A DNA stretch of 64,000 bases, taken from the NCBI GenBank assembly GCA_027317865.1, contig DAHVQG010000010.1:1-64000 (forward strand), written 5' to 3'. The notes beneath the pieces were generated by a model, which saw nothing but the letters and a program-made list of their open reading frames with translations, searched no databases and was not told the origin of the DNA. Position numbers and translations under genes: made by a program. This document shows positions 1 to 64,000 of this stretch, piece by piece (within the stretch, counting starts at the first letter, position 1; each line of letters opens with the position of its first letter). This stretch comes from Bdellovibrionales bacterium (lineage in GTDB: Bacteria; Bdellovibrionota; Bdellovibrionia; Bdellovibrionales; UBA1609).

Positions 1-396
1 ATCCTATCCGACCACTTCGGTAATTTAAAAAATAAATCGGTTTTGGTTCTTGGACTTGCTTTTAAGCCGGGGACTGATGACGTTAGGGAGTCCGCTTCTA
101 TCAAAATAATTTCTGATCTTGTTACACGAGGCGCCCAAGTTTCCGCCCATGACCCTATCGCACTAGAAAACTTCAAAAAATTTGCTGGCGTTGATTCGTC
201 AAATGTCAAATATCTTGACGACTGGAAAACCGCAGCATCAGAGGCAGATGCAATCGTAATTGCGACCACATGGGCCGATTACCGGGCGCTGTCGGAGCAA
301 AATCTTGACGGGAAGGTCCTTTTTGACGCGCGTAGAATGTTTAAACCTGGTCAGATTCGAGGCGCCAAATACTGTTCAATAGGGCGACGGGTCTAG
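1..396 (+). CDS. UDP-glucose/GDP-mannose dehydrogenase family protein, C-terminal part (5' truncated by window)
   Basis: Frame is open from base 1; VLGLAFKPGTDDVRES and FDARR motifs of the C-terminal UDP-binding domain. Confidence 0.9.
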   Translation: MLSDHFGNLKNKSVLVLGLAFKPGTDDVRESASIKIISDLVTRGAQVSAHDPIALENFKKFAGVDSSNVKYLDDWKTAASEADAIVIATTWADYRALSEQNLDGKVLFDARRMFKPGQIRGAKYCSIGRRV

Positions 397-969
397 ATGG
401 AGTTTAAAGAAACCTACCTGCCAGGGGTTTTCATCGTTGAGGCCACCGCGAAACATGATGAGCGCGGATTCTTTGCAAGAATTTTCTGCGAGGACGAATT
501 CAGCGCTGCGGGCATTAATTTTAAAATCAAGCAGATCAATAATTCTTTGAGCAAAAAGGCGGGTACTCTTAGGGGGCTACATTACCAAGCAGCGCCTTAC
601 GGCGAGGATAAATTTCTTCGCTGTGTTTTTGGATCGGTCGCGGACATAGTGGTTGATCTGAGGCCGGGTTCGCCAAAATTCAAAGAAGCAATTGTCGAAG
701 TGCTCAGTGCCACCAATCGACGGGCGATATTCATCCCAAAGGGATGCGCGCATGGGTTCATGACGCTAGAAGAGAACTCGGAGGTAATTTACGCTTCGTC
801 TAGCGCGTACTCTAAAGGTAGCGAGCGGATCTTGCGTTGGAATGATCCCGTTTTGAACCTGCCGCTGCCAATGTCGCCGCAAATACTGTCCGAAAAAGAT
901 CAGACAGCGCCAGACTTTCAGGAGGATACACATGGGTCGGGTTATCAATTTATAAGGAATCAAAAATGA
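397..969 (+). CDS. rmlC: dTDP-4-dehydrorhamnose 3,5-epimerase family (RmlC-like)
   Basis: DERGFF, GTLRGLHYQ, VDLRPGSP, IPKGCAHGF motifs. Confidence 0.88.
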   Translation: MEFKETYLPGVFIVEATAKHDERGFFARIFCEDEFSAAGINFKIKQINNSLSKKAGTLRGLHYQAAPYGEDKFLRCVFGSVADIVVDLRPGSPKFKEAIVEVLSATNRRAIFIPKGCAHGFMTLEENSEVIYASSSAYSKGSERILRWNDPVLNLPLPMSPQILSEKDQTAPDFQEDTHGSGYQFIRNQK

Positions 970-1904
970 AAGTCTTACTCTCTGGGGTAAGTTCGTTCAC
1001 GGGTTATTGGTTCGCAAAGGACTTAGTAGATCGAGGGCACGATGTAACTGGGGTCTTAACTCGGCAACTAAGTGACTACGAAGGCAATCGCGCAGCACGA
1101 CTTCAAAAACTTTCAAACGGTTGTCGGCTAGTTGAAGGCGTCAAATTTGGCGATGATCGCTTCCTAAAGCTTCTCAATGAAAAGAAATTCGACATTTATT
1201 GCCATCACGCTGCATACATGGAGTCATACCGCTCGACCGGATATGATTTTGTATGCGCGATCCAAAATGACGGCGGAATGCTTAACGTAATCAGAAGACT
1301 CAAAGAATGCGGCGCGAAGGGTATCGTCTACACGGGCAGTGTATTTGAGCCCGGGGAAGGGATAGGGTCAGACCAGGTTCGTGCATTTTCACCGTATGGG
1401 GTGACTAAAGCTGCGCTGTTTTCATACTTCAAATACTTTTGCCATCGCGAGCAGCTCAAGATAGGTAAGTTTGTAATTCCAAACCCATTTGGTGCGTTTG
1501 AAGAGCCGAAGTTTACCACATATTTAATCAAAAATTGGCATTCTCATACTACACCCACGGTTAAGACACCGGACTACGTCCGCGACAATATTCATGTGGA
1601 CCTTCTTGCTCGAATTTATAGTAAATTTTGCGAGCGATTAAACACGTACGAATGCGAAGAGGTAAAAATAAATCCCAGCCAATATATTGAGACACAAGGG
1701 CAATTTGCCGTGAGATTCGCTACGGAGATGTCAAAGCGACTCGGTCGTGACTGTCCGCTAAAGTTTGGCAAGCAAGTGGAGTTTACGGAACCCATGATTC
1801 GAGTAAACTGTGACCCGGCGTTACGACTAGCGCCTGAGTGGATCGAAGCCGAAGCGTGGGATAGCCTGGCGCGCTTCTATGTCGAGCACGCCGGCCCTTA
1901 TTGA
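966..1904 (+). CDS. NAD-dependent epimerase/dehydratase
   Basis: N-terminal Rossmann-like GVSSFTG, YGVTK (YxxxK), VRDNIHV; ATGA overlap with rmlC. Confidence 0.8.
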   Translation: MKVLLSGVSSFTGYWFAKDLVDRGHDVTGVLTRQLSDYEGNRAARLQKLSNGCRLVEGVKFGDDRFLKLLNEKKFDIYCHHAAYMESYRSTGYDFVCAIQNDGGMLNVIRRLKECGAKGIVYTGSVFEPGEGIGSDQVRAFSPYGVTKAALFSYFKYFCHREQLKIGKFVIPNPFGAFEEPKFTTYLIKNWHSHTTPTVKTPDYVRDNIHVDLLARIYSKFCERLNTYECEEVKINPSQYIETQGQFAVRFATEMSKRLGRDCPLKFGKQVEFTEPMIRVNCDPALRLAPEWIEAEAWDSLARFYVEHAGPY

Positions 1905-1913
1905 AAGGCGGCA

Positions 1914-4142
1914 GTGGTTTTGAAGACGCTCATCAGGTCGTTTATCACAGAAAGAAAAAACCTAACCAAGTACTTTTTGCGCCTGTTGAAGGGGGCCGAC
2001 AATTTTATTTACCTGCGTAAATTTCAATATCGAGAGTTCTTCTTTATTTCCTTGATACGGCGGTCGTACTTTTTCAGCGTCATACACTTTATTCTACTGG
2101 GGCAGTATGAACTTAAGTATGGCCTCTGGCGCCTTGGTTTCAACTATAAGGGGCGATACCTGGAGTTCGTCGAAGAGTACTATTTGAAGGCCAACCCCGA
2201 TGTCGTCCAGTTAATCAGCCAGGGCAAGGTTTCAAGCGCCGCACAGCATTTTGTTAGGCGGGGCTACAAAGAAGTACTTGCCGGCACGCGAATTTTATAT
2301 CCAGAAAGCGCAACGACGAGGCTACTTAGAAAAGAGAAGTTAACTGCAAAAACGTCCGGCCGCCACATTTGTTTTTTTGCGCATTATGACTGCCAGGGGC
2401 TGATTGACGAGTACGTACTCGAATATCTGGACCGCCTGCGCGAACTCGATTGTGACATTGTTTTTGTGTCAGGAAGCGCAAAGCCAACGGAGCTCCATAA
2501 AATTGCCGGCCGCTGTTTAATGTATTTAGAAAGAGATGAGGGGGGCCGGGACTTCGGCTCTTGGTATCTGGCTCTTAAACATGCCAATTTAAACCTTTCG
2601 ACGTATGACTATATGATATGGGCCAACGATAGTGTCTACTTCCCTGTGAGGCCCGTTTCAAATCTAATCCAGAAAATGAAAGAGCGAAAGCTGGATTACT
2701 GGGGCATCACAGATTCAATTGAGGAGGGCCCAAAGTGTCACAGCTATCATATTCAAAGTTATTTTCTCGCGTTCTCCCAAAAAGCTCGGTCATCTGGACT
2801 GATTGAGGCCTTCATTGAGCGGTACGAAAAACACGACGTGCTTAGCAAAAAGGGACAAATCGTTTTATTCGAGTATGGCTTGAGCCAGATCGCAATGTCG
2901 AAAAATCTGCAAATCGGCGCACTCTGTACAATTGAGGACTTGCATGAGTTCGAGAAAACTCAAAGGCCGAATATACGTGCAATACAAATGTCGAATCCGA
3001 CAATAGACCTCTGGGATACCGCTATTGGTCGCTTTAACTGCCCGGCCCTCAAGGTTGAGTTAGTAAAAAAACGTCTCGTCAGCCAGGTTGCAATCGATTC
3101 GGTCATTGGGGCGCAATACGATGCGAGTCTAGTTTGGAATCATACCCTTAGAACTGCCGGCAAAGTTTACTCCTATTACAAAGATTCCAGTGCAAAAACT
3201 GAGCCCGTGCAGCTCAGACAAAAAATTGTATTTAAGCCGCTTGCCGGCTTAGGTCGGCTGTGTTTTTTCGCACACTATGATAAAGATGCAAAAATTCACG
3301 ACTATGTTTTGACTTCGCTAAAGGCTCTGCGCGAACTTAAAATAGAAATCATCTTTATAACTACCACTGATAATGCAGACGAGCTCGAAAAACTCCGTGG
3401 ATTTGTCAATGAGGTGCTGATTAAAAATAATTCTGGCCGCGATTTTGGATCCTGGTGGCTGGCCATGGCCGACATGGATCCCGTAAAGCTTTCGTATGAC
3501 ACCTACCTACTTATGAATGATTCGATTTATTTCCCTCTGGCAGACCCGAACCAGATGTTCGTCGCAATGGCGAATTACGACTTTTGGGGTGTGGCCGAAT
3601 CTTTCCAACATCGATGGCATGTCATGAGCTTCTTCTGGGCATTTAAGACTGACTGTTATTTAAAATTTCGCGAGCACTTCATCCAAGATTTTTCGCCATT
3701 TTTCGGGAAATGGGACCAAATTCGAAACTACGAGTTGAGGTATCCGAGCATGCTCCGCGAGTTGGGATTTAATGTCGGCGCCTATGTCACTTGTGAAAAG
3801 GTTAGGTCATTTGTGCTCCGGAATAAGAGATCGAATGCAGAGTCGAGTTATGCGCGCGACCTTTTGTTCAATATGAACCATCCCTTCTGGGATATTATTA
3901 TAGAAAAGTTTAATTGTCCGACCTTGAAAATTGATTTGGTTCGCGACAACCCGACGGGAGTTAAGACACTGGGGCATTTAAAAGACTTCATAGAGACGAA
4001 AACATCTTATGATTTCGGTAATATTGAACGGCACCAGTGCGCCTTGAACATGGGCCCAGAACCCATTCCAAACGGTTTGTCCGAGCAGGCGAACGGGGTA
4101 AACGCGATTCGGGCCGCCACGTTCCTGGCAACAGACATGTGA
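1914..4142 (+). CDS. Rhamnan synthesis F (RgpF)-family protein with two tandem RgpF-like domains
   Basis: Motif set CFFAHYD...GRDFGSW...NDS.YFP...D(Y/F)WG...H..S occurs twice; start codon uncertain. Confidence 0.75.
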   Translation: MVLKTLIRSFITERKNLTKYFLRLLKGADNFIYLRKFQYREFFFISLIRRSYFFSVIHFILLGQYELKYGLWRLGFNYKGRYLEFVEEYYLKANPDVVQLISQGKVSSAAQHFVRRGYKEVLAGTRILYPESATTRLLRKEKLTAKTSGRHICFFAHYDCQGLIDEYVLEYLDRLRELDCDIVFVSGSAKPTELHKIAGRCLMYLERDEGGRDFGSWYLALKHANLNLSTYDYMIWANDSVYFPVRPVSNLIQKMKERKLDYWGITDSIEEGPKCHSYHIQSYFLAFSQKARSSGLIEAFIERYEKHDVLSKKGQIVLFEYGLSQIAMSKNLQIGALCTIEDLHEFEKTQRPNIRAIQMSNPTIDLWDTAIGRFNCPALKVELVKKRLVSQVAIDSVIGAQYDASLVWNHTLRTAGKVYSYYKDSSAKTEPVQLRQKIVFKPLAGLGRLCFFAHYDKDAKIHDYVLTSLKALRELKIEIIFITTTDNADELEKLRGFVNEVLIKNNSGRDFGSWWLAMADMDPVKLSYDTYLLMNDSIYFPLADPNQMFVAMANYDFWGVAESFQHRWHVMSFFWAFKTDCYLKFREHFIQDFSPFFGKWDQIRNYELRYPSMLRELGFNVGAYVTCEKVRSFVLRNKRSNAESSYARDLLFNMNHPFWDIIIEKFNCPTLKIDLVRDNPTGVKTLGHLKDFIETKTSYDFGNIERHQCALNMGPEPIPNGLSEQANGVNAIRAATFLATDM

Positions 4143-4213
4143 AGCGTAGTCCGCATTGACCGCATTTGAAATTGCACTGGGTCCATCTAAAACTCTTAAA
4201 CGTAGAGGGCCAG

Positions 4214-5119
4214 TCAGGAGTAAGCCCCTAGGAGTATCAGAAGCCTTAGAAGGCAATCATCAAGGTGTTTATCGCGACGGATACGGCTCGATAATGCGAG
4301 CTGACTGCGCATATACCAAGAACATTTTGAGTCCTCAATCATGTTTAGTGTTTTTAGCTGCTCTGAAGTTAGTTGCCCCTTGTATAACCGCGCGACTGCA
4401 ATTGCCTGACGGTGCCACGGCGTTAAGGCTCTATTCTTATAGAGTCGATTCAGTCGGTTCAACCAACTTTTAAAAAACCCTGACGGAGCGCCAGAATTAT
4501 TGTTCTTATGCTGTCTGTATTTGAGCGACGGTCTCGGATCAAAAATGACATCGCCGACGGCGGCTACAACAAGATAGCACCACCAGTCGTGAGTAAGGGC
4601 CAGGTCGGTTGGGTTATGCGCGACAATAAGGTCACGGGCGACGCGGTTCAATACCATTGTGCAACCATAGGTCAGGCATTCCACGAGCGCGGACCGAAAG
4701 CTAATCTCCTTCGGCATGAGGGGGGGGCCACATGTTTCAAGCTGTTCATTTACACGCTCAAAACTGCTGGCATACAATGCGGGCCGATCTTTAAGCGATG
4801 AAAGCGAATTTATTGCACGTTCAATCTTATCGGGGAACCAAACGTCATCTTGATCGGAAAACGCATAGTAGTCGGCATCGCCCGAATTCATAAGCAAAGT
4901 CAGAAAGCTCTTTGCGTAACCGAGATTTTCCCCCGCTTCGACAAGAATCATTTGAGGATGCTTTTGTTGGTAACTGCGTAAAATGTCTGTCGTGTTGTCT
5001 GAGGAGCCGTCATCGCGAATTCGAATGCGGATATCCTTGACCGTTTGGCCGAGAAGACTGTCGAGTTGTTCGACTAAGAATTCTTCGCCATTAAAGGTAG
5101 AAAGCAAGATCTCGACCAT
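4214..5119 (-). CDS. Glycosyltransferase family 2 (RgpB-like rhamnosyltransferase)
   Basis: ILLSTFNGEEFL, RDDGSSD, FSDQDDVW, HDWW, YRQH; ATG at 5119 preceded by GAGGA. Confidence 0.88.
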   Translation of the reverse strand: MVEILLSTFNGEEFLVEQLDSLLGQTVKDIRIRIRDDGSSDNTTDILRSYQQKHPQMILVEAGENLGYAKSFLTLLMNSGDADYYAFSDQDDVWFPDKIERAINSLSSLKDRPALYASSFERVNEQLETCGPPLMPKEISFRSALVECLTYGCTMVLNRVARDLIVAHNPTDLALTHDWWCYLVVAAVGDVIFDPRPSLKYRQHKNNNSGAPSGFFKSWLNRLNRLYKNRALTPWHRQAIAVARLYKGQLTSEQLKTLNMIEDSKCSWYMRSQLALSSRIRRDKHLDDCLLRLLILLGAYS

Positions 5120-5387
5120 TCGTCCTCTTTTACTTACAAAGCCGAAGTCGTCAATGGCTTGGACGCCAACACCTGCGATATTGTCCGCGGTTTTTGACGC
5201 TTTAATCAACAACACTGGTGGGCCTTGGCACAACGATTCGATCACTGTGGCCGAAAGCCAGCGATCGATTTGCCATAACCATGCAGACAGAATTTGGATC
5301 GACCAGCTGTTACAACAAAACCTTTGAGCATTAAACTTATGCCCTTGCGACGCCGCTGGTGAAATAGTAATACCTTAGGCTCTGAAA

Positions 5388-6842
5388 ATGAATGATATAG
5401 ATGCGAAATTGCCCATTTGCGTTGATCTCGACGGCACGCTGATCAATACAGACCTGCTGTTTGAGTCGACGATGACGTTATTGAGGCAAAATTTATTGTA
5501 TTTAATTTGTCTGCCGATCTGGCTGATGAAGGGTCGGGCTTACTTAAAACGACAGATTGCAACTCGAATCGACATTGACCCCTGTGCGCTGCCGTACCAT
5601 GCCGAGCTTTTAGAGTTTCTCAAAACTGAGCGTAACAATGGCCGAGATCTCGTTTTGGCGACCGCTTCCGACCAAAAATATGCCGAATGTGTGTCATCGC
5701 ACCTGGGGCTTTTCACTCAAGCTTTTGGCAGTGACGGCGTTACCAATCTTTCGCGGCATCGAAAATCATCGCTTCTTGAAGGCCGGTTTGGTAAATCCGG
5801 ATTTGTTTATGCCGGTAATTCGTACGCGGATGTGCCGGTCTGGCAAGTTGCAACTGCCTCAATTGTCGTGGCGCCGGAGGGCCGGCTACTAAATAAGGTT
5901 AAAAAAGATACCTCAATTCACTTGTGGCGCACGTTTGAGCGGCCAAAAAACCTCACAAAGTCGATTATTAATTCGTTACGCATTCACCAGTGGGTCAAAA
6001 ATTTACTTATCTTTGTACCCGCCGTGACCGCGCATAAAATCTTTGAACCACTTTATTTTGAACAATCCCTAATCGCATTTATCGCATTTAGCTTCTGTGC
6101 TTCTTCGGTTTACGTATTGAACGATATCGTCGATGTTAACGCCGATCGGATTCATCCGAAAAAACGAAACCGCCCTATCGCGTCCGGCAACTTGCCTCTT
6201 TCGGTCGCATTCGGCATCGTGCCAATTCTTTTGTGTGTGTCGTTTGCTGTGGCACTTGCCCTACCAAATGTATTCATTGCGTGGCTCGCGTTTTATTTTG
6301 CATTCACTTTGGCGTACACTTTTTTTGCGAAAAGAATTGCCCTGTTAGATGTTCTGTTTCTAGCCGGCCTTTTCACGGCGCGAATTGCAGCCGGCCAATT
6401 TGCTACCGGTATTGAGTTCTCGCCATGGCTGTTTGCGTTTTCGGGGTTTTTCTTTCTAAGTCTCGCGTTTTTAAAACGCTATACCGAAATCAACAAGCTT
6501 AAAGGAACCGACTTGATAGAAAACATGGGGCGTTCTTACCGTTCGGACGACCTCGATCTAATACGCAGTTTGGGCACAGCGAGTGCTTACGCATCAATTC
6601 TTATTTTTGCACTATATGTAGATAGTAATCGCGTTCGAGCGCTTTATCGGCACCCGGGCGCGCTTTGGTTTATTGCGCCGATTCTCGTTTACTGGGTTAG
6701 TCGCGTTTGGCTTTTGGCTCAGCGTGGGGAACTTGACTACGATCCGATCGTTTTTGCCCTTAAAGATAAAGTCAGCTACGTTTTGCTCTCAATGACTGCG
6801 ATCATTATTGTATTAGCAACTCGGGGTTTTATATTGAGGTGA
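5388..6842 (+). CDS. HAD-like domain + UbiA-family prenyltransferase (polyprenyl-phosphate phosphoribosyltransferase-like)
   Basis: N-terminal VDLDGTL HAD motif; RIHQWVKN, YVLNDIVDVNADRIHPKKRNRPIASG, KRY.E, DPIVFALKD; many TM helices. Confidence 0.88.
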   Translation: MNDIDAKLPICVDLDGTLINTDLLFESTMTLLRQNLLYLICLPIWLMKGRAYLKRQIATRIDIDPCALPYHAELLEFLKTERNNGRDLVLATASDQKYAECVSSHLGLFTQAFGSDGVTNLSRHRKSSLLEGRFGKSGFVYAGNSYADVPVWQVATASIVVAPEGRLLNKVKKDTSIHLWRTFERPKNLTKSIINSLRIHQWVKNLLIFVPAVTAHKIFEPLYFEQSLIAFIAFSFCASSVYVLNDIVDVNADRIHPKKRNRPIASGNLPLSVAFGIVPILLCVSFAVALALPNVFIAWLAFYFAFTLAYTFFAKRIALLDVLFLAGLFTARIAAGQFATGIEFSPWLFAFSGFFFLSLAFLKRYTEINKLKGTDLIENMGRSYRSDDLDLIRSLGTASAYASILIFALYVDSNRVRALYRHPGALWFIAPILVYWVSRVWLLAQRGELDYDPIVFALKDKVSYVLLSMTAIIIVLATRGFILR

Positions 6843-6845
6843 GAA

Positions 6846-8135
6846 TTGAACGCCTATCAGAGCTGGGGGCTTTACCCGCCAGCTGAGCAAAAAATTTTGC
6901 GGCAAGAATGGCTGAGTGATGAGCTCCCAAACGAAAACTGTATACTGCCCTATGGTCAGGGGCGCAGTTACGGCGATTCGTGCTTAAACGACGGCCATTC
7001 TTTGTTGCTGACAAGCTCGCTCAATCATTTTATTTTCTTTGATCGAAAAAATGGCGTAATTCGCTGCGAAGCCGGGGTCACGATCGACGAGCTGCTGAAG
7101 TTGATTGTGCCTTGTGGTTGGTTTGTGCCGGTGACGCCGGGGACAAAATTTGTTTCGATTGGCGGAGCCGTCGCAAACGACGTTCATGGCAAAAATCATC
7201 ATGTCGCCGGGAGCTTCGGTTGCCACGTTCTGGCCTTTGAGCTTCTACGGTCGGATACCGGCCGAATTCAATGCTCGCCTCAGCAAAACGGCGATTTATT
7301 TTGTGCCACGATTGGGGGCCTTGGGCTCACGGGGCTCATAACCTGGGTGGAAATCAAGCTTAAGCCCATTGAAACGGCTTACATTGAGCAGATTTCAACA
7401 CGGTTCGCAAATCTTTCAGAATTTTTCGCGCTTTCAGAAAAGTATTCAAGCTCCACATATACAGTAGCCTGGATTGATTGTCTCGCAAGTGAAAAAAACT
7501 TGGGCCGCGGGTTGTTTTTCTGTGGCGAACACTTGAAAGACCATGCGCGAGATTTAATGGTCCATTCCCAACCGAGATTTTCAGTTCCGTTTTTTATGCC
7601 CGAAAAATTATTGAATTCGTGGACTTTGAATATTTTTAACAGCTCGTATTATCATAAACCAATCGCGAAGAAAAAAAGGGTTCATTATGACCCGTTTTTT
7701 TATCCGCTTGATCGCATAAACAATTGGAACCGTCTATACGGCCGCCGTGGATTTATGCAGTATCAGTGTGTCGTGCCCAAAGAAGTTGCTGAAAAGACTC
7801 TTAGTGCGATTTTACAAAAAATTTCTGCGGCGAAAACGGGCTCATTTCTGGCGGTTCTAAAAATGTTTGGTGATCGACGCTCACCGGGCATTCTTTCATT
7901 TCCTCGTCCTGGCGCCACACTGGCTCTCGATTTTCAAAACTCCGGCCCAAAAATTTTTCAACTGTTAGAAGAACTTGACGAAATTGTCGTGCACGCCGGC
8001 GGTGCGGTATATGCGGCCAAAGACGCCCGCATGTCAGCAAAAACATTCCGCGCTTCATATCCTAGCCAAGATCAGATGGTAACCTATTTAGACCCGAATT
8101 TTTCATCAAGTTTCTGGCGGAGGGTTCGCGCGTGA
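6846..8135 (+). CDS. FAD-binding oxidoreductase, DprE1-like (polyprenyl-phosphoribose 2'-oxidase)
   Basis: GQGRSYGD, PVTPGTKFVSIGGAVANDVHGKNHH, GGLGLTG, YAAKDARM; adjacent to UbiA and SDR genes. Confidence 0.88.
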   Translation: MNAYQSWGLYPPAEQKILRQEWLSDELPNENCILPYGQGRSYGDSCLNDGHSLLLTSSLNHFIFFDRKNGVIRCEAGVTIDELLKLIVPCGWFVPVTPGTKFVSIGGAVANDVHGKNHHVAGSFGCHVLAFELLRSDTGRIQCSPQQNGDLFCATIGGLGLTGLITWVEIKLKPIETAYIEQISTRFANLSEFFALSEKYSSSTYTVAWIDCLASEKNLGRGLFFCGEHLKDHARDLMVHSQPRFSVPFFMPEKLLNSWTLNIFNSSYYHKPIAKKKRVHYDPFFYPLDRINNWNRLYGRRGFMQYQCVVPKEVAEKTLSAILQKISAAKTGSFLAVLKMFGDRRSPGILSFPRPGATLALDFQNSGPKIFQLLEELDEIVVHAGGAVYAAKDARMSAKTFRASYPSQDQMVTYLDPNFSSSFWRRVRA

Positions 8136-8872
8136 ACAAAATCGTGATTTTTGGTGCGACCTCTGGGATTGCGCGCGAGATGATTCGCTTGTTTGCGGCG
8201 CGTGGCGATGCACTTTTTTTAGTTGCTCGTGACGAGTCCAGGCTTAAAACGCTCATCGATGATGCAAAAGCGATTGGCGGCAATCGTATCGGTGGATGTG
8301 CACGCGACCTCGATTATATCGAGAAGCACGATGAAGTTTTAAAATTGGCCGACGAATTTCTTGATAACTTTGATAAAGTGATCGTCGCGCATGGTGTGCT
8401 TGGTGACCAAAAAAAAGCCGAAATTGACGTGGCCGAAGATGAGCGTATTTTTTTGACGAATACTCGCAGCGCTATTTCGATCTTAACCTTGGCGGCAAAC
8501 GAACTTTTAGAGCGGGGCCGTGGTCAAATAGCATATTTCTCGTCGCCGGCCGCCTTGCGAGGCCGAGCATCAAACTATGTCTACGGCGCTTCAAAAGCGG
8601 CGGTATCAACATTTCTTTCGGGCTTACGGCAGCGCCTACACAAATCGGGCGTGCACGTAGTGACTATTTACCCAGGATTTGTAGACACACCAATGACCCG
8701 CGATTTTAAAAAAGGATTTTTATGGGCGAAACCCGAAGCTGTTGCAAAGCATGTCATTCACGAGCTCGATCAACAACGGTCATCGGTTATTTTTGTCCCA
8801 TGGTTTTGGCGTTGGATCATGTTGTGCATTAGACTTCTGCCTGAGTCATTGTTTTTAAAGCTAAAAATATGA
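8132..8872 (+). CDS. Short-chain dehydrogenase, DprE2-like
   Basis: GATSGIA, RGRASNYVYGASKA, PGFVDTPMT; context. Confidence 0.85.
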   Translation: MNKIVIFGATSGIAREMIRLFAARGDALFLVARDESRLKTLIDDAKAIGGNRIGGCARDLDYIEKHDEVLKLADEFLDNFDKVIVAHGVLGDQKKAEIDVAEDERIFLTNTRSAISILTLAANELLERGRGQIAYFSSPAALRGRASNYVYGASKAAVSTFLSGLRQRLHKSGVHVVTIYPGFVDTPMTRDFKKGFLWAKPEAVAKHVIHELDQQRSSVIFVPWFWRWIMLCIRLLPESLFLKLKI

Positions 8873-10485
8873 CCATAATTCCAATTGTACTTTTCACCAT
8901 TGTTGGCTTTGCCCTGCAAAAAATGGAGTGGTCGCCAGCAGTCGCCCGCATTTCAAAATCGGTATTATTGTTTCTAATGTCGGCTGCGGTTCTGGCTCTG
9001 GCAATAAATGGAATTCGCTATCTTCTGACGCCAGCGTTTTACAATCTCGGTGAAGAAAATGTTGCTGCGGTTGCGGCCTATTGGTTACGCGGGCACCCGA
9101 TTTATCAATCGTTGACGAGCGCGGATCGCTACTCGCTCCTCTATGGGCCGTTACCAACGTTGATCAATGCCCTCTTTCAGAAATTTGGCTCAAATGTCTT
9201 CTTTGCTTCGAAACTGCCGGGAGTCTTATCGCTTTTTCTAACATTGTTACTGATGCTGGCTCTCATATTCAGAAAGCGGGGGTGGTCGCTTTCGAAGAAA
9301 CTCATTATTTTGTCGACTTTTGCAGCATTTTTAATTGTCTATTTCAATATCAGCTTTTGGGATCGCCCCGACTCTTATGAGTTTTGGCTTACATTGTTAG
9401 GTCTATTGTTGGCCGATAGTGAGGGGCCTGAATTTCAAACGGCTATCGTGTTGGGGGTCATCGCGGCTTGTCTAGCTAACTGCAAGGCAAATGCGCTACT
9501 CACCGTAATCCCGCTTTTTGCTTTTTATTTAGAGCGCCGGCAGCCGCCGAAAATGAGAAGGCTTGTGGGCGCTTTTACATTCGCGATGGCAGCCGCAGGG
9601 CTTGTCGTTTTTCTTATCCCCGGAGTGAGTTTGGTCAATTATCTGTCGATACTTATCTTGGCGGCCCATCAACCGTTTAGCTGGGACCTTTTTTGCAACA
9701 ACGTTGTTTTTGTATTGCCATTATTTGCGCTTCTATGGCTTGCTGACTTTTCGAAACGGTACCGCGCCACATTTTATGTGTTGGCCATTTGTATTGCGCT
9801 TACAATAGTTGCCGCAAGTAAAGTCGGGGCCGGTCGTCACCATCTTTTGCCGTTTCTACCGTTATTTTTCTATTTTGCCGCTATAAGCGAAGAATTACTG
9901 ATGCCAGCTCGAAGAACGCATTTGCGCCGGTATGCCGTTTGCTGTTTTTTGGGGATGTTCTGGCTTGTGCCACAGTTCGAAGGGCGAATGCTCAATTTTT
10001 ATCGACATCATGGCGAACAAGCCGTTAGGGACCTCCAAGATTTGCAAACACTTGAGAAAAAATATCCTGGCGCAAAATCTATGGGTATGACAGACTCTGG
10101 CGCAAACTACAGTAATTTTGATTTATATTATTTTACTCCGGAGCTTGTTCGGCGCGGAGGCCGCTTACTGGTAGACATAGTCGCGATGATAGATTTTCGC
10201 AAAGCGGGTCTTAAGATGCCTGCGGCGACCTATCAGGTGCTTGCAAATTGTGACGTCCGCGATTTTGTTTTGCCGGCCACGGGCAAACCCTGGGTAGTAT
10301 ACTCAACTTTTCGCTACCATCCTGCCATATTCCCTAAAAAGTTCCGTGAAATCTTCTTAAAAAAATACAAAAGAATCGCTACCGTCGGCCCATTTGCACT
10401 TTACCGCTGCAACAATAAAAACAATAAGTCAGTTCGCCGTCACGAGTATAGGGCGCGTCTTAAAGAATACCATTCACATTCGTGA
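8869..10485 (+). CDS. Polytopic membrane protein, probable GT-C-fold glycosyltransferase (paralog 1)
   Basis: About 11-13 hydrophobic segments, acidic first periplasmic loop (GEE), YSLLYGP, RPD motif, soluble C-terminal domain; overlaps SDR stop. Confidence 0.6.
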   Translation: MTIIPIVLFTIVGFALQKMEWSPAVARISKSVLLFLMSAAVLALAINGIRYLLTPAFYNLGEENVAAVAAYWLRGHPIYQSLTSADRYSLLYGPLPTLINALFQKFGSNVFFASKLPGVLSLFLTLLLMLALIFRKRGWSLSKKLIILSTFAAFLIVYFNISFWDRPDSYEFWLTLLGLLLADSEGPEFQTAIVLGVIAACLANCKANALLTVIPLFAFYLERRQPPKMRRLVGAFTFAMAAAGLVVFLIPGVSLVNYLSILILAAHQPFSWDLFCNNVVFVLPLFALLWLADFSKRYRATFYVLAICIALTIVAASKVGAGRHHLLPFLPLFFYFAAISEELLMPARRTHLRRYAVCCFLGMFWLVPQFEGRMLNFYRHHGEQAVRDLQDLQTLEKKYPGAKSMGMTDSGANYSNFDLYYFTPELVRRGGRLLVDIVAMIDFRKAGLKMPAATYQVLANCDVRDFVLPATGKPWVVYSTFRYHPAIFPKKFREIFLKKYKRIATVGPFALYRCNNKNNKSVRRHEYRARLKEYHSHS

Positions 10486-10581
10486 CGGAATAGCGCGGTT
10501 ACAAAACCCATCGCGAAGCAGCTAAATAAAAATTTTTTAAAATCTCGAAGGCCTTGTCTAATTAGAAATCTCCGGTTAGCT

Positions 10582-12186
10582 TTGCTAATGGCAAAAGTCG
10601 CCTCATTCCTAATAAAGCCTGCTAAAGTCATGTTATTTGCATTTTGTGTTGGCGTGGTGGCCTGGGTTTGCTTCTCGTCTGTCTACTATGCGTCTGGGAT
10701 TGGCTACTTTGATCACGCTGAACCTAACATTGCCAGCGTCGCCGCCTTTTGGTTACGCGGCTACGTGATCTATCACACCAAAAGTTCGCCTTATATTTAT
10801 TCGCTTTTGTACGGACCGCTGCCTGTATTAATAAACGCCCTCTTTCAGCAAATCAGCTTTAATACAATCGTAGCCTCGAAAGTCCCCGGCGTTATTGCGC
10901 TTATTGCGGGTCTTATTTGTTTTTATTTTGCGCTTATTAAAAATAATATTTCATCTTCAAAAGCCGTCGTGGCACTTGCCCTATTATGTCTCGGCTATTG
11001 TTATTTTACTAATACGGCTTACTGGGATAGACCTGATTCTTATATTTTGCTTTTTGTTTCTTTAGCTCTATGGTTATTGTCAGTCGATACAAATATTTCA
11101 ATATTCAAAGTCGTAGCTATCGGGCTATGCGTGGGCAGCGCGACCGCATGCAAGATACACGGTTCTTTATATTTTATACCTTTTTTAGTTTTGAGTTTAA
11201 CAACTCACGCTAAAGACCCCTTACGAAATCAAAAAACAGCATTGCTTCTTGGCGCGGCGGCATTAGGCGCATTTTGGATGTTTATCCTACACGGGATCGA
11301 TCTCAAGCCCTACATTTTCTGGCTTTACGTAGCTACAAAACAAGGGCTTTTGTTTCATTCGTTTAGGGACAATGTACAGTTTGCCATACCACTTTTGTTG
11401 GCCGTTGGAGCTTGCTACGCGTTTGACGATGGGCTCGCAATATTTGCTTCGTTTGCGATTTGCATTCTTTTGCTTTGCATAATTGGAGCCAAGCCCGGAG
11501 CTGGCACACATCATATTATGCCGATGATCCCTGTTGCGATCTTTTTAACCGCCCTCAGGTACGAACGAGTTTCTGTCGCACGAAGACGGGTGGCGCAACT
11601 GGCCGCCATTGCTTTCGTAGGGATTGTTGTGCCAACGGCGATTCAGAAACAACTGCGCCTCTGGCATTACCTTCGATCGGCAAACTCAAATAGTTTGGCC
11701 GCGCAAGAAATTAAAAAAATTATCTCGTCCAACTCAGGGCTAATTGCTATGGGCTACACAAGCGATAAACAGGTTCGGCCGACATTTTTAATGCCGATGT
11801 TAGTCGCAAAGAAAAATGGAATACTATTAATCGACGCAGCAGCATTAATGGATATGGAGTTTTCGGGGCTTAAAATATCGAAAGCGGCGCTCGACAATAT
11901 TTCAAAGTGCAAAATACCGACAATTGTTTTACCCAAATACGGCAAGCCCTGGACTATTACAAACTGGTACAACGGTGCGCCGCTGTTCAGTTCCGAATGG
12001 CAAAGCACATTTCAAAAGGTCTACGAACTAAAGCGGGTAGGAGAATATTTTTCGATTTATAAATGCACGTCGAAATCAATTGTTGCGTTGTTGCGCGGGA
12101 GACCCGCTGGACCATCGCCAAAGCATTCAGTAGCTGCGCTGGCCACTTTTCATAAAATGCCGTATCGGACGAACGATTTTCTTTAA
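10582..12186 (+). CDS. Polytopic membrane protein, probable GT-C-fold glycosyltransferase (paralog 2)
   Basis: Shares VAA.WLRG..IY, YSLLYGPLP.LINALFQ, WDRPDSY and K.GAG.HH with 8869..10485; start uncertain. Confidence 0.6.
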   Translation: MLMAKVASFLIKPAKVMLFAFCVGVVAWVCFSSVYYASGIGYFDHAEPNIASVAAFWLRGYVIYHTKSSPYIYSLLYGPLPVLINALFQQISFNTIVASKVPGVIALIAGLICFYFALIKNNISSSKAVVALALLCLGYCYFTNTAYWDRPDSYILLFVSLALWLLSVDTNISIFKVVAIGLCVGSATACKIHGSLYFIPFLVLSLTTHAKDPLRNQKTALLLGAAALGAFWMFILHGIDLKPYIFWLYVATKQGLLFHSFRDNVQFAIPLLLAVGACYAFDDGLAIFASFAICILLLCIIGAKPGAGTHHIMPMIPVAIFLTALRYERVSVARRRVAQLAAIAFVGIVVPTAIQKQLRLWHYLRSANSNSLAAQEIKKIISSNSGLIAMGYTSDKQVRPTFLMPMLVAKKNGILLIDAAALMDMEFSGLKISKAALDNISKCKIPTIVLPKYGKPWTITNWYNGAPLFSSEWQSTFQKVYELKRVGEYFSIYKCTSKSIVALLRGRPAGPSPKHSVAALATFHKMPYRTNDFL

Positions 12187-12990
12187 ATAATACGAAAGCG
12201 TGCGGGGGCGAACGTCGACTAATGGAAAGTTAGCGGCAAGGGCGCGCTGGCTCAACTGGTGTTCGCAGATAATTGAAAGCGTTTTGGCTTGCACGTCGGG
12301 TAAAGACTCATCTGTTAGCTTTACTTTTGAATGCCACGAGTGTTTAAAAATGCCGTCGGTTGAGTCGGAATAGAGCCAAGTTGCAAGGTACTGTTGATAG
12401 CGGCTGACAAGCGGGCCGTTTGGATCAAAAAACGGATTAACCTTGCCCGTAAATATTTCGCTCGATCGGTTTCTGATGGCAAAGGGCGACAATTTTTCAA
12501 TTACAGAATATGGAGCAATGAAAAAACTGGTTCTTACCCAGCTAGTAAAGGGCTTTTTATCAAATGAAACTTTCGTTGGGTACCGGTCGACATAGCCAAC
12601 CAGGCCGCATTTTTGTAGACCACGTGAAACTTTTTTGGTGGTGAAAAAATCAAGGTAATGAATGCCGTAAGAGCGATGAAAAGTATCGTTTGCCATAATC
12701 AAAATATCATCGGCCGAAGGCGCATATTCAGACTGCAATAGGCGAATTGCAACATCCCATCCCGAAAACTCACGCACACTGTTGTCGCCGCCAATTAAAC
12801 TATAATCATCGTGTTTGGCAACTGACGAGTTCGGCGAAAGCTTGTTGTCGACGACAAGAATCAACGGCTCGCAGCCTGCGAATAATTTCTCAACCTTTTT
12901 GCGCAGGATTTGCAATCCGGATTCAAGATGCGTGTCGCCATATATCAAATAAATGACGTAGATTTTCGATTTGTCGCTCATGAGAGGCAC
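12127..12990 (-). CDS. Hypothetical protein, possibly a divergent RgpF-like glycan enzyme
   Basis: 287-aa ORF; REFSGWD and MANDT resemble RDFGSW and ANDS of the RgpF domains. Confidence 0.5.
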   Translation of the reverse strand: MPLMSDKSKIYVIYLIYGDTHLESGLQILRKKVEKLFAGCEPLILVVDNKLSPNSSVAKHDDYSLIGGDNSVREFSGWDVAIRLLQSEYAPSADDILIMANDTFHRSYGIHYLDFFTTKKVSRGLQKCGLVGYVDRYPTKVSFDKKPFTSWVRTSFFIAPYSVIEKLSPFAIRNRSSEIFTGKVNPFFDPNGPLVSRYQQYLATWLYSDSTDGIFKHSWHSKVKLTDESLPDVQAKTLSIICEHQLSQRALAANFPLVDVRPRTLSYYLKKIVRPIRHFMKSGQRSY

Positions 12991-13166
12991 GAAGATAACT
13001 CACCGTATTTGATTTTCAATCGAAAATACGTTTGGTTGCGACGTTTTAAAACGACGATTGCTTTTTTGGCGCGAAAACGACACAATTTTTAGATCGCCAA
13101 TAAATTAGCAATCCAGTGCAACTTTATGCGATGAGCGCAGCATTGGCATTTTTTTGAGGGGGTCAC

Positions 13167-13787
13167 ATGACGGCATGGCATAGAAAAAATTGGGCGCGCA
13201 TCCTTTGTTTAACCGTGGCGGGGGCGTTTGCTGTGACGTCACTTTCGGGGTGCTTAGCGGGGAATTTTGGGCTGACGCGAAAAATAGCCCAGTGGAATTT
13301 GGGGTTTTCACCTGTCCCGCGAGTGATTATTTGCGTCGCCCTTTATGTTATCCCCGTTTACGAATTGTCGGCCGTTTTTGACGTATTGCTGAACAATACG
13401 GTGGAGTTTTGGACAAACCAACCGATCATAACGGCTGAAAACCAAGTTTTTCATAAAGATGGCTATCGGATCGTCATGAGCAACAGGCGCAATCCGCTAA
13501 AAAGCTCGACGTTTTCGGTTTATAACAAAGAAGGCCAACTTGAATCGGTGAGTGAACTGCGCGAAACAAAAAACGGCGCAATTGATGTCTACGTCAACGG
13601 CGAACTCAAAGCGCAGGTTCAATCGCTTCACGCGGGGCTTGCCGAAATTTCGGTGATGAACCCGACCGATCCGCAAATCATAAACGTGAACGCCCCGAAA
13701 GAAGCAAAAAAACTTGATTTTACGAAGCTTCGCGAGGTGCGAAAAATGCTCGCCCAAAACGAACTCGTCGCGCAAGCCGCGAAATAA
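13167..13787 (+). CDS. DUF3332-like lipoprotein
   Basis: Signal peptide with lipobox LSGC; GNFGLTRK..WN and D.LLNNTVEFWT typical of DUF3332; RBS GAGGGGG. Confidence 0.7.
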   Translation: MTAWHRKNWARILCLTVAGAFAVTSLSGCLAGNFGLTRKIAQWNLGFSPVPRVIICVALYVIPVYELSAVFDVLLNNTVEFWTNQPIITAENQVFHKDGYRIVMSNRRNPLKSSTFSVYNKEGQLESVSELRETKNGAIDVYVNGELKAQVQSLHAGLAEISVMNPTDPQIINVNAPKEAKKLDFTKLREVRKMLAQNELVAQAAK

Positions 13788-13877
13788 TCGGCGACGAAGT
13801 AAGAGCGGGGCGCAAGCCGCGAAATAGTCGGCGGCTGGGTAAGCAGCGAGGCAATCGGCAGCCGGGGTAGCGCGCGG
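13770..13877 (+). repeat. Degenerate tandem repeat, two 40-bp units (GCGCAAGCCGCGAAATA(A/G)TCGGCG...GTAAG) plus a partial third
   Basis: Units start at 13770 and 13810; partial GCGAGGCAATCGGC at about 13846, seen again at about 14668. Confidence 0.8.
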
Positions 13878-13931
13878 CATGCCGATTGTAAGCCACTTCA
13901 CAATTCACTTAAAGTCTGACAAAATTGGACT

Positions 13932-14315
13932 ATGAAAAGGCATGAAGCATGGTTAAAACAGGCGCATAGCGAGCTTCGATTCGGTAAATTGGCGGCGGAC
14001 AACCAATTTTATGCCCAAGCCTGTTTTATTGCCCAACAAGCGGCTGAAATGGCACTAAAGGCAATTGCATTTTACCGGCGAGCGGAATTGGTAAAGGCAC
14101 ACTCCATAAAGAACATTGCTCAAGCGCTTGGAATTAACGGAAAAATTGAAGGCTATGGGCGAAAATTGGATATGTACTATACGTCGACCCGTTATCCAGA
14201 TGCCCTGCCGGACAACATCGTACCGGCTGAATTTTTTACGCTCGAACAGGCAGGTGAAGCGCTACAGATGGCCGAAGAAATTTTGAAAATCGCGGATGAT
14301 GAGGTTCAGCCATGA
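13932..14315 (+). CDS. HEPN domain protein
   Basis: ACFIAQQAAEMALKA, HS, LD.YYTSTRYPDA typical of HEPN proteins paired with MNT. Confidence 0.88.
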   Translation: MKRHEAWLKQAHSELRFGKLAADNQFYAQACFIAQQAAEMALKAIAFYRRAELVKAHSIKNIAQALGINGKIEGYGRKLDMYYTSTRYPDALPDNIVPAEFFTLEQAGEALQMAEEILKIADDEVQP

Positions 14316-14653
14316 ACGTAATCAAATGGCCTGATCCGAAATTTGACCTCACGGCATATAATGCGGATGAGCTCAGACATAAATTTGCCGAACGTCTGCG
14401 TGGCCGCGCACTGCGTGCGTATTTTTTCGGTAGCTTTGCAAGCGCGAGCGCCAACCACGAAAGTGATATCGACATGGTGATTATAAAAGAGACGAGCGAA
14501 AATTTCGTTTCGCGATCTCTTGAGTTTGCGGACTTATTTGATATCTTTCCGCGACTGGATATTCTCATTTACACACCCGGTGAATTTAAACGAATTCTTG
14601 AGAGCGAAGACGGCTTTTTTAAAGGCGCGACCTTATCCGAAATTCCGTTGTGA
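14312..14653 (+). CDS. Minimal nucleotidyltransferase (MNT)
   Basis: YFFGSFA...SDIDMVII (GS-x10-DxD), DILIYTP.E; ATGA overlap with HEPN gene. Confidence 0.88.
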   Translation: MNVIKWPDPKFDLTAYNADELRHKFAERLRGRALRAYFFGSFASASANHESDIDMVIIKETSENFVSRSLEFADLFDIFPRLDILIYTPGEFKRILESEDGFFKGATLSEIPL

Positions 14654-14739
14654 TTTCACGAAGCTTCGCGAGGCAATCGGCGAATAGGTAGGCAGTGAGG
14701 TTATCAAGTTGACCATACTCAATAAATGGCGTACAAATA

Positions 14740-15903
14740 TTGGGTATGGTCAACAGACTGGTTAAGCTCTCGCGCTCGAATAGTTTTTTTCTCTTTGGTC
14801 CGCGTGGTGTGGGCAAAACGAGCTTGCTGAAGGCAAAATATCCCCCAAACAAAGACGTGTATTACATCGATTTGCTCCTGCCGAAGACGGAAGATCGCTA
14901 CAGATTATCACCCGAGGCCCTTCGCGCCGAGGTCCTAGAGAGCGAACCAGAGTGGGTTATTATCGATGAGGTTCAAAAGCTGCCGCGCCTGCTTGACGTC
15001 GTTCATTCGTTAATCGAAGAAACTCGGCAAAAGTTTATTCTTACTGGCTCGAGCGCTCGCAAACTCAAGAGGGGGGCTGCAAACCTGCTTGCCGGTAGAG
15101 CCTTCACTTATCACCTGCATCCCTTTACTTCGGTGGAGTTGGGGTCCAACTTTGACTTGGGTATGGCGCTCGAATGGGGCCTACTACCACAGGTAGTGTC
15201 GTTTCAAGAGGCCGACGACAAAAAAGAATTTCTCTTATCGTACAGTCTTAGCTATTTAAAAGAAGAAATTCAGGCAGAGCAGGTTGTACGGCGTGTTGAT
15301 CCGTTTCGATTCTTCTTACAAATCGCGGCACAAATGAATGGTAAACCGATCAACTATTCGAAGATTGCCAAAGATGTCGGCGTCGACACAACCACAGTGC
15401 AAAATTATTTTTCTATTCTTGAAGATACGCTAATTGGATTTTATTTAACGAGCTATCACAAATCTATCCGCAAACGGCAAAGAGGTGCGCCTAAATTTTA
15501 TTTTTTCGACCCTGGGGTCGTACGCGCACTCAACGACACCCTTGACGTCCCAATGCGCCCTCAAACGTACATGTTCGGTGAGGCATTCGAACATTTTTTG
15601 ATTCTTGAGATTCGCAAGCTTGCAGATTATAAACGGAAAAGTTGGAGCTATTCATATCTTCAAACAAAAGACGACGTCGAAATCGATTTGATAATTGAAG
15701 AAAAAGGAAAGCGCACGGTTTGTATCGAAATCAAATCGGGGATTTCGATCCGCGAAAGCGACATAAAACAGTTCATCAAATTGACGTCGGCCATGAAAAA
15801 TGTTGAGGCGCTATGTTTGTCAAACGATTCGGTAGCTAAACGGTTCGGTGATGTCCGATGTCTGCACTGGCGCGACGGGCTCAGAACATTGGGGCTTATT
15901 TAG
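14740..15903 (+). CDS. AAA+ ATPase with DUF4143-type C-terminal domain
   Basis: Walker A GPRGVGKT, IIDEVQK, ILTGSS, LAGRA, KFYFFDPG, EIDLII, IEIK. Confidence 0.88.
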   Translation: MGMVNRLVKLSRSNSFFLFGPRGVGKTSLLKAKYPPNKDVYYIDLLLPKTEDRYRLSPEALRAEVLESEPEWVIIDEVQKLPRLLDVVHSLIEETRQKFILTGSSARKLKRGAANLLAGRAFTYHLHPFTSVELGSNFDLGMALEWGLLPQVVSFQEADDKKEFLLSYSLSYLKEEIQAEQVVRRVDPFRFFLQIAAQMNGKPINYSKIAKDVGVDTTTVQNYFSILEDTLIGFYLTSYHKSIRKRQRGAPKFYFFDPGVVRALNDTLDVPMRPQTYMFGEAFEHFLILEIRKLADYKRKSWSYSYLQTKDDVEIDLIIEEKGKRTVCIEIKSGISIRESDIKQFIKLTSAMKNVEALCLSNDSVAKRFGDVRCLHWRDGLRTLGLI

Positions 15904-16135
15904 CACTCATGTGATCAAAAAATCTTTTATCAAATTTGTAGTGGCCACGCGAGGCGGACAATCGTCCAAATTCTGGGCTGTAAATTGCAAATCGCGCCCA
16001 CGAACTCCGCCTGAGTAAAGACGATCTTACGCATAAACCCGCTTTGTTGTGATCGGCGGGCAATCCGCCTTTGGCCTTGTCATTGCACGGGAAGTCTCTT
16101 GCAAATTGGCAATTACCCAAGTGGAGGCTGCATAA

Positions 16136-17075
16136 ATGGACCCACAAACAAGACCGGTAAAGCCGGCAAAAGCGACGCTGCATTTAAAAAATCAACCTAA
16201 TCCGCATTCAAAATCGCAAACAAAACCAAAACAAAAATCGCAAACAAAACACCGCTACGATTGGATGCCCGACTTGCCCGACCACCGCGATTTTAATTTT
16301 TCAGAGCAAATCGCGTTGCCGGAGCAGATCCCCGATCTAGTGGATTTGCGCGCGCAGTGTTCGCCGGTTGAAAATCAAGGTAACATGGGCAGTTGTACCG
16401 GTAACGCCATTGCGGGCCTTGTTGAATTTTTGGAACTTGCCGATTTGAAAACACACAACGACGCCGAACCTGAAGTTTTCAACGACTGGCAACATTCAGT
16501 GCAAACATTCAGTGCAATATTCAGGGCAACATTCAGGGCCATATTCAAACGTGAGCCGGCTATTTATTTATTATAATGAGCGCGAACTCTCGGGCACAAC
16601 GGGCAGTGATTCCGGTTCAACCATTCGAAACGGCATGAAAGCAATCGCAACTTGGGGAGTGTGTCGTGAAAAGTTGTGGTCCTATACCGATAATCACCTC
16701 CTCGAAAAACCGGCGGCGAAAGCTTACGGCGAAGGGGCAAAACATCGCATTGGTTCTTATCTTCGTATAAGCGATCTTGAAACGGGCCTTCAGTGCCTGG
16801 CCACGGGCTTGCCGTTTGTGTTTGGGTTTACGGTTTTTCAATCGTTTGAATCACCTGAAGTGGCTAAAACGGGTATTGTGCCATTGCCCACAAAAGGCGA
16901 GCAGGTTTTAGGTGGTCATGCTGTTATGGCGGCCGGCTACGATCTCAATAAGGAGTGGCTTATTGTGCGTAACAGTTGGGGCGTAAAATGGGGCGATCAC
17001 GGCTATTTCTACATGCCGTTTGCGTACCTGACGACATTACACTTGGCGCAAGATTTTTGGACGATTCGAAACTAA
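16136..17075 (+). pseudogene. Papain-like (C1) cysteine peptidase split by a +1 frameshift
   Basis: Catalytic Cys motif (NQGNMGSC) in 16136..16576; His (GGHAV) and Asn (RNSWG) in another frame, 16512..17075; the break falls in a 12-bp repeat. Confidence 0.8.
16490..16550 (+). repeat. Five-unit 12-bp tandem repeat (CAA(C/T)ATTCAG(T/G)G-like) with one 13-bp unit
   Basis: caacattcagtg / caaacattcagtg / caatattcaggg / caacattcaggg / ccatattcaaac. Confidence 0.9.
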
Positions 17076-18478
17076 GGTGCAAAACGCGCCGTTGTTAAAC
17101 CGTGCTTTTGATAAAAAGGCGTGAGCTTTTGCTCAATCAGGTTGCGCGCTACCTTGAGATCCACATCGTCGCTTGAAGTTGCCGTTAGCGCGAGTTCTTC
17201 AAGAATTTCGCTTTGAATTCTCCCGGCCTCTTGCGCCAGCTTGTACGGGATAAGCGTGTACGTGACCATAGCGTAGCGCGAGCGATAAAGCTCGGGGAAT
17301 TCATGTTCGATGCGCGCTTCAATTTTTTTCTTAAGTTGAAATTGCGCTTGACCCACGCGATCACGCATTTCAATAAAATTATCGAGCGCCATGTCCGCTA
17401 TGGCATTGGCGTTTGGCCTTTGAATTGAATCAAACTCATTAAGCGCATGGGCCCACAAATTTTTATTTTTCACGTTATTTTGCTGGTTATTTTTTGGTGC
17501 GCGATCCAAAATTGTTGCAAGCGTAGTGCAGTCTTCAAAGCCAAGATTCATCCCTTGCCCGAAAAACGGAACAATGGCATGGGCCGCATCACCAATGAGA
17601 CAAAATGAACCTTCATAAATCCAAGTTGAGGCGCGAACGGTGCCGAGACGACCTTGCGGATTTTTCATAAAATCTTCGAGATAATTCGGAATCAAATCAA
17701 GCGCATCTGAAAACTGCGACTGAAAAAGTTTTTTGATATCGGCTTCAGTGCGCAAATTTTCAAAGGACCATTCGTGATGAGCGCGGGGCAAATAAAGTGT
17801 AACTGTGAAATCTCCCGCCGTGTTGGGGAGGGCCATCATCATATGCGTGCCGCGCGGCCAAATGTGAAGCGCATGCAAATCCATTTTTGCGCCGAGATTT
17901 TTCGGGATCGCAAGTTCTTTGTAATCGGTATCTAGCCAGTCTGTTTGAACTTGAGTGGCGCCGGCACGCTCAAGGGCGTGGCGTGCCACAGAGCCCGCAC
18001 CGTCAGCGGCAAAAAAAAGATCGTATTGAGTCGCGCGCGGGGATGCATGGCTCACGGCCGTTTCAAAAGTACAAACGCGAGATTTTAGGTCGACCGAGGT
18101 GAGACGAGAATCAAATTCGATTTTGACGCCGGCTTCGGCGGCTTTTTTAAGTAAAAATGAATTCAGTTCTGAGCGCGAAATCGAGTAGTTACATTCGTTG
18201 TCGTCGCGTCCGTAAGGTTGAAAAGCGAGATCACCTTTAAGGGAGTGAATCATGCGCCCGCGCACTGAAACGGTTAGATTTTTTGCTTCACTCCATAAAC
18301 CCAGTTCGTTGAGAGCGTGAATTCCGCGCGAGGTGATGACAAGGTTGATGGAGCGGCGAGATTCCACCGTTTGTGCGTCACTTCGGCGCTCGTGTAAATG
18401 CACTTCATAACCGCGGCGGCGTAAGAAAAGTGCCAAAAGTGGGCCGACAAGGCCCGCGCCGGCGATGACAACTTTCAT
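17072..18478 (-). CDS. kmo: Kynurenine 3-monooxygenase
   Basis: GAGLVG, RSINL, LHIWPRG..MMMALPN, GDAAHAIVPFFGQGMNLGFED; downstream of kynureninase. Confidence 0.92.
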   Translation of the reverse strand: MKVVIAGAGLVGPLLALFLRRRGYEVHLHERRSDAQTVESRRSINLVITSRGIHALNELGLWSEAKNLTVSVRGRMIHSLKGDLAFQPYGRDDNECNYSISRSELNSFLLKKAAEAGVKIEFDSRLTSVDLKSRVCTFETAVSHASPRATQYDLFFAADGAGSVARHALERAGATQVQTDWLDTDYKELAIPKNLGAKMDLHALHIWPRGTHMMMALPNTAGDFTVTLYLPRAHHEWSFENLRTEADIKKLFQSQFSDALDLIPNYLEDFMKNPQGRLGTVRASTWIYEGSFCLIGDAAHAIVPFFGQGMNLGFEDCTTLATILDRAPKNNQQNNVKNKNLWAHALNEFDSIQRPNANAIADMALDNFIEMRDRVGQAQFQLKKKIEARIEHEFPELYRSRYAMVTYTLIPYKLAQEAGRIQSEILEELALTATSSDDVDLKVARNLIEQKLTPFYQKHGLTTARFAP

Positions 18479-19821
18479 AGCGTTTCTCGCAAGACGGTCA
18501 CGAGCCGGTAAACATCTTCAAAAGAATTATAAAGCGGTACGGGGGCCATTCGAAAAATATCAGGCTCGCGAAAATCGACCACAGCGCCGCGCTCTTTGAG
18601 TTTCGCTTCAATTTGTTTATGCGCGTGTGTCAGAGGCGATTCTGTCGCGTGCTCGGCCCCACCGGCGCTTAAAAGGCGCACACAAAGCATGGCGCCGCGT
18701 TCTTGAGCTGGCGTTACGATTTCGACTTTTTCGCCTAAATGGCGCTTTAATAGCCATTCTAAATATCCCGTGAGGAGGTCACTTTTTTTACGAAGTGCCG
18801 GCATCGTGGCGCGGGCAAAAATTTCGGTTGATGCGCGCAAAGCCGCAAGTTGAAAAATTGGGGGATTACTCAATTGCCACGCTTCAGCCGTGGGAATGGG
18901 GTCAAATTTGGGGCCCATTTCAAATCGTGTTTGTTTATTGTGCCCCCACCATCCGGCAAAACGGGGAATGTTTAGATCTTGAAGGTGCCGTTCGTGCACA
19001 AATGCACCTGCAATACCGCCAGGGCCCGAGTTTAAATATTTGTAAGAGCACCAGACGGCAAAATCGACATTTTCGTCGTGAAGTTTAAGTAAAAGATTGC
19101 CGGCACCATGAGCCAGATTAAAACCGACAAATGCCCCCACTTTTCGCGCAGCCTTTACGATTTCAGCCGTCTCGAACGCTTGACCGGAGAGATAATTGCA
19201 CTGGCCGAGCATCACAACGGCGAGTGAGTCGCCGAGCGCGTAGATTTGCCTTAAAATCTGTTCAGTTTCGAGAGTCATGGCGGCGTCTGAGTCGGTCACG
19301 CGGGGTTTTAGTTCAACAACAGCACGGCTGGGGTCAAACCCATGAAAGCGGGTTTGCGAATCGACGGCGTAACGATCAGACGGGAAGGCATTGTTTTCGA
19401 TCAAAATGCGAAATCGCGACGAAGTCGGCCGGTAAAAACTCACAAGCATTAAATGCAAATTGGCGGTAAGCGAGTTCATGGCCACGACTTCTTTTGGTTG
19501 TGCCCCGACAATATGAGCTAAATTTTCACTTACTGTTTCGTGGTACGGCAGCCATGGGTTTTTTGCCGAAAAATGGCCGGCCACGCCAAGGCGCGACCAC
19601 TCGTCAAGCTCAAGATCGATGTATTCACGGGCGTGTTTAGGCATAAGCCCCAAAGAATGGCCGGCAAAATAAAATTGCGGCGTATTATTAGGCGTAAGAG
19701 GAATATGAAACTCGTCTCGAAAGGCGTGTAGGGGGTCGTCGAGATCAAGGCGCTGAGCGCCCTGTAAAGAATCGTGTTCTTGCGAAAATTCTGGCATCCT
19801 GACTCCGGTACTGTTAGACAA
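18475..19821 (-). CDS. kynU: Kynureninase
   Basis: GHSLGLMPK, MNSLTANLHLM, AFPSD.YA, WCSYKYLNSGPG (PLP lysine), GWWGH, WQLSNPP. Confidence 0.93.
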   Translation of the reverse strand: MSNSTGVRMPEFSQEHDSLQGAQRLDLDDPLHAFRDEFHIPLTPNNTPQFYFAGHSLGLMPKHAREYIDLELDEWSRLGVAGHFSAKNPWLPYHETVSENLAHIVGAQPKEVVAMNSLTANLHLMLVSFYRPTSSRFRILIENNAFPSDRYAVDSQTRFHGFDPSRAVVELKPRVTDSDAAMTLETEQILRQIYALGDSLAVVMLGQCNYLSGQAFETAEIVKAARKVGAFVGFNLAHGAGNLLLKLHDENVDFAVWCSYKYLNSGPGGIAGAFVHERHLQDLNIPRFAGWWGHNKQTRFEMGPKFDPIPTAEAWQLSNPPIFQLAALRASTEIFARATMPALRKKSDLLTGYLEWLLKRHLGEKVEIVTPAQERGAMLCVRLLSAGGAEHATESPLTHAHKQIEAKLKERGAVVDFREPDIFRMAPVPLYNSFEDVYRLVTVLRETL

Positions 19822-19858
19822 AGATTTGAGATGGGCTCAGTCATACCAGTGAGTTGAG

Positions 19859-21319
19859 ATGGAGAAAATAAAAAATTACATAGGCGGCGAATTCACCGAC
19901 CCAAGTTCAGGCCGCTATATAGAAAATTTCAATCCGTCACGTGGAGCGGCCTATTCGCGCGTTGCGGGCTCGAATGAAAATGACGTCAAATTGGCCTTTG
20001 CGGCGGCTCAAGCGGCGCAACCGGCCTGGGCGGCATTGCCTGTTGAAGAGCGTGCGCGGTATTTGCGGGCGCTAAGCGAGGCCATTCTAGAACAGTTAGA
20101 TGAACTTGCGCGAGCCGAATCGATTGATAATGGCAAGCCGATTCGGCTGTCACGAAGCCTTGATATCCCGCGAAGTGCAAAAAACTTGCGCTTTTTTGCC
20201 GATGCCATCACGCAATTTCACGGCGAGTTTTTTCGCGACGACAGTTCAACGAGCGCGGTTACTTATTCTCCACTCGGTGTTGTGGCAACGATTTCACCGT
20301 GGAATTTGCCGCTGTATCTGTTGACCTGGAAGATCGCCCCCGCGCTCGCCGCCGGCAACGCGGTTATTGCAAAACCGTCTGAGGTAACACCTTATACTGC
20401 CTTTATGCTTGCAAAAATCGCGCGCGATGTGGGTTTTCCGGCTGGAGTTCTTAATATCGTTCACGGCGAAGGCGCTGACGTGGGTGCCGCTCTGGTAAAA
20501 CATCCAGGCATAAAAGCGATTTCATTTACCGGCAGTACGGCGACGGGGCGGCAAATTGCCCAAATGGCGGCAGGGGATTTTAAAAAATACTCGCTTGAGA
20601 TGGGCGGCAAAAACCCCAATATTATTTTTGCCGATTGTGACTTTGAGAAAGCGCTTGAAACAACGATGCGCGCGACGTTTGCCAATCAAGGGCAGATTTG
20701 TCTATGTGGCTCGCGCATTTTAATTGAAAAAGAAATTTATGAGAAATTTCGCGATGGGCTTGTTGAACGTGCCAAGGCTTTGCGATTGGGTGATCCGCTA
20801 AATGATTCGACCGAACAGGGCGCCGTGGTTTCAGAGCCACATATGAAAAAAATCCTTCACTATATTGAACTTGCCAAAAAAGAAGGCGGTAAAATTCTAT
20901 GTGGGGGCGAGCGCGCTATTTTGCCGGGCGAATTAAAAAACGGTTATTTTATTCAACCTACGCTTATCGAAGGCCTCAAACCAAATTCGTCGTGTAATCA
21001 AGATGAAATTTTTGGCCCCGTTGCGACCCTTATACCTTTTGAAAATGAAAATGAAGCGATCGAGATTGCAAACGGCACGCGCTACGGCCTATCAGCAAGT
21101 CTCTGGTCAAATGATGTGAGTCGATGTGATCGCGTTGCCAACGCCCTGAATGCGGGGGTCGTGTGGATCAACAGTTGGATGGTGCGTGATCTACGCACGC
21201 CATTTGGTGGCGTTAAAGAATCGGGAGTGGGGCGTGAAGGTGGGGAGCTGGCATTGCGGTTTTTTTCAGAAGTAAAAACAATCAGCCGGCCAAATGGGCA
21301 AGGCCAATCGAAAGCGTAA
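19859..21319 (+). CDS. Aldehyde dehydrogenase, 2-aminomuconate-6-semialdehyde dehydrogenase type
   Basis: ISPWNLPLYLLTWKIAPALA, LEMGGKNP, NQGQICLCGSR, RDLRTPFGG; pathway context. Confidence 0.88.
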   Translation: MEKIKNYIGGEFTDPSSGRYIENFNPSRGAAYSRVAGSNENDVKLAFAAAQAAQPAWAALPVEERARYLRALSEAILEQLDELARAESIDNGKPIRLSRSLDIPRSAKNLRFFADAITQFHGEFFRDDSSTSAVTYSPLGVVATISPWNLPLYLLTWKIAPALAAGNAVIAKPSEVTPYTAFMLAKIARDVGFPAGVLNIVHGEGADVGAALVKHPGIKAISFTGSTATGRQIAQMAAGDFKKYSLEMGGKNPNIIFADCDFEKALETTMRATFANQGQICLCGSRILIEKEIYEKFRDGLVERAKALRLGDPLNDSTEQGAVVSEPHMKKILHYIELAKKEGGKILCGGERAILPGELKNGYFIQPTLIEGLKPNSSCNQDEIFGPVATLIPFENENEAIEIANGTRYGLSASLWSNDVSRCDRVANALNAGVVWINSWMVRDLRTPFGGVKESGVGREGGELALRFFSEVKTISRPNGQGQSKA

Positions 21320-21382
21320 AGCGCAGGTGAAGCTGAGGGTGAAGGTGCCAGTGAAAGTAAAATTGAAAGTGAACATAAAGCG

Positions 21383-21829
21383 ATGAGTAATGAGCGTGTC
21401 GTGATTGATTCGAAAAAAGCGCCGGAACCTGTCGGCATGTACCCTCACGCAAGACGGGTGGGTGATTTTTTATTTCTATCGGGTGTCGGCCCACGGGTAC
21501 GCGGGCAAAAAGAAATCCCGAGCGGCATCAAAGCTCAGTGCGAGAGTGTGTTTAAAAATATAAAAATGATCCTCGAAGAGGCGGGCTTTAAGTGGGAAGA
21601 CCTGATTGATGTCACCGTTTTTTTAACTGACATGAAACGCGACTTTGAGACCTATAATGAAATGTACGCCGAATATTTTAAAACGAATAAACCTTGCCGT
21701 ACGACGGTGGAAGTCAATCGGCTCCCGACGCCGATTGCGATTGAACTCAAATGTATCGCGGCAAAAAATCAAGGTGCGGCAAATGATACTGGCGAATCCA
21801 GTGACGCGAGAAATGAGATGAAAAAATGA
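21383..21829 (+). CDS. RidA-family protein, probable 2-aminomuconate deaminase
   Basis: [30 protein letters not shown]; context. Confidence 0.85.
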
Positions 21830-22338
21830 GTCAGACGCTTTCAGCCATCCCACTACAAAAATGGATCAACGAAAACCGCGAGGCACTCAAGCCGCCGGTG
21901 GGTAACAAAGTCATTTGGAAGGATCGCGAATTCATCGTCATGGCCGTCGGCGGACCAAATGTGCGCACGGACTATCACTACAATGAAGGCGAAGAACTTT
22001 TTTATCAAGTCGAAGGCACAATCACTTTAAAAGTGGTTCACAGCAATGAATTTCAAGATATTAAAATTGCGCCGGGGGATATTTTTCTACTCCCGCCAAA
22101 AACGCCGCATTCACCGCAACGACCGGCGGGCAGTGTGGGTCTTGTTGTCGAGCGCATCCGCCGCCCTGGTGAACAAGATGGACTTTTATGGTTTTGCAAA
22201 AAATGTCATCATCGTTTGTATGAAGAGTATTTTGCGCTTACCAACATTGAAACGCAGTTCCCGGCGGTTTTTGACCGCTTCTACGGGAGTGAGCACACAA
22301 CTTGCCCGAAATGCGGTGAGTTCAATGGGCGCGCATGA
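21826..22338 (+). CDS. nbaC: 3-hydroxyanthranilate 3,4-dioxygenase
   Basis: [30 protein letters not shown], two CxxC motifs. Confidence 0.93.
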
Positions 22339-23360
22339 AAGCAATTGATATTCACACGCACATTTTGCCGCCTGAAATTCCAAAATTTCGCGATCAATTC
22401 GGTTATGGCGGATTCATCGAATATCGTTGTGAAGCGGGCGGCGGGGGGGCGAGTTGCCGGCACGTTGACATGTACTACGATTCGGGTTCATTTTTTCGCC
22501 GTGTAAAACCCAACGCCTTTGACGCAAAAGAACGGCTTAAAGAGTGCGACGCGTGCACGGTTCAACTTCAGGTGCTCTCGACTGTGCCCGTGATGTTTTC
22601 GTATTGGGCGAAACCTCGCGACGGCCACTATGTTTCACAGTTTTTAAACGATCATTTGGCAAAGGTCATTTCTGAGCATCCCGCTCGTTTTCTTGGCCTT
22701 GCAACTGTTCCCATGCAAGATGCAAAATTGGCCGTCAAAGAAGCCAAGCGCGCAAAAGAAACGCTTGGGCTTACGGGCTTTCAAATTGGCTCGAACATAA
22801 ATCAAATCAATTTGTCTGACCCGCAGTTTTTTCCGTTTTACGAAGCGTGCGAGGCGATGAATGCGCCAATTTTTGTGCACCCGTGGGATATGATGGGCAA
22901 AAAAGAAATGCCTCAATATTGGCTGCCGTGGCTGGTGGGTATGCCGGCTGAAACATCGCGCGCAATTTGCAGTCTAATTTTTGGCGGAGTGATGAGTCGC
23001 TTTCCGAAACTGCGGTTTGCATTTGCCCATGGCGGAGGTTCGTTTGCCATGACTCACGGTCGCATCGCGCACGGGTTTCAGATGCGTCCTGATTTATGCG
23101 CCACCGAATGCGCTGAAAATCCGGATCATTTTATCGGCCATTTTTTTGTCGATAGTCTTGTTCATGATGTCGAAACTCTGCGCTTTATTGTTCAGCTTTT
23201 TGGTGCGAGCCGCGTTTGTTTGGGGAGTGATTATCCGTTCCCGCTAGGTGAAACAAAACCGGGCGATTTAATTCGCTCAGGTGAGTTTACAAAAGAAGTT
23301 GAAGAGCAACTGTTAACCCTTTCAGCACTTGAATGGCTCGGAATTGAAGCCTTGCCGTAA
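22335..23360 (+). CDS. nbaD: 2-amino-3-carboxymuconate-6-semialdehyde decarboxylase (ACMSD)
   Basis: [47 protein letters not shown]. Confidence 0.92.
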
Positions 23361-23382
23361 ATGGCTATGGTTGGAGGTATAA

Positions 23383-24120
23383 ATGGATCTCAATCTTAAA
23401 GAGAAATGCGCGCTCGTTTTTGGTTCATCGATGGGCATCGGTCGAGGCATTGCCGAAGTGCTCATCCGCGAAGGGGCGTCAGTCGGGCTGCTTGCGCGGC
23501 ATGCGGCGGAGCTTGAAAAAGTTAAAAGTGAAATTGGCGCCAAGGCGGCATATTACGCCGATCTTACAAAGCCAGGAGTTGCGCGAGATACGGTACAGAA
23601 ATTTATTCGCGATTTTGGCCGCCTTGACATTCTTGTCACCAATACCGGCGGACCCGCGCGGGGAGGGTTTTTGGATGTTCCAGAAAAACAATGGCGAGAC
23701 GATTTTCAAAGCCTTTGGATGAGTGTTGTTGAAGCGTTAAACGAAGCCTTGCCGGCTATGAAAAAACAAAAATTTGGCCGAGTGATTATGATTACATCTT
23801 TGGCTGCGGTTGAACCGATTGCTGGTCTTACGACTTCAAACGGGTTTCGTGCCGGTCTTACGGGGCTTTGCAAGTCAATTAGCAACGAAGTGGCTTCGTT
23901 TGGTATTACAGTTAATACCATTCGGCCCGGTTACATCAACACAAGACGGATTCAAGAAAACAAGTGGTCACCTGAAAAAATTCGCGAGATGGTGCCCGCC
24001 GGGCGGCTGGGTGAGCCGCAGGAGCTTGGGGAGCTGGCCGCGTTTTTAGCGTCAGAAAAGGCGGCCTACATCACCGGCCAATCGATTGCCGTCGACGGAG
24101 GCCGCCTGAGGGGGCACTAG
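23383..24120 (+). CDS. Short-chain dehydrogenase/reductase, substrate unknown
   Basis: GSSMGIG, DILVTNTGGP, ITGQSIAVDGG; SNGFR in place of YxxxK; RBS GGAGG. Confidence 0.85.
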   Translation: MDLNLKEKCALVFGSSMGIGRGIAEVLIREGASVGLLARHAAELEKVKSEIGAKAAYYADLTKPGVARDTVQKFIRDFGRLDILVTNTGGPARGGFLDVPEKQWRDDFQSLWMSVVEALNEALPAMKKQKFGRVIMITSLAAVEPIAGLTTSNGFRAGLTGLCKSISNEVASFGITVNTIRPGYINTRRIQENKWSPEKIREMVPAGRLGEPQELGELAAFLASEKAAYITGQSIAVDGGRLRGH

Positions 24121-25886
24121 GCGGCTGCGACACTTGAGATTGAACTATCAATTTCGGATAAGAGTTGTTCTACAAGTTCGGCAAGCTCGTTAAATTTCAG
24201 GTGAATGGCGTTCCAATCCCCACGGTGAATGGCCGAGGTTAAATTCTGGCAGAGGTTGACTCCGTCAGAACACATAATGATCGCAAATTCGCCTTGCATT
24301 TTGTGAATGGCCAAAGCGAGCTCCTTCAAATTACCGTTTGAGATGGCGGCGGCGATATGGTCCGCTTCAACTGAAAAAACCGCCGCAGCGTTAACAAGAA
24401 CATTTCGGCACATGACAAAATTACCGCCAAATTGGTTGCTTAAATCGATTAAATTTAATAGCGGAGTGGACGTAGTCGCCTGCCCTTTTAGACGGCCAAA
24501 ATCGGCTTCGACAGGTTCGCTTTTTATTTTTTCGATAGTCTCTGGATTCGTTTCTGCAGTCGTGCCGTGCAGTTCGCGGGCCTCATAAATTCGCTCAAGT
24601 ATGCGCTTGAGATCTTCAAGATGCGCCGGCTTTGCTATCAGGTCAAAGAGCCCTAAGGCGCGGGCCTTGTCGTAGTCTTGTTGCCGGCAATATGAGGTCA
24701 AGGCCACAATCTGCGGCTTATTGTGTAGGGCCAATTCATTAAGAATGATTTTTGAGGCTTGCCAACCGTCCATGCCAGGCATCTCGATATCCATAAATAT
24801 AACGTCGTAGCAATTTTTTTGGGCCAACGTGATCGCGTCGTTGCCATTACTCACGTTTGTTGCCGAAATGTCGAGCGCCGTAAGAATTGTCGCCACAACT
24901 TTTGCAGTGATCGCGTCATCATCCACGACAAGCGCCGACAGGGGGCGTCTGTGGGTTTTAATTCTTGAGGAATTTTCAAAATGCTCCTCAAGTTCAAGTT
25001 CTTGATTTTGAATGGGCGCAAACGGTACTGTTAAAGTGAAGCGCGCGCCGCCGCCCGTCTTTGACTCGACGTTAAACTGCGCGCCCAATACCCGGCTTAA
25101 TTGTTGAATCAAAAAGAAGCCAAGCCCCTGGCGTTCGTTACGCCAAGAAATCTTTTTGGGCATGCGCCCAAGTTTCATTAAATTTGACATTTGCTCGGAC
25201 GATAGCCCCGGGCCGTAATCCGACACCGTAAAAACGATTTGATTTTTATCTGAACTGTTAAACGAAATGTGCAAAACCACGCGATAGCCGCCGCCGAAGC
25301 GTGCGGCATTATCGATGATTTCGGCAAGCGCCTTTGTCACGAGTCGGCCATCCGCCATGATCTCTGAATAGCCCGACCCCTCCCAATGCTCAGAAATCGC
25401 GACGTCGCGATTGTTACCTTGCTCGAGCGCCGTTGCAATGGCGCCTTGAACGATCGATTTAACGTTTGTCCTTTGCGGCCGCGCCTGAAGGGTATCTTGT
25501 GCGAGCTCTGAAAAAAACTGTAACCGGTCGAGCTGGTGAATTAAGTGCCGAGCACAAAAGTCAGCGATCTCAAAGTATTCTTTAGCCTCATCCGGGCTTG
25601 AATCTTGCGCGAATAAATCCTGTATGCCGACAAGTCCCTGCAGGGGCCGTCTCAGATTCATGATGTGGTCGATAACGATACGATGGGTTGCGTTTGACGC
25701 CTTTGAAATATCACGATCAGTTACGAGCCATCCATAAATATTAAATAGAAATGCGACGCCCATAAGGGCAATTATCGAAATTGTGGCATATTGAGCGTGA
25801 AGTCGAATGCCGAACGCGGCAATGGCAATCGCTGCGGCAGCGAGCGCAATGTTAATCAGCGCATAGACTTTTGCACGAGTCCTCAC
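24117..25886 (-). CDS. Membrane hybrid sensor: HATPase + receiver + HPt, degenerate H-box
   Basis: Two N-terminal TM helices; IIDNAARF, VSDYGPG, GLG; receiver LVVDDD...FMDIEMP...KP; HPt-like IHKMQG. Confidence 0.8.
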   Translation of the reverse strand: MRTRAKVYALINIALAAAAIAIAAFGIRLHAQYATISIIALMGVAFLFNIYGWLVTDRDISKASNATHRIVIDHIMNLRRPLQGLVGIQDLFAQDSSPDEAKEYFEIADFCARHLIHQLDRLQFFSELAQDTLQARPQRTNVKSIVQGAIATALEQGNNRDVAISEHWEGSGYSEIMADGRLVTKALAEIIDNAARFGGGYRVVLHISFNSSDKNQIVFTVSDYGPGLSSEQMSNLMKLGRMPKKISWRNERQGLGFFLIQQLSRVLGAQFNVESKTGGGARFTLTVPFAPIQNQELELEEHFENSSRIKTHRRPLSALVVDDDAITAKVVATILTALDISATNVSNGNDAITLAQKNCYDVIFMDIEMPGMDGWQASKIILNELALHNKPQIVALTSYCRQQDYDKARALGLFDLIAKPAHLEDLKRILERIYEARELHGTTAETNPETIEKIKSEPVEADFGRLKGQATTSTPLLNLIDLSNQFGGNFVMCRNVLVNAAAVFSVEADHIAAAISNGNLKELALAIHKMQGEFAIIMCSDGVNLCQNLTSAIHRGDWNAIHLKFNELAELVEQLLSEIDSSISSVAAA

Positions 25887-26079
25887 AAACGTACCCCTTT
25901 ATTAGCGGACACCCTTATTTTAGTAAATTTAAGGCCCTTTGTCGTGTTTTCGCTAAAAGTGTCTCAACTTGATTTGTTGAGTGTTTCATTTTGATTTTGA
26001 TGTTTCAAAATGAGCCGCGGCCCTAAGCGTTGAGGGAGCGCGGTTTTAAAATTGAGCGCGAACGGCCGATGAAAATTAC

Positions 26080-26598
26080 ATGTTGCATTTCAAAAGTTTA
26101 ATTGTTGTTGCGGTCTTAGCTTTGGTGCTTGACGGGTGCGCGTCGAGCCCGCGCTTTCGTCCGGCGACGCAAGCCTTGCTCCCGACCAATCGCGGAGTAT
26201 CCCAATTTTTTCACGATTTAAGTACAAAACTTCGGCAGCACAAGTACAAAATTGTGAACGATGATCCAACGGCGGGGATTCTTCTCACGGCGCCCAGACA
26301 ATTTTCGTTTATCGATCGCGGTCGGCAAATGGTTGCAAATCAGCGGGTTGAAATTCATCAAGAGGGTGGGGCGGTCAAATTGCGGCTATCGTATAAGTGC
26401 AATTATTCCGGTGACGGTCATACGTTTACGCCTTGTTTGGCTAATGACGCCGACGCCGTAAAAAAGATTGCGCGCGTCGACAAGGCCTTTATAGGGCTAT
26501 TAAAACCGATTTTGCGACGGCCGCAGACGGGCCACAAAACTGCGCAGCCAGCGGCGAAACATAACCCTTGGACTTCGTGGGGCGCGGCAGCCCAATAG
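26080..26598 (+). CDS. Hypothetical lipoprotein
   Basis: Signal peptide with LDGC lipobox-like motif. Confidence 0.65.
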   Translation: MLHFKSLIVVAVLALVLDGCASSPRFRPATQALLPTNRGVSQFFHDLSTKLRQHKYKIVNDDPTAGILLTAPRQFSFIDRGRQMVANQRVEIHQEGGAVKLRLSYKCNYSGDGHTFTPCLANDADAVKKIARVDKAFIGLLKPILRRPQTGHKTAQPAAKHNPWTSWGAAAQ

Positions 26599-27316
26599 CT
26601 AATATGTAGCTGATAAGGCGACAACTCACAGGTGAGTTGTCGAGAGTACAAGTTTCAGACGAGTGTTTTTGGGTTTTGTTTTTGCCGATAAAAGTAAATG
26701 CTCCCGAATGTTCCGCGTGACCCAGGTAAAGTGTGAAAGCATCGGCGGCGCTTTTAATTACAAATTGTTGGTTATTCTCGGCGCCATAAACAACCGTTTC
26801 TTCTAGATTTAGCACAATTTGTTTTTTGTCGGATGTCGTAATTAAAATTTGCTTGCGATCTTTAATTTGATCGGTTTTAGAGTCAGGGCTTGTCTCGACA
26901 GTTCGTTCGAAAATAGCGGCCGACCGCACGGTTAGTTTGCTTTTCAATTGAGAAGAAACCACGCTCATTTTTGCAACGCGATCAAATTCATTTTGATAAC
27001 TCGTGCTGCCGGCGTAACTTATTGGACAATTGAATCCGCCGATTTTAAAAGTTCCGCCACTAGGGGATTCGCTTTTTTCAATTTGGCAGCTTTTTGCCAT
27101 TTGAGCGATCGCGCGCGCAAGCGCCGAGGCGTTCGGGTTATTAAAACCCAAAATCAACCCCTTTGCGTCTTGAAGATTGTGCTCTCCGTTGAATGCATCA
27201 TGCAATGTTTTGGCGTCGGTGTTTGAAATTAGATTTATTGTAAAAGCGTGGGCTTGAAATCCGAGCACACAAACAAAAAGACCAAGTCCCAGCCAAAATT
27301 TATTGAAACTGCGCAT
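26489..27316 (-). CDS. Hypothetical secreted protein
   Basis: ATG at 27316 after GAGGA; signal peptide MRSFNKFWLGLGLFVCVLGFQAHA; 3' end overlaps the convergent gene. Confidence 0.65.
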   Translation of the reverse strand: MRSFNKFWLGLGLFVCVLGFQAHAFTINLISNTDAKTLHDAFNGEHNLQDAKGLILGFNNPNASALARAIAQMAKSCQIEKSESPSGGTFKIGGFNCPISYAGSTSYQNEFDRVAKMSVVSSQLKSKLTVRSAAIFERTVETSPDSKTDQIKDRKQILITTSDKKQIVLNLEETVVYGAENNQQFVIKSAADAFTLYLGHAEHSGAFTFIGKNKTQKHSSETCTLDNSPVSCRLISYILAIGLPRPTKSKGYVSPLAAQFCGPSAAVAKSVLIAL

Positions 27317-27502
27317 TTTATCCTCAGACGGAAAAGCGAGCGTCTTGGTTAGAAAGCCTAGCGTGGCAAAAAATGCGGGACAATAAAAACTACACACCCA
27401 TGAAAAAACAGCGGTGTCGTTATTGCGCCCAGCCAGTGACCGATTTGAGCCGTGATTTCGCAAAATCGTTGCGTGATTTGGGGATAAATAAGCGAATGTC
27501 AT

Positions 27503-27518
27503 TGGCATAGATGTTGCG
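27503..27518 (+). promoter_or_regulatory. Sigma54-type -24/-12 promoter
   Basis: TGGCATAGATGTTGCG: GG and GC at canonical spacing, about 40 bp upstream of the ATG at 27556. Confidence 0.65.
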
Positions 27519-27555
27519 GTGCAGCAATGAGACAGATGGGAGTTGCGGTAGAACA

Positions 27556-28020
27556 ATGAAAAATTTTCGAATATTTGCCCTCGCGTTTTTGCTGATTGCA
27601 CTCGCCGATTTGAGCCATGCAAGCGCTGCGGAATTATCGCGCCCCATGGTTGGCTCAAAGCAAATCCTGACCTTCACACAATGGAAGAAGCACGAAGTTT
27701 CAAGTGCCAATGAGAGAATTGCCCGGTTGAACAATGAGATTTCACAACTTCGGCGCGAAAATGGAGATCACTTTCAGGGCATCAAACCGCTTGCGCGCCA
27801 GCTCCAAAGTGCCGTCGCTGCGGCGAGTGTCGTACAAAAGCTGACGGCTGACGATTATATCAATGTCTACTTAAGCCATTTAAAGCCGGCTCCGGCGATG
27901 CTTCAAAAGATTGCAAAATCCCTTACAAAAAATGAAATTGCGGATCTGCTCAAAAGCTATTTTAAGTCGCGAAATAATGCGGCAGGGGGCATGACCTCGG
28001 TCCGGATCGCGGCGTATTAA
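27556..28020 (+). CDS. Hypothetical secreted protein with coiled-coil segment
   Basis: Signal peptide MKNFRIFALAFLLIALADLSHASA; heptad ERIARLNNEISQLRRE. Confidence 0.7.
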   Translation: MKNFRIFALAFLLIALADLSHASAAELSRPMVGSKQILTFTQWKKHEVSSANERIARLNNEISQLRRENGDHFQGIKPLARQLQSAVAAASVVQKLTADDYINVYLSHLKPAPAMLQKIAKSLTKNEIADLLKSYFKSRNNAAGGMTSVRIAAY

Positions 28021-28040
28021 TAAAAATTGCTCCAAGGCGC

Positions 28041-28068
28041 CTTGACAGCTTAAAAGGCAAGTCCATAT
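28041..28068 (+). promoter_or_regulatory. Probable groESL promoter (sigma32-like)
   Basis: CTTGAC-N14-GTCCATAT resembles CTTGAA...CCCCATNT upstream of groES. Confidence 0.5.
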
Positions 28069-28128
28069 TAAGTGGCGCTTTAGAATATTTTATAGAATCG
28101 ATAAACGAAACCTTAGGAGGTTCAATTT

Positions 28129-28440
28129 ATGGCGAAGGCAACATCTTCAGAAATAAAAGTTCGCCCCTTACACGACCGTATTCTTGTGCGTCGGTTACAA
28201 GAAGACGAAAAAACGGCGGGCGGAATAATCATTCCCGAATCGGCTAAAGAAAAACCGCAACGTGGTGAAGTTGTGGCAACAGGTAAAGGCCGAGTTACCG
28301 AAGACGGCAAAACCTTGCCTCTCGAAGTGCGTGCTGGCGACACCGTTCTTTTTGCCAAGTATTCTGGCACCGAACTTAAACTCGACGGGCATGAATATTT
28401 GATGATGCGCGAAGAAGACGTTTTAGGCGTATTGAATTAA
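28129..28440 (+). CDS. groES: Co-chaperonin GroES
   Basis: [40 protein letters not shown]. Confidence 0.98.
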
Positions 28441-28459
28441 TTCGAACAAATAGAGGTAA

Positions 28460-30091
<1,632 letters not shown>

Positions 30092-31663
30092 TCAAAACAT
30101 GTAATATAAGCCGCCGGAGAAAACATCTTGCTCTTGGCTAGATGTGGCTCCGGCGGAAAAATTGCTCGCAAACAAATCAAAATCAAGCTCAATCCGAGCC
30201 TTTAAATTCACCCGAAGTTGTTTATCTAAAAAAATCCCGAATTGAGTCGCACTATTGCTGGATGAGCCCGTCGACGTCGGCGACTCGTGAAGAGACGGAT
30301 TAAACATATAGTAAAAATTTGCCCCAACGCCGTAGGGGGATTGCGGGTTTATTGGGTACCATCCCGATAAACCGAGTTCAGGACCCGAATATGTCTTTGA
30401 AGTGATACCGGCCGGTGTTGATTGATCGACATACATTGAATAGTTCGCATATCCAAACAAAAGCTCAAGTTTTGGCGCTTCAATCGACTGCGCAAGCCGT
30501 ATGTTATAGCCGAACAAAAAGTCGTAATACGATAAGCGGTGAGAAAGCGTTGACGGCGTTCCGCCCGAAACGGGATTACTTGTAGAAATAATGCCTTGGC
30601 GGATGTGTGCATGTGCGCTCCAAGTCGGTGTAAGCCACAAAACGCCATCTAAAAAAATCGAGGGATAAATATTAGCCGAGTCATCAAGCGACGTGGACGT
30701 CAGGTGGACGTTCTCGGTATATTTGCCAACTCCTAAGCGTACGCCAACCATCCCGAACGTTGGTTCGGGTGTGGGGACCCATGCGGTTGGGCTTTTGCCG
30801 TAAGTCGATTTTGCCCCGGGTTGCATTAAAAGCGAACCGACCGGAGTTTGAAGATTCGATAGTGAGTTGTTTTCAGGATATTTAACGTAATCAAACGGCG
30901 CAATCTTTGAATCCACTTCAATCGCGCCCGGTTCGATTTCATTGATGACTCTACCAAAACTCAATGTGCTTTGTACTTTTAAAAGCCGTACCTGTCCGAT
31001 GATGCTTTTCACTGAACTAACCATAAAATGAAATTTTGGATGCCGTGTGATTTTCACGATTTGTATAACCGTTAAAATTTCTCCCGGCTTTACGCCGTCG
31101 AGCTTACCCAAGTTAACAGTTACGCGGGTGCCTTGGCGACTGAGAATAAGCCCGCTGTACGGTAACTTTTGGAATAATCGGCGCAACATCTTTTTGACCT
31201 GAAACTTAAGTGCGGCGATCGAAAACAACTGAATGTTCTCCCGGCGAACTTGAACCAAAAGCTGTTTGTCGCTTTTTAAAAAAAGATCCATTTTAACGCT
31301 GACCCCGAGCGGGCCTTTGGCGATGCTGACGGCAATGAACGCATCAGAAGGAAAGTTTAAAAATATTTTTTTCACGAGACCTGAGTTTTGCTCGAGTTCG
31401 TCGGGGGTCGTAATTGGCCCGGCGTAGTTCGAGCTTAGATAATTAAAATGATGCGAACGCTTGAGCAGTTGCGTGAGATATTTTTCTATGGGCCGCGAAT
31501 AAATTCCGCCCAAGTTGTCAAAAACGGGCAGCAACGATATGGACCTAACCGTCAGCTCGGCGTCGACCGGGCTCTGGTAATCGATGCTTGTTTGTGCCCA
31601 AGCGTTTAAGGTTAAAGCTAAGGCGGCTGACAAGACGATGGTCGTAAGCGCGAGAAGTTTCAT
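30092..31663 (-). CDS. Secreted protein with probable C-terminal outer-membrane beta-barrel
   Basis: Signal peptide; alternating beta-strand pattern; C-terminal GGLYYMF. Confidence 0.65.
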   Translation of the reverse strand: MKLLALTTIVLSAALALTLNAWAQTSIDYQSPVDAELTVRSISLLPVFDNLGGIYSRPIEKYLTQLLKRSHHFNYLSSNYAGPITTPDELEQNSGLVKKIFLNFPSDAFIAVSIAKGPLGVSVKMDLFLKSDKQLLVQVRRENIQLFSIAALKFQVKKMLRRLFQKLPYSGLILSRQGTRVTVNLGKLDGVKPGEILTVIQIVKITRHPKFHFMVSSVKSIIGQVRLLKVQSTLSFGRVINEIEPGAIEVDSKIAPFDYVKYPENNSLSNLQTPVGSLLMQPGAKSTYGKSPTAWVPTPEPTFGMVGVRLGVGKYTENVHLTSTSLDDSANIYPSIFLDGVLWLTPTWSAHAHIRQGIISTSNPVSGGTPSTLSHRLSYYDFLFGYNIRLAQSIEAPKLELLFGYANYSMYVDQSTPAGITSKTYSGPELGLSGWYPINPQSPYGVGANFYYMFNPSLHESPTSTGSSSNSATQFGIFLDKQLRVNLKARIELDFDLFASNFSAGATSSQEQDVFSGGLYYMF

Positions 31664-31699
31664 ATTTTAATTCTGCCACGGTGAATCGCACGGTCAATT

Positions 31700-32872
31700 T
31701 TGATCAAGACAATGCGCAAAAAATCCGAAATGGGGATTGTGAAAACCTCTCGAAATTGCTTCGCAGTTCTTAAAATTATTGGCGCTTTTTGCGTGCTCTG
31801 CTCAATTTCAACGGTTGCGCAGGCGCAAATCGACCCCGCAACCTCGCTTTTGATTCAATCAAGTGACTCAGGCAACGGTAACCTCGACTCAAGTCGGTAT
31901 GTCACTCGACCAGCCCCGGTTCTTATGCGGGAAAAACCACAAACACCGAAGGCAGCCCCGGCTAAAGTTGCAACGCCGGTGCAAGTGACGCACCCGAAAT
32001 ACGTTTCCACAATTTCGACGGTTGCGCAAAAAGTGAAGCCGATCAAAGAGAAAACCTCAAAAGTTCCTACAACTTCAACGACCGCGGCGAATGCTGCGCC
32101 AACTCCAACCGAATATCGTTGGTATGAACCATTGCCGCCGGGGATATATCCAAAGGACGAGCGATATAATATTGCGGATATTTCAATTGCTCCGGGAGTA
32201 TTTTACGCTTCTGCCGCTAGCGCCTATTGGTATCGCCGTTACTTCACGAGCAGCCCTTCGGTAGACGCGAATATTGACCTATGGTTTAACCCCAGCTTTG
32301 GTTTGAAGTTTAATTACTTCACGTCTCTGGGAGCATCGATTCACGATTCGCCAACAAGCGATCAGTCGGCGCCGGCTACGACTCAAATTTACAATGGGGG
32401 GGTGAATTTTCGAAAATATTTTTCACCTTCAAGACGCTCGCCGAGCGTGACCTTTTCGTTGGCGTATAACCAATACAATTTGAACGTGCCAAGTGCTGAT
32501 AAAAATAGAATTGATTTAAATACTTCAGGGCCCGATTTTGGGTTTTTACTTAAATACCCGACCTCAGTTTCGCAGGCATGGCTTTTAAGCTCTGACATTA
32601 TGCCAAGCCTCACTGAATCGGAGCACACAACCGGAATTTCGGTCTCAAGCGGCGACAGCCCGAGCGCTTACGCTGTTAAGATCGGGTTTGGAAAAGAATT
32701 TATGTTAAGCCGGGGCGAACAAGTCTTTTGGAAGTTATCTGAGCGCTACGACAAAGTGATTTACTTGGGCACGGCAAGCCAAGCTGACCCGGCTTCTGGG
32801 GGCACTCCCAGCGGAGTGGATGTTTCGACAAGCACGACGATTTTCGAAGTCGGTATCACGTGGGGCGATTAA
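31700..32872 (+). CDS. Probable outer-membrane beta-barrel protein with Pro/Thr-rich N-terminal linker
   Basis: Signal-like segment ending AQA; P/T/K-rich stretch; amphipathic strands; C-terminal FEVGITWGD; start uncertain. Confidence 0.6.
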   Translation: MIKTMRKKSEMGIVKTSRNCFAVLKIIGAFCVLCSISTVAQAQIDPATSLLIQSSDSGNGNLDSSRYVTRPAPVLMREKPQTPKAAPAKVATPVQVTHPKYVSTISTVAQKVKPIKEKTSKVPTTSTTAANAAPTPTEYRWYEPLPPGIYPKDERYNIADISIAPGVFYASAASAYWYRRYFTSSPSVDANIDLWFNPSFGLKFNYFTSLGASIHDSPTSDQSAPATTQIYNGGVNFRKYFSPSRRSPSVTFSLAYNQYNLNVPSADKNRIDLNTSGPDFGFLLKYPTSVSQAWLLSSDIMPSLTESEHTTGISVSSGDSPSAYAVKIGFGKEFMLSRGEQVFWKLSERYDKVIYLGTASQADPASGGTPSGVDVSTSTTIFEVGITWGD

Positions 32873-32912
32873 ACGCGCCGAATACACAAGACTTAGGCTG
32901 TCGATTTAATTT

Positions 32913-33593
32913 CTAATTTTGGTCTACTTCACTGGGGATCGGCGGTTTTTCGGACTGTTCAAGAAGCTTACGTTCATGCCGCGCAACGAGCACTTTAAAC
33001 CAAACGTAAAGAGCAAAGAGCGCAATGACGGCAACAATAAGATAGCGTTGCATGCGCAATGCAAAATCGAGCGACTGGTCGAGATTGCCGCCAAAAAACC
33101 AGCCGATATAAAGCCAAATCGGGACCATGATAAGTGCCGCGCAGAAATCTAAAGCAAGAAATAAAAGTGGTCTTACACCCATTATTCCTGAAGTTAAATA
33201 AATGGCGGCGCGAAGCCCGGGCAGAAAGCGCGCGGTAAAGCAGATAAACTTTGAATTGCTCAATACCTTTTGACGTGCGATTTGAATACGCGCCTCTGTA
33301 AAAATTGAGCGAAATACGGGCAGCCGAAAAACCCGATAACCAAAAGCCCGACCGAGAAAAAACAAAATCGAGTCGCTGGCTAAAACTCCAAAAATGCAAA
33401 CGCCGATTGCAATTGGCATTTGGATGCTTCTGAGTGCGGCCAATACTCCAGCTGATATAATTGTCAGGTCTTCAGGTATCGGCACTCCGAGACCACAAGA
33501 CACAAGAAAGCCAAAAATCAGGACGTAAGCCCTAAAGCCTGAAAATCCAGACAAGAAAGTTATGAGTTTAATGGTGAATTTGGAGTGTTTCAC
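32913..33593 (-). CDS. DedA-family membrane protein
   Basis: GLGVPIPED, D..LFFLGR, ARFLPGLR. Confidence 0.9.
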   Translation of the reverse strand: MKHSKFTIKLITFLSGFSGFRAYVLIFGFLVSCGLGVPIPEDLTIISAGVLAALRSIQMPIAIGVCIFGVLASDSILFFLGRAFGYRVFRLPVFRSIFTEARIQIARQKVLSNSKFICFTARFLPGLRAAIYLTSGIMGVRPLLFLALDFCAALIMVPIWLYIGWFFGGNLDQSLDFALRMQRYLIVAVIALFALYVWFKVLVARHERKLLEQSEKPPIPSEVDQN

Positions 33594-33621
33594 AATAGGG
33601 GCTCAGAGTATAATAGTTAGC

Positions 33622-34026
33622 ATGGGTTTCAAACTCGTTATAGTTGATGATGCGGCGTTTATCCGCGAGGCGATGAAATCGTTGTTGCAAGATACTGATT
33701 TTGAGTGCGTTGGCGAAGCCGCAGATGGCGAGCAGGCGCTAGAAGTAATCGATCAGTGTAAACCCGACGTGGTGATTTTAGATTTAATTCTCCCCAAAAA
33801 AAACGGAATCGAAGTTGCCGCCGAGCTTTTAAAGCGAAAATCACCGGCGCAAATTATTGCGTGTTCGACCGAGGGGCAAGAGGGATTAATGATCCAAGCC
33901 ATCGATGTGGGTTGCCACAATTTTTTAACTAAGCCATTTACCGCAGACACTCTCAAAAGAGTGCTTCGCGCAGCGGCCGTGAAACCGGAAAAACCAATGA
34001 AGGAGGGGTCTAATGGAGGCATTTAG
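33622..34026 (+). CDS. Single-domain response regulator (CheY-like)
   Basis: VIVDDAAFIR, ILDLILP, FLTKPF. Confidence 0.9.
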   Translation: MGFKLVIVDDAAFIREAMKSLLQDTDFECVGEAADGEQALEVIDQCKPDVVILDLILPKKNGIEVAAELLKRKSPAQIIACSTEGQEGLMIQAIDVGCHNFLTKPFTADTLKRVLRAAAVKPEKPMKEGSNGGI

Positions 34027-34300
34027 CTTCGTCATAAAGACAACAATTTTAACTATTATTGTGGTTTTACTTTTACAGATAAAATGGGGACATCGGACAC
34101 TTGAACATTATGCGATGCAAGCCCTGACTTCTTCAGAAGTTGTGCAGCCGCTTAATCAAACAGCTCATGGAGCAGTGATTTTCGCTCGCTCCGCCTGGGA
34201 CCGATTTATTCTTTCATTTCACAACGAACCAGGATTTCGGCGTATATTGCCGTCTGAATTCACCCACCGCTCGCATGCGGCGCAGTCCAGAGAAAACTAG
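34013..34300 (+). CDS. Small membrane-anchored hypothetical protein
   Basis: RBS AGGAGG; N-terminal hydrophobic helix; overlaps the response regulator end. Confidence 0.7.
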   Translation: MEAFSFVIKTTILTIIVVLLLQIKWGHRTLEHYAMQALTSSEVVQPLNQTAHGAVIFARSAWDRFILSFHNEPGFRRILPSEFTHRSHAAQSREN

Positions 34301-34365
34301 AGAACCTCTCGAACATGATGTCGATTGATTTGAGACCGGCCCTGTGTACGGCGAAATTTGGGCAG

Positions 34366-34515
34366 TTACTGTGCGCTGCCGCCAGTGGCACCCGATACGA
34401 CGGTGGTTACAGCGTTGGGGTTTGATTGGCTATATAATTGTCGTGAACTGCAGGCGAATGCCTGAGCAGCAGAAAGCCCTAGCAATAAAATGATGGCAAT
34501 GGTTAGAGTCTTCAT
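34366..34515 (-). CDS. 49-aa secreted peptide (MKTLTIAIILLLGLSAAQAFACSSRQLYSQSNPNAVTTVVSGATGGSAQ), not in ORF track
   Basis: Translated by hand; RBS AAGGGAGA; Sec signal peptide; sigma54 promoter just upstream. Confidence 0.75.
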   Translation of the reverse strand: MKTLTIAIILLLGLSAAQAFACSSRQLYSQSNPNAVTTVVSGATGGSAQ

Positions 34516-34544
34516 GTTCGTTTCTCCCTTTAAAGTACCTAGAA

Positions 34545-34560
34545 TGCGAAGCGTATGCCA
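34545..34560 (-). promoter_or_regulatory. Sigma54-type -24/-12 promoter
   Basis: Minus-strand TGGCATACGCTTCGCA, GG/GC at canonical spacing, 30 bp upstream of the ATG at 34515. Confidence 0.65.
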
Positions 34561-34585
34561 AACAAGCCCATGTGATTTTCAATAG

Positions 34586-34870
34586 TTATCGGCTTTGGGC
34601 CTGGCGGTCTTTAGCTAAACTTTTGACAGGTGTCGAACGAAAATCGTCGCTTAAGTACTCGCGCGCAAGCTCGGCCGTCGGGATGTTTGTCTGTTTAAAC
34701 AAACTCAAATTTGAAGCTGAGTTCGAAGGACTGATTTGAGCCGTTGTGATGGTGGCCTCAGGGGCAATTTTCTTTGTCTCATTTTGAGACACAAGGCCGG
34801 CAAAACTAACGCCGGTGATCCCGGCTACGACAAGATTAGCGAGAATATTGTTCAACATTTTGCGCGACAT
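34586..34870 (-). CDS. Small (94 aa) exported, probably disordered protein at the hit-locus position
   Basis: RBS AAAGGAGGG before ATG at 34870; hydrophobic N-terminus; S/T/A/Q-rich body; directly downstream of the YD-repeat gene. Confidence 0.65.
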   Translation of the reverse strand: MSRKMLNNILANLVVAGITGVSFAGLVSQNETKKIAPEATITTAQISPSNSASNLSLFKQTNIPTAELAREYLSDDFRSTPVKSLAKDRQAQSR

Positions 34871-34902
34871 GGGGTCCCTCCCTTTATTACTCAAGCACAA
34901 CG

Positions 34903-36633
34903 TCAGATATTTGTGATATCGGCGGTGGCGGGCGAGATGAGATCCACAAGATTGCTAAAGACGTTTGCGACTTGCAACTCAGTCACCAGATTTTCGTGTT
35001 TCACTGCCGCCATTCGATTAATCGAACCATTACTGTTGTAGGTAAATCGAATGGCGCCGAGACCGGGGCGGATAATCAATGATGGCTTACCAAATTGGTC
35101 GTTATATTTTATCAACACAAGGCGCTTGGCCTGATCTTCTATGGAGCTGATCCGGCCCATGTAATCGTAGCCGATTTTTGCAAATTGCCCGTCTGAATTT
35201 TTCACAACAGTTAGATTGCAGCGAGGAGCATTATAAAAAAACTGCGTGGTGATGGTTTTGACGTGATACCGTCCGCTACTGGGCTCTCGCTCATTAAATC
35301 TCGCAACCGTTTCAGACAACTTATGGCAACTGTTATCGTAAGAATAGACCTGAGAAAAATTACCCGAGGACTTTGATTTGAGATTACCGTCCGGATAATA
35401 AGCAAAGCGTGTGACTTGATTGTTATGCCGGATTTCGATGGGGCTGCCAAATAGAGGATGGTAAAGTGTTTCAGTCGTGTCAGTTTTAGCGATTGTTCTA
35501 ACAAAATGCCTTCCGTGCTCGATCACGGGCACGCGGATAAACCTGTGCACAACGGCGAGGGTTTTGGCCAAATAAAGGCCCTTTTTTGAATTTCTGTACC
35601 AAAAAGAGAAGTAACTCTTGTTTGTAACAAGATTATGGCAAGTTTTAACAACGCTTGAACTGTAGTGATTTACATCGCGTGGATTAGCGTCGTAGGCGTA
35701 CCGCTCCAGGCAGCCGTGACGATCGCGGTAACTGGTAATCCAGTCTCTGGCGTTATTGTACGTCATGGCTTCAAATGTTCGATCCGGAAAGAGTACGTGA
35801 GTCATGTTTTCATATTTATTGTAGGCATATCTGTATGTTTTATGTTTGGCATTGTTTACGGCGACGAGGTCTTCGCCCCGGTAATAATAGTGACTACTCA
35901 TCCCATCCGGTCCGGTTACAAAACTCACATAATGAGTGTGCGGCCAATAGTGAAATTGAAGCGATTTTCCGGTGTTGTCGAATACACTGACAATCAGGCC
36001 GTTACGGCGGTTGATTCGCAAATAATTGCCGTCGCGATCACCCATTCGGATCAAATGTCCATTGCGGTCAAAAATTTGCGTCGACCCGTTGGCAAAGGTT
36101 CGAACGTAGTCGTTGCCGTTAAACACGATCGTGTCGTCGGCCCGGCCTTCGGCAAAATATTTAACGCCTCTATCGACTCTTGCCGGTAAGTGCAGTTGTT
36201 TGGCCATTTCATCGCGCAAATCCGGATCGATGCGCAGTTGTCTTTCGATCGCATTAAAGTAGTCTTGGCTGCGTCCGGGATGTCGCTTTCGAATGGCCGC
36301 CATAATGGCCGTTATACCGGCGTTTGGTTGCTCCGATCGATTATTTAAAAACACGATTTCGTTACCCGAGCCTGTGTGAACTCGAAGAGTATTATCAACA
36401 GTGACCCTAAGGCTTGTTTCAAACTCAGTGCGCCAGCCAAACCCGAACATTCCATTGTGAAGCGACCGGCTGTTGTAGGTGCGCGTGATGCGCAGGCTGT
36501 ATCCGCCCGATGGCGCCACAAGGTCGGTCCACGTTTGCGAAAAGTTGGCGTTTCGCATATCGATGACCGCGTAAGCGGGAACAGTGACAATAATAAACCC
36601 GATGATTAACAAAATATGACGGCAAGACTTCAT
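34903..36633 (-). CDS. Secreted YD/RHS-repeat protein (DUF6531-like N-terminus), Bd0109-like
   Basis: Signal peptide; ITRTYNS...GMFGFGW; multiple YxYD/YxY repeats; RBS AGGGAG; no recognisable RHS core or toxin tip. Confidence 0.85.
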   Translation of the reverse strand: MKSCRHILLIIGFIIVTVPAYAVIDMRNANFSQTWTDLVAPSGGYSLRITRTYNSRSLHNGMFGFGWRTEFETSLRVTVDNTLRVHTGSGNEIVFLNNRSEQPNAGITAIMAAIRKRHPGRSQDYFNAIERQLRIDPDLRDEMAKQLHLPARVDRGVKYFAEGRADDTIVFNGNDYVRTFANGSTQIFDRNGHLIRMGDRDGNYLRINRRNGLIVSVFDNTGKSLQFHYWPHTHYVSFVTGPDGMSSHYYYRGEDLVAVNNAKHKTYRYAYNKYENMTHVLFPDRTFEAMTYNNARDWITSYRDRHGCLERYAYDANPRDVNHYSSSVVKTCHNLVTNKSYFSFWYRNSKKGLYLAKTLAVVHRFIRVPVIEHGRHFVRTIAKTDTTETLYHPLFGSPIEIRHNNQVTRFAYYPDGNLKSKSSGNFSQVYSYDNSCHKLSETVARFNEREPSSGRYHVKTITTQFFYNAPRCNLTVVKNSDGQFAKIGYDYMGRISSIEDQAKRLVLIKYNDQFGKPSLIIRPGLGAIRFTYNSNGSINRMAAVKHENLVTELQVANVFSNLVDLISPATADITNI

Positions 36634-36694
36634 TTGCGCACTCCCTTGCAGCAAATTTCAATTTCATGAAAATCGCACGGAGCACAGGCCCCGC

Positions 36695-37591
36695 TTATAC
36701 TTTAATTGTAACAATTTTTTTCATCATGAGACCACCCATCACTTGCAGACCTATCATAAAGAATAGGGCGAGCCAGCCCAAAGGCCGGGTGAAAAGTGGC
36801 ATAACAAAGCTTGGGTCGCCGATAAAAAACATAATGAGAAGCGCAAACGGTACGCAGGTCACAATGATCGCCTGCATTATGCCCTGCGAAGTCATCGCCT
36901 CTATTCTCCGTTCGATTTTTTGCCTCTCCCGAATGGTCGTGGTTATCGTTGCAAATGTCTCGGCTAAATTACCGCCGGTTTCTTTTAAAATGTTAACCCC
37001 TGAAACGAACATTTGAACATCCGGTCGCGGGATTCGATCGCCGAATTCGTTCAATGCCTCTTCAACCGAGCGGCCCAAACGAATTTGATTTAAAATCAGA
37101 GTAAACTCTTGTGTGATCGGGCCCGACATGTTATCCGTTACGCGCTCCATAGCTTGAGGCACGCTCAATCCGGCCCCGACACTGTTTGCCATAATGGTCA
37201 TGCCGTCGACCATTTGATCGACGATGCGGTTACAGCGTTTCTCCCACATATTGCGAAGTATGATTTTGGGAGTGGACCACCCCGCCATGGCCATAACGGT
37301 GCCGAAAAACAAACCCGCCACAACGTTCGGCCAAAGAGCCAGAAAGAATATAAAGCCAAGGCCAAAACTAATAAGTAAAACTGAGGCGAATAGCTTTTTG
37401 CGATCAGTTTCGACGTACAATTTATCGAGAAGTTCGTAGAGGTCTTCGCGCTGGCCAAGTGTTCGCCGGTGAATGATGTTTAAAAGTTTTTCGCTGTATA
37501 TGTACGAGAGAAAAAAAACAATGGCGCCGACCCATATGATGACCGCGAGTTGATTGCCAAACAGAAGGTGCCAAATTTCATGTGCCATCAT
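36695..37591 (-). CDS. tadB: Tad pilus inner-membrane platform protein
   Basis: ANSVGAGLSVPQA, ETGGNLAE, IRERQKIERRIEAMTSQG. Confidence 0.9.
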   Translation of the reverse strand: MMAHEIWHLLFGNQLAVIIWVGAIVFFLSYIYSEKLLNIIHRRTLGQREDLYELLDKLYVETDRKKLFASVLLISFGLGFIFFLALWPNVVAGLFFGTVMAMAGWSTPKIILRNMWEKRCNRIVDQMVDGMTIMANSVGAGLSVPQAMERVTDNMSGPITQEFTLILNQIRLGRSVEEALNEFGDRIPRPDVQMFVSGVNILKETGGNLAETFATITTTIRERQKIERRIEAMTSQGIMQAIIVTCVPFALLIMFFIGDPSFVMPLFTRPLGWLALFFMIGLQVMGGLMMKKIVTIKV

Positions 37592-39849
37592 GTGCCTCCG
37601 CTTGCCTTTTTAATCGGGTTTGCTTTGGCTACAGGATTTGGCTTAGCTGCCGCGCGGGCGACGGCCCCAGATCCAGCACTTGGCGCCGGTGCATGCGACG
37701 AATTTGTGGTAAATAAGTTTCGGGGAATTTTAATCCCACGATTTTCAAATTTCTCAATAAACGTGGGGATAAGGCCCATCGCTTGAAACTGCCCCATCAC
37801 TCGACGATTTTTGTCAAAGCCTTCTTCTTTAAACCGAAAAATTTCTTGAAGGGTCATGGCTTCGCCGGTCATCCCAACGACTTCGGTAATACTCGAAACT
37901 TTTCTGCTCCCGTCGGAGTAGCGCGAAATCTGAACAATCAAATTGATGGCTGAGCCGATTTGTTCACGTATCGCGCGTGCCGGCAACTCCATTCCCGCCA
38001 TCAAACAAAGGGTTTCAAGCCGTGAAGTGGCTTCACGTGGAGTGTTTGCGTGTACGGTTGTCATCGATCCGTCATGACCGGTATTCATTGCCTGAAGCAT
38101 GTCGAGTGCCGCGCCATCACGGCATTCACCAACGACGATTCGATCAGGGCGCATGCGAAGGGCGTTTCGAACGAGGTCGCGAATGGTAATTTCGCCTGAA
38201 CCCTCCATGTTCGCGGGTCGTGTTTCAAGCCGCACGACATGATCTTGTTTGAGTTGCAACTCTGCTGCGTCTTCGATTGTAACAATGCGCTCAGCAGACG
38301 GAATAAACCCGGACAGCACGTTGAGAAGTGTTGTTTTACCGGTGCCAGTTCCACCAGAAATGATAATGTTCAAGCCTTCTTCAACGCAGACCTTTAAAAA
38401 ATCCGCCATAGGTTGCGTAAGTGACAAGTACCGGCCTACATAGTCTTCCATTGTTATGCGCTCGGCGGGGAATTTTCGAATGGTGAGGGCGGGTCCGTCG
38501 ATCGCAAGCGGTTCAATAATGGCGTTCACGCGGCTGCCGTCTTGTAAGCGGGCATCACAATAAGGAGTTTTTTCGTCAATGCGACGGCCAAGCGGGCTCA
38601 CAATTCTTTCAATGACGTTTCGTAGTTGCAGATTTGAGGTAAATGTTATGGGTGAGAGCTGTAGCCGCCCGCTTTTTTCAATGTAAATGCGATCCGAACC
38701 GTTGACCATAATTTCTGTCACAGTGGGGTCGGCTAATAACTCCTCAAGTGGCCCAAGCCCAAGAGCTTCATCAAGAACTTGTTTGATCACAGCGGCACGA
38801 TCTTCTCGGGTAAGAGACCCCCCAATGCGATCGACAATTTGCGAGATTGCCTTTTGTGTTTTGGTGCGAAGTTCCTTTTCTTTAACCGGATCGCCTTGCG
38901 TGCCACTGAGATCTTTTTTGAGATCCATTTCGCGAATGAGTGTGGAATGAACTTGTAGTTTCAGATGAATGAGTGGCGACAGCTCCCGCTGCTTCGATTT
39001 GATTTTGGTCTCACGCGAAACATCGCGCAGTTCAAGGAGATTTGTTGTTGAGCCGGGTCCTGGTTGCAAGCTTTTTGGTTTAGACAATGTTTTAAGTTTT
39101 TGAAGAATGCCACCGGTAAGGCGGCGAACTAAATCGAAGTATGCCTGCGCCAGCGGAGTTTGGGGCGCCGATAGCACAAAAGGCGTGGAGCGTTGAACAG
39201 ACGCATAAGCTGTAATTTCGTCTTGCGGCACGAGCGCCAGCACGGGCCGGCCGAGCGTTTGTGAAATAAGTCGTGGGTCTAATCCGGTTCGGCCAACATT
39301 ATTGACGACCAGTTGGAAAAACTCCTGCGGAACTGTTCTTGCGACTAAATCCTGCATCAACCTTTTAGTCTGATTCACCGCGAGCACTTCGGGGGTCGTA
39401 AGCGTCATAATGACGTTACCTTCTTCGAGTGCGGCGGTTTGCAAATCGTTAATTTCGTTGCCGCAGTCAGCGACGATAAAATTATAATACTGGCTTACAG
39501 TTGAAATCTGCTTTTTAAAAAGTCCAATCGGAGCGGCAAGCGACTGATCACTTGAAGTTACGGCGCCAATGTAGTGAAGGCCGGACGGATGCGCGGTGAT
39601 TAAACTCTCAAGTGATTGCGCTGTAATAACGCCCGTGTAATTTGTAAACTCGGCGACCGTTTTTTTCGGTCGAAGGCCGGTGATAATATTTTGATCGCCG
39701 CAAGAACGCGCGTCCAAATCAATTAGCAAAACTTTGGCGCGCAATTCGCTCATGAGGGCAAAAGCCAAGTTTGCCGCAAATACACTTTTACCAACGCCGC
39801 CTTTGCCGCCGATAACTGTTATAAAGTGGCAGTTGGCATGAATAGACAT
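37588..39849 (-). CDS. tadA: TadZ/CpaE (MinD-like) - TadA/CpaF ATPase fusion
   Basis: N-terminal deviant Walker [11 protein letters not shown]-terminal [35 protein letters not shown]. Confidence 0.92.
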
Positions 39850-39859
39850 AGCAAATCAC

Positions 39860-41344
39860 TCACTCTCGAAGTTGAAATCTGTGAATAATGCGCCGGCTAC
39901 CTGAGCTGGCCGACGATTTAATAACAGGTGTTACAAACACGACAAATTGACTTTGGTTACTATTAAAATCTTTCGACGCATATAACGACAAAATTGGGTT
40001 GGGATCCGCCCCCGCCGGCTCCCGGTTAAAGGCGGTGTTATTGGTCGACCTAACGAGGCCACCAATTGCGGCGCTTTGTCCGCTTTGCACAACGACTTCG
40101 GTGTTAACCGTGTCTGTTGAAAACATCGGGCCAGCTTGGGTGTTACTGATTAGGTTAGATACCGTAAACTGGAGATTGAGTTCAACGCTATCGGATTCCG
40201 CGCCGATTATTTTAGGAGTGACCTTGGTCGTAATCCCAATTTTCGCAAAATTTGTCGACTGCAGTGCTCCGCCAGTTCCTGTTGTCACGGATTGATAGGG
40301 AACATTTGTCACATCGTTTATTTCACCCTGCTTGCCATCCTCCACGATCATGCTCGTGCTTTCTAAATCTCGCGCATGACCGTGTTCTTTAGCCCAATTT
40401 AGTTTAGGTATAAGATTTGTGATTGTTCCTGTGATGACAGAAGTGAGGCCGGGTGTAGTTGTGCCAGAACTCGTCGGCTGACCTGTCGTGAAGTTAATTG
40501 CACTGTTTTGGCCGAGATCAGGAGTCCATTGAAAGCGAAAACCTTTTGTGTAATCCTTTTGTAATTCCACATAGTGTACAATAACTTGAATAGTTTTTCC
40601 GGGCTGCGCGGGAGGCGGTTTGGCAACAGTGATTAAATCTATAACAACTTGGCTTACGCGTTTTTGCACCTTTTTATCCGCGACCGCTTGGTCGACCACA
40701 ACATCGGGCACGTAGGTTTTTGCTAATATGACGGCGCGGTCCTTTTCTTTTTGGCTTTGTGCCACACCCGTTAAGAGATACTTGCCGTTGACAGCTTTAA
40801 CGTGAATTTGCGGATCGTTGATTGCGCGTTCAATAAACTGTGCAATTTTCACTTGCGCCTCGGGGCTAAGACGCGCAAGAGACGCCGCAAGTCCGGGGAA
40901 CTGTCTGACGACGTCGTGGATTCGCTCCATATCCGAGGGCAAAAGTATTTCGCCGTCGACGACGACTTTATGGTTCACGATTTCGATTTTCACGCCGTCA
41001 ATTTCACGCAGCAGGTATTTAATTTGGCGTGCGACGTCTTGCAAATTGGTGCGCCGGACATCGACGGTAAAACGGTAAACCGGGAGATTGTTGTACGTAT
41101 TAAAAATTTCAAGCGTGCCAAATCCAGGATATTTAGGGATAATCCTAAGTGTTTTAGTTGTACGATTGTATTCAAGTCGCACATAACGGCCAAAGGTTCC
41201 AGCAAGTCTGAAATGTAGTGGCATGTCGGGCAGAAATTCGTCGTGGATCAGACCGACTGACAGCGGAATATTTCGAACATGGGCAAAACACACCGATGAC
41301 GCAACAGTGATTGTAAATGCGATCAACAGCCATTTTTTTAACAT
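39860..41344 (-). CDS. RcpA/CpaC-like secretin with BON-like domains
   Basis: Signal peptide; VVVDGE and YLLTGVA BON-like segments; secretin C-terminus VQSGQSAAIGGL...FVVFVTP. Confidence 0.85.
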   Translation of the reverse strand: MLKKWLLIAFTITVASSVCFAHVRNIPLSVGLIHDEFLPDMPLHFRLAGTFGRYVRLEYNRTTKTLRIIPKYPGFGTLEIFNTYNNLPVYRFTVDVRRTNLQDVARQIKYLLREIDGVKIEIVNHKVVVDGEILLPSDMERIHDVVRQFPGLAASLARLSPEAQVKIAQFIERAINDPQIHVKAVNGKYLLTGVAQSQKEKDRAVILAKTYVPDVVVDQAVADKKVQKRVSQVVIDLITVAKPPPAQPGKTIQVIVHYVELQKDYTKGFRFQWTPDLGQNSAINFTTGQPTSSGTTTPGLTSVITGTITNLIPKLNWAKEHGHARDLESTSMIVEDGKQGEINDVTNVPYQSVTTGTGGALQSTNFAKIGITTKVTPKIIGAESDSVELNLQFTVSNLISNTQAGPMFSTDTVNTEVVVQSGQSAAIGGLVRSTNNTAFNREPAGADPNPILSLYASKDFNSNQSQFVVFVTPVIKSSASSGSRRIIHRFQLRE

Positions 41345-41371
41345 CGCAAAAATCCTCCCTACGTCGACGCC

Positions 41372-42280
41372 TTAATTGACGTTGACAAACCCGCCCCGGC
41401 GATAGACCCGTCGCACTGGACGCACGATTCGCGGTTGCACCGGTCTTGGCATTGGTACTGAAGCTGGCGTACGTACGTTGTTAGGTACGAGGCTTGGGTT
41501 CACACGGTCTAAAACCGTATTGAGATCGGAATCGGTCAAAATGGCTTCGGTGTTATCCGTCGGATGCCGGAGCGTTATAAAAAGCGAACCTGGGGAAGTG
41601 GCCAAAATATAGATCAAATTTTGCGCCTGCTGAGGCGATACCTCGACGGTGATAGTGCTGTATTTAGTATCGCCTTGAATATTTTTAATAAATGCTTCGT
41701 TGCCGACGTCTTCTAATAAGCGCGGCAATTGATTGATAATGCGAAGACCCGTGGCAAGTACCGGTACGTTTTGCATGATCGTGCGGACAACTTTGTGCGC
41801 CGTCGGTCCGCTGCCGACGTTAACAGCCGCGACGAGATCAATGTGATCGCCAGGTTTGATAAGTTTTGAAACTCCGTGAACCGAGTCAATTGGTATGGCC
41901 ACGGCCCTCTTGCCGGGAGTTACTTGTAAAGAAAGGCCGGTGATCGGGCCGGGCTCCATAATTTTATTTCGCAAAATTTGTTCGCCTTTTCGAATGGGCG
42001 CAAGCGCCACCATCCCAACGGCGCCATTGGGCTGCGAAAGAGCACCGGGCTGTATGTAATCAACGGGTATTGATTTGATAGCGAGCATGGTGGCATCAAT
42101 TGTTTGCATCTCGTTTATGTTTTTTGTCGCCACAACGACGGTGCGGCTTGCCGCAAATTTTTGCGCCATTTCGCTCGTGCGTTCATTCGTGTAGCTATAT
42201 AGCAGAAAAACGGCAAAAAGAGCCGCTCCGATTGATACCCAAAGTGTGCGTGTCTCATTGTGATTCATATAAAAAATCAC
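41372..42280 (-). CDS. cpaB: Flp pilus assembly protein CpaB/RcpC
   Basis: VVVATKNI SAF domain, PGKRAVAI, IKPGDHIDLV, QNVPVLA, ITVEVSPQQAQ. Confidence 0.9.
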   Translation of the reverse strand: MIFYMNHNETRTLWVSIGAALFAVFLLYSYTNERTSEMAQKFAASRTVVVATKNINEMQTIDATMLAIKSIPVDYIQPGALSQPNGAVGMVALAPIRKGEQILRNKIMEPGPITGLSLQVTPGKRAVAIPIDSVHGVSKLIKPGDHIDLVAAVNVGSGPTAHKVVRTIMQNVPVLATGLRIINQLPRLLEDVGNEAFIKNIQGDTKYSTITVEVSPQQAQNLIYILATSPGSLFITLRHPTDNTEAILTDSDLNTVLDRVNPSLVPNNVRTPASVPMPRPVQPRIVRPVRRVYRRGGFVNVN

Positions 42281-42296
42281 TCCCGCCTAAGCCGCG

Positions 42297-42818
42297 TTAA
42301 ATGTCGCCGCAATTGGCGTCTAAACAAATTCCGTATCCGACCATGACCCAAGCCGGTGATACACCTATTTTTCTATATCGGTCTTGAATGGGTTTTTTAT
42401 AAATTGTGTCGTTATGAAGTGTGACTGGGTCTTGTGAGCCCGACGTTGGGACAGAAGCAATTGACCTAAAAGCGCCAAAAAGAATGGGCCGTGCTGTCGC
42501 GTAAGTATGTTTTATTGACGTGTTTTCGCCTGAAACCGCGTGAAATCGCGAGCCCCAGGTGTAAGCGTACGGAGTCGTGCCAGGGTCTGTCGTATCACGA
42601 AAAATTGTGAGATCGGCGCGATTTCGAAAGGTTTCAAAAGCGTACGTGCGCGCCGCCATCGAGTTCATAATGGCTGTTTGAATGACGCCGAAAAACCCGA
42701 GGCCAAAGCCAAGTAGAACAATAAAAATCATAAGCAGTGGAACAGTCTCGATCATAGCCGAGCCTCTTTCGTCTCGGAGGCGGCTGCTTTTGGTTTTTAC
42801 GTGAAAGTTAGCAACCAT
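42297..42818 (-). CDS. TadE/TadF-like pseudopilin
   Basis: ERG|SAMIE prepilin motif followed by a hydrophobic helix. Confidence 0.8.
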   Translation of the reverse strand: MVANFHVKTKSSRLRDERGSAMIETVPLLMIFIVLLGFGLGFFGVIQTAIMNSMAARTYAFETFRNRADLTIFRDTTDPGTTPYAYTWGSRFHAVSGENTSIKHTYATARPILFGAFRSIASVPTSGSQDPVTLHNDTIYKKPIQDRYRKIGVSPAWVMVGYGICLDANCGDI

Positions 42819-43482
42819 TGTCTAACTCCACTAAAACTTTAGTTGTGCTGGCGTTTGCGCCCGCAGGCAGATGGTAGCCGAGCTTTTGAATATTAGCCCA
42901 GCGGTCCTCCCAATATTGTCGACATTCTTGAAACGATGGTTCGCGCCCAAGAAATGAATTAATATTAACTTGAAATGTTTGCTTTGCCCCCGAAGTGCCG
43001 CTTTTTACTGTTGAACCAAAAAACGGAACGTGAAAATCAAGAAGGTTTGCTTGAAATGGAATAATGACGCCCTCAAATGTCCCGTAGGGGCCTTGTTCGC
43101 CGCCGCCATATCGTTCAAATTTTGAGCAAATGGGTAGATTGTTTGAATTCGGACCGCCGCAAATCACTGGCGCACTCGCGGTAAACCATCCATTCGCTAA
43201 CAGTGGCGCTATAAATTGATTATTTAACACGGTACTAATGGCCGATTGAGCGGCATTTGCTTGGTCGCCGAAGTTATCATTGCCGGCAAAAAAGCGTCGC
43301 GCACCCGCAAAAGCCGCGTATTGTACCACTTCAACCGTTGCTAGGGTTGTCGAGAAGGCCATGACCACGGCGGCAAACCCTAAGACAAGTATAAGGGCGA
43401 ATAAATAATCAATTGTAAGTGAGCCGCGCTCAGAGGCGAGATGAGAAAGTTTTAGACTGCGGTTGGCTTGAGGTGTTTTCAT
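42808..43482 (-). CDS. TadE-like pseudopilin
   Basis: ERG|SLTID (Asp at +5), hydrophobic helix, YAAFAGAR. Confidence 0.75.
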   Translation of the reverse strand: MKTPQANRSLKLSHLASERGSLTIDYLFALILVLGFAAVVMAFSTTLATVEVVQYAAFAGARRFFAGNDNFGDQANAAQSAISTVLNNQFIAPLLANGWFTASAPVICGGPNSNNLPICSKFERYGGGEQGPYGTFEGVIIPFQANLLDFHVPFFGSTVKSGTSGAKQTFQVNINSFLGREPSFQECRQYWEDRWANIQKLGYHLPAGANASTTKVLVELDNGC

Positions 43483-43772
43483 TAGTTTATGGGGTAACCC
43501 GTTATTTTTGGTGAACTGACGCGGCTCCAACTTTCGGGGTGTTCACTTGCCATTTGCATGACGGTTTGGCCCGGCGCTAAGGGCACACCATTTTGAATAA
43601 TCGATGCGAGATCATTCCACGGGCCGCTAACCAGATCGGCGAGCCATTGGTTTTTACGGGCCGCCGTTGACACGGCAAGAATAATCCCGACCGTCACGAC
43701 AAGCATAAGCACAATTTCAACGGTAATTTGCCCGGCTTCGGGATCTAATTCTTGAAGGCGATTTTGTTTCAA
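43482..43772 (-). CDS. Small pilin-like protein
   Basis: AG|QITVE followed by a hydrophobic helix. Confidence 0.75.
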   Translation of the reverse strand: MKQNRLQELDPEAGQITVEIVLMLVVTVGIILAVSTAARKNQWLADLVSGPWNDLASIIQNGVPLAPGQTVMQMASEHPESWSRVSSPKITGYPIN

Positions 43773-44278
43773 AAAAAGCCTCCTTGGCTAAAGCCGATAA
43801 CCAGATAAGTGACCCAACCCAAAACGAGCGCCACAGTGTAAGGCACTTTTTGAAACTCCGTGGAGTCACGAGTTTTGCCCGTTAGAATCCCAAGAGTATT
43901 ACCGAACAACCGCTTGGTTTGGCCCTTCATAATGGCGCTCGCAATGCCGATGACCGCCCCCCAAAGAATCGAAAAAACCAAAACTGAAAAAATCTCTTGA
44001 AATGTACTGGCGAGCGCAAAAGCAAAAAGAATTTTCATGTCGCCGGAGCCAAGCGCGCCGATTAGTACCAGTGGAATCATAACAATAAGTACGACAAGGC
44101 TTGCAACGGCCCCTTCTTGCAGTCCTGTCCAGCCAAAAAAATAAAACGTATTGCACACTGCCAGCACGATCGAAATCATGACCCAACTATTTAAGATTTT
44201 ATGAGAGCGAAGATCGGTCACAAGAGCCCCAAGCAGGATAACAGAAGGTATAACAGTGGCTAAAATGGAGCGGCTCAT
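43769..44278 (-). CDS. Prepilin peptidase TadV/CpaA (A24)
   Basis: TDLRSHKILN and LGSGDMK aspartate motifs, VPYTVAL; ATG at 44278 overlaps upstream stop. Confidence 0.88.
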   Translation of the reverse strand: MSRSILATVIPSVILLGALVTDLRSHKILNSWVMISIVLAVCNTFYFFGWTGLQEGAVASLVVLIVMIPLVLIGALGSGDMKILFAFALASTFQEIFSVLVFSILWGAVIGIASAIMKGQTKRLFGNTLGILTGKTRDSTEFQKVPYTVALVLGWVTYLVIGFSQGGFF

Positions 44279-44508
44279 TGTGCCCCCTGAGGATTGTGCC
44301 AAGTAAACATTGGGGCGCCCTGCGCACACCAAATAAACGCGCAGCCGCTACCATCAGCCTTGTTTTCTCCAATTGAAATTTCTTCTTCTATTTTTGCGCC
44401 GAGGTGCGGGCCCGATTTTTCAAATGCCTGGATTGGGCCGTGCCGCAAAAACACAGCCAGCAAAATGAATGCGTAGAGCGCTAAAATCAAAACATATTCT
44501 GTTGTCAT
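44275..44508 (-). CDS. Flp-like pilin lacking a leader peptide
   Basis: MTTEYVLILAL; RBS GAGGTG; in-frame TGA two codons upstream. Confidence 0.7.
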   Translation of the reverse strand: MTTEYVLILALYAFILLAVFLRHGPIQAFEKSGPHLGAKIEEEISIGENKADGSGCAFIWCAQGAPMFTWHNPQGAQ

Positions 44509-44607
44509 CGTTCACCTCGAGTCGCCTTGAGGAGCAATCAAAATTACAGACTCCTCCGGCGTGCTTTAATTTCTCGAGGGAGAATTATGAAAAATCACAC
44601 AGCAAAG

Positions 44608-44799
44608 TTAGTTATGAGACGAGATGGTGCCGATATTCGAGCTTAAGCTTTTCAGTTTAGTTGAAATAATTTGACGGATCTGAGTATGGAAAATCATAAC
44701 CAGTCCCACAATAATCACAAGTAGCAAAATGTACTCAGTCGCGCCTTGGCCCGATTCGTCTTCGATGAGATAATTTAAGATTGCCTTAAGATTTTTCAT
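44608..44799 (-). CDS. flp: Flp family type IVb pilin
   Basis: DESG|QGATEYILLLVIIVG Flp motif; RBS AGAGGGGG. Confidence 0.92.
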   Translation of the reverse strand: MKNLKAILNYLIEDESGQGATEYILLLVIIVGLVMIFHTQIRQIISTKLKSLSSNIGTISSHN

Positions 44800-44818
44800 A
44801 TTTTTCCCCCTCTAAAAT

Positions 44819-44845
44819 TTATCGGCATTCAACAAAAATAATAAA
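44819..44845 (-). promoter_or_regulatory. Sigma28 (FliA)-like promoter upstream of flp
   Basis: Minus-strand TTTA-N15-GCCGATAA; perfect -10, imperfect -35. Confidence 0.55.
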
Positions 44846-45098
44846 GCTTTGGCCGCACTATGGGCCAGGGCCTGGCTTTGCCAAAACCCGCCAGCAGCGC
44901 CAAAGCGTACGTGAAGAAACGGGAGAATTTATATTCATTATCGTCATTGTTTAGAAGTTACGCAAATTTCGTCTAAATTTTGTTTCAAAATGAGACACAA
45001 CGGGGGGCATCGCCTTCGAGCTTCAAGTGACCAGGCGTGGTGTCGTTAGATTTTATGGCGCATCATTTTTTTCCAGACCCCTTCCGAAAAGAGATCTG

Positions 45099-45941
45099 AT
45101 GAAAACGACCTCAAGAAGCGAGCCAGTGGTTGCGGTCGCAATCAATACATATGGCCAGGCCACGACCGAATATATTTTAGTTCTCGTAGTAGTTGTGGGT
45201 ATTATTTTGGGCGCGCTTTGGCAGTTTAATAAAGCATTTGCAGCTTGGGCAGAAGCCTATTTTGGGCCAGGCGGCTACATCGCGTGTTTACTTGATACGG
45301 GCACGCTACCGAATTTCGGCGCTTTAAATAGCGGGCAGTGCTCGCTCAGTCAATTTTCACCGTCGAACGGCAATTCTCTCGCGAACAGTACAAATGGCGG
45401 CGCAGGTAACGGCGGTAAGAGCGGCTCCAATTCATCTACCGCTTCTTCTGCGTCCTCGTCAGCACCTGGTGGCAATGGCAATCTCACGATGTTGCCGGGT
45501 TTTGGTGGTGGCGCGTTCGGCACGGGCGCGACGACTTTTCGGGCCAATTCAGGGAAAAATTCCAAAGGTAAAGGTTCAGGCGGCCAGAATCAATTGGGCG
45601 GCGATTCAATTTCTAATCTTCAAGGCTATCAAGGCGTAACCGTCATTCGCATACCGCTTGATGAGCAAGGTTACTATTCGTATGGCTGGGGCGGCGGAGA
45701 AAATCAAAAAAAGACAAAAATTCCAGTGAGTTCAAAACAGATAAAAAAGGGTGAAAATGCAAGCTCAGCGAGTCCGCTAATTAAGGCGAATCGAACAGTT
45801 GCTTCGGTAAAAAAGAAGTCTCATGGGAGCGGGTTTAACTTTGGGTACCTGCTACGGTATTTCATTATCGCAATTATTATTATAGCCATTGTCATTTTTA
45901 TCGGCGGGCAAATCCTACAAGTTTCAAAATCGATGGAATAA
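45099..45941 (+). CDS. Flp-type pilin N-terminus + Gly/Ser-rich linker + C-terminal TM helix
   Basis: YG|QATTEYILVLVVVVG; G/S/N-rich middle; C-terminal YFIIAIIIIAIVIFIGG. Confidence 0.75.
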   Translation: MKTTSRSEPVVAVAINTYGQATTEYILVLVVVVGIILGALWQFNKAFAAWAEAYFGPGGYIACLLDTGTLPNFGALNSGQCSLSQFSPSNGNSLANSTNGGAGNGGKSGSNSSTASSASSSAPGGNGNLTMLPGFGGGAFGTGATTFRANSGKNSKGKGSGGQNQLGGDSISNLQGYQGVTVIRIPLDEQGYYSYGWGGGENQKKTKIPVSSKQIKKGENASSASPLIKANRTVASVKKKSHGSGFNFGYLLRYFIIAIIIIAIVIFIGGQILQVSKSME

Positions 45942-46034
45942 TTTTTAAAAAGAGCATTATTTGTTGAACCATGGGCAAAAACCTGTTTTTTTGCACTTGA
46001 ATCTTCGGGCATTTTAGAGGGAACGGTAAGAAAT

Positions 46035-46421
46035 TTGGGGGGCGCTTTGCTAAACCGCGATGTTTTCAGGGTTTCACGTCAGGGTCCGTTTGAACTGGAC
46101 GAAGCAACAGAACTGGTGCGGTTACTCAATCAAATTACCCATAAATACAGTGAAAAGGTTAACGAGCTTGTCGAACAACTCGAAAGCTTGCCGTCGCACG
46201 AGAGGCAAAACGTAGTCGAGATAGAAAATACGATCGGTCAGCTCATCAACGAGTGGAATGGTAAGGTTCGACGACTCGGGGCGATTCCCAAAGGCTTATG
46301 GTTAGTAGACATCGATAACGGCCAAGGGTATTACTGCTGGAAGTACCCCGAGCCCGGCATTGAATTTTGTCACGATTATAACAGTGGCTATGCAGGGCGG
46401 GTTCCAGTTGAAGAAAAATGA
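46035..46421 (+). CDS. DUF2203-like protein
   Basis: F.LDEA, KGLWLVD, YYCWKYPEPGI..H...GYAGR. Confidence 0.8.
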   Translation: MGGALLNRDVFRVSRQGPFELDEATELVRLLNQITHKYSEKVNELVEQLESLPSHERQNVVEIENTIGQLINEWNGKVRRLGAIPKGLWLVDIDNGQGYYCWKYPEPGIEFCHDYNSGYAGRVPVEEK

Positions 46422-48049
46422 AAATCGCTCTTGCGCAAATCAATTCACGACTCGGCCACTTTGACGGCAATGCCGCTAAAATCATTGCATTTAGCCATAG
46501 GGCCCAGGCAATGGGGGCCGATATTGTCGTCTTCCCCGAAGCGTCGCTTTTTGGCTACCACCCCATGGATATGCTCGAGAGGCCTTCGGTTATCAATAAA
46601 GAGCTGAAGGCACTGAATCAGATTTGCCGAAAACTCCCGCGCGACATATTGGTTCTTTTTGGTGCCTTTACGTTGAACAAAAAACCCAACGGTAAACCGT
46701 ATTTTAACTCAGCCGTTTCCGTTCATGCCGGCCGAGTGAAGTTTTTTAATAAAACGCTACTGCCAACCTATGACGTCTTTGATGATGCCCGGCACATTGA
46801 GCCGGGCGATATGACAAAAAACATTATTCGTTTTAGAGGTAAGAAAATTCTCATTACCGTCTGCGAAGATATTTGGGCCTGGCCGGTAGAGGGTCAAAAA
46901 AGACCATCTTTTTATGATGAAAACCCGCTTCGCCGCATTCGGCCCGGCAGCGTTGATCTCGTTTTAAACTTAAGCGCTTCGCCATTTTTTCAAAACAAGT
47001 GGCAACATCGGCTTGAAGTGACGCGCCAAACAGTACGCTATTTCAAAGCGCCGATCGTCTATGTGAATTTGGTTGGAGCGCAAGACGAGTTGATTTTTGA
47101 TGGCGGCAGCTTTGCGCTAAACAAAAAAGGTGAAATCATAGCTCATAGCCCGCATTTTAGCGAAGATCTACGGGTTGTTGACGTATTAGAGGCGAAAAGG
47201 AAATTGCGCACAAAAATCAGTGCGCGCCCGCAAGGGCTAGAAAGTCTCAGGCAGGCACTCGTCTTAGGAGTACATGATTTCGTAGAGAAAATTAATTTAA
47301 AGCGCGTGCATATTGGCCTAAGTGGCGGCGTTGATTCGGCCGTTGTTGCGTGTCTGGCTGTCGACGCGCTCGGCGCTCAAAATGTTACAGCAATAGCCAT
47401 GCCCGGCCCCTTTAGCGCCGGCGAAAGCCTAACGCTTGCCGAACAACTTGCGCGAAACCTGGGCTTGGAATTCAAAGTCATCAGTATGACGAAAGAATAC
47501 GAGATCATCGAAAACCTCGTAAAAGAGGAATTATCGCTTCAAACTTTCGGGGTCGTTCATGAAAACATACAGGCTAGAATCCGGGCGATGATATTAATGG
47601 CCTACGCCAACATGAATAGCTCACTTCTTCTCAATACGACGAACAAAACGGAAATGGCCTGCGGTTATGGGACTCTTTACGGGGATCTTTCGGGCGGCCT
47701 TTCAGTGATCGGCGATCTTTTAAAACGCGACGTTTACGCTTTAGCGCGGCACTATAACCGCGAGCGAGAAATCATTCCAAACGGGATTATTACACGGGCG
47801 CCTTCGGCGGAGCTTCGACCGCACCAAACCGATCAAGACACTCTGCCGCCATATGAGAAGCTCGACACGAGCGTAGTTCGACTAGTTGAAAAATCGCTCG
47901 ATGCCCGTTCCGAAACCGATCGATTTCTGCTTTCAGCGCTTTTGAAAAATGAATTCAAAAGATGGCAATCGCCGCCGATTTTAAAAGTGCGGGCCCATTC
48001 ATTTGGTCAGGGCCGGCGTATGCCGATTGCAAACGCGGCAGTTTATTGA
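46418..48049 (+). CDS. nadE: Glutamine-dependent NAD+ synthetase
   Basis: Nitrilase domain (FPE, K, CEDIW) plus GLSGGVDS, ENIQARIR, GYGTLYGD, PSAELR. Confidence 0.95.
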   Translation: MKIALAQINSRLGHFDGNAAKIIAFSHRAQAMGADIVVFPEASLFGYHPMDMLERPSVINKELKALNQICRKLPRDILVLFGAFTLNKKPNGKPYFNSAVSVHAGRVKFFNKTLLPTYDVFDDARHIEPGDMTKNIIRFRGKKILITVCEDIWAWPVEGQKRPSFYDENPLRRIRPGSVDLVLNLSASPFFQNKWQHRLEVTRQTVRYFKAPIVYVNLVGAQDELIFDGGSFALNKKGEIIAHSPHFSEDLRVVDVLEAKRKLRTKISARPQGLESLRQALVLGVHDFVEKINLKRVHIGLSGGVDSAVVACLAVDALGAQNVTAIAMPGPFSAGESLTLAEQLARNLGLEFKVISMTKEYEIIENLVKEELSLQTFGVVHENIQARIRAMILMAYANMNSSLLLNTTNKTEMACGYGTLYGDLSGGLSVIGDLLKRDVYALARHYNREREIIPNGIITRAPSAELRPHQTDQDTLPPYEKLDTSVVRLVEKSLDARSETDRFLLSALLKNEFKRWQSPPILKVRAHSFGQGRRMPIANAAVY

Positions 48050-48681
48050 TGAGACGCGACGTCGGGCTTATTGCCCTTGTTTCGGTTTTTATCTCCGCCC
48101 TTATAACCTCAACTTTAATCGGATCTAAGCTTTTTTCTTTAGGCCCGCTGACGCTCTCGGCCGGGATCATTGTATTTCCATTTACGTTTTTAAGTCTTGA
48201 TGTCATCGCCGATTGTTACGGCCGCGCGATGGCCAACGCGACCATTAAAGTGAGTATCGTGATTCAACTATTTGTGCTTTTTTTTGTTTGGCTGGGGGGC
48301 TGGCTCCCGACTTCGCCGCTCAGGCAAATGGGGGGCGCTTATCAAAAAATGTTTTCTCTTGCCCCAAGGATGGTTTTAGCCTCGATCACCGCATTTTTTA
48401 TATCGCAGCTGTTCGACGTTACCGTTTTTCTGTCGGTTAAAGAAAAGACAAACGGTAAACGTCTTTGGCTTCGCACTAACGTTGCTACATTTATTTCGCA
48501 AGCGATCGATACTACGGTTTTTTCAATTGTGTTTCTCGGCGGGGTGATCCCTGCTTACGAGATTTTAAAGGCCGGCGTTACGGTTTATTGCGCGAAAGTT
48601 TTTTTGGGGTTAATTAATACGCCCTTTGTTTATCTCGGGCGATATTTGATTTTCAAGCGAAACGGCCAAAAATCATGTTAA
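48049..48681 (+). CDS. YhhQ/VUT family transporter (queuosine-precursor transporter family)
   Basis: GIIVFPFTF..LDVIADCYG, ASITAFFISQLFD, LWLRTN.ATFISQAIDT; ATG overlaps nadE stop (TGATG). Confidence 0.88.
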   Translation: MRRDVGLIALVSVFISALITSTLIGSKLFSLGPLTLSAGIIVFPFTFLSLDVIADCYGRAMANATIKVSIVIQLFVLFFVWLGGWLPTSPLRQMGGAYQKMFSLAPRMVLASITAFFISQLFDVTVFLSVKEKTNGKRLWLRTNVATFISQAIDTTVFSIVFLGGVIPAYEILKAGVTVYCAKVFLGLINTPFVYLGRYLIFKRNGQKSC

Positions 48682-49391
48682 CGGTTGAAAGCATTAAAAC
48701 GCGAATATTCAAAACGGGCGATGTGATCTTGCCATTTTTGATTGATGCTTTGAAAGTTTGCCCGCCAAAAGAAAACGATATTGTTTGCGTCACCTCAAAA
48801 ATAGTATCTTTGTCAGAAAATTGCGTAGTCAAAAAGCAGGGCATAGAGAAAAAAGATTTAGTGAAACAAGAAGCCGATCACTATCTTGCCGACGGGCCTT
48901 ACGGAGTTTCTCTTACAATTAAACAGGGGCTTATGATTCCATCGGCGGGGATCGATGAGTCAAACGCGGGCGGCGATTATTTTATTTTGTACCCGCTTGA
49001 TCCGTTTAAAAGTGCTAATGAAATTTGGAGCGGTTTAAAAAGTCATTTTCAACTAGCTCACGTCGGGGTCATTATTACGGACTCACATACGCAACCGCTG
49101 CGATTAGGCGTAACTGGTGTGGCACTTTCGTATTGGGGCTTTCAGGGGGTTAAAAATTACGTGGGGCGCGCCGATTTATTTGGCCGAAAACTCAAGTATA
49201 CGACCATTCATGCCGCTGATGCATTAGCCTGCGCCGCAGTTTTTGAAATGGGCGAATCGGACGAATCTAGACCGCTCGCAATTATTCGCGGTGCCGGCGT
49301 TCACTTTCAAGACAAAATCGATAGATCAGAAGGCATGATTGCGCCTAAAGATGACCTTTATTTTTCGCTCTATCAATCAAAGATCAAATAG
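48675..49391 (+). CDS. CofE-like gamma-glutamyl ligase (F420-0:glutamate ligase / FolC2-like family)
   Basis: VTSKIVS, SAGIDESN, GVIITDSH..PLRLG, D.FGRKL, MGESDE..P. Confidence 0.85.
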   Translation: MLTVESIKTRIFKTGDVILPFLIDALKVCPPKENDIVCVTSKIVSLSENCVVKKQGIEKKDLVKQEADHYLADGPYGVSLTIKQGLMIPSAGIDESNAGGDYFILYPLDPFKSANEIWSGLKSHFQLAHVGVIITDSHTQPLRLGVTGVALSYWGFQGVKNYVGRADLFGRKLKYTTIHAADALACAAVFEMGESDESRPLAIIRGAGVHFQDKIDRSEGMIAPKDDLYFSLYQSKIK

Positions 49392-49991
49392 CCCGAGTTG
49401 TTTCGGCTTTGGAGTAATTTGCGGAAAGCGCAATTCCGTTTTGCCCGAAAGAGTAATGAGATTTTCAATTGGAGGCAGTAATAAGCCGCCGGTCATTTTT
49501 TCGATGAGTCGAATAAATAACATTCCACAATACGAAGCATCTTCTTCGGCACGGTGAAAGTTCGAAGCTGGAATTTGCAAATGTTGTACAAGAGTGCCCA
49601 GTTTATAATTAGGTAAGCCAGGTATGATTTTGCGAGCCATATTGCATGAATCCAGAACGACCCCTTTGGGCGCGGGCGTCTCTAGCCGAACTACGTCTGA
49701 GACTAGAAATTGAAAATCAAAATTAGCATTGTGAGCAACTAAAATGTCGTCGCCACAAAATTCCGCAAAAGCGGGAAGTAATTTCTCAATCTTGGGTTGT
49801 CCCCGTACCATGTCCTGTCGAATTCCATGAACGGCCGACGATGCTTCCGGAATTTCTATGCCCGGGTCAACAAGGGTGCAAAATTTGGCCTCAGCCACGC
49901 CGTCAACATAGCGGATGGCGCCGATTTCAACGATGCGGTCGACACCGGCAATAAACCCTGTTGTTTCTAAATCAAAACTGATAAATCTCAT
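49377..49991 (-). CDS. DEDDh 3'-5' exonuclease (DnaQ-like)
   Basis: FDLETTG, VAHNANFD, HRAEED. Confidence 0.9.
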   Translation of the reverse strand: MRFISFDLETTGFIAGVDRIVEIGAIRYVDGVAEAKFCTLVDPGIEIPEASSAVHGIRQDMVRGQPKIEKLLPAFAEFCGDDILVAHNANFDFQFLVSDVVRLETPAPKGVVLDSCNMARKIIPGLPNYKLGTLVQHLQIPASNFHRAEEDASYCGMLFIRLIEKMTGGLLLPPIENLITLSGKTELRFPQITPKPKQLGLFDL

Positions 49992-50045
49992 GAAGATTTG
50001 ACGCTAAGACTGAACAATACGTTTTTCAAACATTTTGTGAGGCTA

Positions 50046-50381
50046 ATGGGTAGCGTATATTTCTTGCCTGCCGAAATCGAGTGCACCATAAAAAATGAAC
50101 AGTCCATTTTGGAGCTGGCACTTAAAAATAAAATTCCTCTTGACCACTCCTGCGGAGGGTCGGGCAGCTGCAGCACGTGCCGCGTATTTTTGAGTTGGCG
50201 CACCGATGTGGCAAATTCGTCCAAAGTTGCAGTAGATCCCTTGGTAGAATCGGCGCAGGTATATCCGCCTCGCGGTGATGCCGAGCAAGCGATGGCCGAT
50301 GATCGAAATTTTGCTCCGCACGAACGGCTCTCCTGTCAAATTGAACCGCTTGACGGAATGATTATCACCGTACCGGATTAA
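50046..50381 (+). CDS. 2Fe-2S ferredoxin
   Basis: HSCGGSGSCSTC...RLSCQ. Confidence 0.88.
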   Translation: MGSVYFLPAEIECTIKNEQSILELALKNKIPLDHSCGGSGSCSTCRVFLSWRTDVANSSKVAVDPLVESAQVYPPRGDAEQAMADDRNFAPHERLSCQIEPLDGMIITVPD

Positions 50382-51619
50382 TTTGGGCCAGACGGTTTAT
50401 GCACATAAATAGGATTAGTTAAAATCCAGTTAATCCATTTCGTGCCATCCGGCCACGGCAAAGGTACACGTAGCCGCACAAGCGAGCGATAAACTCCTGC
50501 GGCAACAATCGGAAATTTCGTGTCGATCGCCGTCGATGTCGATATAACCTGGCCGTCTTTATAAATATAAGTTTTAAACGGGACAAGCGGCCGATTCGGT
50601 AAATTCACATGGTAGACAAGATGTGGGATAAGTTTCGTGACTCCGCCAAGCGGTATCACCTTTCGGCGCGGGGCTGAAGCATAAGCCACGAAACCTCGTG
50701 GGTTAGCGAGGATATCAAGGCTAATGTAAAACTGTCCGTTTCTTAGAGCATTTGAGATTTTTCGGTGATCGGCTGCGGCTTGGCCAGTAAGCTCCGAGCG
50801 AATGAGGACGTGATTTTTCACTATTGAAAATAAAGTTTGATAACTTGGAATCGCCAAGTAATGACTTCCCCATAGCCGAATTTTAGCATCCGCATCGGTA
50901 CCGGCAAAGCCGAGCGTGGGCCTTAACGAATTGAGTCGATCCCACAGCGCCATTTCTCGATCATTGCTGGTTTCAGTAAAAAGCCGCAAATAAGACAGAG
51001 TTGTGTTGTAGGGAAAGATACCCAAACTCCAAAAGAATGAGGCCTTTGACTGCAGCCAATCTTGCTGCCAAAGCTCTTTCAAATTGTAGATTTCGATACC
51101 GTCGAGACCTGGCGGATAATTGCCAGTCCAATGATAACCATGCTGAAAGGGATGCGCTAAAACAAAAAGACCAGCCGATCGATCGCGATCGGCTGTTGAA
51201 AGAAGGTCCGCAAACGCCGTTTGAGAACGGCCAGGTCCCTGTAAATGATTGGTCGTTTTCATGTCAAAGTTAAGCAAGACAGAGTCGAGATAGTTATATT
51301 CCCCTCCGACAAACACAAGAACGCGGTCATAGTAGCGATTTTCGTCCATGGGGGGGTGAAAATCATTTAGGTCATTGAGAATCAGAAAATCAAGATGGTC
51401 AGCGGTTGCCGCACGCACAATCGTGGCAAGACTTCCGCTCCCCGTACTGCGGTTTGTATGAACGTCCATCACTCCGGCGTAATCGTAAAATAATTTTTGT
51501 TCTGTCACGCGAAGGGGCGATTCGGGTGCGAAAGCTTCAAATGTCCATTGACTGATAAAAGTACCGTAAGCGACATCGAGAAATACAAGAAATAAAAAGG
51601 CGTATATCAGTCGGCGCAT
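50378..51619 (-). CDS. Membrane-anchored PHP-domain protein
   Basis: DVHT..S.G, LILND, LAHP, GIEIYN, GTDA; several metal ligands look substituted. Confidence 0.65.
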   Translation of the reverse strand: MRRLIYAFLFLVFLDVAYGTFISQWTFEAFAPESPLRVTEQKLFYDYAGVMDVHTNRSTGSGSLATIVRAATADHLDFLILNDLNDFHPPMDENRYYDRVLVFVGGEYNYLDSVLLNFDMKTTNHLQGPGRSQTAFADLLSTADRDRSAGLFVLAHPFQHGYHWTGNYPPGLDGIEIYNLKELWQQDWLQSKASFFWSLGIFPYNTTLSYLRLFTETSNDREMALWDRLNSLRPTLGFAGTDADAKIRLWGSHYLAIPSYQTLFSIVKNHVLIRSELTGQAAADHRKISNALRNGQFYISLDILANPRGFVAYASAPRRKVIPLGGVTKLIPHLVYHVNLPNRPLVPFKTYIYKDGQVISTSTAIDTKFPIVAAGVYRSLVRLRVPLPWPDGTKWINWILTNPIYVHKPSGPN

Positions 51620-51638
51620 GCCACAAATAGCTCGTTGG

Positions 51639-52601
51639 TCATGGGTATCGTAACGTTATGGGTTTACCCAGCTGACCTGGTACGCCGAGGTCATGGCCAT
51701 TTTTAATAATGTCGATCATCCCTCCGTCCGTTGCGCTTATAACGACGCGTTCATTCGTTTTGATCGTGTGAACAGCTTGCGGCACCAATTGAATGGTTTG
51801 CGGCGGAGTCTTACCGACTTGAAGGGTCACGGTTACATTATCAAGCGCTTCAATTATAAGCTGTAGGGTTGGTTGAGGTGGTTTCACCGGCACAATTTTT
51901 TGCCGTGTTGAAATATTAGTTGTCGGTTTCGCATTTGTATTAACCGAGGTTTTCGTGGTGGGTTTTTGAGTCGATTTGATAGGCGCGGGCGGTTGCTTTT
52001 GAGTTGTTAGCGGTTTTTGAGGTGTCGAATGTAACGACTGTGTATTTGCTTGGCCGTTGCGGGTTACCGTTTCAACTGGGGGAGCCAGCACCCCGTGTGG
52101 CAAAGTTGTCGTAACTGTCGGAGTGGTTTTTTCGCGCTCATATTTATCTTTGAGTTTTTTAACGAAAATAACGAGTCCAACGAGTATAAAAATGGCGGCA
52201 AATATCATTATCCGTGAAGCCAAGGAGCGCTCATTCATAGAGCTTTTACTAATGGCCTGCGGTTTATTTTCTTGAGGGCGAGACTCATGAACTACGCCCG
52301 CTTCGTTAGCAGAGGCGGTATCGGGCTCGTCGGCAAAGCGGGCACGACCACTATCCGTGCGCATTGCGCCATAAGCGGCCAAAATCGGTTCGGCATCGAT
52401 TTTCAAATATGCGGCATACGAGCGGATAAACCCGCGGGCAAAAGATTTCGCCGGAAGGGCATCTCGGTCACCCTCTTCGAGCGCTTTTAAAATACGCGCA
52501 TTGATTTTTGTCGCAAGGGCAACGTCTTGCAAAGATAATCCCAAGCGCTCACGGGTCGCGCGCAGTTCTTGACCTGGATTTTTAATTTCTGTCTCTGTCA
52601 T
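51639..52601 (-). CDS. rodZ: RodZ-like protein (HTH, TM, linker, C-terminal domain)
   Basis: GQELRATRERLGLSLQDVA...LEEG...ARGFIRSYA; single TM; DGG...NG..LG..G. Confidence 0.85.
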   Translation of the reverse strand: MTETEIKNPGQELRATRERLGLSLQDVALATKINARILKALEEGDRDALPAKSFARGFIRSYAAYLKIDAEPILAAYGAMRTDSGRARFADEPDTASANEAGVVHESRPQENKPQAISKSSMNERSLASRIMIFAAIFILVGLVIFVKKLKDKYEREKTTPTVTTTLPHGVLAPPVETVTRNGQANTQSLHSTPQKPLTTQKQPPAPIKSTQKPTTKTSVNTNAKPTTNISTRQKIVPVKPPQPTLQLIIEALDNVTVTLQVGKTPPQTIQLVPQAVHTIKTNERVVISATDGGMIDIIKNGHDLGVPGQLGKPITLRYP

Positions 52602-53404
52602 TTTAAAATCTCCAACATTTTTTGAGCCTGCGCCGCATATCGACTTGTCGGGAATAGACTCACAAGTTCTTTAAATCGCGCGCGTGCCTGGTCCATTTCT
52701 CCGAGTTTATAAAAGCTCATGCCACTATAAAAGTGCGGTTGATCGAATTTGGACTTTCCGCAGATTCGAATTGCCTGATCGAGGCTCTCGGCCGCACTTT
52801 TGTAATCTTTCAGGGAATAAAGGGTGCGTCCGTAAATATCCATTGTTTTGCAGCTATCATGGCGAGCCTGCAAACTGTTTTCTAAAGCCACTTTAGCCTG
52901 TTTGTATTGTCGGTCGTAAAAGTAAGCTTGGCCCAAATTTGACCACGATTTGGCCGGATGATTGTAAGTAAGATCAGCCGTGGCAAGCTTTAGCTCCCGA
53001 ATAGCCTTTTTGTATAATCCCACGGTAATGTAGAGGCGGCCTAAATTATTTTCAGCTTCGGTAAACTTGGGGCGAAGTTCAAGTGCGCGTTTAAAATGTT
53101 TTTGTGCATGATTAAAACGCCGGCGTACATAGTAGGCTAATCCAAGATTGTTTTGTGTGGAGGCATTGTCGGGATTAAGTTTTTGGCTTCGAAGAAGTGC
53201 TTTCAATGCGAGAGGATAATCGCCGCGAACGAGATAAGTTGTACCGAGTTCGAGATACAGATTGGCCTTTTCGCGGTCACGGGGGCTCACGGTTGAGCAA
53301 GCCGTGAGCGTGATGCTCGTGACCAAGCAAAACAATAACGCTGCAGATTTAGGCATCCTACTTAATCGCATAACTTTTGTGCTCCGCGTGGCAGAAATAG
53401 GCAC
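52598..53404 (-). CDS. TPR lipoprotein, PilF/PilW/Tgl pilotin-like
   Basis: Lipobox LTAC; TPR repeats NNLGLAY, NNLGRLY, SNLGQAY; directly upstream of rodZ. Confidence 0.8.
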   Translation of the reverse strand: MPISATRSTKVMRLSRMPKSAALLFCLVTSITLTACSTVSPRDREKANLYLELGTTYLVRGDYPLALKALLRSQKLNPDNASTQNNLGLAYYVRRRFNHAQKHFKRALELRPKFTEAENNLGRLYITVGLYKKAIRELKLATADLTYNHPAKSWSNLGQAYFYDRQYKQAKVALENSLQARHDSCKTMDIYGRTLYSLKDYKSAAESLDQAIRICGKSKFDQPHFYSGMSFYKLGEMDQARARFKELVSLFPTSRYAAQAQKMLEILK

Positions 53405-54537
53405 ACTATTTCAAGATATTCCGTTTGCGGGAACATATCAATTGCCGTGACCTCCTCAAGCGTGAAAGTGTCGAGCAGAAGTCCCACATCGCGTTCCAGT
53501 GCTCCAAGATCACACGAGACTAGGATGACGCCTCGGGGATGCACGCGTGTGAGTTCAAAAATGACTTTTTTGCCAAGACCCGCGCGGGGCGGGTCGAGAA
53601 TAAAAACAGATTGGGAGGCATCATTTTGCCGAAGTTTTCGAAGGTATTGAAGGGCGTCGCCTGGTATAAATTCGGCCCGAGATTGAAACCCGCTGCTTTT
53701 TGCGATTTCGCGAGCTCGAGTAACGGCTTCAGGGGACGACTCGACTCCGGTTGCCGCAAGCGATTCAAAGCGCGTCAGAACCGGAAAACTCAGGTTGCCG
53801 CTACCGCAATAGAAATCGAATAAGTGTATTGGCTGTGGAGAGATTTGTTCTATATATCTCAAGACAGACTCTTGTAGGGCCCCATTTTGTTGGGTATTCA
53901 CTTGAGAAAAGGCCGGCCCAGAATCGTCAATCCGACGTATGTGCCGTTGACTGGAGCCGTCAAATGATAGCTCATAAGTCCCGTCGTCTAGATTTTTGGG
54001 GAAGTGTTCAAGAAGCGCCTTTTCGGCAATTAAACAATCGTTGATTGCGACTAGGTTGCGAGAGTTCTTTTCGTAAAAGCCAAAACTTGAGTTTTTCACG
54101 TGTACTTGTACGCGGTTTCGATAGCGAAATTCTTGAGGTGCCGCGATCATCTGAAAATTGTAGGCTGTTGAACGGTTCGCTTTTTTAATCGCAAGGTCGA
54201 GATTGCGTTTCAAAAGTTGCTCTTTTTGCCTGAGCTGTTCGTCGTAATGAATGTGTTGCCATGTACACCCGCCACATTTTTGAGCCACTGGGCAGGGCGA
54301 TTCGCGTCGATAAGGCGAAGGTTCGATAATTTGTAGAAGTTGTGCTTCGGCAAAGTTCTTTTTAATTGTCGTTATTTCAACTTCGGCGAGTTCATCAGGG
54401 GCCGTATCGGACACAAACACGACAAGACCGCCATCAAAACGGCCGACCCCGCGGCCACCGTTATATGATAGCCGGTCAATTTTTAAACGAATTTTGTCAC
54501 CGATTTTAACTGGCACCTTAGCGGTTAACGAACTCAT
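53362..54537 (-). CDS. RlmD/TrmA-family RNA (uracil-5)-methyltransferase with TRAM domain
   Basis: CP...CGGC, YRNR, FSQVN, DFYCGSG, LDPPRAG, VSC, DMFPQT; probable ATG at 54537. Confidence 0.9.
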
Positions 54538-54943
54538 CGGGCCTAAAAAAAAGTTTAAGCTCGCGCTCGGCGCTTGTCGCACTGTCGCTGCCGTGCACTG
54601 CATTTTCGCCAACGCTATCGCCCCAAAGAGCGCGAATGGTTCCGGCGGCGGCCTTTTTGGGGTCAGTCGCGCCCATGATTTCGCGGTTTCTCGTAACGGC
54701 GTTTTCACCAGTTAGAGCCATCAAAAGGACTGGGCCAGAGGTCATAAAGCGAACCACTTCGGGGAAAAACGGACGAGCCTTGTGTTCGGCATAAAACTCT
54801 TCGCACTGTCCTTTTGTGAGCTTCACAAGCTTTGCCGCAGCGATTTTGAGCCCATTTTTTTCAAATTTATCGATGATTGCGCCAATGGCGTTTTTTTTCA
54901 CAGCGTTTGGTTTAATGATACTGAATGTTGTTTCTACGGCCAT
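54518..54943 (-). CDS. ndk: Nucleoside diphosphate kinase
   Basis: [28 protein letters not shown]. Confidence 0.97.
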
Positions 54944-55136
54944 AATTGCTCCTTCGGTTATTCATGGTCCAATAATCACTGTCGAACAGCTCGAGGATTT
55001 ATCAAATAGTGCGTGTGACGTCACCTAGTGGTTGCCGAGTTTGCTGACTCAGCACAAGCGAAGCGTCAGGAGAAGATTTGCTTTGACAGCCACCGTATGC
55101 CCCGCGGTATGTGCTAATCTTGTATAGGGGAGAACT

Positions 55137-56003
55137 ATGAAAGCATTAAAGTCACTAGTATCATTTAAATTGCTACTTGTTTTAGGACTCACTTCATTAA
55201 TGACGACAGGGGCTTGGGCAAGTGGGCAAAGCGCACCAACTGTGGCCGCGACCACGGTCAATATAAATTTGATCAACAAGGAACTCGCGAGTCTTCTACA
55301 GAAGTACAACAATAAGACGACAAAAATGAGCGCCACCCTCGATGGGGCCACCGTTGACGCCAATCGCGCAACGGGTTTAGCTGTGACAGTTAAAGTTCAA
55401 AAAAACGGCGCGATCCCCGCCGCATTAACCGCGAACATCAATTATTCGTACCCGGAGTCAAAATTAAATCCGCTACTTGGTTTTGGAGCCAATTTAGCGA
55501 CGCCAAACGGGGGGCTGCGAAAGATTCTTGTAAATCTTGGCATGCAACCGCAAAAGATCGACGCGTTTATGAAGCAGTTGCCGGCCATTCTTCAACAACA
55601 GATTTTGTATATGCTGAGTCATCAATATGGCGACGCGGTTGCCGTTTCAGCGCACGCTGAAGGGGTTCAAAAAGATAAGGCGAATCATTACGTTGCGGAG
55701 AATATTGGGATGCGGGTCACAACAAATCCCGCTAAATTACCTCCCGAATTGGGTGCGGATGAGCTTGCGCTGACTTCTGCAAATCTAAATTTATATGTAA
55801 ATTTAAAAAATGGCGCCAAGGTATCAGGGGTGGTTGTACTGAACCCGAAATTTATTGATTTTCAGCCCAATCGATTGGGCTTGAAGCAATATATTGAAGA
55901 ACTAGAAAAAAATGACCCACAAGCTCTCGACACGATTAAAACTTATGTGCAAGAAGCCGACGATTTTTTGGATGCAGCATTGCATCCTAACAACGGCTAT
56001 TAG
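55137..56003 (+). CDS. Hypothetical secreted protein
   Basis: RBS GGGGAG; signal peptide ending AWA. Confidence 0.7.
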   Translation: MKALKSLVSFKLLLVLGLTSLMTTGAWASGQSAPTVAATTVNINLINKELASLLQKYNNKTTKMSATLDGATVDANRATGLAVTVKVQKNGAIPAALTANINYSYPESKLNPLLGFGANLATPNGGLRKILVNLGMQPQKIDAFMKQLPAILQQQILYMLSHQYGDAVAVSAHAEGVQKDKANHYVAENIGMRVTTNPAKLPPELGADELALTSANLNLYVNLKNGAKVSGVVVLNPKFIDFQPNRLGLKQYIEELEKNDPQALDTIKTYVQEADDFLDAALHPNNGY

Positions 56004-56026
56004 ATCTCTAAAGTATGTTGTGGATT

Positions 56027-56896
56027 TTAGCCGAGCGCTTCTTTTAAAGTACTGCCGAGTGTGGCAGGGCTTTTGGCAATTCGGCAACCGGCCGACTCAA
56101 GAGCCGCAAATTTAGCTGCAGCTGTGCCTTTTCCGCCACTAATAATAGCTCCGGCGTGACCCATTCTTTTGCCAGGCGGCGCGGTTGTCCCGGCTATAAA
56201 GGCGGCGACCGGTTTTTTAAATTCACGTTTAATGTATTCCGCCGCTTCTTCTTCTGCCGTTCCGCCGATTTCGCCGATCATTATGACCGCGTCGGTGTTT
56301 GCGTCGCGGTTAAACATTTCAAGAACATCAATAAAATTGGTTCCATTCACTGGGTCACCGCCAATACCGACACATGTCGATTGGCCAAGGCCCAAATTTG
56401 TAAGCTGCCACACGGCTTCGTAGGTAAGCGTGCCAGAGCGAGAAATAACACCGATGCGGCCGGGTTTATGAATGTGCCCTGGCATAATGCCGATTTTACA
56501 TTCACCAGGTGTGATAACGCCTGGGCAATTGGGTCCGATGAGGCGAGATTTTGATCCTTGCAGATAGCGTTTTACTTGAACCATATCCAGAACAGGAATG
56601 CCTTCTGTGATGCAAACGATGAGTTCAAGTTCTGCGTCAATGGCTTCCATTATTGAGTCGGCCGCAAACGGCGGGGGAACATAAATCACAGACGCCGTAG
56701 CGCCCGTCTTCTTAACGCATTCTTCAACCGTGTTAAATACCGGAAGGCCCAAATGGGTTTGGCCGCCCTTGCCTGGCGTTACGCCGCCGACCATTTTAGT
56801 GCCGTATTTTATAGCCTGCTCCGAGTGAAATGTTCCGTTTTGTCCGGTAAAGCCTTGGCACAAAACCTTCGTGTTTTTATTAACAAAAATAGACAT
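56027..56896 (-). CDS. sucD: Succinyl-CoA synthetase alpha subunit
   Basis: [32 protein letters not shown]. Confidence 0.98.
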
Positions 56897-56944
56897 GTAA
56901 TTTTGCTCCCACAGTTGTGGCTTTGCGTTTTCGCCCAGCCAAAA

Positions 56945-58114
56945 TTATTTAACCGCCCGTACCGCAGCCACGATTTTTTTGGCGGCATCGTCCAAATCGT
57001 CGGCCGGAGTAATGTTAAGGCCGCTTTCTTTTAAGATTTTTTTGCCGAGCTCAACGTTGGTGCCTTGCAATCGAACAACGAGCGGATGCTTCAGCCCAAT
57101 TTCTTTGGTGGCTGCGATGACGCCTTCTGCGATCACATCGCACTTCATTATTCCGCCAAAAATATTAACCAAAATTCCTTTTACGTTCGGGTCTTTGAGG
57201 ATGATTTTAAACGCCGCCGTAACACGTTCTTTGTTGGCGCCGCCACCAACATCCAAGAAATTGGCAGGCGTTTCACCGTTGAGTTTGATAATGTCCATCG
57301 TTGCCATGGCTAGCCCTGCGCCGTTGACCATGCACCCGATAGTCCCATCAAGTTTTATGTATGAAAGCTCATGCATTTTGGCTTCCGTCTCGGTTGGGTT
57401 TTCTTCAGACAAATCCCGGTATTCTAAAAGATCGGGATGGCGAAAGAGCGCGTTGTCATCAAGATTCATTTTCGCGTCGAGCGCCACGATGTCGCCTTCT
57501 TTTGTCAGTACGAGCGGATTGATTTCAGAAAGACTGCAATCGGCTGACACAAAAGCCCGGTAAAGGCCAATAAAAGCTTTAACCGCTTTATTGACGGACC
57601 CAGCGGGAATTCCAATTTTAAACGCGAGTTGCCGTGCTTGAAAAGGTTGAAGACCGACGGCGGGGTCAACGATTACACGATGAATTTTTTCTGGAGTTTT
57701 AGCGGCAACTTCTTCGATTTCCATCCCGCCTTCGGAGCTAGCCATCAACGTAATTCGTCCATAGTGGCGATCGACGAGTGCTGAGACGTAATATTCTTTT
57801 TGAATATTGCATCCCTGCTCAATGAGCGCTTTAAGCACTTTTTTGCCTTCGGGGCCGGTTTGATGGGTAACAAGGTTCATGCCTATAATTTTTTTGGCAT
57901 TCTCGCGCACTTCATCGAGTGATTTGGCGAGCTTCACGCCACCGCCCTTGCCACGACCGCCGGCGTGAATTTGCGCTTTGACTACCCAAATCGAGCCGCC
58001 GAGTTTTTCGGCGGCGGCTACAGCTTCATCGGCATTGGCGGCGACAACTCCTTTTAAAGTCGGCACGCCGTATTTACGTAAAATTTCTTTTGCCTGATAT
58101 TCGTGAATATTCAA
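56945..58114 (-). CDS. sucC: Succinyl-CoA synthetase beta subunit
   Basis: [39 protein letters not shown]. Confidence 0.98.
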
Positions 58115-58126
58115 AACGGCTCCTTT

Positions 58127-59813
<1,687 letters not shown>

Positions 59814-59826
59814 TTTTTAAAGATTA

Positions 59827-59855
59827 AAATAAAAAACCCTCGGGATTACCGAGGG
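59827..59855 (-). terminator. Intrinsic terminator downstream of the basic microprotein gene
   Basis: Minus strand CCCTCGG-TAATC-CCGAGGG followed by TTTTTTATTT. Confidence 0.8.
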
Positions 59856-59883
59856 CCATTTCGTTTCGAAAAAAGCGCGACCG

Positions 59884-59964
59884 CTATTTTCTTTTGCGTG
59901 TCGTTTTACGAGTTGTTTTTTTCGTAGCTTTTTTCTTTGTAGCTTTTTTCTTTTTTCTTGCCAT
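59884..59964 (-). CDS. 26-aa Lys/Arg-rich protamine/histone-H1-like microprotein (MARKKKKATKKKATKKTTRKTTRKRK), not in ORF track
   Basis: Translated by hand; RBS GAGGGG 5 nt before ATG; own promoter and terminator. Confidence 0.8.
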   Translation of the reverse strand: MARKKKKATKKKATKKTTRKTTRKRK

Positions 59965-59988
59965 GTGATCCCCTCACTTTCTTCTTTG

Positions 59989-60018
59989 ACTATAGAGTGT
60001 GTAGAAAAAATACGTCAA
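59989..60018 (-). promoter_or_regulatory. Sigma70-type promoter of the microprotein gene
   Basis: Minus strand TTGACG-N18-TATAGT, with A-tract-rich DNA upstream. Confidence 0.7.
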
Positions 60019-60151
60019 ACGATTTTTTCATAAAAGTTTCGATTTTTATTTTTTGTCGCACAAAATTTCTTTTTATCGCGCATGTTTTTTGCATTTCTTT
60101 TTTTTCGAGACGAATTTCACGCGAAAAATTGTTCGCGCGACGGAGTTTTGA

Positions 60152-60907
60152 GTGCGACACGCGATTGTTTTTATCGAAATGTCGGCCGGAATGATCACTT
60201 TAGTCCGAATTTTTGCACAAATTCGGAAAAATTCGCTCGTGTCCAACGAAGCGATGACAAAAATTGTCGCTGCTTTTTTTGTCTGCGAGTGTTTGCTCGC
60301 GCTTGTGCCGGCGCGATCAATGATTGCATTCACTATCTGTTGGTCTGTACCGATCGCAGTTGCATCTTTTTTGCCAACGATCATTCGACGCCGTCGCCGT
60401 CAGCACTTTTTGCGACACCGGATTTGGATTTTAAACTGTCTGATTTTAAATACACGCTTAGGAATTGGGCTTCGCCGCGCTCTTGTGCAGACGAGTGACC
60501 GTGCCGATTTCTATATCAAAACTCGGCTCCGCCAACTTCACGATCGCTTGATCACAGAAACTAAAGGAAGTTCGAGTCATGCTCCAATGGACCCTGTTTT
60601 GCACGAATTGTACGAAACTCTTTGGCTTTGCGAGAGCGAAGCTCATCTCACGGTTCAAAGATTGGTGAATTATCGCCAGAAAATAGAAATTTATGAAGAA
60701 TTTCGCCGCAAATCGGATCAGGCTTTGCACCAACTTCGCGCTCAAGCTTATGTGCTAACCGGACTTTATGCGGGGCTTTTGTTGTTTGTTATATCGCGGT
60801 TCGGTTTTACCCAACACGAAAGAGCCATAATGCTGTCGGCAATGTTGTTTTTACTTGGTGTATTTATAACTCTAAGACAGGGGCGAAATATAAAATGGAG
60901 CGTTTAG
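60152..60907 (+). CDS. Divergent TadB-like (T2SSF) membrane protein
   Basis: N-terminal TMs, RLGIGLRRAL helix, RRK..QALHQLRAQAYVL, two C-terminal TMs. Confidence 0.55.
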   Translation: MRHAIVFIEMSAGMITLVRIFAQIRKNSLVSNEAMTKIVAAFFVCECLLALVPARSMIAFTICWSVPIAVASFLPTIIRRRRRQHFLRHRIWILNCLILNTRLGIGLRRALVQTSDRADFYIKTRLRQLHDRLITETKGSSSHAPMDPVLHELYETLWLCESEAHLTVQRLVNYRQKIEIYEEFRRKSDQALHQLRAQAYVLTGLYAGLLLFVISRFGFTQHERAIMLSAMLFLLGVFITLRQGRNIKWSV

Positions 60908-61329
60908 CCCCGCCGCTTGAATTGTGCATTTCGCTACGTCTTGGTATCGAAAGCGGTCAGTCGGTCATGCGAGTCATTAAAAAGTTTAAAATGCACGGCC
61001 GAGATGAAATGTCGTGTGATCTTGCGATGGTGCTTGCGGCCTTTGAGCGCGGCGAAACGGTAAAACTTCGTCCCGAAACCAATAATTTGCTCTACCGACG
61101 TGCGCTATTAGAATTAATCGAGGCGGGGCTAAGGGGCGAACCGATTTTAAATCAACTCAAAGAACTTGAGACCGAGATCCTAAAAGCCTGCCACTCGGAC
61201 ATCGATAAATACGTGGCGGCATTGCCGATGCGTACGATGATTCCGCTTATGTTGATACAATTTCCGGCTTTTTTGTTGTTACTGTTGGGTCCCATTGTAA
61301 GCGAACTCATTAGGGGGTTAAGTTCATGA
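60895..61329 (+). CDS. Short TadC-like (T2SSF) protein
   Basis: ESGQSV, G.PILNQL, MIPLMLIQFPAFLLLLLGP C-terminus. Confidence 0.6.
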   Translation: MERLAPPLELCISLRLGIESGQSVMRVIKKFKMHGRDEMSCDLAMVLAAFERGETVKLRPETNNLLYRRALLELIEAGLRGEPILNQLKELETEILKACHSDIDKYVAALPMRTMIPLMLIQFPAFLLLLLGPIVSELIRGLSS

Positions 61330-61766
61330 ATAAACTCGTTGCGGGGGTATTTGTAACTATCAGCATCGTTTCTCTTTCATCAAAGGTCAGATGTGAATCT
61401 CGACTCGACATTCATCGGCTTGAAATTCAGGCAATGACCACGGCACAAACTGTTGCGGAGTTAAGAGGCCGCCTTGCAACGATTAAAAAATTGGCCACCG
61501 AAGAGTTGGCGTGCCGGATGCAACTAAAATATAAAATGCTCCCATATAGCTGTTATCGGGCGCGCGCATTGCGAATTGTAAACAGATGGCCTTTAGATGG
61601 CCGGATTTACAGTAATTTAAACGATCGTTGCTTACAAATTGCGGGGCGCACAAACGAACTTGATCTTAAAAAAATCCGGGTATTGCCGTCAAAATGTCGC
61701 ACAGTTGCGCGCTCGCGCATTCAAATTAACCGCTACAAAGCCGGACGGAGTTGGCAAGGAATTTGA
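61326..61766 (+). CDS. Hypothetical exported Cys-containing basic protein
   Basis: ATGA overlap; hydrophobic N-terminus; several Cys. Confidence 0.6.
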   Translation: MNKLVAGVFVTISIVSLSSKVRCESRLDIHRLEIQAMTTAQTVAELRGRLATIKKLATEELACRMQLKYKMLPYSCYRARALRIVNRWPLDGRIYSNLNDRCLQIAGRTNELDLKKIRVLPSKCRTVARSRIQINRYKAGRSWQGI

Positions 61767-61781
61767 TAGACTCCAGCGCTG

Positions 61782-62855
61782 ATGGAGTCCGTTCTGACTA
61801 AACCATATCAGTATCGCATTGTGGAGTGCCTTGGCGAGGGGCTAAACAGCTGTGTTTACCGGGCTTTTAAACAATCAAACGAACTCAATGTGAGATTTGA
61901 GGTCGCGCTTAAAATTCTTAAGTCCAAGAATTTGGAAGCACTTTGGAGAAATGAGTTTGAGCGGCTCATCTGCGTCAAGTCGCGGCACTGCGTGGCACTT
62001 CATGGTTGGGAGTTAATTAACAACTCTCCCGCACTTGTTCTCGAATATGTACGAGGGGTCAATTTGGCCGAACTTGTGAAGTATGTCGAACTAAACAAAG
62101 AAAATATCGACTGCATCTATGGACAAGCGCGCCGCGGCCTTAGAGATTTGGCACAGGTGGCACTTTTTCACGGCGATTTAAATCTCAACAATATCATGGT
62201 TGATGACACGGGCGTCGTGAAGCTTGTGGATTTCGGCGTCCGAAACGGGCACAAAGACTACCTTGTCACACCTAAATTTGCCGCTCCTTCAGTACTTATG
62301 GGCGAAGAACCAAATATCGAAACCGATATATTTAGCCTCGAGGCAATTTGTCTAGAGATCGAGCTTAATCACTCAAGCCATGTGCCCGACGACGGCAGTG
62401 TAGGAGGTCCAAAGCAAGTTGGTAATGCACCGGAGTTTGCGACCCATGATCTGGCCAAAAAGGTTCGGATCGCCATGAAAAGGCGCGAGAATGGGCGGGT
62501 ACGAACGAACGCATACAAGGCGCCGCGTTCGTTCCGGTTATCGCGGCAAACATTATTTCAAAGTATTGGAGTCGGATTTATATGCCTATTTTTTTCTATT
62601 TTGTCTCAGGGTGATTCCACCCGGCATTTGCCGACGCCGCCAGCTCGTCTCATCGTGCGAACAGTGAAATGGGTGAAAATCGCTGTGAACGGGCACGACT
62701 ATGGATATTCGCCGGTAAACATCTCACTATCAGCGACGCGCATGGTTCATTTGCAATGGTTCGGATCGGCGGGCCAAGGGGGGCGCACGATTGCGCTCAT
62801 CCCAGGGCAAACTAAATTCTTAACAGACAATTTTTTTAGTCCTGACTCAAAATAA
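61782..62855 (+). CDS. Hanks-type Ser/Thr protein kinase with TM helix and PEGA-like C-terminus
   Basis: LGEGLNSCVY, VALKILK, HGDLNLNN, LVDFG, DIFSL; TM; VNGHDYGYSP. Confidence 0.82.
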   Translation: MESVLTKPYQYRIVECLGEGLNSCVYRAFKQSNELNVRFEVALKILKSKNLEALWRNEFERLICVKSRHCVALHGWELINNSPALVLEYVRGVNLAELVKYVELNKENIDCIYGQARRGLRDLAQVALFHGDLNLNNIMVDDTGVVKLVDFGVRNGHKDYLVTPKFAAPSVLMGEEPNIETDIFSLEAICLEIELNHSSHVPDDGSVGGPKQVGNAPEFATHDLAKKVRIAMKRRENGRVRTNAYKAPRSFRLSRQTLFQSIGVGFICLFFSILSQGDSTRHLPTPPARLIVRTVKWVKIAVNGHDYGYSPVNISLSATRMVHLQWFGSAGQGGRTIALIPGQTKFLTDNFFSPDSK

Positions 62856-62917
62856 ATTTCTTCACCTCACTAGTCTTTTGTGCTCAAATTCTAGGCTGAG
62901 AGGCGGGTCGAAGTAAA

Positions 62918-63121
62918 ATGACCAAAGAGGACCGCATATCGACGTTGGGCGCTTTAGTTGATGAAGTCACAAAAGATGACTACGACAAGAGACTTGTGCG
63001 AAGTTTAATGGAACGGCTCAACATTCCGTATTGCGAAGATCCTATGCAACTCCTCAATAATGTATTAAAAGGCATTCACGTTATTGAGGCACCTCAAGAT
63101 GACAGTTCAACACAACAATAA
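62918..63121 (+). CDS. Small hypothetical protein
   Basis: 67-aa helical ORF filling the gap and overlapping the next start. Confidence 0.55.
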   Translation: MTKEDRISTLGALVDEVTKDDYDKRLVRSLMERLNIPYCEDPMQLLNNVLKGIHVIEAPQDDSSTQQ

Positions 63122-64000
63122 AATCGACGACAATAGCAGCGAACTTGGTTTTGATACGCGCGCCATTCACGCCGGGCAAAAACCAGATCCCACGACAGGT
63201 GCGATTATGACGCCTGTTTATCTCACGAGCACTTATGTGCAAGAATCGCCCGGGCAACATAAGGGATATGAATATAGCCGCACTAAAAATCCGACGCGCG
63301 CAACTTACGAGCGCTGTTTAGCGAATCTTGAAGCTGGCGAGTTTGGTTTTGCTTTTGCCTCAGGGTGTGCGGCAACAACCACGGTTCTACATTTGCTCAA
63401 AGCTGGGGATCACGTAATCGCCGGCGACGACCTTTATGGCGGAACAGTTCGACTTTTTGATCGCGTGTTCACGCAAATGGGCATCGAGATTACTTATGTC
63501 GATCTTTTGCGGCCAGAAAATTTCGATAAGCAAAAAAAGCCCAACACAAAACTGGTTTGGATTGAAACTCCGACCAATCCACTCCTTAAGATAATTGACA
63601 TAAAGGCGGTTTCAGAAAGGGCCCATGCGGCGGGAGTCATGGTTGCGGTCGATAATACATTTATGAGCCCGTATTTTCAGCGGCCACTTACGCTTGGTGC
63701 AGATCTTGTTGTACACTCGACCACCAAATACATTGGTGGCCATAGTGACGTCGTGGGCGGAGCTGTTGTGACGTCAAATGCGGCGTTAGCTGAAAAACTT
63801 GCGTTTTTGAGCAATTCAATGGGCGCGATAGAATCACCTTTTGACTCATTTATGTGCCTACGAAGCCTCAAAACGCTAGGCGTGCGGATGCGTGCGCACG
63901 AACAAAATGCAAAGGTAATAGCCGAGCATTTATCCAAGCATCCAAAAGTAAAAAAGGTGATTTATCCGGGACTTTCGAGCCATCCGCAACACGAACTGGC
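63099..64000 (+). CDS. Cystathionine gamma-lyase/synthase family (3' truncated by window)
   Basis: Read by hand: FDTRAIHAGQ.PDPTTGA, YEYSR, FASG, ETPTNP, VDNTF, HSTTKYIGGHSD (PLP lysine). Confidence 0.93.
   Translation, partial: MTVQHNNKIDDNSSELGFDTRAIHAGQKPDPTTGAIMTPVYLTSTYVQESPGQHKGYEYSRTKNPTRATYERCLANLEAGEFGFAFASGCAATTTVLHLLKAGDHVIAGDDLYGGTVRLFDRVFTQMGIEITYVDLLRPENFDKQKKPNTKLVWIETPTNPLLKIIDIKAVSERAHAAGVMVAVDNTFMSPYFQRPLTLGADLVVHSTTKYIGGHSDVVGGAVVTSNAALAEKLAFLSNSMGAIESPFDSFMCLRSLKTLGVRMRAHEQNAKVIAEHLSKHPKVKKVIYPGLSSHPQHEL

Follow-up and report, generated by a model that had tools for sequence, protein, structure and literature searches.

A conserved gene family for lysine-rich microproteins near mdh in one Bdellovibrionales clade

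Introduction

Small, strongly basic proteins of several kinds are the natural points of reference for a lysine-rich microprotein gene. The C-terminal tail of linker histone H1 is disordered in its free state and becomes helical on binding, protamines are defined by arginine as their dominant residue, and Coxiella ScvA is an Arg/Gln-rich protein of about 30 residues. Hc2 condenses the DNA that it binds and is produced late in a developmental cycle. The ribosomal microproteins eL41 and bS22 possess hydrophobic or aromatic anchor residues. Chlamydial Hc2 is reported to vary in repeat number and hence in length (PMC2848022). Repeat number is likewise described as differing between isolates for Pseudomonas AlgP/PhaF, whose H1-like, lysine-rich repeat domain binds DNA as well as polyphosphate (polyP) or PHA granules (PMC9239181). 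The small-cell variant of Coxiella burnetii, whose chromatin is condensed, is described as enriched in ScvA and Hq1, two small basic proteins that bind DNA (PMC4766238).

Ribosomal microproteins are reported to be often non-annotated and invisible to tryptic mass spectrometry (PMC10618245). For instance, Borrelia bS22 is encoded by a non-annotated 93-nt gene of about 30 codons, 61% of them K/R, with an abundant transcript, and is described as the one ribosomal protein missed by LC-MS/MS (PMC10618245). Among nucleoid proteins, histone-fold Bd0055 is reported to be already the most abundant in Bdellovibrio bacteriovorus (PMC10627809), and histone-like NAP genes are reported to peak in late growth phase (bioRxiv 10.1101/2025.09.24.678257).

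The lysine-rich gene in the window

The window, the whole stretch of 64,000 nt of Bdellovibrionales DNA analysed here, carries on its minus strand an ORF of 26 codons plus TAG with an ATG start (MARKKKKATKKKATKKTTRKTTRKRK; 59884..59964), whose frame is conserved in relatives. Upstream on the same strand lie a -35 hexamer, TTGACG (60013..60018), and, 18 nt after it, a -10 hexamer, TATAGT (59989..59994), which together match the promoter consensus at 10 of 12 positions. A Shine-Dalgarno sequence, GAGGGG (59970..59975), stands 5 nt 5' of the ATG. The A/T-rich tract immediately 5' of the -35 hexamer (60019..60063) contains a GCGACAAAAAA box; we take this tract to be UP-element-like, with a putative function. 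Past the stop codon, an intrinsic terminator (59825..59857) comprises a stem-loop (59857-59835) of nine pairs, six of them G-C, with a 5-nt loop, followed by TTTTATTTTA and a T-rich tail reaching 59825. The same hairpin also faces a convergent gene (59040-59813, plus strand). The original prediction had named the promoter, ribosome-binding site, ORF and terminator, and all were found where it had placed them.

The predicted peptide contains 12 Lys, 6 Thr, 4 Arg, 3 Ala and 1 Met (62% K+R), without acidic, aromatic or large hydrophobic residues, and this recount agrees with the composition first given. Its computed mass is 3131.9 Da, or 3000.7 Da minus Met. The proposed KKAT/RKTT build is also visible in the DNA, where the KKKAT and RKTT repeats of the peptide correspond to tandem repeats of 15 nt (×2.5) and 12 nt (×2.3). 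In the 64-kb window, this is the single ORF of 15-70 aa with K+R of at least 45% and no more than one D/E. Among the small transcription units nearby, the lysine-rich gene is one of the most clearly signalled.

Taken from the window alone, the promoter, Shine-Dalgarno and terminator signals are not significant. A 2-kb scan returned three promoter-like and five terminator-like sites, where shuffled sequences gave 2.7 ± 1.8 and 3.3 ± 1.8, respectively. By a base-composition estimate, a 26-codon frame in such A-rich DNA has about a one-third chance of being open. What decides the case for a gene is recurrence: 20 other species carry the unit at the syntenic position.

Conservation and expression signals

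For comparison, 80 loci anchored on mdh were taken from other species of Bdellovibrionales, with one genome per species. The search for syntenic basic micro-ORFs near mdh that had been called for found an ORF beginning MAKKK, a complete homologue, at the same syntenic position in 20 of the 80 loci. Four further homologues run off the end of their loci (L006, L032, L042 and L034), and in L008 the terminator alone is visible. Family counts given as 21 units comprise the 20 homologues and the window gene. All units lie between mdh and the divergent gene c15 (60152-60907 in the window), an interval that also holds zero to six array genes on the opposite strand alongside the unit. A basic ORF 5' of mdh in L062 and L041 was discarded as the C-terminal tail of a longer gene.

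In the mdh tree, every carrier falls within one clade of 39 rows (support 100/99). None of the 10 rows outside this clade yielded a family member, and neither did L020 or L029, two loci whose sequence covers the expected site. As far as seen, it is confined to one Bdellovibrionales clade.

The expression signals are conserved with the ORF. A GGAG/GAGG Shine-Dalgarno sequence lies at -16..-4 in 21 of 21 units, compared with 4.1% of 2000 random positions, and a hairpin with a T-run lies within 110 nt past the stop in 20 of 21, compared with 2.5% of random positions. TTGAC(G/C) stands behind an A/T-rich tract in every unit; a -10-like hexamer is paired with it in 19, and in the remaining two the TTGAC(G/C) itself can be seen. 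In the 20 related loci, the equivalent tract reads GCAAAAA ... AATTTTTTA, the -10 is mostly TAAACT or nAACACT, 16-18 nt past TTGACG, and the 5' UTR is longer than that of the window gene. The complete, stand-alone unit described at the outset is monocistronic and is kept across 21 species in its promoter, Shine-Dalgarno sequence, frame, codon structure and terminator. This promoter is sigma-70-like and differs from the FliA-type motif TTAAG-N16-CCGATA, which in B. bacteriovorus marks 92 of 140 promoters of the attack phase (PMC3627812).

Codon choice differs from that of the long ORFs in the same loci: GCT makes up 66% of Ala codons in the family compared with 31%, ACT 66% of Thr codons compared with 30%, and CGT plus AGA 79% of Arg codons compared with 34%. 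Such bias is a sign of high expression, suggesting that these genes may be strongly expressed.

The arrangement of neighbouring genes bears on whether the ORF could be a Lys/Thr-rich leader peptide, with attenuation of a downstream operon at the hairpin. Such a role would suit the shortness of the ORF, its richness in two aspartate-family amino acids and the terminator behind it, as well as the co-directional mdh that comes next in four of the 21 units (L015, L022, L031 and L052). In the other 17, the following gene converges on the unit and leaves nothing to attenuate. The ORF moreover reaches 124 aa, and the fold offers no alternative antiterminator pairing. This extremely improbable reading was rejected for want of a co-directional downstream gene in those 17 units.

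The opposite strand of the window holds a 24-aa ORF with a TTG start (59894-59968, plus strand; MRVVLRVVFF...), and the true gene might be this Phe/Val-rich hydrophobic peptide, for example a type I toxin. Across the family, a Shine-Dalgarno-like motif accompanies 0 of the 21 longest antisense ORFs, six of which are shorter than 20 aa, and the promoter, Shine-Dalgarno sequence and terminator T-run are all oriented for the lysine-rich strand. We give this reading virtually no weight, and it was rejected on the missing Shine-Dalgarno-like motif.

Coding evidence and sequence evolution

All 21 ORFs begin ATG GCN. The 800 family codons specify K (428), A (173), T (127), R (57), V (9), S (3) and P (3), and no other residue. 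The base T occupies 0.4%, 1.1% and 28.5% of first, second and third codon positions, respectively, and pN/pS is 0.31 (28 pairs among eight 24-aa genes). Lysine outnumbers arginine 7.5:1, compared with 1.6:1 in long ORFs. The longest A-run in the family ORFs is seven bases. Runs of eight or more were observed 0 times against 26.6 expected when AAA and AAG were shuffled among the Lys codons, and 0 of 2000 shuffles had as few; codon choice therefore shows selection against slippery poly(A) tracts.

Protein length ranges from 23 to 124 aa within one residue alphabet, with 15 of 21 members at 23-28 aa and six at 46-124 aa. In-frame tandem repeats occur in the longer members (27 nt ×11 in L015; 54 nt ×2.4, with 100% identity, in L022), and the periods that track the protein repeats are all multiples of three (12, 15, 27 and 54 nt). 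Tandem Repeats Finder also listed a repeat of 11 nt in L015 and one of 7 nt in the window. Repeat expansion took place on at least two branches of the mdh tree. Length thus changes by in-frame tandem duplication, and gene structure is conserved, with selection acting on the coding frame and on amino-acid composition. The length range, the K:R ratio and the repeated expansion were counted as evidence for a charge-driven function.

These properties also bear on the idea that the unit encodes an A-rich small RNA, such as a sponge that binds Hfq or ribosomes, in which the ORF is incidental. The transcript would be short (about 160 nt), has a strong terminator and folds better than shuffles (z = -3.95), and intergenic sRNAs are reported to be very abundant in B. 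bacteriovorus (PMC3627812). Against this stand the ATG and Shine-Dalgarno sequence in 21 of 21 units, the near restriction of T to third positions, the use of seven amino acids in 800 codons, the in-frame expansions and the low pN/pS. A search of Rfam 15 over 59000-61000 gave 11 matches at E ≤ 10, all far below gathering score, the best at 20.3 bits against 60. A pure sRNA, very improbable in our assessment, was rejected on the strict codon structure and the universal Shine-Dalgarno sequence. The lysine-rich ORF is almost certainly a real, translated gene.

Database and structure searches

Pfam and NCBIfam scans of the window peptide gave no match at E ≤ 10. Exact look-up of this peptide and 10 homologues found none of them in a collection of about 15 billion proteins, which lends indirect support to the claim that the gene had been missed by annotation. 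A search with the 46-aa homologue L005 yielded 1237 candidates with common words, none at E ≤ 1, and hmmsearch of the family alignment against 1.84 billion representatives gave 0 matches. The composition correction in HMMER evidently removes such sequences, and these blank searches are therefore silent on distribution. In the PDB, a sequence search with the peptide, of low power for so short and biased a query, matched no chain, ribosomal microproteins included. The family profile matched an endolysin linker alone (E 0.27), HMMER again having low power for short, biased sequences. Searches of the literature, also by four peptide motifs, turned up no description of the peptide, within a scope that left out about 1.7 million PMC articles and the subscription journals.

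The longer members gave sub-threshold profile matches, solely to Hc2 and to H1-like NCBIfam models, a Burkholderia H1-like protein among them. L015, the longest homologue, scored 15.9 bits against the Hc2 model PF07382 (cut-off 40; E 0.014) and 12.1 bits against the NCBIfam Hc2 model (cut-off 135), while L019 scored 8.0 bits; the other four of six homologues tested had no Hc2 profile match. No Pfam domain reached its cut-off in the window peptide or the six homologues. In the ESM Atlas, 23% of the members of the nearest named cluster are annotated with HC2, and the other clusters are labelled 'hypothetical protein'. With the family alignment as input, AlphaFold2 modelled a 46-aa member as one continuous helix (pLDDT 86), and the Atlas model of an 85-aa member is of low confidence (pLDDT 0.48).

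The predicted helix is relevant to a possible place on the ribosome, as a microprotein analogous to bS22, eL41 or bTHX that would lie as a helix in or on rRNA, either stoichiometric or dependent on growth state. Size and charge agree, with 62% K+R in the window peptide compared with the 61% K/R reported for Borrelia bS22 (PMC10618245), and the promoter-like site with its A/T-rich tract, the strong Shine-Dalgarno sequence and a codon bias of the translation-machinery type would all fit. Against it, the sequence is purely of low complexity, without hydrophobic or aromatic anchors, and no Pfam or NCBIfam model (E ≤ 10) or PDB chain was matched, in searches where HMMER has low power on such queries. 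Furthermore, lengths of 23-124 aa reached by tandem duplication within one clade are hard to reconcile with a fixed rRNA pocket. We regard a ribosomal role as unlikely; among the alternatives it is the main rival.

Possible functions

The product is most likely a polycation that coats and compacts nucleic acids, comparable to a free H1 tail or to Hc2. It is probably a polyanion binder. That DNA, or the nucleoid, is its main target is a more tentative proposal, which we hold somewhat short of an even balance. The reading favoured here, of a strongly expressed, H1-tail/Hc2-like polycation that binds nucleic acid, most likely DNA, is preferred with similar caution.

Under this favoured reading, the sigma-70-type promoter, A/T-rich tract and strong Shine-Dalgarno sequence would ensure that a short mRNA, bounded by the intrinsic terminator, is highly expressed. 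The product would be a polycation of Lys, Ala, Thr and Arg, with a mass of about 3.0 kDa once Met is removed and a charge of about +16. Having no hydrophobic core, it would probably be helical only when on a polyanion. Its action may depend on composition and charge, with no specific fold involved, and would consist in binding and neutralising phosphate backbones. Chromosomal DNA would be the likeliest target, and a contribution to nucleoid compaction the outcome, as for a free histone H1 tail or chlamydial Hc2.

The likeness to H1 and Hc2 advanced in the original prediction holds in part: sub-threshold profile matches and repeat-number variation speak for it, and scores that are far under the curated cut-offs and largely compositional speak against it. 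This compositional similarity was counted against the DNA reading, as were the sigma-70-like promoter, which is not of the attack-phase FliA type, and the codon bias, A/T-rich tract and predicted helix, all equally typical of ribosomal microproteins. Also weighed against it were the parallel with the non-annotated Borrelia bS22, the abundance that Bd0055 already has in the nucleoid of B. bacteriovorus, and the blank results in the tree rows outside the clade and in L020 and L029. The reported late-growth peak of histone-like NAP genes tempers the argument from the promoter.

A wider proposal is that the chromatin of Bdellovibrio-like bacteria has as a major, hitherto invisible component a free H1 tail of 23-28 residues, which would underlie an extreme nucleoid compaction independent of transcription and translation. 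Dosage would be set by repeat expansion (up to 124 aa), and a nearby Ser/Thr kinase could provide a Thr-phosphorylation switch; such a kinase (61782-62855 in the window) is present in the neighbouring conserved gene block in four of the seven units with enough upstream sequence. This proposal is speculative and, taken as a whole, doubtful.

Other polyanions and other destinations are also conceivable for a lysine-rich polycation of low complexity. The peptide could bind polyP and organise its granules, as an AlgP/PhaF tail without the anchor domain, or serve as an encoded polyamine substitute. The C-terminal KPAA domain of AlgP is reported to associate with polyP granules and to bind DNA (PMC9239181). 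The family has neither the KPAA motif (Pro in 3 of 800 codons) nor a structured N-terminal domain, no polyP genes were recognised among the scanned neighbours, and no specific tie to polyP emerges, making this role quite improbable. Alternatively, carriers belong to a predatory order and, assuming that they are themselves predators, might export the polycation against prey, either as a peptide with cell-penetrating or antimicrobial action or to condense the DNA of the prey. Cationic polypeptides are reported to be antibacterial (PMC2180412). The peptide lacks a signal sequence as well as any hydrophobic or amphipathic face, and among the scanned neighbours no export or processing genes were recognised alongside the unit. 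We consider export highly unlikely.

Whichever target applies, the gene illustrates how gene finders and HMM-based searches can be blind to a unit conserved in 21 species. As a DNA-binding protein, this +16 peptide would be a concrete candidate compactor of the attack-phase nucleoid of Bdellovibrio-like bacteria, one expected to lie beyond the reach of tryptic proteomics; such an escape had been foreseen, and Borrelia bS22, reported as undetected by LC-MS/MS (PMC10618245), is a precedent. As a ribosomal protein, it would be a repeat-variable addition to the growing set of non-annotated ribosomal microproteins. Under the DNA and ribosomal readings alike, it would be a natural minimal polycation whose codons are selected against slippery poly(A).

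Comparison with known systems

Hc2 (hctB; PF07382, NF038052) and the present family are both low-complexity polycations of the Lys/Ala/Thr type, built from short tandem repeats. They are alike in having lysine-rich repeats of variable copy number (23-124 aa in the family), and Hc2 is the sole family that any member touches in profile searches. Hc2 proteins measure 165-237 aa, compared with 26 aa for the window peptide, and come from a different phylum. With scores far below the cut-offs and the window peptide unmatched, homology to Hc2 is therefore not shown.

The family shares with the H1 C-terminal tail a Lys/Ala/Thr-rich, charge-driven character, and DNA binding is predicted for it. It differs from that tail in being free-standing and nearly devoid of Pro (3 of 800 codons). 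Linker histone H1 also has a globular winged-helix domain, which is absent from the family and for which 26 residues would be too few. The label 'protamine-like' in the original prediction is inexact, as the peptide is Lys-rich and not Arg-rich: Arg accounts for 4 of its 26 residues and for 57 of the 800 family codons, compared with 428 for Lys. AlgP/PhaF carry Pro-containing repeats on a folded N-terminal helical domain; the family has neither, and its whole protein is repeat.

The ribosomal microproteins bS22, eL41 and bL37 are described as having about 24-33 residues, about 60% K/R and a single helix (PMC10618245). Their lengths are fixed and their sequences unique, suiting them to rRNA pockets, whereas the family is repetitive with a five-fold length range. 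Six of 21 members (46-124 aa) depart from the constant size of about 30 residues seen for bS22, and at the low power of such searches no member of NCBIfam or Pfam was matched at E ≤ 10. Bd0055 of B. bacteriovorus is reported as a nucleoid protein (PMC10627809) and is a candidate from the same order; Bd0055 has a histone fold, and the lysine-rich peptide lacks a hydrophobic core. Coxiella ScvA comes from an unrelated lineage, differs in composition and is likened to the family by function alone; at about 30 residues, it offers the closest precedent for so small a DNA-binding peptide.

Distribution and genomic context

The micro-ORF on the minus strand of the window (59964-59884) begins with ATG and encodes MARKKKKATKKKATKKTTRKTTRKRK, a 3131.9-Da product made up of 12 Lys, 6 Thr, 4 Arg, 3 Ala and 1 Met. 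It is preceded on the same strand by a promoter-like site, TTGACG-N18-TATAGT (60018-59989; 10/12 consensus matches), and by a GAGGGG Shine-Dalgarno sequence 5 nt 5' of the ATG, and is followed by a 9-bp terminator hairpin (59857-59835, minus strand) and TTTTATTTTA, the hairpin staying intact in the fold of the predicted transcript. The ORF, promoter-like site, GAGGGG and hairpin with T-tail were all found as described in the original prediction. By themselves, these signals are weak proof of a gene, since 26-codon A-rich frames are often open by chance and a 2-kb scan returned promoter-like and terminator-like sites in numbers matching shuffled sequence (3 vs 2.7 and 5 vs 3.3, respectively). 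No other ORF in the 64-kb window passes a filter for very basic products (K+R >= 45%, at most one D/E, 15-70 aa).

Relatives were found through the neighbouring malate dehydrogenase gene (mdh; 58130-59071, minus strand; TIGR01763, 481.6 bits), with a genome scan yielding 80 loci from different species (numbered with the prefix L). The closest belong to Bdellovibrionales and Pseudobdellovibrionaceae metagenome-assembled genomes (MDH identity 74-82%). As the original prediction had suggested looking for, syntenic basic micro-ORFs do occur near mdh: a complete K/A/T/R-repeat ORF lies upstream of mdh, on its strand, in 20 of the 80 loci. The N-terminus is MAKKK, except for MAAKKK in L015 and MAKR in L003. 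Counting the window, 15 of the 21 units encode 23-28 aa, while the six longer members have 46, 56, 58, 79, 85 and 124 aa. Four more loci (L006, L032, L042 and L034) show a homologue truncated to its 3' part by the edge of the fetched DNA, and in L008 this DNA begins with the terminator alone. L020 and L029 have the expected site in view and no homologue there. In the remaining close loci an opposite-strand gene array extends past the 5-kb flank, placing the site outside the fetched DNA; more distant loci have another upstream gene order and no homologue within the fetched DNA.

The surrounding order is preserved. A kinase or other genes, c18 and c15 lie on one strand, the micro-ORF on the other, then zero to six array genes on the opposite strand, followed by mdh-sucC-sucD. 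The divergent neighbours c15 (60152-60907, plus strand) and c18 (60895-61329, plus strand), neither with a Pfam or NCBIfam family, are conserved beside the micro-ORF in every locus with that side in view, and share an intergenic region with its promoter. The distance from micro-ORF to mdh ranges from 219 to 4725 nt owing to changes in array copy number, while the left neighbour is constant. The array genes (clusters c0, x11, x5 and x2; for example L002:1087-4956, with arrays in L002-L042) are paralogues with no Pfam or NCBIfam family, present once in the window (59040-59813, plus strand) and five or six times in most relatives. The listed start of this convergent 257-aa array ORF (59040) overlaps mdh and is probably too far upstream; the mechanical mdh ORF likewise begins at TTG 59131 (minus strand), while relatives align from ATG 59071 (MIHKRKKI...).

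An MDH tree was built from 49 rows, comprising the window and the 48 loci of L001-L052 with a stop-free translated match (thus without L038, L047, L048, L051 and loci above L052). All carriers fall within one 39-row clade (support 100/99), and no homologue was found in the 10 rows outside it. Record titles are at odds with the tree in two cases: L049, titled Nitrosovibrio sp., is near-identical to the Bdellovibrionales locus L050, and L034, titled Deltaproteobacteria bacterium, nests among the Pseudobdellovibrionaceae, making these metagenome-bin names unreliable.

Expression signals and coding evidence

Signals that prove little in one genome recur across the family. GGAG or GAGG stands 4-16 nt 5' of the ATG in 21/21 units (4.1% of 2000 random positions), and a G+C-rich hairpin with a T-run lies within 110 nt 3' of the stop in 20/21 (2.5% of random positions), the exception being an imperfect hairpin in L033. 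In every unit an A/T-rich tract (…GCAAAAA…AATTTTTTA) leads into a TTGAC(G/C) hexamer, which is paired at 16-18 nt with a -10-like hexamer (TAAACT or nAACACT in most) in 19/21 by scan and can itself be seen in the other two. Codon choice is markedly biased when set against the loci's own long ORFs, with shares of 66% vs 31% for GCT, 66% vs 30% for ACT and 79% vs 34% for CGT plus AGA. The near-consensus -35 with its A/T tract, GGAGG-type ribosome-binding site, strong terminators and codon bias together suggest that the micro-ORF is strongly expressed. A hairpin behind a short ORF could also mark an attenuator leader; the next gene is convergent in 17/21 units, which argues against this, and the reading ranks below the ribosomal one discussed below.

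Every unit starts with ATG GCN. The 800 pooled internal codons comprise 428 Lys, 173 Ala, 127 Thr, 57 Arg, 9 Val, 3 Ser and 3 Pro and no others, with thymine at 0.4% of first, 1.1% of second and 28.5% of third positions. Single-step neighbours of AAA (to Glu, Gln, Asn, Ile or stop) do not occur in the 21 units. The reading frame, whose loss in relatives had been named as a possible refutation, is kept, with a pooled pN/pS of 0.31 (28 pairs among eight 24-aa genes). Length changes proceed by in-frame tandem duplication, including 27 nt x11 in L015, 54 nt x2.4 at 100% identity in L022, and units of 15 and 12 nt in the window.

AAG and AAA alternate in all 21 ORFs such that no A-run goes beyond 7 bases. 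Shuffling AAA and AAG among the Lys codons of each gene gave an expected 26.6 runs of at least 8 bases against none observed, and 0/2000 shuffles were as low. AAG is accordingly commoner among the Lys codons (44% vs 27% in the loci's long ORFs). Selection against poly(A) slippage in a frame that matters would produce such a pattern, and these genes are a clean natural example of slippage avoidance. Judged by these sequence patterns, the micro-ORF is a gene and is translated. A non-coding RNA ranks below the ribosomal reading, and Rfam has no family at gathering score for the region. The opposite strand provides no alternative: a Shine-Dalgarno-like motif is missing from all of its 21 longest ORFs, six of them shorter than 20 aa, and a peptide from this strand also ranks below the ribosomal reading.

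Nature of the product

The family peptides have no residues able to build a hydrophobic core. Across the family the residue alphabet is constant, length varies five-fold, and Lys:Arg is 7.5:1 (1.6:1 in ordinary genes of the same loci). Charge and composition, rather than a defined binding surface, therefore seem to carry the function. Expansion occurred on at least two tree branches, a long-form subclade and L019 within the 24-aa subclade, and L052 (23 aa) nests inside the former. Lys/Ala-rich polycations, such as H1 tails, are expected to be helical only once their charge is neutralised. The ESM Atlas model of the 85-aa member is of low confidence (pLDDT 0.48), while AlphaFold2 with the family alignment gave one unbroken helix for the 46-aa member (pLDDT 86).

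Similar tails occur elsewhere in the phylum. An AhpC/TSA-family peroxiredoxin from more distant Bdellovibrionota loci (L043:9093-9650, L059:6890-7500 and L049 near 4484, all plus strand) carries a 35-50-residue Lys/Ala-rich N-terminal tail (MAKKKKKAAKK...) like the micro-ORF start, so that the phylum has such tails in fused as well as free form. Immediately upstream of mdh in two distant loci lies a gene with a strongly basic C-terminal tail (…AIKF.PG…KKPRKKKAKKRR…; L062:4384-4509 and L041:4428-4502, plus strand); this stretch was rejected as a stand-alone ORF, being the Lys/Arg tail of that upstream gene.

The main rival, though an improbable one, is that the product is a non-annotated ribosomal microprotein. 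It shares many properties with such proteins, for example Borrelia bS22, which is encoded by an abundantly transcribed 93-nt gene, has 61% K/R and, alone among the ribosomal proteins, went undetected by LC-MS/MS (PMC10618245). A ribosomal role fits the codon bias, promoter type and single predicted helix equally well. However, the family varies five-fold in length, is purely repetitive and matches no ribosomal chains or models, the last being weak evidence given how HMMER handles such biased sequences.

At E <= 10 the window peptide hits neither Pfam nor NCBIfam models; it also matches no PDB chain and is absent from a set of some 15 billion predicted proteins. Homology searches with the family were blank, an effect of their composition filters that says nothing about its range.

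Proposed target and comparison with known systems

The peptide would be a genetically encoded polycation, binding and neutralising phosphate backbones. Among the candidate main targets DNA is the likeliest, and the result would be a compacted nucleoid. Polyphosphate binding and export against prey both rank below the ribosomal reading. Supporting DNA as the target, the only profiles matched by any member, all below threshold, are Hc2 and H1-like models: L015, the longest member, matches chlamydial Hc2 (PF07382; E 0.014, 15.9 vs 40 bits) and NF038052 (12.1 vs 135), and a Burkholderia H1-like model is a further match. The extreme compaction of non-replicating B. bacteriovorus cells, which still lacks an explained cause, points the same way. 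The label 'protamine-like' used in the original prediction is a misfit, as the peptide is dominated by Lys (12 vs 4 Arg).

The promoter is sigma-70-like and not of the FliA type, which accounts for 92/140 attack-phase promoters in B. bacteriovorus (PMC3627812). A part in establishing nucleoid compaction is still compatible with this, since histone-like NAP genes of B. bacteriovorus peak in late growth phase, according to a recent preprint (bioRxiv 10.1101/2025.09.24.678257). A Hanks-type Ser/Thr protein kinase (61782-62855, plus strand; Pkinase, E 9e-22) is encoded in the upstream conserved block and is present in 4/7 units with at least 3 kb upstream (the window, L015, L022 and L052, not L007, L018 or L031). 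With 23% Thr, the peptide is a conceivable, if speculative, substrate of this kinase.

H1-like Lys-rich bacterial proteins are an already known kind. A conserved form that stands alone at 23-28 residues, between a promoter and a terminator of its own, seems to be undescribed, judging from literature and motif searches whose coverage left out some 1.7 million PMC articles and the subscription journals. Two precedents favour DNA as its target. Like the micro-ORF family, Hc2 and AlgP vary in repeat number (PMC2848022, PMC9239181), and in Coxiella small-cell variants small basic DNA-binding peptides accompany chromatin condensation (PMC4766238).
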